From positions 926,519-990,518 of the forward strand of contig CAVPNL010000006.1 of NCBI GenBank assembly GCA_963706575.1: a stretch of 64,000 nt of DNA, given 5' to 3'. The position numbers were made by a program, and so were the translations under genes. This document shows, piece after piece, positions 1 to 64,000 of the stretch (positions are counted from its first letter, which is position 1; every line of letters begins with the position of its first letter). The notes under the pieces were generated by a model. The model saw nothing but the letters and a program-made list of their open reading frames with translations, was not told where the DNA came from and ran no database searches. This DNA is from an uncultured delta proteobacterium (lineage in GTDB: Bacteria > Desulfobacterota > Desulfobacteria > Desulfobacterales > JAHEIW01).

Positions 1-1182
1 AAAGGTCGCAGTTTTTTTCGTTTCCCGGATCTTGGCCTGCATTTCCTGATATGGATATCGAATCGTCTTAACCGCCGGAAATGTCGACTTAAACACTTGA
101 GCCATCTGGCTGTTGATACGGCTGATGTGTTTATTTAATGTATACGATTCCATTATCAGGGTAAAAAAGAATAGCACCAGTACAGCTGCTGCCAGGATGC
201 CGGTTTTTATTAAGGGGCCTTTATGTTTGGATATAAATTTCTGGGCGGCAAACTGGCCCTTGTGGAAATTAAGGCCATCGTAACCTTCGACTTCCATCAA
301 GGCGAGCGCCAGGGCATTGTCCATTTTGGCCGGAATCCACGGGTTTTCCACCTTACTTTCCATTGGAATGTTCAGACGGTCTGCAATTGAGGCTGTCTTA
401 ACCGGGAGATCGAGTGCCCTGGATAGTTGCGGGATGATATCCGTTTCATCCAGCCCGATTCCATTGGCAAGCACTTCAATAGGTTCAAAATTCAATTCCG
501 ATGATTCCAAAAAGGCCGCCAGCGTTTGCTGGATTTGAGCGCAGAGCTGTGGCGCTTTAGAGGAGCCGGCGGGCGGTAATGGAAACGATCGTATCAGCTG
601 CAGGCGGCCGCCCGCCAGGACAAAAAGGGTGCCGTAGGTATCATCAATTTCGATAAAAAGCTGGTCTTCTTCCGGATCGGCCTGGTTGGCCAGACACAGG
701 GCAGTGGGCAACCCGCTGAGTGTCAGTTTTTCAGGGTCGGCTTGAATGGATGCCAGGGCATCCATATAGGGTGACAATTTGCTTTTTTCAATCGCCGCTG
801 CGATGAGTTCAGTCTGCTCACCGGCCGTGGAGCTATCTAAGGTGTGAAAATCTATAACCAGATCTTCGGCGGCATAGGGCAGAGTGGTTTCGAGTTCAAA
901 GGGCAGAACCATACGGATTTTTTTGGAATTGCTGAATGGGATCCGCAGGTTTCGGAAGATCGCCTGATTGGCGGGGATGGAAACCACATAGTCACTACCG
1001 GTTAAGTCCATTTCTTCCGCCATGGTTTGCAGCGCGGACGACAGGCTTCTTTCCGGGTCTTCGGGACCGGAAAAGGGCAGGTGGATAAAATCTTCCACGC
1101 GGTGTTCCCGCAGGCTGCTGTGTAAAAGCACTGCCGTTACCGTTTCATTTCGGATATCGATGCCGAGGACTTTTCTACTCAT
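1..1182 (-). CDS. gspL: Type II secretion system protein L (PilM/GspL-like), 3' end runs off window
   Basis: Manual translation from ATG 1182: MSRKVLGIDIRNETVTAVLL..., actin-like LGIDI motif, later RNLRIPF...LPFELE...LPY; directly downstream of gspK. Confidence 0.85.
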   Translation of the reverse strand, partial: MSRKVLGIDIRNETVTAVLLHSSLREHRVEDFIHLPFSGPEDPERSLSSALQTMAEEMDLTGSDYVVSIPANQAIFRNLRIPFSNSKKIRMVLPFELETTLPYAAEDLVIDFHTLDSSTAGEQTELIAAAIEKSKLSPYMDALASIQADPEKLTLSGLPTALCLANQADPEEDQLFIEIDDTYGTLFVLAGGRLQLIRSFPLPPAGSSKAPQLCAQIQQTLAAFLESSELNFEPIEVLANGIGLDETDIIPQLSRALDLPVKTASIADRLNIPMESKVENPWIPAKMDNALALALMEVEGYDGLNFHKGQFAAQKFISKHKGPLIKTGILAAAVLVLFFFTLIMESYTLNKHISRINSQMAQVFKSTFPAVKTIRYPYQEMQAKIRETKKTATF

Positions 1183-1314
1183 TAGCCATCTATTTTTTAA
1201 GTTAAAAATTTATTAGATGAAACAGTGAATAAGTTCTACCACGAAAGCACGAAAATTCGAAAACACGAGATTGATAGTTTTCGTGCTTGTTTCTAGTTGC
1301 CTTGGTTCTGATTC

Positions 1315-2400
1315 TCACGAATCAGTTTGATAGCTTAAAATTTTGCAGGACCATTTGCCGGTTTTTTCATTTTTTAACCGTTGGACCACTGCGGTTGTGG
1401 TCAGCACGGAATCATTTACTTTTGCCGTCGAAATAATCCTGAAAATGTCACTTGCCGTGGTGATCAAATTTTTATCCAGATTCATTGCGCTAAATCCGGC
1501 AATGTTTTTATACCATGTTGGGTCCGATAAGTCAGGGGCATCTTTGCCGCTTGCGGCTTCCTGGCGCCATTCGAAAAAGCCCAGGGCCAAGTCCGCGTTT
1601 TCAGACGGCAGCATCGAGACGAGTACCGGAAGCGGTGCGGTGTTGATGTTTATCTTTCCGGTAAAGGTAAACGATGTGCCGGCCCCCGCTGTCATGCCGT
1701 ATACGGTCAATGAGTCCGCTATTGCGGGCGTTTCCGTGCTGCCGTAAAATAATTCGGGCGTGATGCCCTTGACCAGCAACAAATCATTGATGTCCGCTAT
1801 CGGACCGTTGCGACTGCTGTAGGCGGGGCTCAAATCCTGATAATATGTGGATTCGGCACCGCTTAATCCCGTAATGGCTTCATCATCGCCGGAATCAAGC
1901 CAGTCTTTCAGTGAATTGATAATTGCCGGTGGCTGACTGTCTTCCGGCGTTTCTTCACCGGCATCCTTAAAAATGTTAAAATACCGCTCCAGAAGCTGGC
2001 GCTGGGAATCGTTAAAATTCCGGCTGTCGGGAAACGCGACCAGGGCGTTTACCTGAATACGGCCCATTTCGTCGGAAATGGCGACCGAAAGCGTTCCGTC
2101 ATCAAAAGGGATTTCGCTCAGCAACTCGTTTATTTTGTCTGGATTTGCCCAGTCCTCCTGTAAAGAGTCGATATTTGACTCTGCCCGGTCTTTTGCCAGC
2201 AGCGCCATGGCGGCATGAATACCGGAAGTTGCCATTTGAGAAAGGGTCAGGCGATCCCGTGCAGCGGCTGCCGAAAGAACCGCAAAACGTGCCCGACGAT
2301 TGTATTCCAGTGCCGTAGCGACAAGAATGGTTGTTACGGAAATGACCAGCAAAAGGGCAATGCCGCGTTCATTACCGATCGTTTTGGTCATGTTTACCAT
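1315..2400 (-). CDS. gspK: T2SS minor pseudopilin K
   Basis: RGIALLLV prepilin-like N-terminus, DWLDS..D and GKININTA motifs, synteny. Confidence 0.92.
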   Translation of the reverse strand: MVNMTKTIGNERGIALLLVISVTTILVATALEYNRRARFAVLSAAAARDRLTLSQMATSGIHAAMALLAKDRAESNIDSLQEDWANPDKINELLSEIPFDDGTLSVAISDEMGRIQVNALVAFPDSRNFNDSQRQLLERYFNIFKDAGEETPEDSQPPAIINSLKDWLDSGDDEAITGLSGAESTYYQDLSPAYSSRNGPIADINDLLLVKGITPELFYGSTETPAIADSLTVYGMTAGAGTSFTFTGKININTAPLPVLVSMLPSENADLALGFFEWRQEAASGKDAPDLSDPTWYKNIAGFSAMNLDKNLITTASDIFRIISTAKVNDSVLTTTAVVQRLKNEKTGKWSCKILSYQTDS

Positions 2401-2403
2401 TTC

Positions 2404-3246
2404 TTAATCGATTTTCTCCCGGGATACGGGCAAAGACACCATGGTTTCAAAGGTTTGCGATACCTTTTTATTTGCCAATTCCAGTTTTATGGCAATTGCT
2501 TTCGGTGTCGCATAGCCGAATTCATCCGAGTCCGAATCCCAGACATCGAATTCGATCCCATCTTTGTCATAAAATTTAAATGACAAGGATTTGACGTACT
2601 TACACAATGCCGGGTCACTGCCTTTTTCTTCAAATTCAGGATATGGGAAAAGGTTATCCGCCCGTTTCAGCGTCAGATGCCCGTCATCTCCGGCTTTAAC
2701 GTAATATATGATTTCAGCAATTCCTTGTCTGATAATTTTCTCAAAACCAACATGGGCCCGGCTGGTGAATCTTAAATTTTGTGCAAATCCCGTGCCACCG
2801 GAATCAGCGACGGTGGCGACAAATCGATACGGATCCGGCGGCTGATCGAATTCAGGCGGCTTATAAATCGGTCGCTGGGCAACGTGGATCGACTCCAGGT
2901 CAAGCGACATGCGTTTCAGGCAGTTTTTCGCCATTTCATATATATCCGCACTTTCGTCTAACACTTCTGTGGTTGAAAATACGGAATTAAACGATGCCAG
3001 AACAGTCGTCACCACGATTGCCAGTATCGCGGTCGCCACCAGGATTTCCATCAAGGTGAAACCTGCAACTGGTTTCTGGCTAATGGTTTCTGGCCTCTGG
3101 TAGCTGGCTTCTGGCGAATGGCTTCTGGCTTCTGGCTGCCGGTTGCTGTTCGCCAGAAATTTGAAGTCTAAAATGTGGAACTGAACCATAAATAACCCAT
3201 AAATTGGATAATTTAAATCAGACGTTAATCTTATTAAATTCCGCAA
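2404..3246 (-). CDS. gspJ: T2SS minor pseudopilin J (start uncertain)
   Basis: GFTLMEILVA N-methylation motif; lies between gspI and gspK; long repeat-derived leader. Confidence 0.85.
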   Translation of the reverse strand: MRNLIRLTSDLNYPIYGLFMVQFHILDFKFLANSNRQPEARSHSPEASYQRPETISQKPVAGFTLMEILVATAILAIVVTTVLASFNSVFSTTEVLDESADIYEMAKNCLKRMSLDLESIHVAQRPIYKPPEFDQPPDPYRFVATVADSGGTGFAQNLRFTSRAHVGFEKIIRQGIAEIIYYVKAGDDGHLTLKRADNLFPYPEFEEKGSDPALCKYVKSLSFKFYDKDGIEFDVWDSDSDEFGYATPKAIAIKLELANKKVSQTFETMVSLPVSREKID

Positions 3247-3275
3247 TGCGAATTCCGCAATCCGAATTCGAACAG

Positions 3276-3701
3276 CTATTCCCTTTGAAACCGATACGTT
3301 CTTAAACTGTGTGAAAATTGGTTGTTGTTATACGATATAGTGAGGTCGACTTGCTTTAAATCATTGGCAACTTCCCCCAGCACCTCAGAGGATACATCGG
3401 CTACTGAAGTCCGCCAGCTATAGCCCGGGTATTGCTCGCCGAAGTCGCCTGAATCGTTCGGGAAACCGTCTGATGAAAGGGTTTCCAGTTCAGCCATCTT
3501 GTTTTGGGCCAACAGGGGAGCCAGGGTATAAAACCGGGCCGCGGTGTTCATGGTCAAACTCTGGGAGTGCATTCGGTACACGCTCACCAGAACGATTGAC
3601 ATAACCGCCAGGGCAATCATGACTTCAAGCAATGTAAAACCGAATGCGGTTGGTGAAAACCCGGGCAGGTCCTTGAGATATCGATGTTTGAATCCAGTCA
3701 T
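3276..3701 (-). CDS. gspI: T2SS minor pseudopilin I
   Basis: GFTLLEVMIALAV motif; size and synteny. Confidence 0.88.
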   Translation of the reverse strand: MTGFKHRYLKDLPGFSPTAFGFTLLEVMIALAVMSIVLVSVYRMHSQSLTMNTAARFYTLAPLLAQNKMAELETLSSDGFPNDSGDFGEQYPGYSWRTSVADVSSEVLGEVANDLKQVDLTISYNNNQFSHSLRTYRFQRE

Positions 3702-3885
3702 TGGGCGTATACTTTATTATACATCTTCAATCCACACTATTATACAAAATTTGACACCAAATATACAGTTTTATTTATAAAAAATATGGAGAAATTTTTG
3801 TGCTTGAGATTCCGGGCAAAATCGAAGTCGGCTAGTGGATAGAAAGATGGTTTCGGATTTTAGGTTATTCATTTAGACCGCTGAT

Positions 3886-4467
3886 TCAATTTTCAAAACT
3901 GGCATACATCTCGTAGCGAGTCACTTCAGAAATAAAAGGCTCGATCAGATAGGATACATATTTGTCTCCGTCTTGAATGTGGATCAGGACCTTATCCGAG
4001 GTGCCGTTTTTATAAAACCAGATATCGGTCTGCCCCGAATTTATTTTGCCGCGAATGGGGTATTCGATATCAGCGATTTTAAGGCCGCTCGGGAGGGAAC
4101 TGGCATTCAACGAAGCGTTTTCAAGTTCTTCAGCCGACATGGAGGCATCGGTTTCCCAGAACTGTTCCGTATCCAGGTTGATATGTAGCGAATATTGCTT
4201 TTGATTGCGGAGCGCCGCTTCTTTTAATGCCTGAATTTTGCCGATAATCCATCGCGAACCTGTTTTGGTTTTGTCCAGCAACAAGGTTTCATGGAAACGG
4301 GGGACGGTAAAAATGAGCATGATACCCAACAACGACATGACCACAATCAGCTCCAGCAGCGTAAAACCGTTCCGGTGTCCGTTGTCAGTCGTCCGTGGTC
4401 CGTTGTTGAGAGCTATTTGGGTTTTACAATATTCTAATAGCATTTTGAAAAGGTTCAAATCTGACAA
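3886..4467 (-). CDS. gspH: T2SS minor pseudopilin H (start may be ATG 4443)
   Basis: GFTLLELIVV motif; follows gspG. Confidence 0.82.
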   Translation of the reverse strand: MSDLNLFKMLLEYCKTQIALNNGPRTTDNGHRNGFTLLELIVVMSLLGIMLIFTVPRFHETLLLDKTKTGSRWIIGKIQALKEAALRNQKQYSLHINLDTEQFWETDASMSAEELENASLNASSLPSGLKIADIEYPIRGKINSGQTDIWFYKNGTSDKVLIHIQDGDKYVSYLIEPFISEVTRYEMYASFEN

Positions 4468-4473
4468 AATTCT

Positions 4474-4923
4474 TTATTCTATTTCCCAATTGTTAATATC
4501 CTGATCATCCTCCCCTTCGCCGCCGGGTGCGCCATCTTTCCCGTAGGAAATTAAATCAAAGTCGCTATTTACACCCGGGGAAATATATACAAATTCGTTT
4601 CCCCAGGGATCTTTCGGCACCTTGCGCTTTTCGAGATATCCGCCTTCGCGCCATTTTTTCGGTATTACTCCGGTCTCGGGTTTTTCAACCAGCGCCACAA
4701 GTCCCTGTTCAGTTGACGGGTATTCGCCATTGTCAAGTTTGTACATTTTTAGAGCGGTCTCAAAGGTGGTGATATCCATTTTGGCTTTTACGCGTTTTGC
4801 TTTATCGGGTTCCCCCATTATTTTGGGGCCGACGTAGAGTGCCAGGATGCCGAGTATGATCACAACAACCATTAATTCTATTAAAGTAAATCCACGGCTG
4901 TCATGTTTAATCCTTTGAAGCAT
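4474..4923 (-). CDS. gspG: T2SS major pseudopilin G
   Basis: [38 protein letters not shown]. Confidence 0.96.
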
Positions 4924-5220
4924 ATTTAGTTTGCTCCTTTAAAATTTTAAATGATATGAATGGGTCGCTTAAACGGAAGCATTGACCGCTTGCAATCAAG
5001 GAGTGCCTAAACTCCTAAAACACATATAAAGATTTTTCAACAATAGAATATCAGGTTTCAAAACGTATGTCATCCAATTATCTAACGATGTGTTTCGAGA
5101 CATAAAAAATTTTGTTGATTGCTGAAAGGGAGTCTATTATATAGAATTAGCCAGGGGGGGTTTACCTGCACGCGCATCTGCAAACGATTCTTACCGCCAA
5201 CCCTTAAAATACGTAGCGTC

Positions 5221-6129
5221 ATGACCCTTACAAAAACCGATATTATTGGGGCCGTGTCCGACCGTACGGGATTCAGCAAGAAAAAATCCCGCCTTTCCGT
5301 AAATAGCCTTATCGAAATCATCAAAAGTACGCTTGAATCCGATCAGAACATCAAAATCGGTCATTTTGGCAAATTCGATATCAAAGAAAAGAAAGCGCGC
5401 CCATGGCGCAGCCCCTTTACCGGCAAGATCATGATGCTTCCCCCCCGGCGGGTGGTGACGTTTAAGCCTTTTAAGCGGCTAAAAGATAAAATCAATACGC
5501 AGCCCATCAGCATTGAGCCCCAAGAACGTTCTCGCGCAAAAATTCGTCCGATCCGAACGGGTGCCTTAACAAAGGATGAATTAAAGAAAATTTTAACTGA
5601 GCACAGACGCTGGCTGGATTCCCAGGGTAAAAGCGGGGAAAAGGCCGTCCTGTCGCACGCGACGCTTTTCAGAGCCGATCTGTATGCAGCCAAACTTTCC
5701 TTTATCGACTTTCAAGGCGCTGATCTGCGGGAAGCCGTTTTATCAGAAGCCGATCTCTATGATGCCAATCTTCGGGACACCAATCTGGCCGATGCTGTCC
5801 TTGATTGGGCTAGTCTTGATGGCGCCAAACTTCAGCGAGCTTCTCTCCAAGGGGCTGATCTTCGATGGGCCAATCTTGAAGGCGCCAATTTGTCAGGCTG
5901 CAACCTCCGATTCGCCAACCTGGAAGGTGCCAATCTCAAAGACGCGAAGTTAACTGAGGCGAATCTATATGGTGCGAACCTGACAAATACAGATTTGAAG
6001 GGTGCCATACTGGCCAAGATCAAGCTGGATTATGAAACCCAGTTAAATCTGCCGCAATCCGTTTTCGACAAATACCGGCAAACCTTTCGGATTCTGGAAT
6101 GGTCACCGGCCCTATCACCGTCTTATTAA
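5221..6129 (+). CDS. IHF/HU-family DNA-binding domain fused to pentapeptide-repeat domain
   Basis: MTLTKTDII...FGKF..KEKKARPWRSPFTG..MMLPPRRVVTFKP (IHF-like) followed by A(D/N)Lxx repeats; start moved to ATG 5221. Confidence 0.88.
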   Translation: MTLTKTDIIGAVSDRTGFSKKKSRLSVNSLIEIIKSTLESDQNIKIGHFGKFDIKEKKARPWRSPFTGKIMMLPPRRVVTFKPFKRLKDKINTQPISIEPQERSRAKIRPIRTGALTKDELKKILTEHRRWLDSQGKSGEKAVLSHATLFRADLYAAKLSFIDFQGADLREAVLSEADLYDANLRDTNLADAVLDWASLDGAKLQRASLQGADLRWANLEGANLSGCNLRFANLEGANLKDAKLTEANLYGANLTNTDLKGAILAKIKLDYETQLNLPQSVFDKYRQTFRILEWSPALSPSY

Positions 6130-6441
6130 CTCCAGGTCGACTTTTATAATTCATTCACCTGATCTCGGTAAATATAGCTCATAACTGCTGGCTTACCGGG
6201 TCCATGTACTGTCGTTTTCCGCCATGAGTTGTCCTCCTGGAGCCATGAGCTGTCGCTCTGCACCATGAGCTGGCAAGGCTTTCTTTTTTTATTCACTAAG
6301 CGCTTGCGCCATTGCGGTGTATGGTATAAAATTGTTTTATAATCGCTCATCAAAAATACAGTCACCTGGCCTCTCAGCACATGCCACGCCAGTGCAATTT
6401 CCATTTGTTGCTCTATCCCGATTGGCCGACTTATTAGCAAG

Positions 6442-8784
6442 ATGGCTTCAAAGCGCAAATCAAAAAAATCTGTCTCGAAGATTCCGCCTAAAACGGCAGA
6501 GTATGTTGTCGCGGTGTCCCTGCAGCACCCCAAACTGGGTGCCCGGCGTCTAGTGCCGCTGCTGAAAAAGAAGCGCATACCCGTATCCGCCGCATCCATC
6601 CAGAGCATCCTGCGCCGCGAGGGCCTCCAGAACTGTGAAAAGCGGCTGGCGAAGCTCAAAATGCAGGCACAGAAACCCAAATCGATCCCAAAGAAACCTT
6701 CCGCCAGGATCCCGGACAAAGTTGCCGGGCGTATCGTCGCGGTATCGCTGAAAAACCCTGAGATGGGTGCCCGACGCCTGGTGCCGTTGCTGAAAAAAAA
6801 GCGGATATCCGTATCCGCCGCAACCGTCCAGAGCGTCCTGCGCCGCGAAGGCCTTCAAAGCCGTGACAGGCGGCTGGCGCAGATCAAGAGGCGCGCCCAA
6901 AAGGCCCAAAAACCCAAATCACCGCCAAAGAAGCCTGAAACCAAAATCACCGACGAGGTTACTGATCGTATCGTCGCGATCGCCCTGCAGAACCCCGATT
7001 TCGGCGCCCAACGGTTGCTGCCGATATTGAAAAAGGAAAAAATCCGAATTCCCGCTTCGACGGTCTATGCGGTATTGAAGCGTCATGGTCTGCAGTCCCG
7101 TGCTGCGAGAATGGCGAAACTGGAGGAGCGGAGCAAAGCGGCCCCCAAGCCCGAGTCGCCGCCTAAAAGGACTTTGCCCAGAATCACCGATGAGGTTGCC
7201 GGGCACATTTGCGAGATATCTCTGCAAAACCCCGATTTGGGAGCCAAACGCCTGGCACCTCTGCTGAAAGAACACGGAATATCTGTATCCGCATCGGCTG
7301 TCTATCGTATTCTAAAGCATTACCAACTGCAAACGCTTGCAAAACGGTACGCCAAAGTCGCGAAAATCACCTCGGAACCGGTGATCATTCCAAAGACATT
7401 TCCCGAAAAGATTCCGCCCGAGGTCGAAGACCGCATTTCCGAGATTTCTTTGCAAAATCCCGAATGTGGTTCCCGGCGCCTGATACCGTTATTGCAGCAG
7501 GAGGAAATTTTTGTTTCGGCCTCTGCTGTTTATCGGATCCTGAAGCGCAACAATCTAGAAAATCTGCAAAAAAGGCTTTTGAAACGCGAAGCGCTGCAGG
7601 CCCCGGAGACCCCGCCTGAACCCGAAATAGAGGGGCCCCAAGCTATCGCTGAAGCGGCGGAAATAGAACCGACCGCGGCTGTGGACCAAGGGCCGGAGCC
7701 GGTTTTCGAGCCTGCGGTTACCGTCCCGATTCCGCCCGTGGATAAAGCGCCTGCTCCTGCGGAGGAGCCGGAGCCCACACTGGAACCTGCGGTGGCTGAA
7801 GCCGTTAAAGCCGCTGCACCTGCTAAATCCGAACGATCACCTGTTCGAAAAGCACCTGTAAAAACAATTAGAAAAAGGAGCCACTGGGTTTTCTATCCGC
7901 TCTATCTTCTGCTGTTTCTTCTGATCGGATATCTGGGGTTGCACGCCGTACAGAGCATCCAATATGCCCGGCTGGATACCGAAGCCATGCAAATCGATGC
8001 TTCTGTTGCGGTCGGTGTCGCTGCAAAAACGGTGACCGCCGCGCAGCCTCTTGACGGTTACCGTCAAATCTGGGAGCGCAACCTGTTTAATACCGGCAGT
8101 GTCAAGGAGCCCGATCCGGCGGAAAAAATTGCCCTCGCCAGGCTCGCGCCGGCTAAAAAGGGCCTGGGCCTCGAACTGGTGGGAACGGTGGTGGCTGACA
8201 ACCCCAAAATGAGTCGCGCCATCATTGACAATCGCAGCATTCGAAAGCAGGAAGCCTACCGTGAAGGGGAAACGGCCGGAAAGGTCCGCATTAAAAGAAT
8301 ATTGCGCAACAACGTGGTCATTACCACCGATAAAGGCGACGAGCTGCTCACGGTCGAGATCAAAGAATCCGGCAGAAGCGCTCCTTCCACACAGACACAA
8401 CAAATTGGCAGCCAGTCATCTTCAACCCAACAGGCAACCGGGACCCGGCAGCAAAGCGCCAGAACCAGTTCCATTAGACTCAAGCGCGACGAGGTCGCGG
8501 CTTCCCTTGCCGATATCGACGGATTAATGGAGAAGATGAAGATTGCGCCTCATAAAAGCGGAGATCAAGCGGCCGGCTTCAGGCTTGGCAGTATAACGCG
8601 TGACAGTGTTCTGCGACAAATGGGGCTGCGCAGCCGGGATGTGATTGTGGGCCTAGATGACGAAACAATCACCAGCCCGGATCAGGCCCCGGACTTTTTC
8701 AAAAAGCTTGCTGACGGGGGTGAAGTTACCATCAAACTCAAACGCCGCCGCCGCACCCGCCAGATAAAACTCAACATCGAATGA
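6442..8784 (+). CDS. GspC-like protein (TM + HR domain + PDZ) with five N-terminal helix-turn-helix repeats
   Basis: Five ~60-aa repeats (SLxNPxxGAxRL..L....I.VSAS.V..IL.R..L), Pro/Glu linker, TM WVFYPLYLLLFLLIGYLGL, then ERNLF / LELVGTV / RAII and PDZ-like GLRSRDVI. Confidence 0.85.
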   Translation: MASKRKSKKSVSKIPPKTAEYVVAVSLQHPKLGARRLVPLLKKKRIPVSAASIQSILRREGLQNCEKRLAKLKMQAQKPKSIPKKPSARIPDKVAGRIVAVSLKNPEMGARRLVPLLKKKRISVSAATVQSVLRREGLQSRDRRLAQIKRRAQKAQKPKSPPKKPETKITDEVTDRIVAIALQNPDFGAQRLLPILKKEKIRIPASTVYAVLKRHGLQSRAARMAKLEERSKAAPKPESPPKRTLPRITDEVAGHICEISLQNPDLGAKRLAPLLKEHGISVSASAVYRILKHYQLQTLAKRYAKVAKITSEPVIIPKTFPEKIPPEVEDRISEISLQNPECGSRRLIPLLQQEEIFVSASAVYRILKRNNLENLQKRLLKREALQAPETPPEPEIEGPQAIAEAAEIEPTAAVDQGPEPVFEPAVTVPIPPVDKAPAPAEEPEPTLEPAVAEAVKAAAPAKSERSPVRKAPVKTIRKRSHWVFYPLYLLLFLLIGYLGLHAVQSIQYARLDTEAMQIDASVAVGVAAKTVTAAQPLDGYRQIWERNLFNTGSVKEPDPAEKIALARLAPAKKGLGLELVGTVVADNPKMSRAIIDNRSIRKQEAYREGETAGKVRIKRILRNNVVITTDKGDELLTVEIKESGRSAPSTQTQQIGSQSSSTQQATGTRQQSARTSSIRLKRDEVAASLADIDGLMEKMKIAPHKSGDQAAGFRLGSITRDSVLRQMGLRSRDVIVGLDDETITSPDQAPDFFKKLADGGEVTIKLKRRRRTRQIKLNIE

Positions 8785-8871
8785 CCCGGGCAGTGATTTA
8801 ACATTCTTTGATCGCAGAGATGGGTTCTGATTAGAAGTGGTTTCAAAACCACTTATAGGAAAGGTGCCCAA

Positions 8872-10098
8872 CTAACGGATCAGCTGATTCATTTCAAAGA
8901 TGGGCAGGCAAATCGAAAGCACGATGAATCCGACTATGCAGCCCATTACCAGGATCATGACCGGTTCCAGGTAAGACGTCAGCCTCAGGATGCTGTTTTC
9001 GGCCTCTTTTTCAAAAATATCGGCAATTTTATTGAGCATGCCTTCCAATTCACCGCTTTGCTCTCCAACCTGAATCATCTGGATGGACAACTGCGGAAAA
9101 ACCTTGCTTTCGTTCAACGCCGCCCATAACGCCTGCCCTTTGCCGACCTCCTGGGCTGCTTTTTGCACGGCATTGGAAATCAACACATTGCCGGCGATAT
9201 TTTTGACGATATCCAGCGCAATTAACATGGAGACGCCGTTTTCAAGCAGAGAACCCAGTGTCCGGGTAAAGCGGGCGACCGCCAGTTTTTTTACCAAAAC
9301 GCCAAAGACCGGCAACGAAAGCAGGGTTTTATCGTAAACGTAACGACCGTTTTCGGTTTTCTTGACGCGATGCAGGGTGATGCCGGCACCAATTACGATC
9401 ATAAGGATAACCCACCAAAACGATTTAAAAAATTCACTTAAAAAAATGAGCAACCGCGTCGGAGTCGGCAGGACCTGGTTCATGTCCATAAAAATAGCGG
9501 TGATACTGGGCACAATGTAGGTTAAAAGCACAAACAACACCAGGGTACCGATGATACACATGAAGAGGGGATATGCCAGGGCGGTTTGAATACGATTGCT
9601 TAAATCCTGCGCTTTTTCGGTAATGTCTGCCAGGCGTTCAAGCACAATTTCGAGTGTGCCGGAAGTCTCGCCGGCGCGGACCATGTTGATAAACAGGGGG
9701 GGAAAAATTCCCGGATACTGCGATAAGGCCTGCGCAAAATTCTGGCCTTCAACAATGGCATCTTTAACCTGGGCCAGTACCGTTTTAAGGCGACGGGATT
9801 TGGTTTGGGGCACCAATGCATCGATTGCAGAGACCAGCGGGAAACCGGCGCTAATCAATGTTGCCAGCTGCCGGGTCATTATGGAGGTTTCGGCGGGTTT
9901 GACCCGGGTCAGATAGCGCGACAGACCAAGGTTTCGGGACGCTTTTTTTACCGGCTCCTCCTGGGATTCTTTGATGGCAACCGGGAAGATACCGCTTGAG
10001 CGTAATTTCTGGCGTGCGGCACGTGCACCGTCGGCGTCGATAATACCGGAGGTTGTTTTTCCTTTGGCATCCAGTGCCGTATATTCATAGACGGGCAT
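8872..10098 (-). CDS. gspF: T2SS inner-membrane platform protein F
   Basis: MPVYEYTALD; RQLATLI.AG.PL; AGETSGTLE; VGEQSGELE; LEP motifs. Confidence 0.96.
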   Translation of the reverse strand: MPVYEYTALDAKGKTTSGIIDADGARAARQKLRSSGIFPVAIKESQEEPVKKASRNLGLSRYLTRVKPAETSIMTRQLATLISAGFPLVSAIDALVPQTKSRRLKTVLAQVKDAIVEGQNFAQALSQYPGIFPPLFINMVRAGETSGTLEIVLERLADITEKAQDLSNRIQTALAYPLFMCIIGTLVLFVLLTYIVPSITAIFMDMNQVLPTPTRLLIFLSEFFKSFWWVILMIVIGAGITLHRVKKTENGRYVYDKTLLSLPVFGVLVKKLAVARFTRTLGSLLENGVSMLIALDIVKNIAGNVLISNAVQKAAQEVGKGQALWAALNESKVFPQLSIQMIQVGEQSGELEGMLNKIADIFEKEAENSILRLTSYLEPVMILVMGCIVGFIVLSICLPIFEMNQLIR

Positions 10099-10159
10099 TT
10101 TAAATTTGTCGTGTAATCTCGGTAATTTTTAATCGGTTCGGGTCATGCAATCCAAAATA

Positions 10160-10313
10160 TAACATGAACCTATCTCAAAAATAGGATTTTGGTTCAAGAT
10201 CGCGGCGGGGCCGAGCTTTAAACCGGAGGCATACTGTTGTATGTTGAGGATTTAAAGCGAGGCACCAACAAAGATATTGGACCAAAAGACATTTTTGAGG
10301 TAGGTTCATGTTA
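10160..10313. mobile_element. MITE-like element family A, copy 1 (inverted relative to copies 2 and 3)
   Basis: Terminal inverted repeats GAACCTATCTCAAAAAT / ATTTTTGAGGTAGGTTC; body matches 15361-15506 and 31328-31473. Confidence 0.85.
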
Positions 10314-10350
10314 AGAATATTACGGTATCGGTTAATTATCAACTGGAAAA

Positions 10351-11310
10351 TTATTTAGGGGATTTGCTGAATTCCAAATCATATTCGCGCATAGCTCTTT
10401 CCGGGGGATCCACGTGCACAATCACATCCAAAACTTCCTGAATGGCATCAATGATGCGTGCTTTGACATCATCGGCGATATCATGGCCTTGCCGCACGGT
10501 TATCAATCCATCAACAACGATATGCAGATCCACCTGAATGCTGGAGCTGATATAGCGTGTTCGAATGTCATGAACCTGCAAAACGCCTTCATTTTTGAGC
10601 GCAATGTCCTGAATCCTTCTGCGGGTTTCCGTCGGTGCGCCGACATCAATCAGCTCGCTGAGTCCAGGCCAGATGATTTTAATCGAAGCGTGCAAGATGA
10701 ATATAGAAACGACTACGGCTCCAAGGTGATCCAAAAACGACCAGGATGGAAAGACTCTGGCACCGGTCACCGCGATTAAGACCGGAATCGAACTAAAGGC
10801 ATCCGTGCGATGGTGCCATGCGTTGGCGGCCAGGGCAGCGCTTTTCACGCGTCGACCGGTGATGGCGGTCCAGCGGTAAATACTTTCTTTGCACACAATT
10901 GAAGCCAACGCTGCAGCAACGGCAATCCAACCCGGGGGGGCTGCGTGTTTTTCCTGCAGCGCTGAAATGGCTTTCCATCCGATGCCGATGCCAGCAGCGA
11001 TCAACACGACACCGATAAAAACCGTCACCAGGGTTTCTAAGCGCCGGTGGCCATATGGGTGATTTTCATCCGGTGGACGGGACCAGTAATGTGATCCTGC
11101 AATCACCGCAATATCCGTTGTCAGATCGGTAAGGCTGTGGATCGCATCCGCGACCAGAGCCTGACTTCTTCCATAAATGCCGGCAGTGAATTTAATGGCG
11201 GCCAGAAATAAATTTACCCAAAGCCCAACCCAGGTAACTTTGCGGACGATCTTTTCCCTATCAGCATCATGTGATGTTGAAGCTTGTTCACCATTTTCCT
11301 TCTGAATCAC
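10351..11310 (-). CDS. Cation diffusion facilitator family transporter
   Basis: SQALVADAIHSLTD, HPYGH.R.E, HHRTD, VIVHVDP. Confidence 0.93.
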   Translation of the reverse strand: MIQKENGEQASTSHDADREKIVRKVTWVGLWVNLFLAAIKFTAGIYGRSQALVADAIHSLTDLTTDIAVIAGSHYWSRPPDENHPYGHRRLETLVTVFIGVVLIAAGIGIGWKAISALQEKHAAPPGWIAVAAALASIVCKESIYRWTAITGRRVKSAALAANAWHHRTDAFSSIPVLIAVTGARVFPSWSFLDHLGAVVVSIFILHASIKIIWPGLSELIDVGAPTETRRRIQDIALKNEGVLQVHDIRTRYISSSIQVDLHIVVDGLITVRQGHDIADDVKARIIDAIQEVLDVIVHVDPPERAMREYDLEFSKSPK

Positions 11311-11608
11311 TCTATGCGCTCCTCAGTGCGACTCGCTGACGGTTCTAATGAATAGACAGAGTTGCCATTTACGGCATTTTGACTTATAAAATAACACTAC
11401 CTTGAAATTCAATTTAAATAAAGATTAAACCTTTGTTGAGTTAACCCGTTGGCCGGTTGAGCCCGTTGAGCCCTTAGAAAAAAGGAAAAATGCCTGTTTT
11501 TTTGTGTTACCGGCCAACGGGCTTAACCTTGTATCGCGTGACTTTTAGGTGCGGCAGGTGCCTGTGTGTCTGCAGTTAATAAAAAACTAGAAAAACGGAG
11601 GATTGGCG

Positions 11609-12763
11609 ATGAACCTCCTCAACAGTTTTAGTTTCGAATTACCGACGAAAATAGAATACGGCGTCGGCGTGGCCGGGAGACTGGCCGATGTGATTAAAAG
11701 CTTAAATGCCAGAAACATGCTCCTGATCACCGATAAAGGCGTTGTGCGTTCAGGCCTGCTGGAGCGGATTACCGGCCCACTGGAAGCCCATAAGCTGAAA
11801 TGGGAGGTATTTGATCGCGTAGAACCCAATCCGAAAGATTATAACGTTCTTGAAGGCACTGAAATCGCGAGCCGGTTTGACCCGGATTGCCTGGTGGCAA
11901 TTGGCGGCGGCAGTCCGATCGACTGTGCCAAAGCGATTGCAGTGGTGGCGCGTCAGGGGGGCGCAGTCCGCGACTATGAAGGACCCCATAAAATTGGTGC
12001 CGATGTGCTGCCGTTGGTCGCCATACCGACCACCGCCGGGACCGGCAGTGAGGTGACCTTTAGCTCGGTGATCACCGATTCCAGCGAGAAATTTAAATTT
12101 AGCATTAAAGATCCCCGAATTGCGCCAAAGGTGGCGCTGCTGGATCCTGAGATGACCCTGACCATGCCCTCGGAACTAACCGCGTCAACCGGTATGGATG
12201 CTTTAACCCATGCCATCGAAGGGTTTACCGCCAATGCTGCGGAACCCATTGCGGATTCCGCGGCGCTTTATGCCATTGAATTAATTGCCACCTATCTCAG
12301 AACCGCCGTGGCTGACGGCAATAATCTGGAAGCAAGGGCGGCAATGTTGCTGGGCAGCGTACTGGCAGGAATTGCCTTTAGCCATTCCGATGTTGCCGCC
12401 GTCCATTGCGTGGCTGAAGCGCTCGGCGGAAAATATGATGCCCCCCATGGGGTTTGTAATGCTGTTGTCTTGCCGGCGGTGATGGCATACAACATGGAAT
12501 ACTGCAAGGAGAGATATGCACGGATTGCCGCTGCAATGGGGCTGTCCGATGAAAATGTTGACCAGGCCGCCCGCCAGGCCGTCAAGGCTGTAGAAAAACT
12601 GGCTTGCGATGTTCATCTGCCCGAGTTCAATTCCCTGGGAGTTCAAAAAAACGACCTGGAAGAACTGGCAGTCAACTCGTTTAAGAACGGAAGCAATATC
12701 GATAATCCGCGACCCATGACCAAAGAGGATTATTTAAATCTGTTTCAACTTCTAACCAGCTAG
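11609..12763 (+). CDS. Iron-containing alcohol dehydrogenase
   Basis: GGGSPIDCAK, PTTAGTGSE, GMDALTHAIE, PHG. Confidence 0.95.
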   Translation: MNLLNSFSFELPTKIEYGVGVAGRLADVIKSLNARNMLLITDKGVVRSGLLERITGPLEAHKLKWEVFDRVEPNPKDYNVLEGTEIASRFDPDCLVAIGGGSPIDCAKAIAVVARQGGAVRDYEGPHKIGADVLPLVAIPTTAGTGSEVTFSSVITDSSEKFKFSIKDPRIAPKVALLDPEMTLTMPSELTASTGMDALTHAIEGFTANAAEPIADSAALYAIELIATYLRTAVADGNNLEARAAMLLGSVLAGIAFSHSDVAAVHCVAEALGGKYDAPHGVCNAVVLPAVMAYNMEYCKERYARIAAAMGLSDENVDQAARQAVKAVEKLACDVHLPEFNSLGVQKNDLEELAVNSFKNGSNIDNPRPMTKEDYLNLFQLLTS

Positions 12764-13063
12764 TACGGGATTCAAAGCCCGCATCTTTTACCCGATCGGT
12801 TAATGAGTGTCTCGCAAATGCGAGACTTGATGAGCACTTCGCGTATAGCATACGCTCCGTTTGATGAGCGCTTCGCTTGAGGAAAATTGGAGCGTATTGA
12901 AAGGTTGCTTTAGACATCAAGGTCCGAAGGACCGCTCTTCGAGGCTCAAAGAGCCGGTCTTAAAGGCCTTAAGGCCGCTCCATCGTCGCATGATGATAAA
13001 ATAATGTTTTAAGCCATTTAAGACAAAATAAATTATTCACTATTTGTTAACGACAAACCGACG

Positions 13064-13528
13064 ATGAGAATCATCCGCGCGCAAACCAAAGATCATTATC
13101 GACGGGCACGCGAACTATTTCAGCAGTATGCGGACGCTTTGGGTTTTGATCTTGAATTTCAGGGATTCAGTCACGAGCTGGCGACGCTTTCCGGAGAGTA
13201 TGCGCCGCCAAAAGGCTGTATTCTTCTGGCTGAAAGTGAAGAAGAAATTGTTGGGTGCGTGGCCCTGCGTCCCCTTGAAAAAATGATTTGCGAAATGAAG
13301 CGGCTTTACGTCGTCCCCGGCTATCGCAACCGAAAAATTGGGCGGGCGCTGGCAGAGGCCGTCATTGACCAGGCGCGCACGAGTGGCTATGAGCGCATGC
13401 GTCTTGATACCATTGAATCCATGACAGCAGCTCAGGCGCTTTATCATTCACTGGGTTTTCGGTCGATAAAACCGTATCGCTATAATCCCCTTAATAATCC
13501 GTCCTATTTTGAACTGAACTTGCGTTAA
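13064..13528 (+). CDS. GNAT family N-acetyltransferase
   Basis: CEMKRLYV.P.YR..KIGRAL; MRLDT; LY.SLGF. Confidence 0.92.
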   Translation: MRIIRAQTKDHYRRARELFQQYADALGFDLEFQGFSHELATLSGEYAPPKGCILLAESEEEIVGCVALRPLEKMICEMKRLYVVPGYRNRKIGRALAEAVIDQARTSGYERMRLDTIESMTAAQALYHSLGFRSIKPYRYNPLNNPSYFELNLR

Positions 13529-13543
13529 TAAAAGGAGATACAA

Positions 13544-14290
13544 ATGGGTCACAAAAAACTGTCAGGTAAAATTGCGCTGGTGACCGGATCATCCCGCGGA
13601 ATCGGCCGTGCGATGGTTGAACGATTGAGCCGGGATGGTGCCTCAGTCGCCATCAATTATGTCAGCAATTCAGAAAAAGCTGAAGAAGTCGTTGCCGCGA
13701 TTACGTCTGGCGGCGGCTCAGCCGTTGCTCTGCAGGCGGATGTTTCCAGGATCGAAGGCATCCAGCGGCTTTTTGAAAAGACGCTTGAGCATTTCGGTCG
13801 GCTGGATATTCTGGTAAATAACGCCGGGATCCGCATCACCCAAACCGTTGCGGATATCCAGGAAGAAGAATTTGATCGACTGTTTGCCATCAATGTCAAG
13901 GGACCATTTTTTGCCTGTCAGCAAGCCGCTCATCGAATTTCCGACGGTGGAAGGATCATCAATGTTTCCTCTGCCGTCACGCGAATGATGCTGCCCGGCT
14001 ATTCCATTTACGCGGCCAGCAAGGCGGCTGTTGATCAGCTCACCCGGGTGTTGGCTAAAGAGATGGGGGGGCGGCAGGTCACGGTCAATGCAGTTTCTCC
14101 AGGGCCGGTGGACACTGCGCTTTTGCGAAAGGGCAAAACAGAAGAACAGATTCAACAGATGGCTCAAATGGCTGCATTTAACCGCATTGGTAAAGTGGAA
14201 GATATAGCGGACGTTGTTGCCTTTCTGGCCAGCGACGACGCCAGATGGATTACCGGGCAGATCATCCATGCCAATGGTGGCTGCATTTAG
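13544..14290 (+). CDS. SDR family oxidoreductase
   Basis: TGSSRGIG, NNAG, YAASK. Confidence 0.95.
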   Translation: MGHKKLSGKIALVTGSSRGIGRAMVERLSRDGASVAINYVSNSEKAEEVVAAITSGGGSAVALQADVSRIEGIQRLFEKTLEHFGRLDILVNNAGIRITQTVADIQEEEFDRLFAINVKGPFFACQQAAHRISDGGRIINVSSAVTRMMLPGYSIYAASKAAVDQLTRVLAKEMGGRQVTVNAVSPGPVDTALLRKGKTEEQIQQMAQMAAFNRIGKVEDIADVVAFLASDDARWITGQIIHANGGCI

Positions 14291-14314
14291 TTTCCATTTC
14301 AGAAATGGAAACTA
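14288..14314. terminator. Perfect 13-bp inverted repeat followed by T-rich tract; probable terminator
   Basis: TAGTTTCCATTTC-A-GAAATGGAAACTA overlapping the SDR stop codon. Confidence 0.5.
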
Positions 14315-14379
14315 TAGCTTTTTATTTTTTTATGTTAACATTTTAATCTGAATAACAACGGCCATAGGAGTCGTCGGGC

Positions 14380-14865
14380 GTGAAAATATCATTAATTGCA
14401 GCGATGGCCAAGAATCGGGTGATTGGCAACCAAGGAGATATTCCCTGGAGAATCCCGGGGGAGCAGAAGATTTTTAAGAAAATCACCCTGGGGCATGCGG
14501 TGATTATGGGAAGAAAAACCTTTGAATCTCTCGATCAACCCCTTCGTGGCAGAACCAATATCATCGTTACCCGGCAAAAGGATTACCGTGCAAAAGGATG
14601 CCTGGTGGCCCATGATCTTGCAACAGCCATAAAATGCTGCCCGGTAGACGAGGAGGAAGCCTTTATTTGTGGCGGCGGTCAACTCTATCACGAAGCGCTT
14701 CCCCTGGCTGATCGCATCTATTTAACGGTGATTCCCAGGGAAATACCTGGAGATACCTATTTCCCGGATATTTCGTTGACTGAATTTCAGGTGAGCCAAT
14801 CAGAATCGATTCAGGTAGAGGGAGTCGAACCTTACGACTTTTTTATTTATGAAAGAATCACATGA
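14380..14865 (+). CDS. folA: Dihydrofolate reductase
   Basis: NRVIG...IPW, VIMGRKTFES, L.GR.NI, GGGQLY, GDTYFP. Confidence 0.95.
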   Translation: MKISLIAAMAKNRVIGNQGDIPWRIPGEQKIFKKITLGHAVIMGRKTFESLDQPLRGRTNIIVTRQKDYRAKGCLVAHDLATAIKCCPVDEEEAFICGGGQLYHEALPLADRIYLTVIPREIPGDTYFPDISLTEFQVSQSESIQVEGVEPYDFFIYERIT

Positions 14866-15335
14866 GTATGAAAACATTTAATCCCGATTACATAAAGCGA
14901 ATCAGTGAAATCGTTAGCACCAGCCCGTATTTTCAATTGCTGTCCATGAAGCTGGTGGATGTGGGCGTCGGCTGTTCTTCTCTTGAAATCGATCTGACCC
15001 AAAAGCATTTGCAGCCCTTCGGAAAGGTTCATGGCGGTGTGTTTTCTTCCATCATCGATGCAGCCGCGTTTTGGGCGGTTTACCCCGGGATCGAAGATCA
15101 AACGGCCGGTCTGACCACTGTTGATCTGAAATTAAACTACCTGGCACCGGCGGCATCCGGCAAATTAATTGCCAGAGGCCGTCAGATTAAACTGGGCAGG
15201 ACCCTTGGATACGCTGAAGCGGAGGTTCTCGATGAGACCGGAAAGATTCTGGCACATGGCACTTCGACCGTAATCATTATGCCCGGTAAGGCGCTAGAAG
15301 CCGACCCGCCGCTGCCCCCGAAATTTATCGACTAA
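14862..15335 (+). CDS. PaaI family thioesterase
   Basis: QPFGKVHGG...IDAA; TTVDLKLNYL.P. Confidence 0.9.
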   Translation: MSMKTFNPDYIKRISEIVSTSPYFQLLSMKLVDVGVGCSSLEIDLTQKHLQPFGKVHGGVFSSIIDAAAFWAVYPGIEDQTAGLTTVDLKLNYLAPAASGKLIARGRQIKLGRTLGYAEAEVLDETGKILAHGTSTVIIMPGKALEADPPLPPKFID

Positions 15336-15360
15336 AAAACGCGTTTATGCGATTTTTAAT

Positions 15361-15506
15361 TAGAACCCATCTCAAAAATGTCTTTTGGCCCAATATTTTT
15401 GTTGGTACCTCGCTTCAAATCCTCGACATACAACAGTATGCCTCCGGTATGAAGCTCGGCTCCGCCTCGATCTTGAACCAAAATCCTATTTTTGAGATGG
15501 CTTCTA
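15361..15506. mobile_element. MITE-like element family A, copy 2
   Basis: TAGAACCCATCTCAAAAAT...ATTTTTGAGATGGCTTCTA, 146 nt. Confidence 0.85.
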
Positions 15507-15531
15507 TTTGAGAGGTCAGGGAGTTTTTTTC

Positions 15532-15602
15532 GTAATGCCCGCGTCGGCGGGCATCCAGTCATAAAATAAACAGTTCTGGATTCCCGCCTTCGCGGGAATG
15601 AC
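15532..15602. repeat. REP-like inverted pair (GTCATTCCCGCG..GGCGGGAATCC family)
   Basis: gtaatgcccgcgtcggcgggcatccag ... ctggattcccgccttcgcgggaatgac; related copy at 63204-63276. Confidence 0.75.
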
Positions 15603-15672
15603 AAACTTGCAATGGAGAAAATTTCCGACCCCTGAATTATTTAATAGAATTCGGATTATAGAGGAGAGACCC

Positions 15673-16167
15673 ATGAGTGAGACCCAAACCCAAAAATACG
15701 GATGGAATCCGGATATGTCCCCATCATTGCTGGATAAACTGAAAGGCGATCTGAAACAGTCCATGCTGAATAGGGACGTGGAGGCCCGCAGTGCCATCCG
15801 ACAAATTATGGCTGAATTTCCCAAACTGACCGTGCCCATCACCCTGGAAAGCGGCAAAAAATCGACGCGACTTAAAACCAATGAAGAGATTACCAATGAT
15901 GACATTGTCGGCATCATCCAGGGGTTGGTAAAATCCGAACGGGTGGTGCTCGAGGCCAAGAATGAAGAATCTTCAGACTACCTCAACATCCTGCAACTGT
16001 ATTTGCCCAAGATGGCCTCTCGTGCAGAGATCATTGCCTGGATCAGTGACAACATTGACTTTTCCGAATACAAGAACAAAATGCAGGCCATGGGTTCAAT
16101 AATGAAGCACTTCGGCAAACAGGCTGATGGCAAGATGGTGAATGAGATCTTGCAGGAATGGGAATAA
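15673..16167 (+). CDS. GatB/YqeY domain protein
   Basis: LKGDLKQSM..RD..ARSAIR; YLPKM; MG.IMKHFG..ADGK; GAGGAG RBS before ATG 15673. Confidence 0.8.
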   Translation: MSETQTQKYGWNPDMSPSLLDKLKGDLKQSMLNRDVEARSAIRQIMAEFPKLTVPITLESGKKSTRLKTNEEITNDDIVGIIQGLVKSERVVLEAKNEESSDYLNILQLYLPKMASRAEIIAWISDNIDFSEYKNKMQAMGSIMKHFGKQADGKMVNEILQEWE

Positions 16168-16171
16168 AACC

Positions 16172-16300
16172 AGAAGTGATTTCAAAACCCCATCTCCCCG
16201 CTTCAGAGGGGCTTTGATGCACACATTAATGTGTTAAAATCAAGACGTGTAATCCCGCGTTCAAGCGGGAAACCTAATCTGAGGTTTTGAAACCACTTCT
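16172..16300. mobile_element. MITE-like element family B
   Basis: AGAAGTGATTTCAAAACC...GGTTTTGAAACCACTTCT ends, similar to 38451-38603 and 8832-8855. Confidence 0.7.
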
Positions 16301-16347
16301 AATGAAACTGCGCGTCGCGGAGGCGCCGGCGCCGGGAAGGAATCTGC

Positions 16348-17274
16348 ATGTTAAAGCGATGCCTTTTAAATATTAGATTAAACTTTGTGTTGTTTGTTTT
16401 TTTTCTGCCGGCATTTTTGATTGCCACTTCATTGGGCTTGCAGGCAAAGACCGCAGCCGTTGAGCAGACCACCAAAAGCTGTCTATGGACGGTTGACACC
16501 GCTTCGAATAAAATTTACCTGCTGGGCTCCCTGCATCTTCTCAAGCCGAACGCATACCCCTTAGACGCTGCTATCGAAAAGGCCTATGCTGACAGCAGGG
16601 TCGTCATATTTGAAACCGATATTGCAGCTTTGCAGACGCCGGGCGTGCAGGCCAAGCTGCTGGAAATGGGCATCTATCCGACCGAGCACAACCTGTTTCA
16701 GAATCTGGATGGAAACAGCCGACAGCAGCTCGAGAAGAAAATGAGCGAAATCGGCCTGCCGTTAGAACAATTCTCCCGGTTCAAGCCCTGGTTGGTGGCA
16801 TTGACCCTGACAACATTAGAGCTTCAGCGGATGGGATATAATCCCGCTTATGGTATTGATGTTTACTTTTTTAATAAGGCCAGCGCCGATGGCAAAGAGA
16901 TCGGTTTTCTGGAACCCGCGGAGTTTCAGATAAACCTGCTGGGCAACATGGTTGAACAGGATCAATACGATTTTTTAAGTCAGACCTTAAATGACCTGGA
17001 GGTCGTCAATGAGTTGGCCGGGGATCTGGTCAAGTCCTGGAAAGACGGGGATGCGGATAAACTGCATAAATTGTTGTCTAAGAGTTTCAAGGATTATCCG
17101 CACCTGCATGACCGCCTGCTGATTCAGCGAAATAAAAACTGGGTTGGGCAAATTGAAGGCGCGATGCGGAAAAATAAAAATGTTCTTTTTGTCGTGGGTG
17201 CCGGTCATCTAGTGGGTCCGGAAAGTGTGGTCGATTTGCTAAAGGAAAAAGGGTATCGGGTAAAACAGCAATGA
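16348..17274 (+). CDS. TraB/GumN family protein
   Basis: Signal peptide; YLLGSLH; KPW; RN..W; VVGAGHL.G. Confidence 0.9.
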   Translation: MLKRCLLNIRLNFVLFVFFLPAFLIATSLGLQAKTAAVEQTTKSCLWTVDTASNKIYLLGSLHLLKPNAYPLDAAIEKAYADSRVVIFETDIAALQTPGVQAKLLEMGIYPTEHNLFQNLDGNSRQQLEKKMSEIGLPLEQFSRFKPWLVALTLTTLELQRMGYNPAYGIDVYFFNKASADGKEIGFLEPAEFQINLLGNMVEQDQYDFLSQTLNDLEVVNELAGDLVKSWKDGDADKLHKLLSKSFKDYPHLHDRLLIQRNKNWVGQIEGAMRKNKNVLFVVGAGHLVGPESVVDLLKEKGYRVKQQ

Positions 17275-18089
17275 AAGAAACGGGTGCAGGCAGCGCATGG
17301 CGGATGAAGCTTCACGAGGTCATCTTTGAAGCCGACACACCGGCCGGCAAATGGTTTGATGTTTTACTGATTTTGGCCATATTGATCAGTGTTGTGATGG
17401 TCATGCTCGATAGTGTCGGCACGATCCAAAAGTCATACGGCCCTATTTTATTGGCCGGCGAGTGGTTTTTTACGATTTTATTTACCATCGAATACCTTTT
17501 GCGATTACTGAGTGTGGGGCGACCGCTTGCCTATGCCACCAGCTTTTTCGGTGTTGTCGACCTTTTGGCGATTTTGCCCACCTTCCTAAGTATACTCATT
17601 CCGGGAGCGCAGTATCTGCTGGTTATACGAATACTGCGGGTTCTGCGCATTTTCCGAATTCTTAAACTGGTGCAATATCTGGGTGAGGCCCGCATGCTTA
17701 CCCAGGCCTTGCGTGCCAGTCGACGCAAAATCACCGTTTTTTTATTTGTGGTGTTGACGCTGGTAACCATTTTCGGTTCCTTGATCTATCTTATCGAAGA
17801 TCCCAAAGACGGTTTCACCAGCATACCCAAAAGCATTTACTGGTCGATTGTTACGCTGACCACCGTCGGTTATGGTGACATGTCGCCCCAGACCGGCTTG
17901 GGTCAGTTGCTTTCGTCACTGATTATGATTATTGGTTATGGTATTATCGCCGTTCCGACGGGGATCGTAACGGTCGAATTGGCACAGGCCTTTAAACGCC
18001 AGATTTCCACCCAGGCCTGCCCGGAATGCAGCGCCGAGGGACATGACATTGATGCCAAACATTGTAAGTATTGCGGGTCCAGGCTATGA
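17271..18089 (+). CDS. Voltage-gated potassium channel-like ion transporter
   Basis: S4 RILRVLRIFRILK; selectivity filter TTVGYGD; C-terminal CxxC...CxxC. Confidence 0.93.
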   Translation: MKETGAGSAWRMKLHEVIFEADTPAGKWFDVLLILAILISVVMVMLDSVGTIQKSYGPILLAGEWFFTILFTIEYLLRLLSVGRPLAYATSFFGVVDLLAILPTFLSILIPGAQYLLVIRILRVLRIFRILKLVQYLGEARMLTQALRASRRKITVFLFVVLTLVTIFGSLIYLIEDPKDGFTSIPKSIYWSIVTLTTVGYGDMSPQTGLGQLLSSLIMIIGYGIIAVPTGIVTVELAQAFKRQISTQACPECSAEGHDIDAKHCKYCGSRL

Positions 18090-18247
18090 GAAATGATGAA
18101 ATATTGATTGTTTACCACAGAGGGCACAGAGCACCCAGAGAAAAATCAAAAATGTGATAATTGCGTTAATAAAGTATCTAGTCTCTGTGCTCTCTGTGTT
18201 TTCTGTGGTGAAAATATACATAATTAGGTATTGGTAATGGTATCCCT

Positions 18248-19303
18248 ATGTTCAATGTATTTTACGGATTTAGATTTATGACGATATGTTTTATCTGCCT
18301 GTCGGCCTTAAACTGCGCGGCTCAAACCCCCTCGGCAGACAAACCCCACCACACCCATAGCGGGTTCAAGAATGTCCATTCATACGAGGAAAATGATTTC
18401 TGGGATTTCTTAAAATGGCGTCGCGAAAGAGCAAAAATGGATATTCCGGGTCCGGAAAGCTATGATTTTCCATTAGCGAAAAACGATCCGGACTTCTTAA
18501 AGCAAAATCGAGACAGGAACACCGTGACCTGGATCGGGCATGCCACCGTATTGCTACAGATGGCGGGTTACAATATCTTGACGGATCCTCATTTTTCCAA
18601 ACGGACTTCACCGGTCCAGTGGGCCGGTCCCGAACGGGTTGCGCCTCTGGGACTGGCGCTTGAAGATCTGCCGCCCATCGACATCGTTGTTATTTCACAC
18701 GACCATTTTGATGCGCTGGATGAACAATCCATAAAGAAATTGCGCCAGAGACCCGGCGGAGAAAAAACGCGGTTTTATGTTCCGTTAGGGCTGAAGAACT
18801 GGTTGGCGATCCGGGGTGTCGATAATGTGTTTGCAATGGATTGGTGGGACCGTCACCAGGACGAACGTCTTGAAATTATTGCGGTCCCGGTCCAACACTG
18901 GAGCAAACGCAGTATGTTTTCGAGAAATAAAACCCTCTGGGCCGGCTGGGTGATCAACGCCGATGCCTTTCGGTTCATTTTCGTCGGCGATACCGGATAC
19001 ACACCGCATTTCAAAGAAATCGGCGAAAAACTGGGGCCATTTGATCTGGCGGCCATACCGATTGGCGCCTACGAACCGCGCTGGTTTATGGCCCGGCATC
19101 ATGTAAATCCCATAGAATCGGTTCAAATCCACAAGGATATTGGATCCAAAAAATCAATGGCGATCCACTGGGGCACCTTTATATTAACCGATGAACCTTT
19201 GGATGAACCCCCAAAAAAACTGGCCGCCGCTTTGCAGGAAAATCAGATTCCCGCTGAAGATTTTTTAGTGCTGCAACACGGCCAAACCGTCATCCTGGAA
19301 TAA
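18248..19303 (+). CDS. MBL-fold metallo-hydrolase (NAPE-PLD/RomA-like)
   Basis: WIGHAT, SHDHFDALD, QHWS.R, GDTGY, PIGAYEP, HWGTF. Confidence 0.92.
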   Translation: MFNVFYGFRFMTICFICLSALNCAAQTPSADKPHHTHSGFKNVHSYEENDFWDFLKWRRERAKMDIPGPESYDFPLAKNDPDFLKQNRDRNTVTWIGHATVLLQMAGYNILTDPHFSKRTSPVQWAGPERVAPLGLALEDLPPIDIVVISHDHFDALDEQSIKKLRQRPGGEKTRFYVPLGLKNWLAIRGVDNVFAMDWWDRHQDERLEIIAVPVQHWSKRSMFSRNKTLWAGWVINADAFRFIFVGDTGYTPHFKEIGEKLGPFDLAAIPIGAYEPRWFMARHHVNPIESVQIHKDIGSKKSMAIHWGTFILTDEPLDEPPKKLAAALQENQIPAEDFLVLQHGQTVILE

Positions 19304-19416
19304 GCTCTAAAAGATTACCACAGAGGTCACAGAGCCCACAGAGATTTAATACAGGCAAGACTATTTTAACTTTTTTTCTCTGTGCTCTCTATGGTGAATC
19401 AATCTGAAAGGCTAAC

Positions 19417-19911
19417 ATGAAATTTTGCCCCAAATGCGGCCGGGATTTAAAGCCGGCTGAAATAGACGGCCGGACCCGGTTAGGTTGTTCATCCGAAATC
19501 TGTGATTATGTATTTTGGGACAATCCGACGCCTGTTGTGGCGGCTTTAGTGGAACGCGAAGGCATTGTGGTTCTGGTTCGTAACAAAGAATGGCCGCAGA
19601 AGATTTACGGCCTGGTTAGCGGGTTTCTTGAGAAGAACGAGACGCCTGAATCCGGCATTTTAAGAGAAGTTAAAGAAGAGCTGGGCCTTATGGGTCAAAT
19701 TGATGATTTTATCGGTTCTTATTCGTTTTTTGAAATGAATCAACTCATTTTAGCCTATCACGTTCAGGTAAAGGGTGAGATTGTTTTAGGAGAGGAACTG
19801 GCTGAATTTAAAATGGTGCCTCCTGAAAAATTGCGGCCCTGGGCATTCGGTACAGGCTATGCGGTTAAAGACTGGCTGGAAAAGAGAAAAACAAAGCTTG
19901 CCGAAGACTAA
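19417..19911 (+). CDS. NUDIX hydrolase with N-terminal zinc ribbon
   Basis: FCPKCG; GFLEKNETPESGILREVKEELG. Confidence 0.9.
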   Translation: MKFCPKCGRDLKPAEIDGRTRLGCSSEICDYVFWDNPTPVVAALVEREGIVVLVRNKEWPQKIYGLVSGFLEKNETPESGILREVKEELGLMGQIDDFIGSYSFFEMNQLILAYHVQVKGEIVLGEELAEFKMVPPEKLRPWAFGTGYAVKDWLEKRKTKLAED

Positions 19912-20039
19912 AATTGCGTATCTCCAAAGCGCTGGACAAAACAGATCGAAGCGTCTAAGATGGTTTCCGGTCAGATGGAAAAGGCCGCTGGTTGAATCAG
20001 CGGCTTGGTATAAGTCGGTTATAAAACAAGAAAGGATAG

Positions 20040-20441
20040 ATGATGCTTTATATTGGTAAATTTCTGCATATGACCAATCAGCAGCGTACTGAAGAATCGG
20101 AAAGAAGGCACGGGGAATTTAACCTGATTGTTCAGGCCCAAAACAGTCAGGAGGCTATTGAATACTTTAAAGCGCGCATCATCGATTCCAGGGAAAACAG
20201 TGATTTATTTGAAGGTGATTGCGCTATTTATTTTGCTCACCTTTTGGAGATGGAAGAATTTCCCAGTGATCGCGCCAGGATGCTATATTACAAATCAGTT
20301 GCCGGGGATCCGGTTATGCCCTATATTAGCTGCTCAGCCCCGAACGGCGAAACGGACGGATGCCGGATTTTAAACTGGATGAAGAACCGGCCGGAAATTG
20401 ACGGCGAAGATGCGAACCTGTTCCTGGAATTTAAGAACTGA
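20040..20441 (+). CDS. Hypothetical protein
   Basis: 133-aa ORF with AAGGA RBS; no recognised motif. Confidence 0.7.
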   Translation: MMLYIGKFLHMTNQQRTEESERRHGEFNLIVQAQNSQEAIEYFKARIIDSRENSDLFEGDCAIYFAHLLEMEEFPSDRARMLYYKSVAGDPVMPYISCSAPNGETDGCRILNWMKNRPEIDGEDANLFLEFKN

Positions 20442-20454
20442 TACCCGCCTCTGG

Positions 20455-21846
20455 TTATTCCGCTAAATCGGAATTTAGATTGATTCCGTATTTCTTTATG
20501 CGTTTCCATATGGTCACCCGGCTGACGCCCATCAATCTGGCGGCTTCGGATTGATTGCCGTTCACCTGGCGCAAGGCGTTTAACAGGTGCTCTCTTTCAG
20601 TTTTCCATGAGCCGGCCCGGTTTCTGGGACCTGTAGGGGTCCTTTGAGCGAACCCGTTAACCTTAGGCGGCAGATGCTCTCTGTCGATCCACCCGCCGGG
20701 ACATAGCACAAGGGCATACTCGATGGCGTTGCGAAGTTCACGGACGTTGCCGGGCCAATCATAGGCGAAAAATGTCTCCATCGCTTCTGGGGTAAGTCCC
20801 AGGATGGCCTTGTCTCCTCTATCCCCGTTCTGCTCAATGAAATTCTGAACGATAATAGGAATGTCTTCAGGGCGTTGCGCCAGTGACGGGCAATTCAGCG
20901 GAAATACATTAATACGAAACAATAGATCTTCACGGAACAATTCCCGGGCGACCAGATCGTCTAGATTTTTATTGGTGGCCGAAATGATGCGGACATCAAC
21001 TGAAATCGGTCGATGATCGCCAACGCGTTCGATTTCTTTTTCCTCCAGGACTCGTAAAAGTTTCACCTGGGTCGTGAGCGGAATATCACCGATTTCATCC
21101 AGAAAGATGGTTCCCCCGTGGGCCGCTTCGAAGCGGCCGATGCGTGTTCGATCTGCCCCCGTATAAGCCCCTTTTTCGTGTCCGAAAAGCTCACTTTCCA
21201 GCAGGTTTTCATTTAAAGCAGCACAGTTAACTTTGATAAAGGGTTTGTTGGAGCGCAAGCTGGTTTCGTGAATGGCACGCGCCACCAGTTCTTTGCCGGT
21301 ACCGCTCTGGCCATAAATTAACACCGGCGCTTCAGTTTGGGACACATTTTCGATCAGTTCAAACAGCTGCTGCATGGCAGGCGACTCTCCCAGCATTCCA
21401 TGAAAGCCCTCATCCAGGCGGCAGGATTTCCGTAATGATTCAATTTCCTGTTGCTGTTGAATCAGTTCGGATATATCGGTGAGCGTTTCAACCGATCCGA
21501 TCATTTCCCCATCTGCATCATGCAGCACAGATGCGTTCTTGAGTACGTGAGCCGCCCTTAGATTCTTTTTGGTAATCAGGCATTTTTTGGCTCGCACCTC
21601 ACCTTTCTCAAACAGACTGCACCAGTCTTTGCCCGAACCGCGGCCATAAAGTGTGCAGCCGGTACAATTTAAGATACGGCAATTGCTGCCAATCAGTTCA
21701 TCGGCTGAATATCCGGTCAGCTTCTCCGCAGCCGGGTTGGCGGCCAGAATATTTCCCTGCACATCAATGACCATGAGCCCATCCTGCAGCGTGTCAACGA
21801 TGGTTTTCCAATATTTACCAATATCCACTTTTAAAATCTCCTTCAT
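20455..21846 (-). CDS. PAS-domain sigma54-dependent Fis-family activator
   Basis: [33 protein letters not shown]-terminal HTH. Confidence 0.95.
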
Positions 21847-22081
21847 ATTATGTTAATATGTTAACTTAACGAGTGTTAACTTAGCATTAACTGTTAACCT
21901 CTGCAAGGATGAATTTATCCTGTTATTTTGATTTCTTTCCAGTCGAAAAAAGCGCACGATATGGTAAAGGATAATCCATATATCAATTTAAATGGCTGAT
22001 ATTATGGTATATATAATTTTCCCTGAAATTTATTTTTCATTTTAGAGAAAAAGCCGTTTGTATTTTTAAATATTTTCTAAT

Positions 22082-22097
22082 TGGTATAAATATTGCT
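22082..22097 (+). promoter_or_regulatory. Sigma54 -24/-12 promoter of cytochrome b gene
   Basis: TGGTAT-AAATA-TTGCT versus consensus TGGCAC-N5-TTGCW; divergent activator adjacent; repeated TGTTAAC sites at 21851-21899. Confidence 0.65.
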
Positions 22098-22163
22098 CAA
22101 CATGTCTTTGATTCGTATCATTTTTATAAGGATTACGAAATTTCAGCAAAGGAGTTTATATTC

Positions 22164-22832
22164 ATGACTGCCGCAACCAATAATTTAACCAATATTTACC
22201 TGTATACCCGCTATGAGCGATTCTGGCACTGGTTGCAAACCGTGCTGATTGTTTTATTGCTGATTAGCGGTTTTGAGACCAAGGGTCTTTATACCCTTAT
22301 GGGATTTAAAACCGCAGTTGAAGTGCACAACTTCGCGGGAAACACCTGGCTGATTGCATTTTTGTTCTTTGCTTTCTGGATTGCGACCACCGGAGAATGG
22401 CGGCAATATATTCCGACGACCAAAAAAATGGTAAAGGTGGTTCGGTATTATCTTTATGGCATCTTTCGCGGTGAAGCGCACCCGGTGCCCAAGCGCAAAG
22501 ATGCCAAACACAACCCGCTGCAGCGAATCACCTACCTGATTCTGGCGGCCATCCTGCTGCCGGTTCAAATGGTGACCGGGTTGTTGTACTGGGGCTACAA
22601 CTCCTGGCCGCAATGGGGACTGGCGGGTCTGTCGCTCAAAGTGGTGGCGCTGATCCATACGGCTGGCGCCTTTGCCATCTTATCCTTTGTGATCGTTCAT
22701 ATTTATATGATCACTACCGGCCATACCATCCTGGCACATACCCGTGCCATGATTTCCGGCTGGGAAGAAGTTAAACACCCTGAAAACGTCGAGGACTGGG
22801 AGATCAAAACCAAAGCAGCGAAATCGGCTTAA
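22164..22832 (+). CDS. Cytochrome b subunit (thiosulfate reductase PhsC / hydrogenase cyt b-like)
   Basis: YERFWHW, TTGEWRQY.P, KHNPLQR, His heme ligands, four TM segments. Confidence 0.85.
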   Translation: MTAATNNLTNIYLYTRYERFWHWLQTVLIVLLLISGFETKGLYTLMGFKTAVEVHNFAGNTWLIAFLFFAFWIATTGEWRQYIPTTKKMVKVVRYYLYGIFRGEAHPVPKRKDAKHNPLQRITYLILAAILLPVQMVTGLLYWGYNSWPQWGLAGLSLKVVALIHTAGAFAILSFVIVHIYMITTGHTILAHTRAMISGWEEVKHPENVEDWEIKTKAAKSA

Positions 22833-23147
22833 GTTAATGTCAAGGCTTTCACCTCCGGCTCACAACGAAATGATTGCGGGTTAGAAACGAGGACGACGAC
22901 GAGTACGATGCGAGGGAAGGTTGCCTATATTGTAATCGTCCTCGTTCTCGTGCTCGTCCTCGATATTGGCATTTTTGAGCTTCTATTATTACCATGACGT
23001 TGATATTCAATCGTTGAGAATTCGCCCTCCGTCGCACGCTCCACGTCCTATATCGCATCCTCAACCCATCACTTTCAAAATAATTTGAATTTCGCAACAA
23101 TTCAGGGTATAAGTTTTGTATGTTGAATTTTATTCTTGACACCGTAT

Positions 23148-23169
23148 AAAGTTTGTTGTAACTAACTTT
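23148..23169. promoter_or_regulatory. Candidate DtxR-family operator overlapping the feoA promoter
   Basis: Near-palindrome AAAGTTTG-TTGTAA-CTAACTTT just after TTGACA (23136-23141); DtxR-family gene ends the cluster. Confidence 0.55.
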
Positions 23170-23218
23170 TTCGATCTTATTTTAATCACACCACCGATGT
23201 AGGGAGGATTGAATCCGA

Positions 23219-23449
23219 ATGCGAATCAACCTGCGCAATATGCACGATAATCAGGCAGGCACAATTGCCAGCGTTAAAGTGGCGGGCGAGCTGGGGCGGC
23301 GCCTCCGCGATATGGGACTTGTTCCGGGAACCGAAATTAAAATCCAGGGCCGCGCCCCGCTATATGACCCCGTGGCGTTAAGAGTCATGGGGGCGACGCT
23401 GACGCTGCGCAACAATGAAGCCGATTATATCGAAGTGGAGGTCGAATAA
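23219..23449 (+). CDS. feoA: Ferrous iron transport protein A
   Basis: RRLRDMGL.PG; APLYDP; LRNNEA. Confidence 0.95.
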   Translation: MRINLRNMHDNQAGTIASVKVAGELGRRLRDMGLVPGTEIKIQGRAPLYDPVALRVMGATLTLRNNEADYIEVEVE

Positions 23450-23452
23450 CAT

Positions 23453-25680
23453 ATGGCACCAACAGTCGCCTTGGCCGGCAACCCCAATTCCGGCAAAACC
23501 ACCCTTTTTAACGAACTCACCGGGTCGCGGCAGCATGTGGGCAATTATCCCGGCGTGACGGTCGAAAAAAAGAGGGCACTTATGTGCGGATCCATGACGG
23601 CTTCAGGCTGCATATCGTTGATCTTCCCGGCACCTATTCCCTCACGGCCTATTCCCTGGAAGAAGTGGTGACCCGTGATTTTCTGGTCAACCAGAAACCG
23701 GAAGTAGTCATCAACATCGTTGATGCCTCCAACCTGGAACGCAATCTATATCTGGCCATCCAGTTCCTTGAAATGGGTATTCCGATTTGCATCGCCCTCA
23801 ACATGATCGATGTGGCCAAAAAACGGGGGATTAAAGTCAATGCCCAAAAACTTTCATCTCTGCTGGGCGTACCCGTCACCCCAACCGTTGCCCGCTCCGG
23901 CCGGGGCAAAAAGGAACTCATGGACAGCGCCTCTCAGATTGCCCGGGAACCTCATCAATTGACGTCGCTTAAAATTTCTTACGGGGCGGATATCGACCCG
24001 GTGCTTTCTGAAATGGAAAAAGAAATAGCCGACCACCATTTTCTAACCGACACCTATCAGGCGCGCTGGATTGCCTTAAAATACTTAGAAAGCGATGAAC
24101 AGATTATTGGTAAAGGCCAAAAGGTCAATCCGGACCTTTCCAGCCGCCTGAGGGAAATGGTGCGCAAGGTCTCTCACCACCTGCTAAATACCCTGGATAC
24201 CTATCCGGAGGCCATGATTGCCGATCAGCGTTATGGGTATATCAAATCGATTCTGAAGCAAGGGGTCATCCACCACAAATACGACCGCAACCGGCTGTAC
24301 AGCTCGGATCGAATCGACAAAGTGGTGACCAATCGCTTTGTGGGCCCCTTAATCATGTTGGCGGTGATTGCCGGGCTGTATCATTTTACCTTTACTTACA
24401 GTAAATTACCGGTAGGATGGCTGGAAAGTTTTTTTGGCTGGCTGGGGTCAACCCTGTCGACCGTCTTACCGGAGGGCATGCTGAAATCGCTGATCGTATC
24501 GGGAATCATTGATGGTGTCGGCGGCGTCCTGGGTTTTGTGCCCCTCATCATGTTTATGTTTTTCGGCATTGCCATACTGGAGGATTCCGGCTATCTGGCC
24601 CGGGTGGCCTTTATGCTGGACCGCGTATTTCGTATATTTGGTTTGCACGGCAGCTCGGTGATGGCGTTTATTGTATCCGGCGGTATTGCCGGGGGCTGTG
24701 CCGTGCCGGGGGTGATGGCAACCCGCACCCTCAAGTCACCGCGTGAACGCCTGGCCACCCTGTTGACCGTGCCTTTTATGAACTGCGGTGCCAAATTGCC
24801 CGTATTTGCCCTGTTGATTGCGACGTTTTTTGCCAAATATGAGGCGGCCATTATGTTTTTGATTACGCTTGGTGCCTGGGCCGGTGCGCTGCTGGTTGCC
24901 AAGCTGTTGCGCGTCACGGTCATCAAAGGTGCGGCGACTCCCTTTGTGATGGAGCTTCCCCCCTACCGCATGCCGACCTTCAAAGGCCTGGCCATTCACA
25001 CCTGGGAGCGCACCTGGCAATATATCAAAAAAGCCGGGACGGTGATTTTGGGGCTGTCGATCGTACTGTGGGCCATGATGACCTTTCCCGGGCTGCCGGA
25101 TTCGAAGATTCAGGAGTTTGAAACATTGCGCCAGGCGGAAATAAATCTTGTGCCGGCCGGAGTTGCCGCTGAACTGGAAGCTGCCCGGGAAGGTACTGAG
25201 CTCTCCGGACCGGCGAGCAGCCTTAAAGAACGGATCCAACGCATCCATGCAGCCGAGGCTGAAGCCGGATTGCGAAATTCGATCGCCGGTCGTATTGGCG
25301 GCGCATTGGAGACCGTATCGAAATGGGCAGGTTTTGATTGGCGAACGAATATCGCGCTGGTGGGCGGATTTGCCGCCAAGGAAGTGGTGGTTTCAACTCT
25401 GGGTACGGCCTATTCTCTGGGAGAGTTGGATCTTGAAGAAACCGGCTCTTTGTCTGAAACCCTGGCCAGGGACCCAGGCTGGTCACCCTTGGTGGCGGTA
25501 GGTCTGATCGTTTTTACGATGTTCTATTCACCCTGTTTTGTCTCGGTCATCTGTATTTCAAGGGAATCGGGTTCCTGGAAATGGGGCGTGTTTGCCATGG
25601 CATTTAATACCGTGCTGGCCTTTGTTTTAGCGGTGCTCATCTTTCAAATTGGATCCGCCTTCGGAATTTTGGTGAAATAA
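23453..25680 (+). CDS. feoB: Ferrous iron transport protein B, split by a one-base indel at the A run 23565-23571
   Basis: GNPNSGKT and [12 protein letters not shown] in one frame; [13 protein letters not shown] and membrane domain in the -1 frame. Confidence 0.92.
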
Positions 25681-25681
25681 A

Positions 25682-25849
25682 ATGCAAACCCTTATCGTTA
25701 TTTTAATCGTTGCGATTGCAGCGGCGTTTCTGATTCGGAATTTTTTAAAAAAATTTAAACAGGAAGATGCCTGCAGTTGTGGGTGTGCGTCCTGTCCCAC
25801 GGACCCGGCTTCCTGTGAAGAAAATCCGGAAAATTCTCAGCTGCATTAA
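25682..25849 (+). CDS. FeoB-associated Cys-rich membrane protein (55 aa, not in ORF track)
   Basis: MQTLIVILIVAIAAAFLIRNFLKKFKQEDACSCGCASCP..., immediately after feoB. Confidence 0.85.
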   Translation: MQTLIVILIVAIAAAFLIRNFLKKFKQEDACSCGCASCPTDPASCEENPENSQLH

Positions 25850-25992
25850 GATCACCGGAAATACGGAAGTGTTAAATAAACCACAATGACACGAAGATCG
25901 CAAAGAAAGATGCCTTAAAAGTCTTTGTGAACTTTGTGCGTTCTGTTCTTTTTGTGGTGAAAAATATCTTTCAACTTTAAGGGAAAAATAAA

Positions 25993-26535
25993 ATGGGCCG
26001 CAAAGAACCGTTAAGCTCCAATATGGAAGACTATCTTGAAGCCATTTTCCACATTTCTCAAGAAAAACAGGCTGCCAGGGCCAAAGATATTGCCGATCGA
26101 GTGCAGGTAAACAAATCTTCTGTGACCGGTGCCCTGCGTTCGCTTTCCGAGAAAGGACTGGTGAACTATGCACCCTACGATATTATTACCCTGACGACGA
26201 AAGGCAAAAAGTTGGCGGTAGAAATCGTCAGAAGGCATGAAGCCCTTAAAGAATTTTTTATTAAAATCCTGTTAATCGATAAGGATGAGGCTGAAGAAAC
26301 CTCCTGCAAGGTCGAGCACGCGGTCTCAAAAAACATTATCGATCGGCTCATTCATTTTGTGGAGTTTATGGAAATATGCCCCCGCGGTGGGAAAGAATGG
26401 CTAAAAGGGTTTCGACGCCACTGCGAAAATGGTGATACCGCAAACCGTTGCGGTGATTACATAGTGGAATGTCTCGAAGATTTGAAAAAACGGCAACGCC
26501 AAATCGCATCCTCACACAATACCCAGACTCGCTGA
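25993..26535 (+). CDS. DtxR/MntR family metal-dependent regulator
   Basis: MEDYLEAI, SVTGAL..L, RRH, CKVEH. Confidence 0.93.
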   Translation: MGRKEPLSSNMEDYLEAIFHISQEKQAARAKDIADRVQVNKSSVTGALRSLSEKGLVNYAPYDIITLTTKGKKLAVEIVRRHEALKEFFIKILLIDKDEAEETSCKVEHAVSKNIIDRLIHFVEFMEICPRGGKEWLKGFRRHCENGDTANRCGDYIVECLEDLKKRQRQIASSHNTQTR

Positions 26536-26590
26536 ACACACAGGACATATCAAGGGGCAGGTAAAAAGGATATCATCAGGTGGGCCTAGT

Positions 26591-26857
26591 TTATCCGGCA
26601 GGCGGGGTTTTTGGCATATTTTGAATGACTTCTTTTAATTTTTTTGAGAAGTCTTTGGGGACAGGCCTGTTTTCCGCCTGTTTACACAGGTCAACGGTTC
26701 GCTTAAGGGTCTGCAGGCAAACAAAGCAGGGGACGCAATCTTTGATGTGCTTCTCGATGTCTTTGCAGGACACCTCATCCAGTTCATTATCCAGATACTC
26801 GGAAAGTTTTTGAAACAACTCCAGGCAGTGTTTATGATCGTGCTCATCTTTATTCAT
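26591..26857 (-). CDS. Soluble zinc-finger (zf-HC2/ZAS) anti-sigma factor
   Basis: LSEYLDNEL...HIKDCVPC (HxxxCxxC); overlaps the sigma stop codon. Confidence 0.88.
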   Translation of the reverse strand: MNKDEHDHKHCLELFQKLSEYLDNELDEVSCKDIEKHIKDCVPCFVCLQTLKRTVDLCKQAENRPVPKDFSKKLKEVIQNMPKTPPAG

Positions 26858-27467
26858 TTTCAAAATACCCTTTCAATTTGTCCCTCAAAAATAAGCGTGC
26901 CCGGTGTAGCCTGACTTTCACATTCGCATCCGATAAATTCAAAATCTGTGCGGTTTCGGCCGTGCTGAACCCTTCAATGTCTCTTAATACAATCACCAGT
27001 CGGTATTTTTCGGGAAGCGTATAAATGGCTTCGTTGATCTTATCTAAAAGTTCATCGTTTAGCAGCTTATCCAGGGGCATCAGCGCCCATTTGGGAACCT
27101 GATCGGGAACTTCGGCTTCCTCCTGGGGGAAAAACTCATCCAGGGACAATTCCTGTTTCGGGGCGAATTTTGATTTTCGCCGCTTTTTAATGCACGTGCT
27201 GGCGGCCACCCGGTAGAGCCAGTTTTTAAATTTGGTTTCGTAGCGGAAATTCTTTAAATATCGAAAGACATTTAGAAAAGTTTCTTGAACCGTATCTTCG
27301 GCATCGGCCGTATTGCGACACATCCGCAGGCTGAAATTATACAGCTTTTGCTCGTACCGTTTGACAAGGTCCGAATAACGATCGAATTGGCCTGAATTGA
27401 TGGCCTGAATCAGCTCAAAATCTTTATCTTTTATCTTTTTGCGCTTCGCTGGCCTGGGTACTGTCAT
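26850..27467 (-). CDS. ECF sigma-70 factor
   Basis: DAEDTVQETFL, FKNWLYRVA, LPEKYR..IVLRDIEG, NVKVRLHRAR. Confidence 0.95.
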   Translation of the reverse strand: MTVPRPAKRKKIKDKDFELIQAINSGQFDRYSDLVKRYEQKLYNFSLRMCRNTADAEDTVQETFLNVFRYLKNFRYETKFKNWLYRVAASTCIKKRRKSKFAPKQELSLDEFFPQEEAEVPDQVPKWALMPLDKLLNDELLDKINEAIYTLPEKYRLVIVLRDIEGFSTAETAQILNLSDANVKVRLHRARLFLRDKLKGYFENE

Positions 27468-27588
27468 GGTTGCTTGTCACCTGACAAGAATTTTTCAGTC
27501 AGGTCGGAATGCCTAATTTTGGAAGAATATAGGCCTGCAGGAGAATCCAGATACCCGCAATGCCTAACATGATGATAAGCTCTTTCAT
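27424..27588 (-). CDS. Putative 54-aa membrane selenoprotein (U at codon 30; UxxxxC), not in ORF track
   Basis: AAGGAG-N7-ATG; MKELIIMLGIAGIWILLQAYILPKLGIPT-TGA-LKNSCQV...KDKR-TAA; SECIS-like hairpin 10 nt after the TGA. Confidence 0.7.
27473..27488 (-). promoter_or_regulatory. Putative bacterial SECIS hairpin
   Basis: CUUGUC-AGGU-GACAAG; G-containing apical loop resembling the CAGGU of the E. coli fdhF SECIS. Confidence 0.65.
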
Positions 27589-27616
27589 AATCATACTCCT
27601 TGTAATTAATAAGATC

Positions 27617-28093
27617 TCAGCGGGCATTTGTCCACTGTTTTTTAAAAATCAGGCAGTAGGCGGTTACTATCAAGAATGTCATCACCAGTCCCAGATGGGC
27701 TAAATCCAGGAAGATAATAAACCGCGGCCCGAACTGGTTTCCTGCCAGATTTCGGATCACCAGCAATATGCCCGATACCAGAATGCCAGCCAGAATTGCG
27801 CCCCGGACGTAACCGGTGGCGGTCAGGCGAAGGTGTTTTTTTTGCAGAATCAGGTAGTCAATGGCCATGTAGGCCACCAGCGCCAGGATTAAAATTGCGG
27901 CCAGGTAATGAATATAATGGGTCACAAAAAATTGCGCCAGCCAGCCAAGACCGGGGATATCGGCAATGTAGTAGCGTTTAAAAATGGGCATTTGGCCGAA
28001 ACCGGTGAGGGTTAATAAAAAGACTGTTAACAAATAAACATAGCGAACGGTACGGTTGGGTACCTTTGATATAGCGGTTTGTTGCACTTTCAT
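27617..28093 (-). CDS. Four-TM membrane partner of Fe-S protein (cytochrome b-like)
   Basis: TGFGQMPIFKRYYIADIPGLGWL; His residues in TM segments; follows the Fe-S gene. Confidence 0.75.
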   Translation of the reverse strand: MKVQQTAISKVPNRTVRYVYLLTVFLLTLTGFGQMPIFKRYYIADIPGLGWLAQFFVTHYIHYLAAILILALVAYMAIDYLILQKKHLRLTATGYVRGAILAGILVSGILLVIRNLAGNQFGPRFIIFLDLAHLGLVMTFLIVTAYCLIFKKQWTNAR

Positions 28094-28113
28094 TTCTATA
28101 GGCTCCTTCGTTG

Positions 28114-29076
28114 CTATTCGCTGCTCTTTGTCAGTTTGACAAATTTTCCCACTGCTGCCGCAATTCCGGCCACCGGGGCAAGGATCATTGCAGTCGCCAG
28201 GTTGTTGGCCTGGGCCATGGTGTCTTTTACCGGTTTGAGGTGCGGCTTTCCTTTGCCCTTTTCAATGGCCTTATTCAGCTCTTCAAACGGCACCGGTGAA
28301 ACATAAATGGTATTGGTTCCGCCATTTTCTTTCTCACCGTAAATATAGCCGTTGGTTTCTTTGGCCAGCGCCCGCGCTTTTTGGATGATTTCATCCCGCG
28401 GCCCGATAGTCTGCATATCCTCGGGGCAGGCTTCGATGCAGGCCGGCAATTGGCCGTCTGCGATTTGGTCGTAGCAGCGGTCGCACTTGTACATCACACC
28501 GTTGCCGGCAAAGGACGGCAGAATATCAAGATACAGGCCTGTTCCTGTCTGGCGCTGCGGGATATCCCAGGGGCACACCTTTTTACACTTGGAACCCCCG
28601 AGACAAATATCGGAATCGATCCTGGATATACCATTGTCAAGCTGCCGCGCAGCGCCCCAGGGGCAGAGTTTTACACACGGCGGATTGACACAGTGCATAC
28701 AGCGTCGGGGCATTGTTATTTCCTGTTCTTCACCATTTAAATCAACAGTGGCATGTTGAATAAAAAGCCAGTTGTAGGGGGTTAGACGATCATCAACATC
28801 CTGCTTTTCCGACCAGTCTTCAACCGGCACCCGGTTGGGATACATTTTGGGAAATGGTTTAGGGGGATTGGGGTATTTATGAGCGTTGGTTTCATTACAG
28901 GCTTCCACACAGGCGCCGCAACCGATGCATTTACCGATGTCCAGCAAGGTCGCCAGCTGAGTTTTCCCCTGTGGTGCCGCTGCTGCGGAAGCACCCGGAA
29001 TGCTGCCGGCAGCCAGGCCGGCTGCTGCTGCGATTCCGCTTCTTAAAAATGTTCTTCTTGAAATTTCCTGCCCCAA
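28114..29076 (-). CDS. Tat-exported 4Fe-4S dicluster protein (HybA/FdnH-like)
   Basis: SRRTFL Tat motif; CIGCGACVEAC, CMHCVNPPC...CP, CLGGSKC...CP, KCDRC...PAC...CP. Confidence 0.9.
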   Translation of the reverse strand: MGQEISRRTFLRSGIAAAAGLAAGSIPGASAAAAPQGKTQLATLLDIGKCIGCGACVEACNETNAHKYPNPPKPFPKMYPNRVPVEDWSEKQDVDDRLTPYNWLFIQHATVDLNGEEQEITMPRRCMHCVNPPCVKLCPWGAARQLDNGISRIDSDICLGGSKCKKVCPWDIPQRQTGTGLYLDILPSFAGNGVMYKCDRCYDQIADGQLPACIEACPEDMQTIGPRDEIIQKARALAKETNGYIYGEKENGGTNTIYVSPVPFEELNKAIEKGKGKPHLKPVKDTMAQANNLATAMILAPVAGIAAAVGKFVKLTKSSE

Positions 29077-29376
29077 TTGTGATCTCCTTTCGGGTTAAAA
29101 GCATCCTAAGTACAGCATCGTTTTGAATCGTTTTCCTTAAAGAACCCGGTGTCTCAATTCGGTTACAAATTTCTTCTCATATATGGATATTTTTCTGATG
29201 AATAGGGTCTTTCGCAGGAATTAAAGCCAAGATGCATGCAACATAGCGGTAAAGCGGTCTCGCTTGCATTAAAGCGAACAAGAAGATGATATTTCAATGA
29301 TCGACAGTAAGATTTGATTGACTTGAACACCACCCATTGTGGTATTTGTAATTTGGGCTAAACTAAGAGAATCAAA

Positions 29377-29575
29377 ATGAAACGCGAATTAATCATAGCG
29401 ACGTGTCAATTTCCGGTCAGTGGGGATATTAAAAGGAACGCGTCATACATTCTACGACGGATGGCAGAAGCAAAGGCAAAAGGGGCGGATGTATCTCATT
29501 TTCCTGAAAGCAGCCTCAGCGGATATGCCGGAACTGATTTTAAGCGTTACAAAAGTCAAGATGAGGACTTGTGCC
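29377..29575 (+). pseudogene. Truncated carbon-nitrogen hydrolase (nitrilase-family) 5' fragment
   Basis: IATCQFPVSGDIKRN...GADVSHFPESSLSGY; similarity lost after about 65 aa where the convergent gene begins. Confidence 0.7.
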
Positions 29576-29581
29576 TGGGTT

Positions 29582-30238
29582 CTAATAATCACTGTCATGG
29601 TCGCGATTCGTTGCCGGAAGATCAACCTGAATCAACTTCGTCCCGGAAAAATCACACCGGTAAAACCGGGCGCCTGTCATATTGCATAGGGCAATGGTCG
29701 CCTTGGAAAAATTACAAACTTCCAAATTAGCATCGTCGAATTCCGTGTGCCTGAAAACGGCCTGTTCAAATCGTGCCTCCTTCAAAAGAGCGGATGCAAA
29801 GCTGGCAAAGTGGAAACAGGCCCGGGCAAAATCGGTCCCGGTGCAAACGGACCGCCAGAACCACGTATTGTGCAAACAGGTATTTTTAAAAACGGCTGAT
29901 TCGAGGTTTGCTCCGGAGAAATTGGTGAATTGTAGATGGGCACCCGTTATGTTGGCCCCGGAAATGTTGGCGCCCGCAAGATTGGCCCACTGAAGTCCTG
30001 CGTGCTCCAAGCAGCAACCCCCTAATTCGGCGCCAGTCAGATCGGCAGCACGCAACTGTATCCTGGTCATGTCTGCACCCCGCAAATGGGCTCTTTCAAG
30101 CCTGACTCCCTGAAGATCCAGATCCGATAAATCGATTCCGTTCAATACGGCCCGGTGCCCATGCGCGCCGTGTGATTCCAACCACAGCCGATGGTCCTCG
30201 AAGCATTTTTTCAACTCAAATGGGATGGATTTCGGCAT
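29582..30238 (-). CDS. Pentapeptide repeat protein
   Basis: HRLWLES.G..G.RA.L lead-in then A(D/N)L/F repeats; AAGGAGG RBS before ATG 30238. Confidence 0.88.
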   Translation of the reverse strand: MPKSIPFELKKCFEDHRLWLESHGAHGHRAVLNGIDLSDLDLQGVRLERAHLRGADMTRIQLRAADLTGAELGGCCLEHAGLQWANLAGANISGANITGAHLQFTNFSGANLESAVFKNTCLHNTWFWRSVCTGTDFARACFHFASFASALLKEARFEQAVFRHTEFDDANLEVCNFSKATIALCNMTGARFYRCDFSGTKLIQVDLPATNRDHDSDY

Positions 30239-30286
30239 GCATGAACCTCCTTTCAAAGTTTCGTTGACTATCGTTCTTTGGGATAT

Positions 30287-30313
30287 GACGGATAAACGAA
30301 CAAAAAGGTTACA
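30287..30313 (-). promoter_or_regulatory. ECF-type promoter of pentapeptide gene
   Basis: TGTAACC-N16-CGTC on the minus strand. Confidence 0.65.
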
Positions 30314-30381
30314 CTGTCTGAAGACCCCACGTATTAATAGATTGACAATTTTTCCCTCTAACATATAGATAATTACCTATG

Positions 30382-30408
30382 TGTAACCTTTAGGGCCAAC
30401 CTTCCGTC
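30382..30408 (+). promoter_or_regulatory. ECF-type promoter of the CMD-sigma operon
   Basis: TGTAACC-N16-CGTC, identical core to the divergent copy. Confidence 0.65.
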
Positions 30409-30444
30409 TTACATTCAAATTATTCCTAAAAGGAGGATCATTCT

Positions 30445-30741
30445 ATGGAGACATCAATGAATAAAACGGAAGAACAGGTTTTAGAGGACAAAATTGAGAA
30501 TCTAATTGCAATTGGCGCTGCCACGGCAGCAAATTGTATTCCCTGCTTTGAACACCTTTATGAAAAAGCCATCAATTCTGGTATCACATTAGCAGAGATT
30601 AAACGGGCTTCTGATATTGCCGGATTGGTTAAAAAAGGCGCTCATATTGCGCTTACAAACAGCGTTAATGAACTCATCGGAATAGAAGAAACCGATAACA
30701 TGCCGTGCGACCAGACAGCGAACAAATCTTGTTGCAGCTAA
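30445..30741 (+). CDS. Carboxymuconolactone decarboxylase/AhpD-like protein with C-terminal CC
   Basis: LIAIGAATAANCIPCFEH; ends KSCCS. Confidence 0.8.
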   Translation: METSMNKTEEQVLEDKIENLIAIGAATAANCIPCFEHLYEKAINSGITLAEIKRASDIAGLVKKGAHIALTNSVNELIGIEETDNMPCDQTANKSCCS

Positions 30742-30778
30742 TTACGAACCTTGTAGAATAAAAATAAAGAACAGAAAA

Positions 30779-31330
30779 ATGGATTATTGGGATATATATC
30801 ACAATTACTATGAACGCGTAAAAAGGTTCATTTTTACGCTTGTTAAAGATCAATGGGTGGCCGATGATTTAATCCAGGAGACTTTCATCAAGGTACAAAA
30901 AAACCTGAACCAGTTGAAAGAAGAAGCCAAGCTTTCTTCTTGGATTTTTAAAATTGCCTACAACCTTTGTCAGGATCACTTTCGACAAGTCAGCCAATCA
31001 TCTAAAAGAGAACGCGTTCCTAGCGAAGAAAGGCAATTTCTAACAGAACCGCTATTCCAAAAAGAATTTGAGCAACATCAAATGGGAGAATGCGTCCAAG
31101 ACAAAATCAGATTATTGCCGGAATCATATCAGACCGTGCTGGTTCTTTTTGATCTGATGGAATTCAGCCATCAGGAAATCGCCGAGATTCTCGATATATC
31201 TGTTGAGAATGTCAAGGTTAGATTACACCGCGCCCGCAAGAAATTAAAAATAATCCTGGAAAAAGAATGCAGATTCGAAGTCGACGAACGAAATGTCTTT
31301 ATTTGCGATCCTGTCTCAAGCAAAAACTAG
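30779..31330 (+). CDS. ECF sigma-70 factor with Cys-containing C-terminal tail
   Basis: ADDLIQETF, SSWIFKIA.N, NVKVRLHRAR, CRFEVDERNVFIC. Confidence 0.92.
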   Translation: MDYWDIYHNYYERVKRFIFTLVKDQWVADDLIQETFIKVQKNLNQLKEEAKLSSWIFKIAYNLCQDHFRQVSQSSKRERVPSEERQFLTEPLFQKEFEQHQMGECVQDKIRLLPESYQTVLVLFDLMEFSHQEIAEILDISVENVKVRLHRARKKLKIILEKECRFEVDERNVFICDPVSSKN

Positions 31331-31473
31331 AACCCATCTCAAAAATGTCTTTTGGCCCCATATCTTTGTTGGTGCCTGGCTTCAAATCCTCGACATACAA
31401 CAGTATGCCTGCGGTTTTAAGCTCGGCCCCGCCGCGATCTTGAACAGAAATCCTATTTTTGAGATGGGTTCTA
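31328..31473. mobile_element. MITE-like element family A, copy 3
   Basis: Perfect 19-bp TIR TAGAACCCATCTCAAAAAT; its TAG is the sigma stop codon. Confidence 0.88.
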
Positions 31474-31549
31474 ATATATTATTTTATCGGGTAATTAGAA
31501 AGGGTCTTAACCCTCGCCCGTGAACTTATCTTGAGGAAGGAGTCTACAA

Positions 31550-32347
31550 ATGCACGACAAAGATTCACCGTTCCCAATTGCTGACTCACATGGCAGGCTT
31601 GAGTGTAAGGAACTCTGGGGAGGTATCCGCAATAGAGATTCAGAGGTCTCTGCCGGAAAAGTCATCGGTTCTATCTATTCTACACCTTGTTGCGAGGGCG
31701 GAAAGGGTGGAGACATCTACTATTTTGGAGTTTGCAAAGGCGGCATCATAACTCGACTGGCTATAGCAGATGTTACCGGTCACGGCGAGGCAGTCTCGGA
31801 AATAAGCCAGTATGTCTATGACACTTTAAAAGCGCACATTTGAGAGCCGGACAGTCGGGTCATTCTGGGCGAAGTTAACCAACGAATAAGCAGCCGCAGC
31901 CTGGATGCCATGACTACCGCGGCAGTTGTCGCGTATTATCGAGAGGAGAGCGAAGCGAGAGTGTCTTATGCCGGTCACCCTCCTGTCCTATACCAGCGGG
32001 CCAACGACAGGGTCTGGTCCTACGCCAGACCGCCTGGTCGTAAAGGTCAAAGTGATGGCACTCCACTAAACATACCCCTTGCTATCGACTTGGATACACT
32101 TTACAGCCAGATTACGATTTCGATGACCCCCGGAGACCGTCTCTTTGCCTATACCGATGGAATCATTGACGCGCCCAATCCCGAGGGTGAAAGTTTTGGA
32201 TTAGATCGCCTCAAAGATGCCCTTGATGCAAATACAGGAACCACCTTGGCTGAACTTAAATCGGCTGTCCTCAAAACATTGCATGAATTTACTGAAGCAG
32301 AGCTAAACCATGATGACATTACTCTGATTGCCATGGAGATTTGTTAA
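31550..32347 (+). CDS. SpoIIE/PP2C-family phosphatase with in-frame TGA at 31841-31843
   Basis: GGDIY, ADVTGHG, AGHPP, YTDG, DDITL all in one frame across a single TGA. Confidence 0.8.
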
Positions 32348-32370
32348 CGCTTTACCCATAATTCGTTATT

Positions 32371-33042
32371 ATGGAATCGATAAATTATTCTAAATACTTA
32401 ATGCTTTCGGCACTTGTTATCGCATGGTGCGTCCTACACAGTGCAATGATATCGATTTCAGCAACAGGATATTTCAAAAGACGCTTGGGATCCAAGTATC
32501 GTTTTTATCGTTTATTTTTCAACCTGATTGCCATTCTAACGCTAATACCGGTCGCTTTATTTGCATATTCGATACGAACTGAAGCACTATTCCATTGGAA
32601 TGGATATATGCGCATCGGCCAGGTTCTATTACTTGTAATATCTTTTTTGTTGTTCTACCTTGGCGGGCGTCATTATGGTGTCCGTCAGGTTTTGGGAATT
32701 AAACAGATAAAAGAAGGAACCTCGAGCAAAGCGATTACCGATACAGGTGAGTTAGACACTTCAGGTGTCCTTGGAATAACCCGGCATCCATGGTATCTCG
32801 CAGTTATTCTACTTATCTGGGCACGCCAAATGGACGTATCTGTGATATTTGTAAATGTAATACTTACATCCTATTTGATTGTAGGAACTTATCTCGAAGA
32901 AAGAAAACTTATAAGGGAATTTGGAGAAAAATACCTGACCTATCAGCAGAAAGTGTCTATGCTCATACCATACAAGTGGCTTAAGTCTAAAATAATTATG
33001 AGGTATGGCGCGCCTAACCAAACAAATTCTTCCGACGCGTGA
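32371..33042 (+). CDS. Isoprenylcysteine carboxyl methyltransferase / NnrU-like membrane protein
   Basis: W..LHS, TRHPWY, EERKL..EFG..Y..Y...V.M.IP. Confidence 0.82.
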   Translation: MESINYSKYLMLSALVIAWCVLHSAMISISATGYFKRRLGSKYRFYRLFFNLIAILTLIPVALFAYSIRTEALFHWNGYMRIGQVLLLVISFLLFYLGGRHYGVRQVLGIKQIKEGTSSKAITDTGELDTSGVLGITRHPWYLAVILLIWARQMDVSVIFVNVILTSYLIVGTYLEERKLIREFGEKYLTYQQKVSMLIPYKWLKSKIIMRYGAPNQTNSSDA

Positions 33043-33170
33043 ACCTTAGGATGATTCGACGCATTCCAGGAAAAATAAAAATTATTTCTCAGTCTTATTT
33101 TTTTAATAATTGTTGTGGATTATAATTGAGTGGCGGTTTTATGATTGATTAGGGAGAAAGGAGTAAGGGA

Positions 33171-33500
33171 ATGGAAGAGAAAATACCACGAACCGTAAGT
33201 CGGGATTTGACTTTTGAAAACGGTAAGGCAATCGGCATCAGTAACAGGTGGAATAAAGGACAGTATTGCGCGATCTTAACGGAGGCCGGCATCGTGGGGT
33301 GCGGGATCTACGATATCGCAACCGCAGCTGAATTTGACATGGCCCTGGCAATTGCCAAAGGTACTCCTGAGCACCCGCTCGTCGAACCGGAAGACCTTTT
33401 TAATGCAAAGATCGTCAATCTAACACCCAGGGCAAGAGATTTTGGTATTGAGATTGGAATGACAGGCAAACAGGCAGTTGAATTGATGTTGCAGGCCTAA
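33171..33500 (+). CDS. DUF1805 (YunC-like) protein
   Basis: GIVGCGIYD...; GIEIGMTGKQA. Confidence 0.7.
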   Translation: MEEKIPRTVSRDLTFENGKAIGISNRWNKGQYCAILTEAGIVGCGIYDIATAAEFDMALAIAKGTPEHPLVEPEDLFNAKIVNLTPRARDFGIEIGMTGKQAVELMLQA

Positions 33501-33520
33501 CCTCAACAGGGAGGAATTCC

Positions 33521-34669
33521 ATGAGTATGAATAATTTAAGTGCGTCTAATCGTTTTGATTTAGATGGTTGCGAACGGACAATGAAGGCTGTCGTCACCAC
33601 CGGAAACGGGGGATACGACAAGTTGGCGTATCGCGATGTGCCTATACCCGTTCTTGGCCCTGGAGAGGCGCTGTTGCAGGTTCTTGCCGCCGGTGTGAAT
33701 AACACTGAAATTAACACCCGGCTGGGATGGTATTCTTCATCTGTTACCGACAGCACCGAAACAGCTGCGGAAATCGAAGAAAAGCAGGCCACTGCCAAAG
33801 CGGATGGGGGTTGGAATGAAGCGACGCCCTTCCCATTTATACAAGGGACTGACTGCTGCGGCCGGGTTGTAGCCGTCGCCCCCGGGGAAGATGAAAGGCT
33901 TGTTGGTGAGCGAGCCCTGGTAAGACCTTGCATGCGCGTCACCGATTTTAACTCCATGGAAAATATCTGGATGGCATCCGATTTCGATGGTGCCTTCGCC
34001 CAATTTGTTAAGGTTCCCGCCGCAGAGGTTTTCCCGGTGAGGTCTGATTGGAGCGACGCCGAGTTGGGCACGATTCCCTGCGCCTATGGCACGGCCGAAA
34101 ATATGATTCATCGGGCCGGCGTAAAAAAGGGTGGCCATGTGCTAGTTGCCGGAGCATCAGGCGGGGTGGGCTCTGCCGTAGTTCAGCTCGCCATGCGACG
34201 GGGTGCTGTCGTAATCGCAATTGCGGGCAAGACCAAAATAGACCGGGTGCGATCACTTGGGGTCGCTAGCGTAATTGCGCGCGGCGATGATATTGTCGCC
34301 TCTTTGGGTGAGAAAACGGTGGATTTTGTCGTGGACAATGTAGGCGGACCTACCTTCCCGCAAATGCTAAAAGTACTAAAAAGAGGCGGAAAATTTGTTT
34401 CATCCGGCGCCATCGGCGGTCCGCTGGTGAGTCTCGACATGCGTGATTTTTACTTAAAGGATCTGACCTTAATTGGCTGCACCGCATGGGACGAGCCGGT
34501 TTTTCCCAATCTTATTTCCTATATCGAAAAAAACGAGATAAAGCCGCTCCTGGACAAAACTTTCCCATTGGAGCAGATTGCAGACGCCCAACGCCAATTT
34601 ATGGAGAAAAAGCACTTCGGCAAATTTGTGCTGATTCCACCTCCGGTGGAGTCACCGTATATAAAGTAG
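33521..34669 (+). CDS. MDR-family alcohol dehydrogenase / quinone oxidoreductase
   Basis: GVNNTEIN.R.GWY, GASGGVG, GKFVL. Confidence 0.9.
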   Translation: MSMNNLSASNRFDLDGCERTMKAVVTTGNGGYDKLAYRDVPIPVLGPGEALLQVLAAGVNNTEINTRLGWYSSSVTDSTETAAEIEEKQATAKADGGWNEATPFPFIQGTDCCGRVVAVAPGEDERLVGERALVRPCMRVTDFNSMENIWMASDFDGAFAQFVKVPAAEVFPVRSDWSDAELGTIPCAYGTAENMIHRAGVKKGGHVLVAGASGGVGSAVVQLAMRRGAVVIAIAGKTKIDRVRSLGVASVIARGDDIVASLGEKTVDFVVDNVGGPTFPQMLKVLKRGGKFVSSGAIGGPLVSLDMRDFYLKDLTLIGCTAWDEPVFPNLISYIEKNEIKPLLDKTFPLEQIADAQRQFMEKKHFGKFVLIPPPVESPYIK

Positions 34670-34692
34670 TAAAATCAGCCTTATTATCCTAA

Positions 34693-37143
34693 TTATTTGA
34701 TTTTGGTTTTATACAGGCGCAAGCTATTCGTAACGACCGAGACACTGCTGAAGGCCATGGCCAGGGCGGCCAGGATGGGATGCAGCTGGCGCAGCATATT
34801 GGGCAGGGATTCAAAGGGGTACAGGATGCCGGCGGCCACCGGAATTAAAATCACATTGTAACCGAAGGCCCAGAAAAGGTTTTGTTTGATGGTGTTCATG
34901 GTGGCCCGGCTCAATCGGATGGCCCGGGACACACCCCTGAGGCTGCCGCTGGAAAGAATGACATCGGCGGTTTCAATGGCCACATCGGTGCCGGTGCCGA
35001 TGGCCAGGCCGACATCGGCCTGGGCCAGGGCCGGGGCATCGTTGATACCGTCACCCACCATCCCGACCCGCTCGCCTTTTCCTGCAATTCTTTGACTTTG
35101 GATGATTTTTCATCCGGTTTGACTTCTGAAAATATATCGTCGATATGAACCTGGTTGCCAATGTTCTGAGCGGTTTCCAGATTGTCCCCGGTGAGCATGA
35201 CGACTTTAAGGCCCTGATCCTGCAGCTCCCGGATCGCCTCCGCAGAATCGGGTTTGATCTCATCGGATACCGCAATCAAGCCGCAAAGCCGGTTTTCCCG
35301 GGCAACCACCATTACGGTTTTGCCCTGGGATTGCAGCTGTCGGATCCGGTCGGCTGCCGAATCCATGGGTATCTTTAATTCCGTGAACCAATCCGGTTTG
35401 CCTACCATTACCATACTGCCGTTAATCCGCGCCTGAACCCCCAGTCCGCCGGAGGCTTTAAATTCTTCGGGTGCCGAGAGTTCGAGCGCTTCGGATTCGG
35501 CATGCTTGACGATGGCTTTGCCCAGCGGATGCTCCGAGCCTTTTTCAACCGAGGCCCCCAATTTTAAAAGATCTTCCGTTGTCTTGCATTCCGGCTCGAT
35601 CGGAATGATATCCATGACGGCGGGTTTGCCGATGGTGATCGTTCCGGTTTTATCCAGTACAATGGTATCGAGCTTTGGTCGCCATCTCAAGGGCTTCGCT
35701 GTTTTTAAACAAAATACCCCTTTCGGCACCCTTGCCGGTGCCGGCCATGATCGCGGTCGGTGTTGCCAGACCCAGCGCACACGGGCAGGCGATGACCAGC
35801 ACCGCCACCAGTCGAATCATGGCGGGAACAAATTCTCCGCCGATACCCCACCAGATAAAAAACACCGCAAATGCCAATGCGATGATGGTCGGTACAAATA
35901 CAGCGGCAACCTTGTCGGCCAGGGCCTGAATGGGTGCTTTGCTTCCCTGGGCCTCCTGGACCAGACGGATGATCTGGGCCAGGACGGTATCTTTGCCCAC
36001 CGCCGCCGCCTTGAACTTTAGAAGACCCTCCCCGTTGATGGTCCCGCCCACCACTTTATCGCCGGCCTGCTTGTCCACCGGCAGCGGTTCGCCGCTCAGC
36101 ATGGATTCATCCACCGATGATGCGCCCTCGATGACGATGCCGTCCACCGGAATGCGTTCACCCGGACGGACCAGCACCGTATCTTCCAGCTGAACCCGGG
36201 CAATGGGGATTTCTTTTTCAGCATCATTGTCAATAATCGTGGCGGTTTTGGGTCGCAGCCCGATCAGTTTGCGAATGGCCCCGCCGGTGCGCCCCTTGGT
36301 TCGGGATTCCAGCATTTTGCCCAGTTTGATCAGCGTAATGATGACCGCCGAGGTTTCAAAATAGACATGCTGGCCCAGTACCGGAAAAAAGAGCAGGGCC
36401 AGCGAATAAAAATAGGCCACCGAAGAGCCCATGGCGACCAGAACATCCATGTTGGCGCTTTTGTTTTTAAGGCTTTTAAATCCGTTTACATAATAATCCC
36501 AGCCCGTATAAAACTGGACCGGTGTGGCCAGCGCCCAGAAAAACCAGTTGACCCAGGCCGCGTGGCTCCACGGGCCGATGAGGCTAAAATCCCTGGCCAT
36601 GCTCAACGCAAAGAGCGGCAGCGCAAAAACGACGCCGACGATAAATTTGCGGGTTTGATCCCGAATCTCTGCCTGACGGGCGATTTGTTCGGCATCTTCT
36701 TCTTCTGAGATTTCCTCAGGCGAAATGACACCGTAACCGGCGGCTTCAATGGCTGCGATCATTTCCTGCAGGGTGGCAACCCCCGGAATGTATTCTACGG
36801 CGGCCCGCTCACTGGCAAAATTTACGGTGGCGTTGACAATGCCGGAAACCTTTTTGTTTAAGGCTCTTTCGATGTTGGCGGCACAGTTCGCGCAGGTCAT
36901 GCCGGTAACCGGGAATTCCACCTTGTTCGTCGGCACCGAATATCCGGAACCATCGATTTTTGCGACGACATCTCTTTAATGTTGCAACTGGGTCGGGTCA
37001 AAGGAGATGGCGGCCTGCTCGGCGGCAAAATTGACCTGTGCATCGGCTACACCGTTCAGTTTTTTGACCGCGCGCTCGATGTTCATGGCACAATTGGCGC
37101 AGGTCATGCCCGCCACCGGCAGGGTGATTTTGTCGTCGGACAT
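34693..37143 (-). CDS. copA: Copper-translocating P1B-type ATPase, interrupted at about 36977, 35678 and 35070
   Basis: Two GMTCANC domains, [30 protein letters not shown] and MAFSS spread over three frames. Confidence 0.9.
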
Positions 37144-37342
37144 TTATCGTAACCTATTGGTCATCTATGAGCTTTATTCGAGAAATATTTTTCACCACGA
37201 AGATCACGAAGTTCACAAAGACCTTCAAAGGATCAGTTTAATGTCTTTCTTTGTGATCTTCGTGCCCTTCGTGGTTTATTTACCTAATTGGTTAAGCCCC
37301 CGCAATCAAGAATCCCGGCACGCGCCAACCGGTTTGTACGGA

Positions 37343-38189
37343 TTAGGATTCCCTTTGAACGATAAACCAGGGATTGTGCAGATCCTCTTTATTATAAATC
37401 AGCGGTTTTGCGGTATCATGCTGGTAGACGCTGGCGCCGGCATATTCCGCAATGGCCTGACCGGCAGCCGTATCCCATTCCATGGTAGGGCCTAATCGGG
37501 GATATACATCCGCCCGGCCTTCTGCAACCAGACAGATCTTCAAGGGAACTGCCCGCCGAGATGAATTCGACATCGCCGAAGGCTTTGCGTTTTTCTTCGA
37601 CATAGGCTTCGAGTTCGGCGGTTTTATGCGAACGGCTGCCGACAATCGTCAGCGTTGTACGCTGTGGATCAATAACAGGCAATTTTGTAGATTGCCCTAT
37701 TATTTGATCCAGGAAATCACGGACGTCTTCCTTTGAATCTGCCTGCGCATCCAGCATTTCGTTGAAAGGGCCGTCTTGTAGTTTATAGGCCCCAAAATCC
37801 TGCCCCGCGAAATAGAGGGTGTTTCGATCCGGCACAAAAATGGTGCCCAGCACCGGGCGGCTGTTTTCAATCAGAGCGATATTAACCGTAAACTCGCCGT
37901 TGCGCTTGATGAATTCTTTGGTACCGTCCAATGGATCTACGACCCAAAAGCGCTCCCAATCTTTGCGCTGCGCATAAGGCGTGTCTTTGCCTTCCTCGCT
38001 GAGGATCGGAATTTCAAATTCCGTTAACACATTCATTATGATTTCATGGGATTTCTGATCGGCAAGGGTCAAGGGCGATTTGTCGGACTTGTATTCCACC
38101 CCGAAATCTTCTGAATGGTATACTTCGTTAATGGCATTGCCGGCGGCGATGGACGCCTGGATCGATCTCAAGAGGGGCTTTAGATCCAT
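37343..38189 (-). CDS. cysQ: 3'(2'),5'-bisphosphate nucleotidase, one frameshift near 37543
   Basis: SPLTLAD, LSEE, DPLDGTKEF, SRSH, GSS/LK.C, EWDTAAG. Confidence 0.92.
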
Positions 38190-38225
38190 TTTTTCGGTTC
38201 CTATTCTCGAGTCAACTGAATGCCG

Positions 38226-38429
38226 CTAAACAGCCGGGTAGTTAATTTCGCTTAATTTACTCTTAATGCTGTCTTCGGTGGCCGGAGCGTCCCATTCCAC
38301 CTCAACTCTTTTGCCTTCGATGTCGCCCTCCACCGCTGAAACCCCATCGAGCTCGTTTAATTCGGTTTTGATCGCATTGACACAGTGTCCGCATGAAATA
38401 CTGGGGATTGAAAATGATTTTTTCTCCAT
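38226..38429 (-). CDS. copZ: Copper chaperone (HMA domain)
   Basis: ISCGHC, 67 aa, near copA. Confidence 0.88.
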   Translation of the reverse strand: MEKKSFSIPSISCGHCVNAIKTELNELDGVSAVEGDIEGKRVEVEWDAPATEDSIKSKLSEINYPAV

Positions 38430-38450
38430 GTCGTCGTACCTCCTTTGTCA

Positions 38451-38603
38451 AGAATTGCTTTCAAAACCCTATCTAAGGCCCAATTGCTGCGTTGTCCCGC
38501 GAATTGAAATGCTCACGTACTAACGTGTACGCTCGGACACACGAGTTTCAATTCACGGGTCGCCTTGCCCTTGAACCTGATCTGAGGTTTTCAAACCAAT
38601 TCT
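38451..38603. mobile_element. MITE-like element family B
   Basis: AGAATTGCTTTCAAAACC...GGTTTTCAAACCAATTCT; core shared with 59392-59538. Confidence 0.75.
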
Positions 38604-38605
38604 AT

Positions 38606-39410
38606 TTAGTTGCCAGGATAACGCCTGGCGATGGTGTTGAAATCATTGGGCAGCAGAATTTGAGCAAAGCGTTTACCCTGTTTGCTGTGTTCCTTGTAAA
38701 AGCCGATGCAATCTTTAACAATCTGCCGCACCTGCTCCTCATTATAAACACCGGGAAGTTCCCTGGCAAGCTGGGGGTGCCGGCCGAGTTTGCCCCCCAG
38801 CTGCACCCGGTATCCTTTTTGGCCTTCCATCAGGCTTCCGGTGGGGCATACCGGCATGCACTTGCCGCATTTCAGGCAGAGGTCACTATCAACGACCGGG
38901 CCATCCTTTGCAGGATCAAGAAAGATCGCATCTTCCTTGCAGGCCTCTAACACAGGCTTCACACATCGAACAGGGCTCATCGGTTACCACGGGAGCACAG
39001 GCGCCGATGATCCCGATGTCTTTTATTTGGGGCTGGGAGCATGCATTCGGGCAGTCCGCCAGCGTGATGCGAAATTCATGGTGAAACTTTAGATCGCCTT
39101 TGACGTTTTGTTTCAGAAAGCCGAGCAAGTCTTCTTTGGCAACATCAGTCTCGATCTGCGCGATCAACGCATCGCTGATGATGGCGCGGTTCGGGCATCC
39201 GCTGGGGCCGAAACAGGTCTCGATCTGGTACCCTTTGATTTCTGAACTCATGCTGGTTAGAAAACGGGCCTGGGTTGCCTTAACATCGGCAAGCGATACC
39301 GCCGGTTTGCCGGCTTCTTTGGCCTCTTTTTCGACGCGAGCCTTTACTTTTTTCCGGACAAAAAAGGGGACTTTTTTAAGCGCTTCTTCAGCTTCCGACA
39401 TCCATTTCAT
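38606..39410 (-). CDS. Nitrite/sulfite reductase 4Fe-4S domain protein with PCP_red-like N-terminus, frameshift near 38949
   Basis: W..EAEEALKKVPFFVRKK; CFGPSGC; CPNACS; two CxxCxxCxxxC motifs; GGKLGRHP. Confidence 0.85.
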
Positions 39411-39539
39411 CAGCATTCCTCTTCTGGTGAACTTTCGATTCCCCCGACTTTTATGAGGGAGAACCAATATAATAATCCATTTAATCGTTTGCAAGTTGGA
39501 CGCTATGATTTACGAGGAGGGATGTGATCGTGGAAGCGG

Positions 39540-40235
39540 CTATTCGTTATTTACCATCTGCAGCGCTTTTTGCGCTATTTCACCCACCGAACGCCTTATG
39601 ATATGCCCGTCGAGATAGATGCTTAATTCAGCGCTGTCGTCCCTTAGTTGGTTGAGTATGGCCGTTGTATTCTTGTTTCGCAATGCCCCTGCTGCCCAGG
39701 CTGCCAGTCCGCGCAGATGCGGATCGTCGGTCTGCATGTAGGGGTGCAGGTAATCGACCGAAGCTTTTAAAAGCTGAGGCCGTGCATGCGCAAGCCGGCC
39801 GACACCCCATAGGACGCCCCGTTGCAGGACTTCGTGTTCAAGATAGTTTCCATCGGGTTGTATATATGAAATCAGGATACACCAGAACTCCTCGGCCAGG
39901 TTTTCATTGCGGGCCATGATCTCGCCCATAGCCTCCGGACATCCCCAGCCGATGCCGCCGGATTCATCGTTGAGCTGCCACATGTAGCGCCTCATGATCA
40001 CCCGGGCAGATTCCATCTCCATATCTGCCAAGCAGTCGACAATTTCCCCCATGGCCGTTACCGCCCGCCATTTCAGTAATTCATCCGGGCTGCACAGAAA
40101 TGAAAAAAGCGGATTGATGGCCTTTCTGGCCGGCATGCGGCCGATTTCTGCCAACCCGCTTTCAAGGTTTTTCTGCAGAAGAAGCTTCTGGATCTCTTTT
40201 TTTAGCTGCCGGCTGCTGGTTTGATAACGGCTCAT
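39540..40235 (-). CDS. HEAT-repeat protein (DVU0298-like)
   Basis: ESARVIMRR.MWQLNDESGGIGWGCPEAMGE. Confidence 0.75.
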   Translation of the reverse strand: MSRYQTSSRQLKKEIQKLLLQKNLESGLAEIGRMPARKAINPLFSFLCSPDELLKWRAVTAMGEIVDCLADMEMESARVIMRRYMWQLNDESGGIGWGCPEAMGEIMARNENLAEEFWCILISYIQPDGNYLEHEVLQRGVLWGVGRLAHARPQLLKASVDYLHPYMQTDDPHLRGLAAWAAGALRNKNTTAILNQLRDDSAELSIYLDGHIIRRSVGEIAQKALQMVNNE

Positions 40236-40374
40236 GTTATTAAAAATATACCGGGATGCTTGCCTTATTTATATCTTACCACGAAGCTCACGAAGAGTAC
40301 GAAGCAACAAATTTAAAAGTTTATAAGCTGGTCTTCGTGCACCTTCGTGTTCTTTGTGGTGAATGCTAAATATA

Positions 40375-40563
40375 TTACGTTTCCCAGTAAATACAATCGA
40401 CGGGGCAGTATTTTATGGCGTCATTAACGTCAGATTCAGGATAGACCGCAAGTTCCATGACTTCGATATAGCCGGCATCATTTAATCGAAATACCTGTGG
40501 ACATGTTTCCACGCATACGCCGCACACGATACAATCACTGAGTTCAACAACCGGAATTTTCAT
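40375..40563 (-). CDS. Ferredoxin (single 4Fe-4S)
   Basis: CIVCGVCVETCP...CPVDCI. Confidence 0.9.
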   Translation of the reverse strand: MKIPVVELSDCIVCGVCVETCPQVFRLNDAGYIEVMELAVYPESDVNDAIKYCPVDCIYWET

Positions 40564-40564
40564 T

Positions 40565-41749
40565 TCACCCATTAACCGCTTTTCCGATTTTACGGCCATA
40601 CGCATAGCAATTTTCGAGGCCCTTTTTGTCGGGGACATACTGTATTTTTAAACCCGGATCGATGATATTAAATTTCATCGATTCGAGTTCATTGGTAATT
40701 ATCTTGACGGCCTCGCCACTCCATCCATAGGACCCAAAAGCGCCGCCGATTTTGTTCAGCGGTTTAAGTCCTTTCATATAAGACAGAAAATCCGCCAGAG
40801 ATGGAAACAGCCCGTTGTTGAGCGTCGGCCCACCCACCACGATTGCTTTGGCATCAAAAACTTCGGTCATCACTTCACTGCGGTGCCATTTTCTCAGGTG
40901 CAAGGGTTTGGCCGGCACCCCTTCTTTATTAATGCCGGCGGCAATGGCTTCAGCCATCTTTTCGGTGCTCTGCCACATGGTATCGTAAATGACCACGGCT
41001 TTCTTTTCCGGTATTTGTTCGCACCATTTTACATACGCATTAATGATCTTTGCTGGATCTTTGCGCCAGATGACGCCATGGTCGGGGCAGATCATGTTAA
41101 ATTCCATGCCCGCGTCGATGACATTTTTGAGGTATTTTTTGATCAGCGGAACATATAGGAGCAAAATGTTAGCAAAATATTTTTTGGCATGGACCATGAT
41201 CGCTTCGCCGATCTGATCGTCAAAGCGCTCGGGGCCTGCAAAATGCTGCCCGAAGCCATCGCTTGAGAAAAGAATTTTGTCTTCCTTTAAATAGGTAAAC
41301 ATGCTGTCGGGCCAGTGGACCATGCGGGTTTCAATAAAACTCAGTGTTTTTTTGCCCAGGCTCAGTTCGTCGCCGGTCGCGACGGGCTGGTAATTCCAGC
41401 TGCGGGAAAAATGGCGGGGTAGATTCTTGTGGCCCATTTTTGAGCAAATCAATGGTTTGTCTTCACCGACCCGATGCATCACGCGGGCCAGGCTGCCGGA
41501 ATGGTCAAGCTCTGTGTGGTTGCTGATGACATAGTCGATTTTTTTGGGATCGACGATCGCTGAAATATTGTCGAGCAGCTGATCCGCAAACACTTTTTTA
41601 ACAGTATCCAGCAACGCTATTTTTTTATCAACAATTAAAAACGCATTATACGTTGTCCCCAGATCGGTCGAATATCCGTGAAAATCCCGGATATTCCAGT
41701 CGGTAACGCCAACGTCATAAACCCCTGGTGCAATTTCTCTTGGTTCCAT
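40565..41749 (-). CDS. fprA: Flavodiiron protein (rubredoxin:oxygen/NO oxidoreductase)
   Basis: GTTYNAFL, HTELDH, HWPD, SSDGFGQH, PDHG, FGSYGWSGEA. Confidence 0.95.
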   Translation of the reverse strand: MEPREIAPGVYDVGVTDWNIRDFHGYSTDLGTTYNAFLIVDKKIALLDTVKKVFADQLLDNISAIVDPKKIDYVISNHTELDHSGSLARVMHRVGEDKPLICSKMGHKNLPRHFSRSWNYQPVATGDELSLGKKTLSFIETRMVHWPDSMFTYLKEDKILFSSDGFGQHFAGPERFDDQIGEAIMVHAKKYFANILLLYVPLIKKYLKNVIDAGMEFNMICPDHGVIWRKDPAKIINAYVKWCEQIPEKKAVVIYDTMWQSTEKMAEAIAAGINKEGVPAKPLHLRKWHRSEVMTEVFDAKAIVVGGPTLNNGLFPSLADFLSYMKGLKPLNKIGGAFGSYGWSGEAVKIITNELESMKFNIIDPGLKIQYVPDKKGLENCYAYGRKIGKAVNG

Positions 41750-41944
41750 ATTCCTCTCCAGTTTGGTGATATCCTGTTTATACCCCACGCAACCTGCCGG
41801 CAATCAATTCGTTGCCGACCTTTTTTCTTCCGCGGTAACCTTCAGCTAAAAATATTTGATGCCCTTTTCGTCAGCGGATATTTCGCCGGCACAAAAGGGC
41901 ATCGAATACGATTCGCGCCTAAAATTCAGGTGACGCTCAACGGA

Positions 41945-42103
41945 CTACTCTTTTTCAAAGTCTGCCTTGGAAGCTCCGCATACCGGGCATTCCCAATCAT
42001 CCGGCACATCTTCCCATTTCGTTCCAGCTGCCACGCCACTATCCGGATCTCCCTGTTCTGGATCATAAACATATCCACAGATGCCACATACATACCTGTC
42101 CAT
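41945..42103 (-). CDS. Rubredoxin (52 aa, not in ORF track)
   Basis: [62 protein letters not shown]. Confidence 0.97.
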
Positions 42104-42482
42104 TATAATCCTCCTTTTGTTTGTTACCTAATTTGAGCGATTGTTGAGGTTGCCGCAGCTACAAGGAAGATGTCGTTCCACTATAGACCTCTATGTGTTT
42201 CCATGACGACATCAGACACCGTAGATGCGGTAAGATCGACAATCCCCTAAGGGATTTCAAATTTTAAAAATATAAATCGATAGAATTCATTTAATATAAA
42301 AAAAATTAGCCCTCTTTAAAATTTGAAACGATCAATTTAGGTATTGGTTAGTCGACGATAACGCCGCTAAATCAGAATCGGCGATCGTTTTCGAAAAATC
42401 ATCTGGTGCCCAAATTCTTCTATACCGTTCATGGGCCAGATTCAAGTCAATTTTTCTACTTCTTTAGTTTAATCAAATCTCA

Positions 42483-42662
42483 TCAGCCAAGCGGCTTAAA
42501 CATTTTTTTACCGGCACCGCACACCGGGCATTTCCAGTCATCCGGCAGGTCATTAAACTGGGTGCCCTTGGGGATTTTTCCTCTGCGATCCCCTCTGTCC
42601 GGATCATAAATGAATCCGCAATTAACGGTCTGGCATTGATACATTTCATGCGGCTCGGCCAT
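42483..42662 (-). CDS. Rubredoxin-like protein with CxxxxC first knuckle (59 aa, not in ORF track)
   Basis: MAEPHEMYQCQTVNCGFIYDPDRGD...DLPDDWKCPVCGAGKKMF; GGAGGA RBS. Confidence 0.95.
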   Translation of the reverse strand: MAEPHEMYQCQTVNCGFIYDPDRGDRRGKIPKGTQFNDLPDDWKCPVCGAGKKMFKPLG

Positions 42663-42820
42663 CTATCCTCCTGTTTGAATTAGACGATTAAAGCGATTAA
42701 AAGATAAAGATTTCACCACGAAGGACGCGAAGATCACGAAGTTTTAGAAAAATTGATATTATTCTTTGTGGTCTTCGTGACCTTTGTGGCTTATTTGTTC
42801 TTGGTTATGATTTTTCAGGA

Positions 42821-43792
42821 TCAGCTCAGTTCTTTAACCAGATTCTTGACGTTGTTTTCGATTTGATCGCGGACCTGGCGCATAAATTCAGGTGGCTTCC
42901 CCGCCGGGTCCGGCAGATCCCAGTCCAGCATTTGAGCCCCGGGCACAAAAGGGCATTCTTCGCCGCACCCCATGGTGACGATGAAATCCGGAGTCGTTTT
43001 TGAAATCGCCGATTCGATGCTTTGCGGGACGCGATAGGCCATATCGATCCCTTTTTCATGCATGGCCTTGACCATATCCGGATTAACCTGATCAGCCGGC
43101 TCGCTGCCGCCGTTGATCACCTCGAATTTGTCCCCTGCCAGATATTGAGCAAAGGCACCGGCCATCTGGCTGCGGCAGGCGTTTTCACGGCAGGCAAATA
43201 AGATTTTTTTCCTGTTCAGCAGCGGCCCGATGAGATCAGCGGCCGCCTTCTCGATATCCGCCATCACCTTCGGATGTTTGGCCATATCCTTGGGGCCTTC
43301 GATTTCGCGATAGGTCAGGCTGCCTTCAAAGCCGGCGTCAATGGCATCGAAGAAATATTTGGCGGTCAACTGCAGCCCTTCAAACAAACTTTTTCCTTTG
43401 CTGGCACCCACAGAAAGAAGAAACCCGCGTTTGGTTTTCTTTGCGGGATCGGTTAACCTGAGCTTATATTTTCTTGCCCAAAAGAGTTGGCAGCGATCAA
43501 CTAAGGCTTTAAGCTGGGCCGTCATATTAAAAAAGAAAATGGGGGTGGCCAACACGACGACTTCCGCCTGCCGGATCAATGGATAAATTTCGCTTTTGAC
43601 GTCGTCCTCGATCGGACAGTATCCCTTTCTCTCACAGACCACATATTCCTTGCAGGGGATGATATTTTTCTGGGTGACCTCAATGATGCGGGTCTGCGCT
43701 CCCAATTTTTCAACCGCTTGCATGAAATTTTTCAGTAAAAAAGAGGTGTTTCCCTTTTTGCGCGGACTGCCCTGAAAGCCGAGCACCAACAT
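42821..43792 (-). CDS. Flavodoxin-fold/iron-sulfur flavoprotein domain fused to ArsC/LMW-PTP domain
   Basis: GSPRKKGNT...TPIFF; then FACRENACRSQMA, TMGCGEECP, WDLPDP. Confidence 0.88.
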   Translation of the reverse strand: MLVLGFQGSPRKKGNTSFLLKNFMQAVEKLGAQTRIIEVTQKNIIPCKEYVVCERKGYCPIEDDVKSEIYPLIRQAEVVVLATPIFFFNMTAQLKALVDRCQLFWARKYKLRLTDPAKKTKRGFLLSVGASKGKSLFEGLQLTAKYFFDAIDAGFEGSLTYREIEGPKDMAKHPKVMADIEKAAADLIGPLLNRKKILFACRENACRSQMAGAFAQYLAGDKFEVINGGSEPADQVNPDMVKAMHEKGIDMAYRVPQSIESAISKTTPDFIVTMGCGEECPFVPGAQMLDWDLPDPAGKPPEFMRQVRDQIENNVKNLVKELS

Positions 43793-43804
43793 AAGACCTG
43801 CCCC

Positions 43805-44170
43805 TTATTTCTGTTCTTTAATGTGGCATTGTTTGCATGTCACCGGGCCTGCTTTTAGACCTTCCTTTTTCTTCTGCTTGTGGCATTTGGTGCATAGCTT
43901 GTTCATGACATATTTCTTTTTTAATTTGCCCTGGGCTTTAAGCTCCTTGATAATACCGGCTTTTTGCGGGAAAACAGAATGACAGATCTCACAGTCGCCC
44001 AGTTTATCCTGGTGCTGGTGATGGGGAAACGGAACCAGCCCCTGCTTGCCACCCGGAAGTTTGATTTCTGCGGCACCTTTATTCTCGACGGGGGCACTAC
44101 TTAAAGCAATCGAAACTGCGGCAAAAAACAGCATGCCGCTGCCCAGAAGCAGAAGTAACCTAATTTTCAT
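43805..44170 (-). CDS. Small triheme c-type cytochrome (c3/c7-like)
   Basis: Signal peptide; FPHHQH; CEICH, CTKCH, CKQCH. Confidence 0.9.
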   Translation of the reverse strand: MKIRLLLLLGSGMLFFAAVSIALSSAPVENKGAAEIKLPGGKQGLVPFPHHQHQDKLGDCEICHSVFPQKAGIIKELKAQGKLKKKYVMNKLCTKCHKQKKKEGLKAGPVTCKQCHIKEQK

Positions 44171-44270
44171 CGATGATCTCCCATTCAACATCGCATGTCA
44201 GAGTAAAATGCTTAGCTTAGCGATCAACAGGCAGCTTGAAGCATGAATCCGTCAATTTCCGCGCAGCCTT

Positions 44271-44483
44271 TTAGCGTGGAGAAATACTTTTACCTTCCCC
44301 TTCCAGTTGACACTGGGAAAAGTCGATGGGTTCGTCGCACTTGCTGCAGGTGTGCGGCCGGTCAAATTCATCTGAAAAAATTTCTTTGACTTCGCCGCAT
44401 TTGGGGCATGCACATGTAAATGATTTGAGGGTTTTAAAATTCGCGTAACCCGGGCAATGCTGTGGTGTAGATGTATCGGCCAT
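44271..44483 (-). CDS. Small Cys-rich metal-binding protein
   Basis: HCPG...CPKCG..KEIFSDE...CSKC; GGAGG RBS. Confidence 0.78.
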   Translation of the reverse strand: MADTSTPQHCPGYANFKTLKSFTCACPKCGEVKEIFSDEFDRPHTCSKCDEPIDFSQCQLEGEGKSISPR

Positions 44484-44495
44484 GATTTCCTCCAT

Positions 44496-44933
44496 TTAGA
44501 TTTTTAACTTTTTTGCAATTTCTCTTCCATAGTCCTGGGCCATTTGCAGGCCGCCCTCGAGGAGGCTTGATTTTAAGCGCAGGGTATCCCCGACGACGTC
44601 CATTTTTAAGATGTGTTTCATCGTATCAAAAATTCGATCGTTGGCTTCTCCGCTCCATCCAAAGGAGCCGAAAGCGCCGCCGGGCTTTCCTGCAAGGTTT
44701 GCCTTTTCGGCTATAAAAAGAAAAGTCTTCATGGCCTGCAGCATTTCACCGTGATAAGTGGATGACCCGAAAACATAGGCATCAAAGCCTTCAAGATCGG
44801 CTTCACTTTTGATATTTTTGGCTTCTATCACTTCGGCTTCGTGGCCTGAAAATCGAAATCCTTCGGCAATGAGATCCGCGATTTGCCGGGTTTCGCCCGT
44901 GCGTGTGGCATATACGATCAGTGCTTTAGGCAT
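44496..44933 (-). CDS. Flavodoxin-domain protein
   Basis: YATRTGET, GSSTYHG, FGSFGWSGEA. Confidence 0.9.
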   Translation of the reverse strand: MPKALIVYATRTGETRQIADLIAEGFRFSGHEAEVIEAKNIKSEADLEGFDAYVFGSSTYHGEMLQAMKTFLFIAEKANLAGKPGGAFGSFGWSGEANDRIFDTMKHILKMDVVGDTLRLKSSLLEGGLQMAQDYGREIAKKLKI

Positions 44934-45003
44934 GGTCGTCCCTTCATCCATGTTATAACTTTTTCATCGTAAGGTTTTCAGCTATCTGCCGTCTGGGAAA
45001 AAA

Positions 45004-45177
45004 TTATTTTTTTGGACCGGCAATTCTGTCATCGGTGCCCTCTGCCGCACAATCCGGCGTGTAGCAGGTGTTGTCTAAAAATTCACATTTTTCTTTACAG
45101 GACGGGCACTCGTTGGGGTGGGTATCGGCATCAAAGGTGTACCCACAATTCGAGCATTTCCAACTGGGCATTGTCAT
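45004..45177 (-). CDS. Small rubredoxin-like protein (57 aa, not in ORF track)
   Basis: MTMPSWKCSNCGYTFDADTHPNECPSCKEKCEFLDNTCYTPDC...; AAGGAGG RBS. Confidence 0.88.
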   Translation of the reverse strand: MTMPSWKCSNCGYTFDADTHPNECPSCKEKCEFLDNTCYTPDCAAEGTDDRIAGPKK

Positions 45178-45356
45178 ACCTCCTTGTTGTTTCAGGCTTC
45201 TGGCCGCTTGCTTCTTGCTCCTGGCTTCGAGGTTCTGATTGTTCGAGAGAAAATCATTGCATGAATGCGTGTTCCCATAAAAAAGAACGGGTAAGCCCCA
45301 GTTTGCAATTAGCGTGTAACCAGCTGCCAGAAGCCAGGAACCAGAAGCATTTGTTT

Positions 45357-45872
45357 CTAGTTCGATTCTTCGGAACCTCCTGACGGACTGCGCTTGGCCA
45401 GCTCCCGATCGATCATAAACAGACCGCCCTGGGCATCCCCCATCAGTTTGAGTTGTTCTAGAACGCCGCCGACATTTTCTTCTTCCTCAACCTGTTCGGA
45501 AACAAACCACTGCAAAAAAATATTGGTAGCGTGGTCGCGTTCTTCATGGGCGATTTCCACCAGATCATTGATTAAACCCGTAACCTTCTGTTCGTGTGCC
45601 AGGGTGGCTTCAAAGACAGCCATGGGAGAATCCCATTCGGTCGGCGGGGCCTCTATCTGCGTCAATTGGACCTTTCCGCCCCGTTGGATGACAAAATCAT
45701 AAAACTTCAGGGAATGTTCTAATTCTTCCTGTGCCTGGTAATGCATCCAATTGGCAAAGCCATCCAGATTAACCGATTTAAAATAGGCATTCATTGACAG
45801 ATACAGGTAAGAAGAATAAAGCTCCGCATTCAGCTGGCCGTTGAGTGCTGTTTGCATTTTTTCAGTTAACAT
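45357..45872 (-). CDS. ftn: Non-heme ferritin
   Basis: [36 protein letters not shown]. Confidence 0.95.
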
Positions 45873-45877
45873 GGCCG

Positions 45878-46252
45878 TTATCCTTTCCAAAGACCGTGAA
45901 GATTGCAATATTCGCGGGCGGTCACATTGTGCGATTCTCCCTTAAATACGGCTTCAGGCGCTTCGCCGGGCTTGAGAAACTGGCGGTCGGCTTTGCCGTC
46001 TACGATAATTTCAATCCATTCAATGAAATGTTTTTCCTCCATGGGATGGGGCACCTCACCCACTTTTACTTTAACACCGCCATCAACTTTTTCAATAACC
46101 GGAACATGTTTTTCCTTGGCCGCGTCAACGGTATTTTCAACCATTTGCACCATGGGCTCCCCGCAGCATACCAGTTCCCCGCCGCCGCCGTGCAGAACCT
46201 CGACAATATTCCCACAAGCCTCGCATTTATAAACTTCCAATCTTTCTGCCAT
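45878..46252 (-). CDS. dfx: Desulfoferrodoxin (superoxide reductase)
   Basis: CEACGN...VCC; EKHVP; HPM...H; CNLHGLW. Confidence 0.97.
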
Positions 46253-46339
46253 TGTAGCCTCCTTTTGTGTTTAGCTTAATCGCTAAAAGTAAATTGGTCC
46301 GCCTTGGGCGGATTAAGCCAGTTGTGCCCGTTACAAGAA

Positions 46340-46467
46340 AGTGCCTAAAATGCCTAAAATGAGCTAAAATGCCTAAAGTTATGGTGTCGCTATGCTCCAT
46401 CTATTTAATAAAATGGACAGAATTCCTCAATTTTAGGCATTTTAAACTTTAGTTCATTTTAGGCACT
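46340..46467. repeat. Inverted tandem (TGCCTAAAA)n element
   Basis: Arms of 9-11 nt units; reverse-complement homologue at 49692-49823; related element at 54122-54224. Confidence 0.8.
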
Positions 46468-46593
46468 CCATATGTGAGCATTTTAAAACGGTTTACCGAA
46501 CACCTTCATCCTCATACAAATAGATGTGAAATCCCGCATTTTTTGGCGGGGCAACGCCGCCAGCGGACAATAGATCAGGCTTAGAAACAAGTT

Positions 46594-47169
46594 TTACCAG
46601 TTTTCCCCGAGCAATTCAAAATGCGCCTGCGGATGGTCGCATGCCGGGCATTCTTCCGGCGCGCTTTCGCCTTCATGCAAATAACCGCAGTTTCGGCAGC
46701 GCCAGACAACCGATTGTTCTTTTCTAAAAACTGTATTGTTGGCGATATTGGCCGCAAGCGCCAGATAGCGCTTTTCATGTTGTTTTTCGGCCCCGGCGAT
46801 CGCCGTAAATATTTCGGCGATTTCCGCAAAACCTTCTTCTACAGCGATTTTTGCAAATCCGGGATACATATCGGTGTATTCATAATTTTCGCCGGCAGCG
46901 GCTTCCTTCAGATTATCGATCGTGTTACCGATCACTCCAGCCGGAAATGCCGCGGCAACTTCGACTTCGCCGCCCTCCAATAATTTAAATAATCTTTTGG
47001 CGTGTTCTTTTTCCTGGTTGGCAGTTTCCGTGAATATTTCCTGAATTTGTACATAACCATCCTTTTTTGCCTGGCTGGCAAAATAAGTATAACGGTTGCG
47101 TGCCTGAGACTCGCCGGCAAAAGCCGTCAGGATATTCTTTTCAGTCTGGGTTCCCTTTAAATTTCCCAT
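46594..47169 (-). CDS. rbr: Rubrerythrin
   Basis: [26 protein letters not shown]...CPAC.H. Confidence 0.97.
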
Positions 47170-47218
47170 TATTGTCCTCCCTTACTTTTTAAATTAACGA
47201 TTAAATCAGCTGGATGGA

Positions 47219-47428
47219 TTATTGCTGTTTCTGCCACCAGCCTTTAACAACATGATTTTGTTTTTCTTCTTCGGCCAGTTTTTTTAATTTGTAGGCAGAA
47301 TCCCTTAAAACACCATACAAAATGCCGCAACCATTATCTTCACGATCGGCATCCCCCCGGTCAGCCAACTCCATCATTTCCTCGACCAGCCTTAACGTCT
47401 TGATAATATGCAAATTGCAGGGTTTCAC
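47219..47428 (-). CDS. Small hypothetical protein
   Basis: GGAGG RBS + GTG; LADRGDADREDNGCGILYGVLRDSAYKL. Confidence 0.75.
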   Translation of the reverse strand: MKPCNLHIIKTLRLVEEMMELADRGDADREDNGCGILYGVLRDSAYKLKKLAEEEKQNHVVKGWWQKQQ

Positions 47429-47514
47429 AGAATTATCCCTCCAGCTGAATTTGATGCCTCATCTTCCCTCGGAAGGGAAAAAGGACAGCGCTTTTGAAGC
47501 ACCACTCAAGAGTT

Positions 47515-47530
47515 TTCAAATTCTGTGCCA
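47515..47530 (-). promoter_or_regulatory. Possible sigma54 promoter of the rbr cluster
   Basis: TGGCAC-AGAAT-TTGAA (non-canonical -12). Confidence 0.4.
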
Positions 47531-47978
47531 GGAAAAAAACAAAAATCCCCTTTAGAGGCCATGTCGGCTGGATGGGCGAATATCAGCGGTTGAGCGGGAA
47601 AGCCCTGCGATTTTGCATCTGTTGATCCGCCCGGTACGCCATATCTTTGCGATACATGAAACGACAATGATTTAACGGAATATCAGTGCGTTGCAAAGAT
47701 AATGTCTGGATATCATAATAAAAATGACAATGCAATAAGGTCTCAGAATAATTTTTGAAACACAATTGTCTCATAAGACAGAAATGGCAGGATTCGGATT
47801 CAGAGGGCGGAAGTCAGAGATCAGAGGATACAGGCGGTTTGTGAATTTAGATTTCGGAATGTGGAGGGTGGGATATGATATAAAACGCAGGGCTCAAAGC
47901 CGAACGGGCGGTTGAGAAGAAGGGATGTTTTCTTTTTTGCCTTGAACCCTAAGCCCTGCGCCGTAAGCCTGTTTTTAA

Positions 47979-48758
47979 TTAAGCGGCTTTTACCTGAGTC
48001 CGCTGTAAGATTTTGCCTCTGGTGCTAATCACGACTTCTTCCATCGGTATATCGACACCGGACATTTCCATGCCTTTTTTTACAATCATTGGAAGGCCGC
48101 CACAGCAGGGCACCTCCATGATGACCGCGGTGATGCTTTTGATACCGGATTCTTTGCAGATCTGGGCGAATTTTTCGATGTAAAACTGTGCATTATCAAG
48201 CTTGGGACATCCCATCATCACGGCTTTGCCTTTGATAAAGTCACGATGCACCGTGGGGAACGCCACCGGGACGCAATCTGCCAGAACCAGCAAATCGGCA
48301 CCTTTTAAAAAGGGCGCCGTCGGCGGGACCAGCATGATTTGAACCGGCCAATGAGAAAGGGCTGATTCTGCTTCCTCGAAGGCGGCCGGTTTATTGGCTT
48401 CCTGACAGGGTGACAGCGCCGAGGTGGATTCCGGCGAAGCGAAACTCTGGAGCCGGGCGGACGGGCAGCCGCCGCTAAAAGCCGGTGCTTGCTGGGCGGG
48501 CTCTTCCTGCTGTTTTTGGGCCAGAAGTTCTTCAACAGCTTCTTCATCGAATTCGTCGGCCTCACGCTCTACGATTTTAAGGGCGCCCATTGGGCATTCT
48601 CCCAGGCAGGCACCCAGACCGTCACAGTAGATTTCAGCAATTACGCGGGCTTTACCGTCTATGATTTCCAGCGCGCCCTCAGCACAGGACGGCACACAGT
48701 TGCCGCATCCGTCACAGAGTTCTTCGTCAATTTCGATAATTTTACGCACGGTTTTCAT
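47979..48758 (-). CDS. 4Fe-4S ferredoxin-domain protein (type often linked to hcp)
   Basis: CDGCGNCVPSC.EGA; CDGLGACLGECP; GCP; HWPVQ; GCPKLD; MEVPCC. Confidence 0.88.
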   Translation of the reverse strand: MKTVRKIIEIDEELCDGCGNCVPSCAEGALEIIDGKARVIAEIYCDGLGACLGECPMGALKIVEREADEFDEEAVEELLAQKQQEEPAQQAPAFSGGCPSARLQSFASPESTSALSPCQEANKPAAFEEAESALSHWPVQIMLVPPTAPFLKGADLLVLADCVPVAFPTVHRDFIKGKAVMMGCPKLDNAQFYIEKFAQICKESGIKSITAVIMEVPCCGGLPMIVKKGMEMSGVDIPMEEVVISTRGKILQRTQVKAA

Positions 48759-48836
48759 TTGTCTCTCCTCTGATTCTTTTGTTATGTTCGGTTAATTTGC
48801 ACCTTAATGCATTTGTATTCAAAAATGGGTTCTAAG

Positions 48837-49568
48837 TTATCCACCCAGCAGGACCTCTCTGGCCGCTTCCCGTCCACTGTCGGTCAGAAAAGATTTTTCG
48901 ATCAGCTTCTCCATTTCTTCCTTGCTGCGGGGTGCTTTTTTTTGCTTTTCATCTAAATTTTCCAGAAGATCGGAATCGTAGACAACTTTGAAGTTCAGGC
49001 TGTCGTCGGAACGCGGGTGATGGTGGTGCCCGACGATATCACAAACCTCATTGATCAATTCTTCGTTGGCGCCGAGTTTCTCCAATATGGACCGGGCGAT
49101 GGGCGGCCCTTCTGCTTCCTGAAATTCGGCGGCCGTGCTGCCGTGCTTTCTCTCTGCCTCGTGAATGCCAATATCGTGTAAATATGCTGCCGCTAAAATG
49201 ACAGCCAGCATACCTTTTTCCTTTTTACCGATCCGTTCGGCATAGCGGGCGACCCGGGTGGCATGACCGATACGTTTAAAATCATTTTTAAAATAGCGCT
49301 TCATCTCGATGGCCACACGATCCTTTAGCAGGTCCTCTTTTTGTGCAATGAGCTCCGGCGGCAGGTCCCCGATACATTGCTCGGCATATGGACAGTAAGC
49401 CGCACAGCCAAAATCCATATCCGGATTCACAAAGCGATGACCGCATTTATCGCATTTGCGGCTGGTGTCGTCCTTAAAAAACTCAACAGGGTTGCTGCAT
49501 TTCGGACACTTGGCTTCAAAAATTGCCCCAGGTTTCCAGTAAAGTGTATCTTGCCCCGGACATTTCAT
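48837..49568 (-). CDS. HD-domain protein with Cys-rich N-terminus
   Basis: MKCPGQD...CPKC...CDKC...CAAYCPYAEQC; RIGH; LHDIG; HHH; YDSD. Confidence 0.88.
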   Translation of the reverse strand: MKCPGQDTLYWKPGAIFEAKCPKCSNPVEFFKDDTSRKCDKCGHRFVNPDMDFGCAAYCPYAEQCIGDLPPELIAQKEDLLKDRVAIEMKRYFKNDFKRIGHATRVARYAERIGKKEKGMLAVILAAAYLHDIGIHEAERKHGSTAAEFQEAEGPPIARSILEKLGANEELINEVCDIVGHHHHPRSDDSLNFKVVYDSDLLENLDEKQKKAPRSKEEMEKLIEKSFLTDSGREAAREVLLGG

Positions 49569-49669
49569 GATTTTTTCCTTTTGATGAGTTCACTCAGCAG
49601 CCATTGTCAATCGATTGTTCTTTATGGCCGATTATGATCCGAATTTAACGGATAAATGCGCACTTTACA

Positions 49670-49683
49670 TTGACTTATATCAA
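49670..49683. promoter_or_regulatory. FNR/HcpR-type box
   Basis: TTGAC-TTAT-ATCAA. Confidence 0.7.
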
Positions 49684-49691
49684 GATTTTAA

Positions 49692-49823
49692 AAAATGAGC
49701 TAAAATTATAAATGATCTAAAATGCCTAAAATTGAGGAATTCTATCAAATTCAATACAAAAGATGGAGCGCAGCGAAACCTTAACTTTAGGCATTTTAGC
49801 TCATTTTAGTCATTTTAGGCACT
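49692..49823. repeat. Inverted tandem (TGCCTAAAA)n element
   Basis: Reverse-complement homologue of 46340-46467 including the spacer. Confidence 0.8.
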
Positions 49824-49898
49824 TCTAACCAGATGGCATCTTCGAAGATAACCTGCTATTTTTGACGTAGCTTATAGATAATTTATCTCTCCTAGACC

Positions 49899-49912
49899 TT
49901 GACATAGATCAA
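49899..49912. promoter_or_regulatory. FNR/HcpR-type box
   Basis: TTGAC-ATAG-ATCAA just upstream of the regulator ATG. Confidence 0.7.
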
Positions 49913-49934
49913 AAATGGATGCAAAAAATGAGTT

Positions 49935-50624
49935 ATGGAAAACATTCTAAACATAATATCGGCGATTCCGCTTTTCAATAGTCTACCCGATGACCAGTTA
50001 AGCGCCATCCGGCAGATTGCGGTTGAAAAGCAGTATAACAAAGGGCAGACCATATTTTCAGAAGAAGATGAAACCAAAGGCCTATTTGTTGTTGTTGACG
50101 GCCGGGTCAAAATTTATAAGGTTTCTTCTGAGGGTAAAGAACAGATCCTGCACATAATCGAAGCCGGGCAGTCTTTTGGAGAGGTAACCGTTTTTACCGG
50201 ACAGCAAATGCCGGCCAATGCGCAAGCCCTGGCGAAAAGCCGACTTCTTGTTTTCCCCAGAAGCGCCTTTGTGGCTCTGGTGACGGCCAACCCGTCCCTG
50301 GCCTTGAATCTGCTGGCAATTATGTCAAAAAAGCTGCGCCAGTTTGCGGCTCAAATTGAAAATTTGTCCCTGAAAGAGATTCCGGCACGCCTGGCCTCCT
50401 ATCTGATATATCTTGCAGAAGAGCAGGGCTCAGAGGATGCGGTCACTTTAAATGTATCCAAGGGCCAGCTTGCCAGCCTGCTGGGCACCATTCCGGAAAC
50501 ATTGTCCCGAATTTTTGCCAAGCTGTCCGGGCAAAACCTAATTCGCGTTGAGGGCCCCAAGATTACGTTGCTGGATCTTCAGGGGATTGAAGATCTTGCC
50601 GAATATGGCAAAGATATCGAATAA
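49935..50624 (+). CDS. Crp/Fnr family regulator (HcpR-like)
   Basis: GKEQILH, FGEV, RLASYL, LGTIPETLSR recognition helix. Confidence 0.93.
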   Translation: MENILNIISAIPLFNSLPDDQLSAIRQIAVEKQYNKGQTIFSEEDETKGLFVVVDGRVKIYKVSSEGKEQILHIIEAGQSFGEVTVFTGQQMPANAQALAKSRLLVFPRSAFVALVTANPSLALNLLAIMSKKLRQFAAQIENLSLKEIPARLASYLIYLAEEQGSEDAVTLNVSKGQLASLLGTIPETLSRIFAKLSGQNLIRVEGPKITLLDLQGIEDLAEYGKDIE

Positions 50625-50652
50625 AAAAAGCACCCATTCAGGTGCTTTTTTT
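50623..50652. terminator. Bidirectional rho-independent terminator
   Basis: AAAAAAAGCACC-CATTCA-GGTGCTTTTTTT between convergent genes. Confidence 0.75.
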
Positions 50653-50716
50653 GTTGGCATACCGGCGAATTCTTTTTTAAGCCATCGTGGCAAGATAATG
50701 GTTTCGAAACCCCGTT

Positions 50717-51193
50717 CTAACGGGTTTGGGCGACCAATTCCTTACTCAGCACCCGAATATGTCCCATCTCCTCTTTGATAATGGCCTCGATACGTTCTCT
50801 GCCTAAATTTTCCGGGACGGCCTCTTTCATGCCCAGATAAAAAACAATGGAGTCCTTTTCAGCTTCGATCGCCGATTTAAGAATTTCCACCATGGATGTC
50901 ACATCGATTTCCTTTTTGAAAAAGACACGACTGTCCACCAGCGCTCGAAGATAAAGAACTGCCTCACCGGACGGGTCAAAAACGGTCGATGCTTTATCCG
51001 CGGCCGTCAGCTCGGCCCGCATGGATTCAAACATTTTCTCATGGGCTTCTTCCATTTTCAAAAGACCGATTAACAGCTCCTTATTTGAAGCGTCCGCGGC
51101 GTTTTCAGCGGCATCGCGGTAGAACTTGGCGCCGTTTCGCTCCATCTGTTCAGCCATTTCAAAAACCTCGTCTGCATTAAAATCGTAACTCAT
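50717..51193 (-). CDS. Ferritin-like (rubrerythrin diiron domain) protein
   Basis: E..G..FY, EEAH, AIEAEKDSIVFY, EEMGH. Confidence 0.9.
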   Translation of the reverse strand: MSYDFNADEVFEMAEQMERNGAKFYRDAAENAADASNKELLIGLLKMEEAHEKMFESMRAELTAADKASTVFDPSGEAVLYLRALVDSRVFFKKEIDVTSMVEILKSAIEAEKDSIVFYLGMKEAVPENLGRERIEAIIKEEMGHIRVLSKELVAQTR

Positions 51194-51527
51194 TTTTCTT
51201 CCTTTCCACTATTTTTAAGATAGGTTCTAATTAAATTGGGATTCTCGGTTTTAACCGCCACGTCTCTATCACGTAATAAAATTCATTCTCATTCGAATTT
51301 AAGGTTTTGACAAATATATATATGATCATCGGCCTTGTAAAGCGCCTTAACCGGGAAGGTTCATTCGCTTTATTCAAAAGATATTAATTTTTGGTGCTTT
51401 GATTCTATTTTTAAATATTGATCGGCCATCGCAGCATACCGGGCCAATACTTCAGGCGAAAATTATCTTGACAGAAAAAATGAAAGGTCTATACTATACT
51501 AAAATAGTAGGAAACATTAATCTTGAT

Positions 51528-51929
51528 ATGAAAAAAACAGTTGCCATAACATTAGCATTTATATTCAGCATTACGGTGCTATTATCAGGGGCTTTTGGCT
51601 ATTCCGATTGCGCAGCTAAATGCGCCTATGAGAGGGCAAAGCTCCATCCGCATACCGCGATGGGATCAGCAACTCTGGCAGCACCGAATTGTTGTTCCGG
51701 GGCCATGAAAAGCACCTGTGAAATGGCAGGAACTGTTGAGATCAAGATCCCTGAGTGTTCTATGACAAGCCACCAGACGGTGGCCCCCGATTCAATCAGT
51801 ATTGGATTTCTTCCCAGCGATACCGAAACAGATTTTTTCCGACCCACTCAATTTAACCGGCGATTCATCGCTGGTAAAATCAATTCAAAACTACCAATAT
51901 ATCTAAAAACGCTCTCCATTTTGTGTTGA
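51528..51929 (+). CDS. Cys-rich exported hypothetical protein
   Basis: Signal peptide MKKTVAITLAFIF; CxxxC, CC and further Cys; ends LPIYLKTLSILC. Confidence 0.7.
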   Translation: MKKTVAITLAFIFSITVLLSGAFGYSDCAAKCAYERAKLHPHTAMGSATLAAPNCCSGAMKSTCEMAGTVEIKIPECSMTSHQTVAPDSISIGFLPSDTETDFFRPTQFNRRFIAGKINSKLPIYLKTLSILC

Positions 51930-52117
51930 ACCCTATACGTACAGGGTTCATCCCATCTGCTGGTCTAACGTTGCATTCATCGCTTTCATATTGTTGAATT
52001 GTTCCCTTATCCGCAACTTGCGGAAGGGATAGGTGATCGGTGCCGCGTTATCCGGTTTTTCTCGCAAAAACAAAATTGAAAAATTTTAAACTAAAATTTC
52101 TGAAGGAGAATTCTATC

Positions 52118-52732
52118 ATGTCAAAAGGCAAGAAAAAAAACGTTAAATCAAAAAAAGGAAATCCATCAGCGAATGCACAAAATAAAAAGGTGACGCTCGA
52201 AAAACGGCAGGCCAAAAAAGATGTGGTTCTGGGTACTGAGAAGAAAGGGCGTCTGCCGCTTATGGTTGCAATCGTATGTTCTGTGCTCATCGTGGGTGGC
52301 GGAATATACTATGCCGGCTATCATCGCTCGCAGACCGCACCGGTGGCCGGGTCATTTACATCTGACAATAACGCCACTCAGGTCAGCCTTCCGACAAACC
52401 TTTTTGAAGACGGCAAGGCCCGGCATTTTCAGCACGTGGCCGGCGAATTCAATATCAAATATTTTGTCCTCAAAAGCTCAGACGGCATCATTCGGGCTGC
52501 CTTTGATGCCTGTGATGTTTGTTGGCCGGCGGGCAAAGGCTATTTCCAGGAAGGTGATTATATGGTCTGTCGCAACTGCGGCCGCAAATTCGCTTCCGTT
52601 CTGGTCAATGAAGTCAAAGGTGGCTGCAACCCGGCACCGTTGAACCGCAGAATCGAAAATGGAAAAGTCGTCATTGAAATTAATGATATTCTGGACGGCC
52701 GGCAGTATTTCAATTTTCAAGAGAAGGTCTAA
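52118..52732 (+). CDS. DUF2318 family membrane Fe-S/Cys protein
   Basis: AAFDACDVC...GY...CRNCG...GGCNP.P; AAGGAG RBS. Confidence 0.85.
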   Translation: MSKGKKKNVKSKKGNPSANAQNKKVTLEKRQAKKDVVLGTEKKGRLPLMVAIVCSVLIVGGGIYYAGYHRSQTAPVAGSFTSDNNATQVSLPTNLFEDGKARHFQHVAGEFNIKYFVLKSSDGIIRAAFDACDVCWPAGKGYFQEGDYMVCRNCGRKFASVLVNEVKGGCNPAPLNRRIENGKVVIEINDILDGRQYFNFQEKV

Positions 52733-52896
52733 GCTGAATTTAAGAAAAAGAATGGTCTCACGCAAAGCCGCAAAGACGCAAAGAAAGGCTAAGGTGACGC
52801 TTCGCCAATCTGCTCTAAGCGAGGGTAGCGGTTTGACCTGAGAACAAAAACCCATTTAAGTTAAAATATCAAATGAAATTTTATTGAGGAAAAGCC

Positions 52897-54054
52897 ATGA
52901 CGCTTAAAAATATCTCATTTAAAAACCTGATCCGCCGGAAAGGCAAGGCATCTTTTGTTCTGGCCGGGCTGGTGATCGGGGTCTCCACAGTTGTTGGAAT
53001 CATCAGCTTTGTTGAGGCCATGACAAGCGATATCAATCATAAACTTGAAAAATACGGTGCCAATATTCTGATCGTTCCCCGAACCGAGAATCTGACACTT
53101 ACCTACGGGGGGCTTTCACTGGGGGGGGTGTCCTTTGAAATGCAAGAAATCCGTCAGGAAGAATTGCTGCGGGTGAGTTCTATTAAAAACGCCCGCAATA
53201 TCGCAGCCCTGGGCCCGTTGGTGTTGGGAGTCGTCAATGTCGATTCCCACAAAGTTCTGCTGGCGGGTGTCGATTTCAAAGCATCCGCTATTTTAAAGCC
53301 CTGGTGGCAGATGAATGGAAAGGTGCCCGATGATAACAGTGTCATTCTGGGAGCTGAGGCGGCTCGCATTCTGAATCTAAATGTGGGCGGCCGCTTTAAG
53401 ATCAAAGATCGGCATTTTGGTGTTTCTGGTATTTTGAAACCAACGGGGTCCCAGGACGATCAACTGATATTTGCCCGTTTGGCCACCGCCCAGTCGTTGT
53501 TTAATAAAAACGGACGGGTTTCTATGGCCGAGGTGGCCGCATTGTGTCAGGACTGCCCTATTGATGCGATGGTGAAGCAGATCTCCGATGCGCTTCCGGG
53601 TGCCAAGGTGATGGCCATTCAACAGGTGGTCAAAGGCCGCATGGAGACCCTGGGACATTTTAAGAAATTTTCATATGGGATTTCCGGCGTGATCCTGCTG
53701 ATCGGCAGTCTCGTTGTTCTGGTGACAATGATGGGCAGCGTCAGAGAGCGCACCGATGAAATCGGGATTTTTCGTGCCATCGGCTTCCGCAAGCGCCATG
53801 TCATGAAAATCGTGTTCCTGGAAGCCGCCATTATTTCCGGGCTGGCCGGCATCCTCGGATATTTGCTGGGCTGGGGAGTCACCAAGGCGGCCGTGCTCTT
53901 TTTTATTGAAGGCCACTCCGGATTTGTGCCCTTTAATCTTGAGTTAGCAAGCGGTGCCCTTATACTGGCGCTGTTAATTGGCCTGGTTTCAAGTGCCTAT
54001 CCGGCGATCATCGCTTCGCGGCTTGATCCCAATGAAGCCCTCAGGGCGTTGTAA
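52897..54054 (+). CDS. ABC transporter permease (FtsX/MacB-like)
   Basis: YGANILIVP; SVRERTDEIGIFRAIG; LDPNEALR. Confidence 0.92.
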   Translation: MTLKNISFKNLIRRKGKASFVLAGLVIGVSTVVGIISFVEAMTSDINHKLEKYGANILIVPRTENLTLTYGGLSLGGVSFEMQEIRQEELLRVSSIKNARNIAALGPLVLGVVNVDSHKVLLAGVDFKASAILKPWWQMNGKVPDDNSVILGAEAARILNLNVGGRFKIKDRHFGVSGILKPTGSQDDQLIFARLATAQSLFNKNGRVSMAEVAALCQDCPIDAMVKQISDALPGAKVMAIQQVVKGRMETLGHFKKFSYGISGVILLIGSLVVLVTMMGSVRERTDEIGIFRAIGFRKRHVMKIVFLEAAIISGLAGILGYLLGWGVTKAAVLFFIEGHSGFVPFNLELASGALILALLIGLVSSAYPAIIASRLDPNEALRAL

Positions 54055-54240
54055 TCGTAAAATCAACGGGAATTTTTATGGCGATGCCATTGTTTAATGG
54101 TGTAGTTAAAACATCAACAGCAAATGAGCTAAAATGTCTAAAATGAACTAAAATGAGCTAAAATTAAAAAGGATTGAAATCCTGAATTTCAGGCATTTTA
54201 GGCACTTTCAAACTTTAGGCATTTACAAGGAGCCTTATAT

Positions 54241-54930
54241 ATGAGTTACATTACAGCGGAAAATCTTAATAAGACATATGGCCGCGGCGAAGCAATAGTT
54301 ACGGCTGTCTCCGATATCAGTTTTCAAATTGAGTCCGGTGAATTTATCGGCGTCATGGGGGAATCCGGGGCCGGAAAATCCACCCTGCTTTCCATAATGG
54401 GAGCCATGAACGCCCCGACATCCGGCCAGTTTGTGGTGGATGATATCGATGTTTACAGTCTGGCCCAGGAGAAACAGGCGGATTTCCGCAGGGAATTTCT
54501 GGGGTTCATATTCCAGAGTTTTCACCTGGTGCCTTATCTCACGGTTTTTGAAAATGTCATGTTGCCGCTGACGATTATTAAGGCCAGTCGCAAACACAAA
54601 CGGGCCCTGGTTGAAAATGCCTTATCCCAGGTTGGGCTGCTGGATAAAGCGGATCGTTTGCCGAACCAGATTTCAGGGGGTGAAAAAGAACGCGTGGCGA
54701 TTGCCCGGGCGGTTGTCAACGAACCGCCGGTCTTGCTGGCAGACGAACCCACCGGCAACCTGGATAGCAAAACGTCGACTGAGATCATGAAATTGCTTCA
54801 ACGCCTTAATTCAGACGGCATGACAATTATCATGGTTACCCACAGTTCGGAATGTGCCCACTATGCCCGCAGAATCATGCAGGTATCTGATGGCAGGCTG
54901 GTGGAGGATGATGATAAAGGTATCATTTAA
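54241..54930 (+). CDS. ABC transporter ATP-binding protein (LolD/MacB-like)
   Basis: [28 protein letters not shown]. Confidence 0.95.
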
Positions 54931-55519
54931 AGCTGCTTTGCTTTTTATTATCCTGGTTGTGGCTGCCGGTGTTGCGTCTCACCTGTTTATTAATGGATAT
55001 GTAGGCGCAGCCGGCTCTCAACAACAGGAATTGGACCGCTTATTTGGTAATATCGGGATTCTTAAAATACCGCATGTTACCCGACCGGTGGAAATTCAGC
55101 TAAAAGATGTTTACGGCAACACGGTCAGACTGTCTGATTTCCGCGGCAAGGTTGTGTTTCTGAATTTTTGGGCCACCTGGTGCGCGGCCTGTGTGGTTGA
55201 GATGTCGTCTATGGAAAAATTGCATCGCCGGCTCAAAGATAAGGATTTTGTGATGATTGCGATTAATATGCAGGAATCCGATGTCCAGGTAAAAGCGTTT
55301 TTCGAAAAAATGAAGCTGTCGTTTACCGCGCTGCTGGATTCTAATGGCGAAGTCGCCACCGGGTTTGCTGTCAATGCGCTTCCGACGACCTTTGTTCTTG
55401 ATAAACAAGGCAGGATTGTCGGCGCAGCCATTGGGCCGAGGGAGTGGGATAGCCGGGCGTCAATTGCGCTGTTTGAATATTTAATAAATATGCGCTCCGA
55501 TTCTGTAAAGGCGAATTGA
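54911..55519 (+). CDS. TlpA-like thiol-disulfide oxidoreductase
   Basis: N-terminal anchor; LNFWATWCAAC; LPTT. Confidence 0.9.
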   Translation: MIKVSFKAALLFIILVVAAGVASHLFINGYVGAAGSQQQELDRLFGNIGILKIPHVTRPVEIQLKDVYGNTVRLSDFRGKVVFLNFWATWCAACVVEMSSMEKLHRRLKDKDFVMIAINMQESDVQVKAFFEKMKLSFTALLDSNGEVATGFAVNALPTTFVLDKQGRIVGAAIGPREWDSRASIALFEYLINMRSDSVKAN

Positions 55520-55551
55520 ATCTCATGGTACAAATTGCGTTGAAGGCATAT

Positions 55552-56469
55552 TTACTCATTCTGCGCTTTGGTGCTCACTGATAGAACGGGGCAGGCCGAC
55601 TGACGTACCACCCGATCTGTGGTCGAGCCCAAAAACAGCGTTTTAACCAACCCGTGTCCTCGAACCCCCAAAACAATCATGTCCATTGCATTGGTTTCAG
55701 CGTACTTTACCAGCGCTGCATAAGGCTGACCCTCCAAAATACGGGTTTCCGGAGTGCACCAGTTGCGGGCGTCTTCGGGAATCATGGTAATGAGTTTTTC
55801 GGTAAAACGTTGATGCAGCCCCCGCTGAATTTCGGCGCTCAGCGCTTTGTCCGGCTTAAGCAGTTCACTGGATACCGAAGGTTCGATAACATGGGCCAGA
55901 TGCAGGTCCGCCTCAAATTCCTGGGCCAGGCTTAATGCATGTTGAAACGCCAGATCGGAGTCAGGTGAGAAATCGCAGCCAACCAGAATTTTTTTAAGGC
56001 GGATCTCCTGGCTGATCGGATTGATAAATTCGTGCTCGGGGCTGTGGACAACCAGCAATGGGCACGGCAGCACGCGCATCAGGCGTTCGGTAACCGATCC
56101 CAGAATCAAACGCTTAAGGCCCGAGCGGCCGCGGGTGGCGGCAATGACCAGATCAATTCCCTTTTCTTCAACCAGGCGGGATACTTCATCGGCTGTGTGA
56201 CCGACGGTAATCAATGGCTCCCACTTGACAGGCTGTTCACCGATGATGTGATCTAATTGCTCGGCGGCCTGTTTTCTAATGCGGTTTTGCTGATCGACCG
56301 GGTTCAGCTGAAATTCGCCATAGATTGCAATTGAGGATAAATCGATAACATGACAGATGTATAATTTGGCATCGAATTCTTTGGCCAGCGCGACACCATA
56401 GGGTATGGTATGATTGGAAAAATCGGAAAAGTCTGTGGCACAAAGAATATTTTTCATTTGTACTCTCAT
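55552..56469 (-). CDS. Universal stress protein (tandem Usp domains)
   Basis: ATDFS...GRSG..LILGSVTE..CP; second GCDFS...LGSTT..CPV. Confidence 0.93.
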   Translation of the reverse strand: MRVQMKNILCATDFSDFSNHTIPYGVALAKEFDAKLYICHVIDLSSIAIYGEFQLNPVDQQNRIRKQAAEQLDHIIGEQPVKWEPLITVGHTADEVSRLVEEKGIDLVIAATRGRSGLKRLILGSVTERLMRVLPCPLLVVHSPEHEFINPISQEIRLKKILVGCDFSPDSDLAFQHALSLAQEFEADLHLAHVIEPSVSSELLKPDKALSAEIQRGLHQRFTEKLITMIPEDARNWCTPETRILEGQPYAALVKYAETNAMDMIVLGVRGHGLVKTLFLGSTTDRVVRQSACPVLSVSTKAQNE

Positions 56470-56503
56470 GACACCTTCTCCTTTCTTTTAAACTGAACGG
56501 ATT

Positions 56504-57955
56504 TCAACCCTTGATAACGACAACCGGTTTAAGTTGTGCTACCCTTTTCGCAATCCCCGCACTGTGCACAACCTCGACAACCCGGTCTACATCCTTATAG
56601 GCGTTGGGTGCTTCTTCGGCCAGGCCGGACATGCTGCCGGCACGCACGTGGATGCCGCGACTCTCGAGTTCCTCACGCAATGAGGCCCCATGGATGGTTT
56701 TTTTGGCTTTTTTACGGCTCATTGTCCGTCCGGCACCATGACAGGTCGATCCAAAGGTTTGCGCCATCGATTCGTCGGTACCGACCAAAACCCAGGATGC
56801 CGTCCCCATTGAACCGGGAACCAGTACGGGTTGTCCGATATCACGGTAAACCGGTGGAATTTCCGGTGAACCGGGCCCGAATGCCCGTGTCGCCCCTTTA
56901 CGGTGAACGCAGAGCTGGACCTTTTTCCCATCTATGCGGTGCCTTTCGACTTTGGCCATGTTGTGGGCAATATCATAGATCTGGTAGACGTGATGATTCG
57001 ATACTTTGCCGGCCAGGACCTGCTCGAAACTGTTTCGAATATGGAAGGTGAGCACCTGGCGGTTGGCAAAGGCATAGTTCGCGGCTGCCTTCATCGCGGC
57101 CAGGTAATCCTGTCCATCGGTGCTGCTCAGCGGGGCACAGACCAGCTCTCGATCCGGCAGGTTTAGTCCGTACCTGGGGATCATTTTTTGAAACCGTTTA
57201 ACGTAATCGCCGCAAACCTGATGCCCCAGACCGCGCGAGCCGCAATGAATTTGGACAGCGATTTGTCCCTCGCACAGACCGATTCGCTGAGCGGCGTTTT
57301 CGTTGTAAACTTTTTGCACGACATCGAGTTCAATAAAATGATTTCCCGCCCCCAGGGTCCCCACCTGTCCTTTGCCGCGGTCTTTTGCGCGTTGGCTGAC
57401 TTTAGCCGGGTCTGCTCCAGCAAGGCATCCGTTTTCCTCGGTGCGCTCCAAATCAGCTTCAGTGCCGTATCCTCTTTTGACAGCCCACCTTGCACCCTGC
57501 GATATGACTCGATCCAGCTCGCCGGCCTTCAATTTAATGTTGCCGCCTTTGCCGACACCGCTTGGGCAGTTCGTATACAGAATAGTCGCCAATTCATCCA
57601 GGTAAGGCCTGAGCTCCTCCAGATCTAAGTGTGTGGCCAGTAACCGCACGCCGCAGTTGATGTCATAACCCACGCCGCCCGGGGAAATAATTCCATCCGG
57701 CAGTTCGGTCGCCACCACGCCGCCAATGGGAAAGCCGTATCCTTGATGAATGTCCGGCATCGCCAGGGCATATTTTACGATGCCGGGCAGGGTGGCCGTA
57801 TTGATCAGTTGCTGCAGGCTGTTATCCGTGATGATGCCCTTTAACAGCTCCTCATCCGCATAAAAGCGTGCCGGGACGCGCATGTCCTTGCGAAATCCGA
57901 CCGGAACTTCAAATAAATACCGGTCAAGCTGCTTGAAATCCTGTTTCTGAATCAT
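56504..57955 (-). CDS. rtcB: RtcB RNA ligase
   Basis: [56 protein letters not shown]. Confidence 0.96.
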
Positions 57956-57995
57956 TTTATCCCTTTTTTAAAATTTGAAACGCTCAACAAAGTGG

Positions 57996-58403
57996 TTAGA
58001 CATCAAAGATTATTGTTGCTTCCAAGCCATTGGAAGTCTTTAAAATTTTAAGATTGTGATAGGTCACTGCCTTGATATGCTTTTCAAGCATGGATGTTTT
58101 CCCGCCGAATATTATTGCCTGCAAATGTGTGGCAGTTGCCTTCTGGATCCTGAATTTTTTAAAAACGAGCATTTCGCTTTCAGCCCAGTAAGCCAATTCA
58201 CTCAGCCATTCCACCAGCAGGCTTTCAGCATCAATGGCGTCCAACTCAATGGATTTTTCGATTTCAGTCGAAATATCAGAGACGTCCGCTGCCATCAGAT
58301 GGGTCAGTCCTGCGGCGGCACTCAGAAACAATTCGGTCAGGTTGGTTCCGAAAATCCGTAATGCCCTGTCGGCCGTATGCTCTATTTCTTCAAAACCTAT
58401 CAT
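57996..58403 (-). CDS. Archease
   Basis: EHTAD, IKAVTYH, C-terminal FDV; upstream of rtcB. Confidence 0.94.
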   Translation of the reverse strand: MIGFEEIEHTADRALRIFGTNLTELFLSAAAGLTHLMAADVSDISTEIEKSIELDAIDAESLLVEWLSELAYWAESEMLVFKKFRIQKATATHLQAIIFGGKTSMLEKHIKAVTYHNLKILKTSNGLEATIIFDV

Positions 58404-58859
58404 TTTTCAAGATAAGAAGATGTGCGTGAATTCAAATTCTAAAATCATCAATGACGAAACAACTCCTTTTTAAAATTTGAAACGGTTAATTTGGGTTTGC
58501 GACAGGTGGTGATTCGCTCGCTGCTGACAGCATAAATTCTGGTATATTAATCTTGGACAGATAAGTTCAAGTAACTTTTGGATTCGGTATGATGAGCCGC
58601 TGTGATGGATGTAATTCTCTGAGATGATAAGCGCTTGTGTATTTAATATCAGGGTCTTATATTTATACAAATAACAATTGAGCCTGCAAAGTCAAGGATA
58701 TTATACCGGCCTGTAAGGCAAAGCGCCTGAATCAGAAAATTCTTTACAACTGCCGGTTTTGAACATATCTAAATTTTAGCTATAGAACGCAACTAAAAGA
58801 AGGGCCCGGGCACACGCCCGGATACGCTCAATTTAGGCCGCGATGAAAAGGAGGTTTCC

Positions 58860-59393
58860 ATGCCCGAGAAAAATTTACTAACCGGGTTCTCGTTTTTTTC
58901 CGATGTCGATCCTGATACACTGGAAGCGATCGCAGGTAAAGGCGAGATTTTAGAATTCAAAGCTGAAGATGTCATTTTTCATGTTGACGAGCCTGCGACT
59001 CATTTTTATGGTCTTTTGGAGGGAGAAATCGATCTGGTGCTTGTTTTTAAGGATAAGGTTTTAAAAACGGATATCGAATACGAAGAAGCCATCCAGGCCA
59101 CCATGGTTGATGAGGAAAAAGAAATCATTGTTGATACGGTAAGCGCGGGGCAGGTGTTCGGGTGGGCTTCCATTGTGGGACCATCAAAGCGCACCGTCAA
59201 TGCCGAATGTTCTGAAACCAGCCGGGTTATCGCCATTCCGGCCGATGAACTGATCGCCATGTTCGATAAGGACCACACCCTGGGCTTTACCATCATGAAA
59301 CGCTTGAGTGATATTATTGCCAGGCGTCTTCGCCATCGGACCGATAAACTCATTGAGACCTGGGGCGAGGCCTTCGATATCGGCTCCATCTAA
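58860..59393 (+). CDS. Stand-alone cyclic-nucleotide-binding domain protein
   Basis: FF..., GQVFGWAS, RT..A; no HTH. Confidence 0.82.
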   Translation: MPEKNLLTGFSFFSDVDPDTLEAIAGKGEILEFKAEDVIFHVDEPATHFYGLLEGEIDLVLVFKDKVLKTDIEYEEAIQATMVDEEKEIIVDTVSAGQVFGWASIVGPSKRTVNAECSETSRVIAIPADELIAMFDKDHTLGFTIMKRLSDIIARRLRHRTDKLIETWGEAFDIGSI

Positions 59394-59538
59394 AATCTGT
59401 CTTAAAAATAGCATCTAACGCCCAATGGCTGCGTTGCAAAGCGATTCAAAATGCTCACATACTATCGTGTATGCTCCGCTTTTGAAACGCTTTGCGCCTT
59501 GCCCTTGAGCGTGATCTACTATTTTTAAGACAGATTTT
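59392..59538. mobile_element. MITE-like element with 20-bp perfect TIR
   Basis: AAAATCTGTCTTAAAAATAG / CTATTTTTAAGACAGATTTT; core shared with 38451-38603. Confidence 0.78.
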
Positions 59539-59590
59539 GCTTGGCGATTAAATAGAATTAAACCTGACAAAAAGAAGATAAGGATTCATT

Positions 59591-60622
59591 GTGATGAAAG
59601 CTTTATATTTTAAAGAGCATGGTGAGTTGGATGTCATTCAGTACGGGGACGTGCCGGAACCGGAACCGGGCCCCGGACAGATCAAGATGCGGGTGCGAGC
59701 GACCGCCCTCAATTACCTGGACATCTGGGTACGGCGCGGCTGGCCCGGACTTAAACTGGAAATGCCCCACTGGTGCGGTGCGGATATGGCCGGAGAGATC
59801 GTTGAGCTGGGAGAAGGGGTTACCGGCTGGCAGGTGGGCCAGCGGGTTGTCGCCGACCCGGGCGTTAATGTATTTGAAGATGAATATACCGGGCGGGGCG
59901 AAGATTGTGTGAGTCCCGGGTATCACGTACTCGGCGAGCATCAGCGTGGTGGCGCTGCCGAATATATTGTACTTCCGGCCGGCGGTCTGGCAGCGATTCC
60001 GGATGATGTGGATTTTCCGGAAGCCGCAGCGCCCTTGCTGGTGACGTTGACGGCCTGGCGGATGCTAATCCACCGGGCGGCGTTGCGTCCCGGAGAATCC
60101 GTGCTGGTTGTGGGCTCCGGCGGCGGGGTTAACAGCATGTCCATCCAGGTTGCCAAACTTGCCGGTGCTTTTGTATACGCTGTAGCCGGTAATGAAAAAA
60201 AAGCACAGCTGGCAAAAGAGCTGGGCGCCGATGTCGTGCTGGATCGCTCCAAGGTCGATTGGGGCCGTGAAATATTCAAGTTGACCGACAAGCGGGGCGT
60301 TGATGTGATCGTTGATAATGTCGGCAAAGCGACACTGATGAAAAGCATGCAGGCCCTGGCACGAGGCGGCCGCATTGTGATTGTCGGCAATACCAGCGGC
60401 CCCCAGACCGAAATCGATATCCGCTACATTTTCGGGAAACAGATCAGCCTGATCGGCAGCACCATGGGGACCCATCAGGATTTTAAGGATGTCATTGGTA
60501 TGCTCTGGGCCGGCAAACTCAAACCCGTCATCGATCGGGTGATGCCGCTAAGCGAAGGCCGCAAAGCGTATGAGATAATGCAGCAGGGGGGGCAGCTGGG
60601 GAAGATTGTCCTAACCCCATAG
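59591..60622 (+). CDS. MDR-family (zinc-binding dehydrogenase-like) oxidoreductase
   Basis: LNYLDIWVRRG, TAWRML, GSGGGV, GSTMG, GKIVL. Confidence 0.92.
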   Translation: MMKALYFKEHGELDVIQYGDVPEPEPGPGQIKMRVRATALNYLDIWVRRGWPGLKLEMPHWCGADMAGEIVELGEGVTGWQVGQRVVADPGVNVFEDEYTGRGEDCVSPGYHVLGEHQRGGAAEYIVLPAGGLAAIPDDVDFPEAAAPLLVTLTAWRMLIHRAALRPGESVLVVGSGGGVNSMSIQVAKLAGAFVYAVAGNEKKAQLAKELGADVVLDRSKVDWGREIFKLTDKRGVDVIVDNVGKATLMKSMQALARGGRIVIVGNTSGPQTEIDIRYIFGKQISLIGSTMGTHQDFKDVIGMLWAGKLKPVIDRVMPLSEGRKAYEIMQQGGQLGKIVLTP

Positions 60623-60810
60623 TCTCCTTTTATTTTGGGCTACTGGCTTCTGGCCTCAAAAAGGTTTCAGGTGTCAGCAATCAATAGGTGTCAGTGTTCA
60701 GGTGTCAGGTTTCTGCGCTGCCAATTCTGACACCTGACACCCGACACCTGAAACCTACAAAGATCCAGCAGCAAGAAGCCAGAGACGCAACGGGCCACAA
60801 ACGACTTTCC

Positions 60811-61956
60811 TCAATTATACTGCTTGATCAATTCACGAAAAATAACCAATTTTTGTACATCCTGGGTGCCCTCACCCAGTGACGATGCCCAGGCATCCAT
60901 GGGGAATTTGTGAATGGGGTGTTCCCGGATGACCGAAGCAGCCCCAAAGATATCTGCCGCCCAGGTGGTCACCTTGCGGGCAATTTCCACGGCCAGGTAT
61001 TTTGCCAGAGAAGATTCCCGCCGAAAATTTTTATTTTGATCTATTTTCCAGCAAGCCTTCCAGAGCATCAGACGGGCTGCTTCAATTTTGGCATAAAAGT
61101 CAGCTGCTTCAAAATTTTTTGCCTGAAAATCCGTAATGGTCTGGCCGAATATTTTACGCTTTGCGGCATGTTCGAGGGCCAGTTCAAACGCGCCCACAGC
61201 CGTTCCCAGGGTCATCGCAGCAATGGGAACCCGGCTGTTGGTAAATACGGTCAGTACCTGCTGCAGTCCCTGCGCCTGATCTCCTAAAAGATGATCTTCG
61301 GGTACGAACACATCATTAAACTGCAGGCGGGTCAGATCGGACGGAATCCAGACCTGTTTATTCAGTTTTGTTTTCTTAACCCCCTCCGACTGCAGATCCA
61401 CCAGATACATGGACAAGCGGTTGTTTCTCGATGCCTGGGAATCTGACACCGCCGTAATCACCGCCAGATCGCTGATGAATCCGTTCGTTACGTAGGCTTT
61501 TGTGCCATTGAGCCGCCAGCCGCCTTTAACCTTTTGGGCGCGCATCGCGATGCCGGCGACATCGCTGCCGGCCATTCGCTCGGTGTTGCCAAGACACATC
61601 AGCGTTTCTCCCAAGGCCGCGAATTTGCCATAACGCTCCTTAAGATTATCAGAGCCGAACAGGAACAGCGCCATCAGCCCTAAATCGATTTGGGCCAGTG
61701 CAGCCACAGCCACCCCAGGTGATACCTTTGCCAATTCCTCGGCTATTAACGCTTCCCTTAAGGCGGATCCTCTGGTCAGACGGCCTTCTTTTAACTCCAT
61801 TCCATACCAGCCGTCGGTTCCCATTTCGCGAAAAAATTCAACGGGGATTTCCTGGCGTTGATACCATCCCGGCAGTTCTGAAATAATGCGATCCTTGATA
61901 AATTTTTTAAAGCTTATTATCTCCTCGGATAGGGAGTGGGGGATTGAAAAATCCAT
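60811..61956 (-). CDS. Acyl-CoA dehydrogenase family protein
   Basis: TE..AGSDV, LNGTKAYVTNG, RKIFG, SLAK, GEGT..VQK. Confidence 0.93.
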   Translation of the reverse strand: MDFSIPHSLSEEIISFKKFIKDRIISELPGWYQRQEIPVEFFREMGTDGWYGMELKEGRLTRGSALREALIAEELAKVSPGVAVAALAQIDLGLMALFLFGSDNLKERYGKFAALGETLMCLGNTERMAGSDVAGIAMRAQKVKGGWRLNGTKAYVTNGFISDLAVITAVSDSQASRNNRLSMYLVDLQSEGVKKTKLNKQVWIPSDLTRLQFNDVFVPEDHLLGDQAQGLQQVLTVFTNSRVPIAAMTLGTAVGAFELALEHAAKRKIFGQTITDFQAKNFEAADFYAKIEAARLMLWKACWKIDQNKNFRRESSLAKYLAVEIARKVTTWAADIFGAASVIREHPIHKFPMDAWASSLGEGTQDVQKLVIFRELIKQYN

Positions 61957-62540
61957 GGTTGCTCCTTTAGCTTCCGATTAAACAGGTTCAGTGCTGTAAA
62001 GGTGTGAAGGCAAATATCCGCTTTGATCCGGTAGATTAAACAATATAGACATAAACATATCAAAAACAAGGCAATTCGGAATTTGAAAACCGGTAGCCCT
62101 TTTATTAGTCGTGATGGTGACATAGGCCTTACGATTAACCCCAGCATCATGCTAACATTTTGATTTTTATATGTAAGTCCCTGTGATCTCTATGCTGAAC
62201 CGCAACCATGTATTTTCATGTTTTACAAAAGATTATCCTTGGTACGCTTTTATGCAGGAACGCTTCGATCTCTGACTTAATTATGATTTACAAAAATGCT
62301 TTAAAATAGTACATAAAATAAGTTATATTGGATAATGCAATCAGATCGGTAAAATGGTTTCCATTTTAAGTCATAAAAGCTGAACCAGATTTTACGGTCA
62401 TCCAAATACGACAACCCTTATTTCAATGCACTAAGAAAACCGGTTCCAAAAATTTGCAGCTCACCCTGCGGTTTTGCTGGATAACTTTAGGCCTGAGGAA
62501 TTAACGTCGTCTTCATGTTGAACAGGCATTGGAGGGGATT

Positions 62541-62773
62541 ATGGAACTTAAAGATTGATTCAACACATTGCGGAGGTACTGGAAGACAGCCCGGAGCAGG
62601 TGACGGTCACAGCACTCGAAGGCAGTCAGGCTACCGTATTGGAACTCAAAGTGGCCAAAGAAGATCTGGGGAAAATTATCGGCAAACAAGGGCGTACGGC
62701 CAAAGTCATTCGTACGATTTTGGGCAAAGCACGGCCAAGCAGACACAAAGCGTACCGTTCTTTAAATTGTTGA
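62541..62773 (+). CDS. KH-domain RNA-binding protein (KhpA-like), frameshifted near both ends
   Basis: LELKVAKEDLGKIIGKQGRTA..IRTIL; GGAGG RBS before ATG 62541. Confidence 0.8.
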
Positions 62774-62869
62774 ATAGTTGGAAGGACAACATGTCCTTCT
62801 TTTAAAAGCCCCAATAGCTCAAAGAAAATTGGTGAACGGCGCGGTTCGGCGAAAAAAGTGAGCAATAAA

Positions 62870-62963
62870 ATCGCGGCTGGAGCCACTCCGACTATTTTAT
62901 TTATCATCACAACGTCCTGTTTTATGTGATTACAAAAATTGTGGAGCGGCATCTTGCCGCGAT
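62870..62963. repeat. REP-like inverted pair
   Basis: atcgcggctggagccactcc ... ggagcggcatcttgccgcgat. Confidence 0.6.
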
Positions 62964-63203
62964 CAATGAGCGGCTTTCTTTCTCCTTAACGACAAATTCC
63001 TCAAAATTTGGCCCCGCGCCCTCAGAGGTGTACGATCATAATGACGGATTCACCAACGTCCCAATTCTCCAAAATCGGCTTTGGATGTAATGAGAGTCCG
63101 GCCTTTAGCGACATGAATTATAATCATCTCAAACCGATTTTCTTCTGTAAAGACTTTTCGAATCAATTAATTGAGTGGCCGGGAAGTTTTTTCTTTTGAG
63201 CTT

Positions 63204-63276
63204 GTCATTCCCGCGCAGGCGGGAATCGAGAAACACCTTGCGGAAAAAATCTGGAGGCCTGCCTGCGCGGCAATGA
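63204..63276. repeat. REP-like element (GTCATTCCCGCG family)
   Basis: gtcattcccgcgcaggcgggaatc ... gcctgcgcggcaatga. Confidence 0.7.
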
Positions 63277-63406
63277 TGGTAAAAGTTGCCCGCCCACTAA
63301 ACGAATTATATTTAGGAGTGTCGTACTAAGCAAAAACTGCATCATAATTATTTTGTATGTTTGAGCAGACGAAAGCAAAGAAGCAAAGAGAAGAAGGAGT
63401 AAGGCG

Positions 63407-64000
63407 ATGCCGCGCAAAAAAATAACGATTTCCGAGAAAGTCGAATATCTTTCCATTTGGATGGAAGGGGAGAGCTGGCAAAAAGCTCGAGCCGGGCATC
63501 CCCAAAGACGTTCTTCTGCATGGCATCGGGCGATGCTTTTGGGGCGCAAGTTTGATGAGTGCTTGCTGAATCTTCAAGGCAGGTCATCGGCACCTTTCCG
63601 CCCATAAAAGGCCAGGAAGCCGCGCAGTCGGCACCATCGCCCATCTGCTTGAGCCAACGGACGGTCTGCCTTCCGCGGCAGCCTGCTGAGTGTGTAGATC
63701 CCTTGAAAGTATTATCATTTACAACAACGGGTATAACGAGGGAATCGATATTCCCGAGGACCGAAAAGTGATATCTCCACATCGGTGCCCGTGGGGCTTC
63801 TAATTATTCACGCGGTCGGATGGGGGTGGGCCTGGATATAGCCGCGAGAAAGATGACGTGGCCATGGCGTTTTTCGGTGATGGTGCAACTTCACAGGGAG
63901 ATTTCCATGTAAGGCTTAAATTTTGACCTTGGTTTTCCAGCTTCCGTGGTTCTGTTTGCAAAGAAAATCACTCGGCCATTTCGATACCCCTTCCAAGCAG
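63407..64000 (+). pseudogene. pdhA: Pyruvate/2-oxoacid dehydrogenase E1 alpha-like gene with many frameshifts; runs off window
   Basis: Fragments VEYLSI, HRAMLLGRKFDE.LLNLQ, IGTFPPIKGQEAAQ, AFFGDGATSQGDFH in different frames. Confidence 0.75.

Follow-up and report, generated by a model that had tools for sequence, protein, structure and literature searches.

The window, a stretch of 64,000 nucleotides, carries on its minus strand a small gene in which an in-frame UGA is very probably decoded as selenocysteine (Sec), yielding a membrane protein of about 54 residues. Sequence comparison indicates that the selenoprotein family to which it belongs is probably uncatalogued and widespread in sediment bacteria. 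The explanation as a whole, that of an uncatalogued selenoprotein gene whose product serves as a membrane redox arm and whose translation is coupled to that of a sigma factor, is assigned a probability of roughly 0.8.

The open reading frame (ORF; 27588-27424, minus strand, as are all features described here) begins with an ATG at 27588-27586, ends with a TAA at 27426-27424, and comprises 54 residues if the TGA at 27501-27499, the proposed Sec30, is read as Sec. A Shine-Dalgarno sequence, AAGGAG (27601-27596), can be read directly 7 nt before the ATG, and comparison of upstream sequences places GAGGAG or AAGGAG at the equivalent site in most relatives. The first 29 codons read MKELIIMLGIAGIWILLQAYILPKLGIPT, and after the TGA the frame continues as LKNSCQVTSNHDSTQASEAQKDKR up to the TAA. 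The Shine-Dalgarno sequence, the start, the TGA, the hairpin described below and the terminal TAA all lie where the preliminary description of this DNA had placed them. The Kyte-Doolittle mean over 19 residues is maximal (2.37) at residues 4-22, and the AlphaFold2 model consists of a helix at residues 2-25 (pLDDT 87-93), with coil for the remainder and nothing further; both bear out the single transmembrane (TM) helix proposed earlier, which is placed here at approximately residues 4-22 (27523..27579). The protein carries a T-U-x4-C motif after its TM helix, and within this motif Sec30 is partnered by Cys35 (27484..27486). As had been anticipated, ORF callers miss the gene, either cutting it at 29 aa, as in the 'hypothetical proteins' of that length, or misreading the TGA as W or G; annotation pipelines presumably fail because the UGA comes after no more than 29 codons. 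The locus is covered by contigs from RNA libraries, among them one of 178 nt that corresponds to 27478-27655; such libraries can contain DNA, and the contigs attest to presence alone and do not show strand or transcript ends.

Homologues sharing this architecture turned up in 52 of 61 related genomes and, with a family match at E ≤ 0.01, in 188 of the 401 same-phylum genomes; the representative proteins found number 1404. Each of the 53 family copies from the related genomes carries the in-frame TGA, at codon 30 or, in one copy, at codon 29, and at the phylum level exactly one TGA is present in each of the 150 matches listed, a count outside which 50 weaker matches fall. In Planctomycetota, 19 of the 20 matches obtained from 201 genomes carry a TGA, and its position in the motif was confirmed in 17 of the 19 loci fetched. 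Neither TAA nor TAG was seen at the TGA site among the 53 copies from closer relatives, the 150 listed phylum matches or the Planctomycetota matches. A match in genome G032 (E 0.03, no stop) was rejected as a homologue. In an alignment of 70 loci, the entropy of the TGA column is 0 in 70 of 70, compared with the 1.07-1.83 bits reached at third positions of the preceding codons. In the same 70 loci, the reading frame without exception stays open for 13 further codons past the TGA, stops being present in the other two frames in 60 and 46 loci, respectively, and the mean entropies at the three codon positions downstream of the TGA are 0.99, 0.62 and 1.33. The sole indel seen is one of 6 nt (L076).

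Cys-containing counterparts provide a further line of evidence. Homologues with a C-x4-C motif and Cys exactly at the position of Sec30 are present in Planctomycetota, Myxococcota-like and Acidobacteriota genomes, and a TGY codon at this position was confirmed in 43 genomic Cys-form loci. Among 60 full-length representatives inspected, position 30 is Cys in 37, W in 19, G in 2, R in 1 and S in 1, and we infer that the W and G entries stem from TGA read under genetic codes 4 or 25. Four residues, P23, G26, C30 and C35, do not vary in any of three alignments (A1 for the Sec forms, A2 and A5 for the Cys forms), and T29 is invariant in A1 and A5 and nearly invariant in A2; the Q-V-T that follows C35 is conserved in the Sec forms only. 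The family thus displays both a UGA conserved among orthologues, with coding conservation downstream of it, and homologues in which Cys is aligned to the UGA. The Cys-for-TGA homologues sought since the preliminary description were accordingly found, and protein sequence and hairpin alike are kept past the TGA, the lack of which had been named as grounds for abandoning the candidate.

The hairpin (27488-27473) starts 10 nt past the UGA and consists of a perfect 6-bp stem, CUUGUC/GACAAG, closed by the loop AGGU (27482-27479), the DNA segment CTTGTC-AGGT-GACAAG encoding S-C-Q-V-T-S. Across 70 sequences its covariation is 0.332, compared with a shuffled mean of 0.190, and this value was equalled by none of 500 shuffles; 84.1% of the cells are paired and two-sided changes occur in 61 cells. 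Pair 33-46 is divided between CG (33 sequences) and UA (31), and pair 36-43 between UA (48) and CG (19). The third base of the Cys codon covaries with the first base of a Thr/Ala codon, and the amino-acid change from T to A is therefore accounted for by RNA pairing. Of 79 Sec forms, 97% have a stem of at least 5 bp, which holds a fixed position and in most of them begins 8-11 nt past the UGA; of 43 Cys forms, 44% have such a stem, and there the positions are scattered. The hairpins of the Planctomycetota Sec forms are unrelated in sequence, and in 16 of 17 the stem reaches 5 bp or more, with loops GGA, GUC, GGUC, AGUU or GGC; the loops in the window's phylum are AGGU, AGUU, GGGC or AGGC, and the selD genes of the window's own genome have hairpins with G-rich loops such as GGA. 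A structurally conserved hairpin about 10-20 nt past the UGA, with G (often GU) in a small apical loop, is what is expected of a bacterial SECIS element, and both features are present. A bulged U in the upper stem is absent from the perfect stem seen here; this is a feature of E. coli fdhF and is not known beyond E. coli-type elements. The distance of 16 nt from UGA to loop lies at the short end of the range known for bacterial SECIS elements.

Taken by itself, the window sequence does not fold exceptionally well (z-score -1.31; 24 of 200 shuffles fold equally well), and in its minimum-energy fold ACCUGAC pairs with GUCAGGU instead. Across relatives, 79% of the cells of this alternative pair, with no covariation, and the pairing ACCUGA(C)/(G)UCAGGU is unsupported, though still conceivable. 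The two outer base pairs of the hairpin fail in 21 and 31 of the 70 sequences, and an Rfam scan of 27350-27650 returned noise only (E ≥ 2.5). The evidence beyond chance is hence comparative, residing in the invariance of the TGA, the covariation and the Cys homologues, and the view that the hairpin behaves like a SECIS element is supported by its covariation, its G-containing loop and its lower frequency in Cys forms.

The genome to which the window belongs encodes the Sec machinery on which the earlier proposal was made to depend, namely selA (604.8 bits), selB (376.5 bits), selD (380.3 bits, with an in-frame TGA) and tRNA-Sec (75.2 bits); there are two selD genes, both containing TGA. SelB would accordingly be predicted to read the UGA at 27501-27499 as selenocysteine, guided by a hairpin 10 nt downstream with a stem of 6-8 bp and an AGGU or AGUU loop. 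Among the 401 same-phylum genomes, selA was found in 371 and not found in 30, and selB and tRNA-Sec are present in all five high-completeness genomes that have the TGA form and no selA match. Correlation of the family with selA was discarded as uninformative because selA is nearly universal in the phylum. TGA also serves as an ordinary stop codon here, as in the upstream membrane gene, which terminates in TGA.

The neighbours of the small gene correspond to those named previously. Downstream are an ECF sigma factor gene (26850..27467; Sigma70_r2, Sigma70_r4_2 and Sigma70_ECF; PF04542, PF08281) and a gene for a soluble ZAS (zf-HC2, RsrA-like) anti-sigma factor (26591..26863; PF13490 at 2.4e-8) with an H-x3-C-x2-C motif, so that Sigma70 regions 2 and 4 and the zf-HC2 motif of an ECF sigma/ZAS pair are all in place; scored against TIGR03988, the anti-sigma factor reaches 32.5 bits for a cut-off of 62.5, which is below the RsrA equivalog level. 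Upstream are a 158-aa four-helix membrane protein (27617..28093) and a multi-4Fe-4S protein with a Tat signal (28114..29076; Fer4_7, Fer4_11 and TAT_signal). The membrane protein has no Pfam or NCBIfam match and contains two invariant histidines, H62 and H133; its best fold match is a weak one, to the FdnI cytochrome b chain 1kqf_C (probability 0.89, TM-score 0.48, E 0.35). The Fe-S protein is HybA/HmcB/FdnH-like and resembles HmcB, HybA and FDH-beta, scoring below the cut-offs of all of them. The window also contains feoAB and a DtxR/MntR regulator nearby.

The sigma ORF starts with an ATG at 27467, inside the post-TGA tail of the small ORF and in another frame, so that the two ORFs overlap by 44 nt, a point beyond the preliminary description, and the AGGUGA of the hairpin is located 9 nt before this ATG. 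The same geometry recurs among relatives: of 41 sigma-linked loci, 38 have the sigma ATG 31-40 nt past the UGA, and the overlap between the ORFs amounts to 35-65 nt. The SECIS-like hairpin in the window's lineage thus overlaps the ribosome-binding region of the sigma gene, and the small gene would be translationally fused to the ECF sigma/RsrA-like anti-sigma pair. Since the hairpin occupies the ribosome-binding region and the ORFs overlap, sigma synthesis may well be coupled to translation of the selenoprotein, a proposal drawn from this geometry to which we give about even odds. It is conceivable, though unlikely, that the hairpin has a dual role, recoding the UGA and at the same time making sigma synthesis depend on how the UGA is handled. 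If so, read-through, a SelB-bound pause and termination 10 nt upstream would each affect sigma differently, and the supply of selenium and Sec-tRNA would be integrated with thiol stress at one RNA element governing a stress regulon. The overlap of SECIS and ribosome-binding site constitutes a simple system for the study of recoding-coupled regulation.

Gene neighbourhoods were compared in 53 loci from closer relatives (same genus, family or order), in a phylum-level set of 27 loci and in 44 Cys-form loci. The sigma gene is downstream in 37 of the 53 closer-relative loci and 4 of the 27 phylum-level loci, and a short soluble zf-HC2 anti-sigma gene adjoins the Sec gene in 36 and 4 loci, respectively. 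In other phyla, 13 of 44 Cys-form loci have a ZAS anti-sigma gene immediately upstream of the small gene, a gene order opposite to that of the Sec loci, and thioredoxin genes accompany the sigma/anti-sigma pair in Planctomycetota loci. Among the 53 closer-relative loci, the Fe-S protein gene adjoins the small gene in 26 and the gene for the 158-aa membrane protein does so in 29; this module is present in 2 of 27 phylum-level loci and in none of the 44 Cys-form loci, where tblastn with the window's neighbour proteins gave no match to either protein, and it was found only within the window's phylum. No match was obtained either when the window's four neighbour proteins were compared by tblastn with the 17 Planctomycetota Sec loci. 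The small gene had been proposed to link the Fe-S protein and its anchor to the sigma factor, a functional link that is still putative; synteny with sigma/anti-sigma genes is seen in two phyla, and synteny with the Fe-S protein and its anchor was found in the window's phylum only. All four of the window's neighbours are missing from 13 of 53 closer-relative loci and, at the phylum level, from 23 of 27, and housekeeping genes make up many of the neighbours seen. As regards promoters, 3 of 53 loci have a motif of the sigmaR/sigmaE type (GGAA[CT]-N15-18-GTT) within 300 nt upstream, a frequency at chance level, and a sigma-70 scan placed no promoter immediately before the small ORF on the same strand.

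Recurrent neighbours of the Cys forms include MBL plus rhodanese, TauE and an SQR-like flavoprotein, a second group of thioredoxin with a DsbD_TM-thioredoxin fusion, and a fusion of a CoA-disulfide-reductase-like protein with rhodanese; Usp, DUF302 and PIG-L recur as well. Neighbours of the Sec forms include a rhodanese and a CCG-domain protein, at one locus each, and, rarely, a hybrid-cluster protein (one locus per phylum sample) and rubrerythrin (one or two loci).

The predicted product of about 54 residues would have a three-residue N-terminus, one TM helix and a flexible tail opening with the invariant L-P-x2-G-x2-T-U-x4-C. K and R together average 0.7 in the N-terminal flank versus 3.2 in the 25 residues past the helix, a charge distribution that suggests an orientation with the N-terminus out and the tail in the cytoplasm, and the Sec/Cys pair would consequently be positioned at the inner membrane surface. 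There it would most likely cycle between the selenol/thiol and selenenylsulfide states, or carry sulfane sulfur, making the protein a membrane-anchored redox arm for defence against thiol, persulfide or electrophile stress. Motif and gene neighbourhoods together render such a redox or sulfur-carrier role at the cytoplasmic face plausible, the chances for and against it being evenly balanced.

The most radical alternative is that the TGA is a true stop, that the product is a membrane micropeptide of 29 residues, and that the hairpin regulates sigma through occlusion of the ribosome-binding site or coupling. The 29-aa entries of the gene callers, the proximity of AGGUGA to the sigma ATG, the narrow TGA-to-sigma spacing in 38 of 41 loci and the insignificance of single-sequence folding would all be compatible with this. 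A mere stop is, however, difficult to reconcile with the exclusive use of TGA, never TAA or TAG, among the 53 copies, the 150 listed phylum matches and the Planctomycetota matches (19 of 20 with TGA), or with homologues that place Cys at the same position. Furthermore, C35 and the frame persist in loci where no sigma gene follows (L065, L066, L068 and 13 others), and the stem that is fixed in 97% of the Sec forms reaches 5 bp in no more than 44% of the Cys forms and is scattered there. Termination at the TGA is thus considered highly improbable, and decoding as Sec is retained.

Given a selenoprotein, its U-x4-C motif might instead bind a soft metal (Cu, Zn, Cd or Hg) at the membrane, passing it to an efflux system or sensing it for one. 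Cys forms adjoin RND pumps with CusB-like HlyD_D23 adaptors and AcrB (L129, L132, L142, L144, L145 and L147), some of these RND-linked forms carry a third Cys in a C-P motif, a P-type ATPase and NicO flank the Sec form at locus L057, 3 of 43 Sec-form members weakly match NF033684, the RND 'suffix' model, and the feoAB and DtxR/MntR genes are near in the window. The other recurrent contexts, however, concern sulfur and thiol redox chemistry (PDO-rhodanese, TauE, SQR-like, thioredoxin, DsbD, CoA-disulfide-reductase-like-rhodanese and RsrA-like anti-sigma), and NF033684 stays below its cut-off and does not match the ORF in the window's own genome; a role in metal handling is regarded as unlikely. 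It is more doubtful still that the upstream module, i.e., the periplasmic Tat Fe-S protein and a putative four-helix cytochrome b, has the selenoprotein as its dedicated subunit or as its electron acceptor, with electrons crossing the membrane to reduce the selenenylsulfide as DsrMK reduces DsrC. Such a function would suit the adjacency of these genes in about half of the closer-relative loci, the invariant His62 and His133, the FdnI cytochrome b as best fold match and the CCG-domain (HdrD/DsrK-like) protein directly downstream at locus L072, but no more than 2 of 27 phylum-level loci contain the module, it has no tblastn match in 17 Planctomycetota Sec loci or 44 Cys-form loci, and the fold match is weak. 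Direct binding to the soluble ZAS anti-sigma factor, with the selenoprotein as membrane tether or as redox sensor partner via a mixed selenenylsulfide or a shared zinc site, might be read from the fact that the two genes are neighbours in two phyla whose gene orders are opposite (36 of 53 closer-relative and 4 of 27 phylum-level loci for the Sec form; 13 of 44 for the Cys form), and both proteins carry reactive Cys or Sec on what is probably the cytoplasmic side. Most members in both phyla nevertheless have neither a sigma nor an anti-sigma neighbour, and co-transcription with an autoregulated sigma operon explains the adjacency without binding, which leaves this interaction quite unlikely.

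With respect to novelty, no model of Pfam-A or NCBIfam release 20 scores above its cut-off with the window protein, 43 Sec forms or sets of 16 and 39 Cys forms, a PDB profile search with the small protein gave nothing better than E 0.21, and the nearest ESM Atlas cluster is a 'hypothetical protein' with no common Pfam family. NF033684 (suffix_2_RND, cut-off 40 bits) was rejected as the family model, its best E values being 0.0022 for the Sec forms, with three matches among 43, and 0.07 for the Cys forms, with one match among 39, and its search of the window's own genome gave no match to the small ORF. Nothing similar appears in the May 2026 list of 119 prokaryotic selenoprotein families as given in Table 1 of PMC13188914, and titles and abstracts in the literature yielded no description of this small selenoprotein family; BSepDB Table S2, Haft and Gwadz 2023 and Haft and Tolstoy 2025 lie outside this comparison and could bear on novelty. 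The family would thus add to that inventory a short, membrane-anchored and very common selenoprotein, present in about half of the 401 genomes of the window's phylum (which we take to be Desulfobacterota), in Planctomycetota and in 1404 metagenome representative clusters. It also points to a blind spot in annotation, where tiny ORFs are cut at the UGA or misread under genetic codes 4 and 25. The paired Sec and Cys forms beside genes for sulfide oxidation, thioredoxin/DsbD and SigR-like stress responses offer a handle for testing whether a membrane-surface thiol/selenol component of redox and sulfur homeostasis in sediment anaerobes has gone unrecognised.

Among known systems, the SelB/SECIS-decoded redox selenoproteins of the UxxC and CxxU families, as tabulated in PMC13188914, share with the present family a UGA directly before a hairpin with a G-containing loop, Cys orthologues, a second Cys near Sec and a host with selA, selB, selC and selD. 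Unlike these, the small protein fits neither the thioredoxin-like nor any other known fold and is covered by no Pfam or NCBIfam model, and it combines a U-x4-C motif with a length of about 45-55 residues and one TM helix. TsoA, the 'LULAxC motif selenoprotein' (NF045695), and TsoB (UxxxxU), which Table 1 of PMC13188914 attributes to Haft and Tolstoy 2025, are likewise recent bacterial selenoproteins with short Sec...Cys or Sec...Sec spacing and an association with rhodanese and DsbD. On the basis of that table and the models, TsoA is set apart by its U-x3-C spacing, and no match to NF045695 or NF045694 was found among 43 Sec forms and 39 Cys forms (hmmscan, NCBIfam release 20).

Eukaryotic SELENOS and SELENOK are similar in being small single-pass membrane proteins with a disordered cytosolic tail carrying Sec, and for SELENOS a Sec188-Cys174 selenenylsulfide has been proposed (PMC3628699). 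They differ in that no sequence similarity was found or would be expected, that Sec is placed beside the membrane and 5 residues before Cys in the small protein rather than at the C-terminus, and that its SECIS is bacterial and within the ORF, not in the 3'UTR. DsrC is a soluble protein of about 105 residues with two Cys 10 residues apart, served by DsrMKJOP. The resemblance to this system and to HdrD-type CCG proteins consists in a flexible arm with two redox-active chalcogen residues, a sulfate-reducer context and service by membrane complexes with a Tat Fe-S protein and cytochrome b; in contrast to DsrC/DsrMKJOP, there is no DsrK-like partner in the window, and the analogy is one of gene neighbourhood only. 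The downstream ECF sigma factor and short soluble H-x3-C-x2-C anti-sigma factor recall the SigR-RsrA thiol-stress switch, from which they differ in the sub-cut-off TIGR03988 score (32.5 vs 62.5 bits) and in the lack of a SigR-type promoter motif among the regions scanned; no SigR operon is known in which a selenoprotein gene overlaps sigma. In the E. coli selAB leader, a SECIS-like element lets SelB repress translation, which parallels the present arrangement of a hairpin, here predicted to bind SelB, on a translation-initiation region. Unlike the selAB leader, the hairpin would also be an in-ORF SECIS, and the gene regulated would be an ECF sigma factor rather than the Sec machinery itself.

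On the minus strand, a Shine-Dalgarno sequence AAGGAG (27601–27596) stands 7 nt ahead of ATG 27588, which opens a small ORF (27588–27424) that translates as MKELIIMLGIAGIWILLQAYILPKLGIPT, an in-frame TGA (27501–27499), LKNSCQVTSNHDSTQASEAQKDKR and a terminal TAA (27426–27424). A perfect hairpin, CTTGTC-AGGT-GACAAG (27488–27473), begins 10 nt 3' of the TGA and codes for S-C-Q-V-T-S. The window sequence agrees with every coordinate assigned to these elements in the preliminary description, and domain matches agree with its list of neighbours, all on the minus strand, i.e., a Tat-signal multi-4Fe-4S protein (28114–29076; HybA/HmcB/FdnH-like, below all equivalog cut-offs) and a 158-aa membrane protein of no family (27617–28093) upstream, an ECF sigma factor (26850–27467) downstream, and a soluble 90-aa zf-HC2 anti-sigma factor (26591–26863) carrying H-x3-C-x2-C.

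The TGA is kept among relatives. A six-frame search with the 54-residue read-through product (U as C) in 61 genomes of the same genus, family or order, including the window's own, returned 53 matches at E ≤ 8e-7 in 52 of the 61 genomes, all 53 with an in-frame TGA; every further match lay at E ≥ 0.03. The TGA is codon 30 in 52 of the extracted copies and codon 29 in one, within the consensus L-L-Q-x-Y-I-L-P-K-L-G-I-S-T-U-[LM]-x-x-[SA]-C-Q-[VL]-T, and M1, L22, P23, G26, T29, U30 and C35 are invariant in an alignment of 43 Sec-form sequences. With the profile of this alignment, 188 of 401 sampled genomes of Desulfobacterota, the window's phylum, match at E ≤ 0.01, and exactly one TGA is present in each of the 150 best matches, those listed, beyond which lie 50 weaker ones. 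Among 201 genomes of Planctomycetota, the phylum of Lacipirellula limnantheis, 20 matches were found, 19 of them with TGA; U occupies the motif position in 17 of 19 fetched loci, the motif search being blank for the remaining two. Over 70 aligned loci the entropy of the TGA column is 0, compared with 1.07–1.83 bits at the third positions of the four codons before it, and the entropies of the first, second and third codon positions are 0.99, 0.62 and 1.33. Past the TGA, no stop interrupts this frame for 13 codons in 70/70 loci, while the other two frames stop in 60/70 and 46/70.

Homologues with Cys in place of the TGA exist. Among 1.84 billion representative proteins, a profile search gave 1404 matches at E ≤ 0.001, and in 60 full-length representatives fetched from those listed, position 30 is Cys in 37, W in 19, G in 2, R in one and S in one. 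The Cys forms share the layout of the Sec forms, with P23, G26, C30 and C35 invariant in both Cys-form alignments (A2, A5). Species-representative genomes yielded 44 Cys-form loci, TGY codons being confirmed in 43, in a pattern scan limited to Cys forms because its pattern included TCMSGAC; hosts of Cys forms are Planctomycetota, Myxococcales/Polyangia and 'Deltaproteobacteria' MAGs, Acidobacteriota, Nitrospirota, Omnitrophota and others. Since the W and G forms retain the Sec-form C-Q-V-T, we infer that they are the Sec codon translated on short contigs under genetic code 4 or 25. Public metagenome gene calls (proteins P0002–P0008, P0066–P0085, P0069 and P0107) show W or G in place of Sec, which appears to arise from callers picking code 4 or 25 on such contigs, a systematic artefact that hides selenoproteins. 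A nearer protein search returned 7 W-forms, the remainder being products that end at T29, some with an N-terminal extension, and all of these proteins are nameless or called 'hypothetical protein'.

Across the relatives, the candidate hairpin behaves as a SECIS element. For a 7-pair helix on the 70 aligned loci, 84.1% of cells are paired and 61 cells are changed on both sides; the covariation score of 0.332 was reached by 0/500 shuffles (0.190 ± 0.014), and slid registers score 0.09–0.18. At pair 33-46, 33 loci have CG and 31 have UA; at pair 36-43, 48 have UA and 19 have CG. The outermost two pairs do not form in 21 and 31 of the 70 sequences. Where the Cys35 codon is TGT its pairing partner is ACA (Thr), and where it is TGC the partner is GCA or GCG (Ala); hairpin pairing therefore accompanies a Thr-to-Ala change. 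At locus L076 the hairpin shifts along with a two-codon insertion, and at L104 and L107, where the residues 3' of Cys35 differ, a different hairpin sits further downstream. Stems of at least 5 and at least 6 bp occur in 97% and 80% of 79 Sec forms (G+C 0.47), as against 44% and 23% of 43 Cys forms (G+C 0.62); Sec-form stems almost always begin 8–11 nt 3' of the UGA and carry a 4-nt loop, whereas Cys-form stem positions are scattered, and Q-V-T after Cys35 is conserved only in Sec forms. Planctomycetota Sec forms have other residues 3' of the Cys and unrelated hairpins, with loops GGA, GUC, GGUC, AGUU, GGC or GGU and stems of at least 5 bp in 16/17 and at least 6 bp in 11/17.

Several observations on the window itself count against the SECIS reading. 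Folding of the single sequence is unremarkable (z −1.31), its minimum-energy fold pairs ACCUGAC with GUCAGGU instead of forming the SECIS-like hairpin, the hairpin stem contains no bulged U, and an Rfam scan of the hairpin region gave no match. The alternative ACCUGA(C)/(G)UCAGGU pairing (27479–27505, minus strand), in which ACCUGA(C) includes the Sec codon and (G)UCAGGU is the 5' arm and loop of the hairpin, is paired in 79% of cells across the 70 relatives with covariation absent; it could represent a lower or alternative conformation of the SECIS, or a side effect of codon conservation.

The window's genome uses selenocysteine: selA (604.8 bits), selB (376.5 bits) and tRNA-Sec (75.2 bits) are present, and selD matches at two loci with an in-frame TGA in each. 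TGA is otherwise a normal stop in this genome, as the upstream 158-aa membrane gene terminates at TGA. The selD hairpins have G-rich loops and start about 15 nt 3' of the selD UGA. The second selD copy (contig C3, 438965–439886) consists of two adjacent model pieces, 3–198 with the TGA and 204–310, which suggests a frameshift or split gene. The proposal of the preliminary description that the ORF encodes a selenoprotein is strongly supported by comparison, through the kept TGA, the Cys homologues, the covarying hairpin and the presence of selA, selB, selD and tRNA-Sec. Four RNA libraries from sediment and wetland yielded contigs that cover the locus at ≥ 90% identity, with all 30 bins filled in two runs, which is weak support for expression because such libraries can contain DNA; one 178-nt contig spans 27478–27655 with 7 differences, and many contigs from relatives match only the core 27461–27504.

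The sigma-factor ATG (27467), overlooked in the preliminary description, lies inside the post-TGA tail of the small ORF in another frame, and the AGGTGA within the hairpin ends 9 nt 5' of it. In 38/41 sigma-linked loci the first in-frame sigma ATG is 31–40 nt 3' of the UGA and 5–14 nt past the hairpin, and the tail overlaps the sigma gene over 35–65 nt. Among the 26 loci of the 31-nt class, to which the window's own locus belongs, the sole Shine-Dalgarno-like element is the loop and 3' arm, AGGUGA; several loci of the 37-nt class have a purine-rich stretch 3' of the hairpin. This arrangement suggests translational coupling of sigma to the small ORF; a more speculative reading is that the way the UGA is handled affects sigma synthesis. 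A SigR/SigE-type promoter motif upstream of the small gene was found in only 3/53 loci.

Hydropathy of the small protein (19-residue mean) peaks at 2.37 over residues 4–22, and an AlphaFold2 model from the Sec-form alignment has a helix at 2–25 (pLDDT 87–93) followed by coil (pLDDT 51–67). The N flank of 3 residues carries 0.7 K+R, and the 25 residues after the helix 3.2 in Sec and 2.6 in Cys forms; by the positive-inside rule the predicted topology is N-out/C-in, which would place U30/C35 at the cytoplasmic membrane face.

Among 53 closer-relative loci, whose counts are not independent because 20 belong to the window's own genus, sigma is downstream in 37, anti-sigma near in 36, and the Tat Fe-S and 158-aa membrane proteins upstream in 26 and 29, respectively; 13 have none of the four. 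In 27 further loci of the phylum, sigma with anti-sigma occurs in 4 and the Fe-S/membrane pair in 2. Other Sec-form neighbours in the phylum are MobB (several loci), MoaE, rhodanese, a CCG-domain protein, a hybrid-cluster protein with YgbA_NO, a P-type ATPase with NicO, and many unrelated genes. Several lineages of the phylum (L049, L050, L051, L059, L072, L081; L087, L089, L094) have the small gene directly 3' of mobB or close to moaE; both are molybdenum-cofactor genes, and the arrangement could reflect inherited synteny or a functional link. By tblastn, the window's four neighbour proteins are absent from 17 Planctomycetota Sec loci; rubrerythrin and a hybrid-cluster protein occur at one of these loci, and an HlyD adaptor at one.

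A short soluble ZAS anti-sigma factor is directly 5' of the Cys form in 13/44 loci, in gene order reversed relative to the window, with a sigma match just 5' of it in four (L127, L135, L137, L138), thioredoxin upstream in two (L127, L140), and efflux genes of the RND or MacB type downstream in several. Recurrent Cys-form sets are MBL+rhodanese, small gene, TauE and SQR-like flavoprotein (L110, L111, L133, L152); thioredoxin, small gene and DsbD_TM-thioredoxin fusion, with a sigma-54 GAF activator nearby (L115, L119, L124, L130); AcrB, small gene and a CoA-disulfide-reductase-like protein fused to rhodanese (L116, L129, L134, L144); and Usp, small gene, DUF302 and PIG-L (L136, L146, L150, L151). 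What the neighbourhoods share is the handling of thiols, persulfides or oxidants, although they are heterogeneous and do not prove a mechanism. Our preferred reading is that, within thiol-stress regulons, the protein would act as a selenol/thiol arm at the cytoplasmic face, serving redox reactions or carrying sulfane sulfur. Live alternatives are that it handles metal, that it serves the Fe-S/cytochrome-b-like module, or that it binds the anti-sigma factor directly, as a putative partner. RND-adjacent Cys forms (L140, L142, L145, L147, L148, L149) have a third Cys in a C-P motif 5–8 residues past C-x4-C, which could bind metal.

The 158-aa membrane protein has relatives named only 'hypothetical' or 'uncharacterized membrane protein', and copies 77–91% identical occur in entries named Desulfobacterales bacterium. 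In the family alignment a GF[GA]QMPIFKRYYIADIPGLGWLA stretch is almost invariant and His62 and His133 are invariant; the predicted model has four long helices, its best fold match being weak (FdnI cytochrome b, 1kqf_C, E 0.35, TM-score 0.48). The protein pairs with the Tat Fe-S protein, and a nearby catalytic subunit is absent. A terminator-like hairpin (27618–27637, minus strand) overlaps the stop codon of its gene, 30 nt 5' of the small ORF start, and about 50 nt around it are kept upstream of the small gene even in relatives without the membrane gene (L035). Elsewhere in the window, feoA (23219–23449, plus strand) is accompanied by a feoB that looks frameshifted (within 23219–25680, plus strand): ORF 23453–23671 (plus strand) codes for the FeoB N-terminus, including the G1 motif GNPNSGKT, before it leaves frame, and in the main ORF (GTG 23584) the FeoB_N profile match begins only at position 46, reflecting either a pseudogene or an assembly error.

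Searches of Pfam-A and NCBIfam release 20 gave nothing above cut-off for the window protein or for 43 Sec, 16 Cys and 39 Cys forms, and for the small protein neither the ESM Atlas nor profile searching of the PDB was informative. Membership in NF033684 was rejected, the best match being weak (E 0.0022; cut-off 40 bits) and the window's ORF unmatched. Members of the family are very small, membrane-anchored and abundant, come in Sec and Cys forms, and are truncated or misread in current annotation. Listings from full-text literature searches contained no description of this family. Table 1 of a May 2026 review gives 119 prokaryotic selenoprotein families with a domain identifier for each (PMC13188914), and a single-TM U-x4-C family is absent from that table. 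The nearest by name there are TsoA (LULAxC, NF045695) and TsoB (UxxxxU) (PMC13188914), neither of whose models matches the Sec or Cys forms. Measured against Table 1 of that review and the literature listings, the small ORF represents a new family of an established kind, the selenoproteins.

Follow-up and report, generated by a model that had tools for sequence, protein, structure and literature searches.

A predicted small selenoprotein gene with its SECIS beside an ECF sigma factor start codon in Desulfobacterales, and a possible link between selenocysteine decoding and sigma translation

Results

Organization of the locus

The DNA analysed here, referred to as the window, is a stretch of 64,000 nucleotides from a genome of the Desulfobacterales, and all features considered lie on its minus strand (Table 1). 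A micro-ORF with one in-frame UGA and a hairpin behind it precedes genes encoding an ECF sigma factor and a ZAS-type anti-sigma factor, and follows genes encoding an iron-sulfur protein and a membrane protein. Up to the UGA the micro-ORF encodes MKELIIMLGIAGIWILLQAYILPKLGIPT, and reading through this codon would extend the product to the TAA at 27426..27424. The positions given in the original prediction were all correct on the minus strand.

Table 1. Features of the locus in the window, with positions, strand and supporting evidence.
Feature	Position	Strand	Evidence or remark
ECF sigma factor gene, 205 aa	26850..27467	-	Pfam Sigma70_r2 5e-16, Sigma70_r4_2 7.3e-17; NCBIfam sigma70-ECF 108.6 bits (cut-off 42.9)
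ZAS-type anti-sigma gene (zf-HC2, RsrA-like), 90 aa, overlapping the sigma stop	26591..26863	-	Pfam zf-HC2 2.4e-08
Micro-ORF, predicted 54-aa single-helix selenoprotein (29 aa, Sec, 24 aa, TAA stop)	27424..27588	-	One in-frame TGA and protein conservation on both sides
Shine-Dalgarno (SD) sequence AAGGAG of the micro-ORF	27596..27601	-	7 nt before the micro-ORF ATG
Predicted Sec codon UGA	27499..27501	-	Aligned TGA across loci
Predicted bSECIS upper stem-loop CUUGUC-AGGU-GACAAG	27473..27488	-	6-bp stem, loop AGGU, 10 nt after the UGA
AGGUGA, SD-like hexamer (loop and first two bases of the 3' arm)	27477..27482	-	Inside the hairpin
Promoter-like element: A-tract, TGGACA(A) 27634..27628, CTTAT/TATTAA 27613..27606	27606..27643	-	Within the 3' end of the membrane-protein gene
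Multi-helix membrane protein, 158 aa, no known family	27617..28093	-	Directly upstream of the micro-ORF in 34/83 loci
Tat-exported HybA/HmcB-like 4Fe-4S protein, 320 aa	28114..29076	-	Fer4 domains, TAT signal

Regarding the sigma and anti-sigma genes, the sigma product has sigma-70 regions 2 and 4 only and the adjacent zf-HC2 protein carries the H-x3-C-x2-C motif (HIKDCVPC), the combination that defines an ECF sigma/ZAS pair. The match of the anti-sigma to NCBIfam antisig_RsrA (7e-08, 32.5 bits) was under the cut-off of 62.5, and those of the 4Fe-4S protein to HmcB (9.8e-39) and HybA (5.1e-38) were likewise under their cut-offs.

The micro-ORF and its predicted selenoprotein

A six-frame search detected the micro-ORF in 84 of 101 related genomes, and each of the best 88 matches contains one TGA and extends past it. 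Within the phylum 114 of 301 genomes have the gene, which other phyla carry as well, and it occurs in at least 565 places in collections with one genome per species, including Desulfobacterota, Acidobacteriota, Planctomycetota, Melainabacteria-type and other bacteria. TGA occupies the aligned Sec position in all 83 usable loci, in 20 of 20 loci of other orders and, across many phyla, in 75 of the best 80 of these at least 565 loci. A pattern search revealed ten loci in which a Cys codon replaces the UGA at the aligned position, while a protein database search for Cys forms returned truncations and readings of TGA as W only. The product has the family motif LP[KR][LM]G-x-x-T-U-x4-C, with M1, Q18, P23, G26, T29, U30, C35 and Q36 invariant in 35 aligned members. 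Initiation of the micro-ORF is served by a strong SD sequence (median anti-SD pairing -8.1 kcal/mol over 83 loci, with a spacer of 4-8 nt in at least 75 of the 83).

With an in-frame UGA, protein conservation to its left and right and Cys homologues aligned at the UGA, the micro-ORF is, as judged from these comparisons, a real selenoprotein gene. Sec decoding is possible in the host, since the genome encodes SelB (376.5 bits, cut-off 242.25) and tRNA-Sec (75.2 bits, cut-off 47).

Regarding database status, the family is either missing or present only as truncated forms of 29 aa or 42 aa listed as hypothetical proteins. The micro-ORF product had no NCBIfam match at E <= 1 and its sole Pfam match was at chance level (DMAC1_Dmo2, 0.064); the Cys forms could not be assigned to a family either, and the ESM Atlas gave, for a natural Cys homologue, only an unnamed 'hypothetical protein' cluster at 0.88. 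The 119 prokaryotic selenoprotein families of the 2026 inventory, as listed in its Table 1 (PMC13188914), do not include the micro-ORF family, and the nearest motif in that table, LULAxC (TsoA, NF045695), has another U-to-C spacing and does not match the product. The gene thus encodes a predicted small single-helix selenoprotein that is conserved over many phyla and is not annotated in the sources searched, and because it is absent from both annotation and the 2026 inventory, selenoproteome counts for the phyla that carry it would be too low.

In the UXX-star and KCU-star families so little coding sequence follows Sec that the SECIS is displaced to or past the end of the gene, toward the next gene. 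The micro-ORF family shares with these two families (names from Table 1, PMC13188914) a Sec near the C-terminus but is unrelated to them in sequence, as judged by the NCBIfam search, and has U-x4-C and a tail of 14-36 aa after Sec. The median tail length is 24 aa in loci with the sigma gene and 23.5 aa in loci without it, and the sigma start therefore sits beneath a tail of normal length.

The hairpin behind the UGA

Taken as a single sequence the hairpin is unremarkable (71-nt fold z = -0.67, with 50 of 200 shuffles equally stable), and its significance comes from the comparison across loci. Across loci 86.2% of stem cells are paired, whereas sliding the partner gives 33.5-71.2%. None of 500 shuffles (0.168 +/- 0.011) reached the covariation score of 0.271, although two of the five measures were no higher than in shuffles, namely pairs changed on both sides (4; 204/500) and further pair types (10; 291/500). 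The rows of the alignment have 38 UA and 37 CG at stem pair 24-37, and 61 UA and 12 CG at pair 27-34; the changes are synonymous on one arm and non-synonymous on the other. When a loop of 4 nt is required, a perfect or G-U-containing stem of at least 5 bp is present in 75 of 83 loci, with the loop AGGU in 60 and AGUU in 13 of the 83. Outside the order the hairpin is found at the same place with a different sequence, and the loops GGUC and GGUU occur in other phyla (among the best 80 of at least 565 loci). A stem of at least 5 bp starting at +11..+20 was detected in 67 of 75 Sec loci versus three of ten Cys loci.

The bSECIS model has an apical loop of 3-9 nt on an upper stem of 4-16 bp (Fig. 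2A legend, PMC13188914), a G at loop position 1 or 2 that is usually followed by G or U, and a minimum free energy of -7.5 kcal/mol or lower (PMC13188914). As far as the model is set out there, the 4-nt loop and 6-bp stem of the hairpin lie within these limits, the loop A-G-G-U has G at position 2 followed by G, and the UGA-to-loop distance of 16 nt (+3..+18) equals the lower bound of the range. Relative to the threshold of -7.5 kcal/mol, the bare hairpin has -6.1 kcal/mol and the 71-nt fold, whose lower stem takes in the UGA region, -14.6 kcal/mol. As in the prototype, the E. coli formate dehydrogenase genes, the stem-loop lies in the coding region directly after the Sec-UGA; it differs from the usual bSECIS in standing 5 nt from the start codon of the next gene and in belonging to a gene family outside Table 1 of the 2026 inventory. 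Rfam searches gave no match at gathering thresholds over the whole window, and three chance-level matches only at E <= 10 for 27300..27700. The hairpin, originally put forward as a putative SECIS, is thus supported by covariation, by the bSECIS features of loop, stem, G position and spacing, by conservation across the UGA and by the SelB and tRNA-Sec genes, and is on this evidence a genuine bacterial SECIS of the micro-ORF, with SelB binding and Sec insertion as predicted functions.

The start of the sigma gene

The sigma ATG at 27467 lies 31 nt past the UGA and 5 nt past the hairpin, and no other ATG, GTG or TTG separates the conserved sigma core from an in-frame TGA 12 nt ahead of this ATG. 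As predicted, the read-through tail and the sigma gene overlap, in different frames, over the first 44 nt of the latter. The claim that AGGUGA, ending 9 nt before the ATG, is the only SD-like sequence there was also correct. In the 22 nt ahead of the ATG, anti-SD pairing is best for CAGGUG, a weak match (-3.8 kcal/mol, spacer 10) that lies in the hairpin. Across 46 loci the sigma ATGs have a median best anti-SD pairing of -3.8 kcal/mol with bad spacing, and a well-spaced SD was found in none of the 46; A-rich stretches precede many of them.

Of the 47 sigma-linked loci 36 contain AGGUGA, as do 15 of the 36 without a sigma gene, and five sigma-linked families have AGUUGA in its stead. In the arrangement shared by most sigma-linked families (+40, 13 of 25) the hexamer and the ATG are 15-16 nt apart. 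The likeness to an SD sequence would be incidental, following from the loop rule of a SECIS (G, then G or U) and from the codons for Q-V-T that the hexamer contains. The original prediction of a hairpin overlapping the sigma SD thus holds in that the sigma start adjoins the SECIS within the read-through tail, while the hexamer itself is, by this comparison, not a dedicated sigma SD but a feature of the SECIS and of the coding sequence.

The geometry of SECIS and sigma ATG is conserved in homologous operons, with the sigma start just behind the SECIS in 25 families and the ATG 34-53 nt after the UGA, most often at +34 (28 loci, 6 families) or +40 (13 loci, 13 families) and in the remainder at +37 (2 loci), +43, +46 or +53; the distance from the hairpin end to the ATG is 6-25 nt in relatives. 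In 45 loci the distance from the ATG to the read-through stop downstream of it is 29-62 nt, and there is one ATGA overlap; the overlap of the two genes is kept in 25 families. Relative to the UGA, 45 of the 46 assigned sigma starts share the +1 frame, and the spacer between UGA and ATG has thus changed only by steps of three, as expected if it is translated. This conservation of frame and spacing could be inherited rather than selected.

Linkage of the micro-ORF to sigma and anti-sigma genes

Genes encoding an ECF sigma and a ZAS anti-sigma factor were detected downstream of the micro-ORF in 47 of 83 loci, representing 25 of 61 families of the order; these loci are related and 23 of the 47 come from one family, so the counts overstate their independence. 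The remaining 36 loci have the selenoprotein gene with UGA and SECIS but no sigma gene, and the retention of both elements there suggests that Sec serves the protein's own function and not primarily regulation. Pfam searches of 89 ORFs flanking the sigma-less loci gave no single common partner; the neighbours include MobB in four, ArsR-type regulators in two and thioredoxin in two, besides DsrE, rhodanese and HD domains. Three Acidobacteriota loci have ECF sigma and ZAS anti-sigma genes nearby that are divergently transcribed, which shows that the association is possible without translational coupling and speaks for linkage through a functional partnership. Within 1.2 kb of the ten Cys-variant loci no sigma, anti-sigma, hybA or membrane gene was detected.

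Four RNA runs contain short contigs of related organisms with 90-99% identity over the region, for which DNA carry-over is possible; among the pieces listed none spans the sigma start with at least 31 nt on each side, and they show neither transcript ends nor co-transcription.

The upstream promoter-like motif

The pattern NGGACN-N15-18-[CT][GTA]TA within 90 nt of the micro-ORF start matched 32 of 47 sigma-linked loci (15 were without a match) and none of the 36 sigma-less loci. The motif persists in loci without the membrane gene, which is missing upstream of 19 sigma-linked loci, and a consensus scan of the element gave no canonical sigma-70 match. The motif is apparently an ECF-like promoter of the micro-ORF/sigma/anti-sigma unit. 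In a scan of the genome the strict pattern gave four distinct sites versus none in the reversed control; looser patterns were not enriched over that control (27 versus 51; 90 versus 258), so no regulon can be claimed.

Discussion

A model of sigma translation coupled to the micro-ORF

In Desulfobacterales-type genomes the micro-ORF would be the leading cistron of a micro-ORF/ECF sigma/ZAS anti-sigma unit in which the sole strong ribosome-binding site appears to be its own, the sigma ATG lying in the variable C-terminal tail without an adequate SD. Since such an SD is wanting at the sigma ATGs of 46 loci, a dependence on micro-ORF ribosomes is likely, and the position of a start of this kind inside or overlapping the upstream cistron is that of a coupled cistron; the sigma factor would accordingly be translated by ribosomes that arrive from the micro-ORF. 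These would either terminate at the UGA, ahead of the sigma ATG, or incorporate Sec, open the hairpin and run on to the stop 41 nt past the sigma ATG, and with two possible stop sites the sigma yield should depend on Sec-decoding capacity. The reading judged probable is that the hairpin is the SECIS of a small selenoprotein leading an ECF sigma operon, that sigma translation is coupled to the micro-ORF and that its yield depends on Sec decoding.

Selenium gating of the sigma factor is a plausible hypothesis. Its more specific form, in which Sec codon and SECIS act as a gauge of selenium or Sec-tRNA that sets sigma and anti-sigma output of an autoregulated operon by the share of UGA read-through, is doubtful. 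If true, the ability of the cell to produce selenoproteins would tune a sigma regulon for thiol/selenol stress, and the locus would be the first case of a sigma factor under Sec recoding control and of a natural working SECIS that doubles as translational operator of the next gene. A literature search gave no described case of selenium-dependent sigma factor control, for which the overlap-fused ECF sigma/ZAS pair without a ribosome-binding site of its own is a concrete candidate. The small membrane selenoprotein could also be a redox sensor that talks to the ZAS anti-sigma.

Other readings of the arrangement

It is also conceivable, if somewhat unlikely, that the SECIS is real while its closeness to the sigma start is neutral, a matter of ordinary operon compaction around a short gene with Sec near its C-terminus, and that the sigma gene initiates by itself (weak SD, A-rich, standby) and is practically insensitive to selenium. 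The sigma-less loci with UGA and SECIS, the spread over many phyla, the AGGUGA that is not specific for sigma-linked loci and the A-rich stretches ahead of many sigma ATGs are all consistent with this, and the overlap costs little because it touches no more than a variable tail and the weakly conserved N-terminus of the sigma factor. Against it stand the lack of a well-spaced SD in any of 46 loci, an overlap kept in 25 families with the frame relation kept in 45 of 46, and the position of the motif specific to sigma-linked loci, which is upstream of the micro-ORF and not of the sigma gene. Repression from the hairpin itself is improbable, although the E. coli selAB 5'-UTR, where SelB represses translation by binding a SECIS-like element 3 nt away from the SD (10.64898/2026.03.03.709296), offers a precedent. 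SelB-GTP-Sec-tRNA on the SECIS would block 30S subunits at the sigma start, keeping sigma low with abundant charged tRNA-Sec and releasing it when selenium is scarce. The adjacency is comparable, both elements lying near a translation start, with the predicted SelB-binding hairpin ending 5 nt before the sigma ATG and holding the only SD-like hexamer. However, the selAB element, as described in that source, mimics a SECIS without decoding, lies in an untranslated leader and controls the Sec machinery itself, whereas the hairpin follows a conserved Sec codon in a translated cistron and the downstream gene encodes a sigma factor; elongating ribosomes of this well-translated cistron would repeatedly strip SelB, and the weak sigma SD suggests that there is little free 30S initiation to repress.

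Two further readings concern the RNA structure. A two-state switch, in which the 5' arm and loop of the SECIS pair with the sigma start (ACC-AUGACAG) and hide the AUG unless the SECIS forms, is very improbable. The alternative helix is the minimum-energy fold of +3..+50 in the window (-9.5 versus -6.1 kcal/mol for the bare hairpin), where the probability of the AUG pairing with the 5' arm or loop is 0.18 compared with 0.03 in controls, but the median probability is 0.02 in the 28 loci with the ATG at +34 and 0.00 in the 13 at +40, and 0.18 or more is reached in only seven of 46 loci; as a general mechanism an AUG-sequestering helix was rejected, being present in the window and not conserved. 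Least credible is that the hairpin is no SECIS, the micro-ORF being a 29-aa peptide that ends at the UGA and the palindrome a terminator or protein operator. The truncated database entries and the lack of an Rfam match would fit, as would a consensus scan that finds the palindrome terminator-like on the plus strand; yet the protein is conserved past the UGA in every lineage, Cys codons occupy the UGA position in ten loci, the stem covaries and no U-run follows the hairpin on the minus strand. An intrinsic terminator was rejected since the element is terminator-like on the plus strand only, no plus-strand gene ends there and the T-run is not conserved.

Relation to known regulatory systems

In classical translational coupling, known from RNA phages and polycistronic operons, cistrons overlap and starts masked by hairpins are opened by upstream ribosomes. 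The locus is similar in its lack of a good downstream SD, in the reach of upstream ribosomes, in the hairpin at the start and in the co-directional operon, but differs in that the upstream ribosome has two stop sites, the UGA and the read-through stop, the choice between which would be set by a trace-element-dependent recoding event. Regarding stress regulation, in SigR-RsrA thiol-stress modules the stop of an ECF sigma gene likewise overlaps the start of the following gene, which encodes a small soluble anti-sigma of the zf-HC2 type, and the upstream motif of the locus looks autoregulatory as in those modules; unlike them, the locus has a selenoprotein cistron ahead of and overlapping the sigma gene, and its -35/-10-like motif (TGGACAA ... 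CGTAT/CTTAT) differs from the SigR consensus. In Treponema primitia, selenium control of fdhF-Sec acts via translation-transcription coupling, as far as described (PMC3892789), and expression beyond a Sec-UGA with SECIS hinges on read-through there, as is proposed for the locus. What depends on read-through in T. primitia is the gene's own 3' part, and the control acts on transcription elongation (PMC3892789), whereas here it would be a separate overlapping cistron behind the UGA, with an expected effect on translation initiation and polarity as a possibly secondary effect.

The system is small, with about 250 nt from the promoter-like element to the sigma start, and a cultivated, completely sequenced strain, Desulfoluna limicola ASN36 (L274), also carries it.

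Gene arrangement around the micro-ORF

The minus strand of the window carries a small gene with an in-frame UGA (the micro-ORF), followed directly by genes for an ECF sigma factor and its ZAS anti-sigma factor. When checked on this strand, every coordinate of the original prediction was right, as were the 44-nt overlap of the read-through tail with the sigma gene and the assignment of AGGUGA to the loop and 3' arm of a hairpin after the UGA. A strong AAGGAG precedes the micro-ORF start at 27588; the product has 29 residues before the UGA, largely one hydrophobic helix, to which read-through adds 24, and the sigma ATG lies 5 nt past the 3' end of the hairpin.

Positions of the micro-ORF, its hairpin and the neighboring genes in the window
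Feature	Position	Strand	Remark
Tat-exported HybA/HmcB-like 4Fe-4S protein	29076..28114	-	upstream of membrane gene
Membrane protein, 158 aa	28093..27617	-	no known family; upstream of micro-ORF
Micro-ORF	start 27588; UGA 27501..27499; read-through TAA 27426..27424	-	directly upstream of sigma
SECIS hairpin CUUGUC-AGGU-GACAAG	27488..27473	-	10 nt 3' of UGA
ECF sigma factor, 205 aa	27467..26850	-	
zf-HC2 (ZAS, RsrA-like) anti-sigma factor, 90 aa	26863..26591	-	
FeoB, FeoB-associated Cys-rich small membrane protein, DtxR-type iron-dependent repressor	23584..26535	+	opposite strand, adjoining operon

The micro-ORF as a selenoprotein gene

The micro-ORF is a genuine selenoprotein gene. The host genome encodes SelB (376.5 bits, cut-off 242.25) and tRNA-Sec (75.2 bits, gathering score 47). 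In a six-frame search reading through stops in this genome and 100 relatives, the best 88 rows (E <= 2.1e-6; 84 genomes) contained exactly one TGA each, three also with a terminal TAA, and reached beyond the TGA to query residue 39-54. Ninety loci (L numbers) were fetched and 83 kept for analysis, leaving out four weak false matches (L132-L135) and three loci cut by contig ends (L110, L126, L136). The TGA lies inside LLQxYILPKLG[IV]ST-U-[LM]xx[SA]CQ[VL]T in all 83 loci, and M1, Q18, P23, G26, T29, U30, C35 and Q36 are invariant in 35 aligned members. In a phylum-wide sample the micro-ORF was detected in 114 of 301 genomes and 80 of 201 genera, with one TGA in each of the matches listed. A pattern search using one genome per species gave at least 565 relatives, which may partly repeat loci from the genome-by-genome search, in Acidobacteriota, Planctomycetota, Obscuribacterales/Melainabacteria-type, Myxococcales-type, Bacteroidota, Chloroflexota and other bins; the best 80 of these have U in 75 cases and Cys in five. 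In 10 distinct loci the Sec position is occupied by a true Cys codon. The family (window 27424..27588, minus strand; L017-L046, L077-L131, L137-L156 and L248-L327) consists of multi-phylum Sec/Cys, single-helix proteins of ~45-65 aa with the motif LP[KR][LM]G-x-x-T-[U/C]-x4-C.

The selenoprotein and its SECIS element appear to have gone unannotated so far. Public protein databases contained only truncations of 29 or 42 aa ("hypothetical protein" or unnamed) and seven readings of TGA as W, and no Pfam or NCBIfam model matched the Sec form (read with C) or the Cys forms. The motif is not among the 119 prokaryotic selenoprotein families in Table 1 of a 2026 review (PMC13188914), where the nearest listed name, the "LULAxC motif selenoprotein TsoA", differs in spacing; the TsoA model gave no match. 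One locus (L089) has two tandem copies ~80 nt apart, each with its own TGA. At two loci without a downstream sigma gene (L148, L156) the end of an ArsR-type regulator gene overlaps the micro-ORF start by 1 nt, as does a small ORF at two others (L117, L146), which may represent another regulator-linked context for the family.

The SECIS hairpin

The hairpin is the SECIS of the micro-ORF. Measured against the bSECIS model of the review (PMC13188914), the window hairpin agrees with it in loop, stem, G position and spacing, with a UGA-to-loop distance of exactly 16 nt. The bare hairpin, at -6.1 kcal/mol, is weaker than the energy limit of the model, which is reached only when a lower stem is counted (71-nt fold, -14.6). 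Across the 83-locus alignment an 8-bp stem model was 86.2% paired, against 33.5-71.2% with the 3' partner slid. In a shuffle test that relatedness of the loci can inflate, the stem covariation score was 0.271 (0.168 +/- 0.011 in shuffles) and 60 cells were changed on both sides (22.4 +/- 9.8), values reached by 0 of 500 shuffles in both cases, while pairs with change on both sides (204 of 500 reaching the observed value) and further pair types (291 of 500) were not above shuffles. In the informative pairs a third codon position that varies synonymously is matched with the first position of a codon farther on, a pattern that protein selection alone does not predict: Ser/Ala codons pair with the codon that follows Thr (UA in 38 rows, CG in 37), and Cys TGT/TGC with ACA/GCA (Thr/Ala; UA 61, CG 12).

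In 20 loci of other orders the residues after C35 differ (CAPEDRE, CPAPDRK, CPVEDKK and others) and the place of the hairpin is unchanged. Stems of 5 bp or more that begin at +11 to +20 (nt from the UGA) are present in 67 of the 75 Sec loci among the best 80 of at least 565 relatives, compared with three of the 10 Cys loci. These three have strong hairpins at the SECIS place (+13 to +16), with 4-nt GGUC/GGUU loops in L243 and L245 and a 3-nt GUC loop in L239, and look like fossil SECIS elements after recent Sec-to-Cys replacement. Separately, ACCUGAC across the Sec codon (27495..27504, minus strand) is complementary to GUCAGGU (27479..27485), where the SECIS 5' arm ends and the loop follows; about a dozen loci have this 7-bp competing helix as their minimum-energy fold, and it could form only without a ribosome over the UGA.

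Linkage and geometry of the sigma gene

Searches by tblastn with the window's proteins detected the ECF sigma and anti-sigma genes directly downstream in 47 of the 83 loci (25 of 61 families by family label), 23 of them from the window's own family. Translation of sigma starts at +34 in 28 loci (six families), +40 in 13 loci (13 families), +37 in two, and +43, +46 and +53 in one each; in L082 a canonical start was not found. Of these 46 starts, 45 are in the +1 frame relative to the UGA, and 6-25 nt separate the SECIS from the sigma start. One locus has an ATGA overlap; in the others the read-through stop lies 29-62 nt past the sigma ATG. Only the sigma N-terminus, which is poorly conserved, and the variable selenoprotein tail take part in the overlap, and median tail length is the same with (24 aa) and without (23.5 aa) sigma.

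Outside the order the sigma arrangement was found in two of 20 loci, and in the wide set in four of the 75 Sec loci among the best 80 of at least 565, all Desulfobacterales-type records. One carrier is cultured, Desulfoluna limicola ASN36 (L274; hairpin CCUGCC-AGGU-GGCAGG, sigma ATG +40, read-through stop +66), which opens the architecture to decisive experiments. Three Acidobacteriota-labelled MAGs (L268, L271, L320) have an ECF sigma/ZAS anti-sigma pair ~0.65-0.75 kb off, in divergent orientation to a DUF302 gene after which comes the micro-ORF, with a sigma about 33% identical to that of the window. This is a second, non-overlapping form of sigma association, and since the pair is on the other strand and divergent, the association recurs in a form incapable of coupling.

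Translation of the sigma gene

Within the unit only the micro-ORF has a strong ribosome-binding site (median anti-SD energy -8.1 kcal/mol; spacer of 4-8 nt for at least 75 of 83 loci), and the sigma start follows 6-25 nt past the SECIS without one. No good Shine-Dalgarno (SD) sequence was detected at the sigma start in 46 loci (median -3.8 kcal/mol), where anti-SD sites either fall inside the hairpin or leave just 0-2 nt to the ATG. The original prediction had assigned this role to AGGUGA, which is present in 36 of 47 sigma-linked loci and has a workable spacing to the ATG (9-10 nt) in the +34 arrangement only. It is also present in 15 of 36 sigma-less loci, it lies 14-16 nt from the ATG in the +40 arrangement, and five sigma-linked families have AGUUGA. 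AGGUGA is thus probably not a selected SD of sigma; the SECIS loop rule and the Q-V-T codons account for its presence, and the placing of an SD within the SECIS is a lineage-specific by-product, not a conserved principle. A conserved RNA switch, in which the SECIS 5' arm and loop pair with ACC-AUGACAG, is possible in the window and was rejected because its median pairing probability across loci is 0.02 (+34) and 0.00 (+40).

The sigma gene is very probably translationally coupled to the micro-ORF, whose ribosomes would be delivered to the sigma start. A ribosome stopping at the UGA would do so 31 nt before the sigma ATG, with the folded hairpin in between; one inserting Sec would open the hairpin, pass over the ATG in a different frame and terminate 41 nt past it. 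Going by footprint sizes, the space of a 30S subunit at 27467 would be encroached on both by a ribosome paused at the UGA and by SelB bound to the hairpin. Sigma output should therefore differ between stop and read-through, upward or downward. Selenium gating of sigma, as originally proposed, would be a reasonable consequence of this architecture. Regarding precedents, a preprint describes how SelB represses translation of E. coli selAB by way of a SECIS-like leader hairpin 3 nt from the SD (10.64898/2026.03.03.709296), and in Treponema primitia selenium is reported to control expression 3' of the fdhF Sec codon via translation-coupled transcription (PMC3892789). A full-text search of a limited literature collection found no work in which a sigma or anti-sigma factor is linked to a selenoprotein or SECIS.

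Upstream motif and neighboring genes

A motif ~46 nt upstream of the micro-ORF ATG, consisting of an A-tract, TGGACA(A), a spacer of ~15-17 nt and C[GT]TAT (window 27643..27606), was matched in 32 of 47 sigma-linked loci vs none of 36 sigma-less loci, where we estimate about one chance match per group. It fails a sigma-70 consensus scan and is retained in loci without the membrane gene. We infer that it is the promoter of the micro-ORF/sigma/anti-sigma unit, and it is possibly the target of the unit's own sigma. By context, 28 loci have the membrane gene upstream and sigma downstream, 19 sigma only, six the membrane gene only and 30 neither. The 4Fe-4S and membrane protein genes, present upstream in 34 of the 83 loci, have no catalytic subunit beside them; together they may form a membrane module to which the small selenoprotein would belong as a third subunit. 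A second ECF-type sigma (183 aa) is encoded within 30445..31330 on the plus strand, preceded by a 98-aa CMD/AhpD-like protein with C-x-x-C; CMD-like and AhpD-like proteins in the CxxU form are listed as selenoprotein families in Table 1 of PMC13188914.
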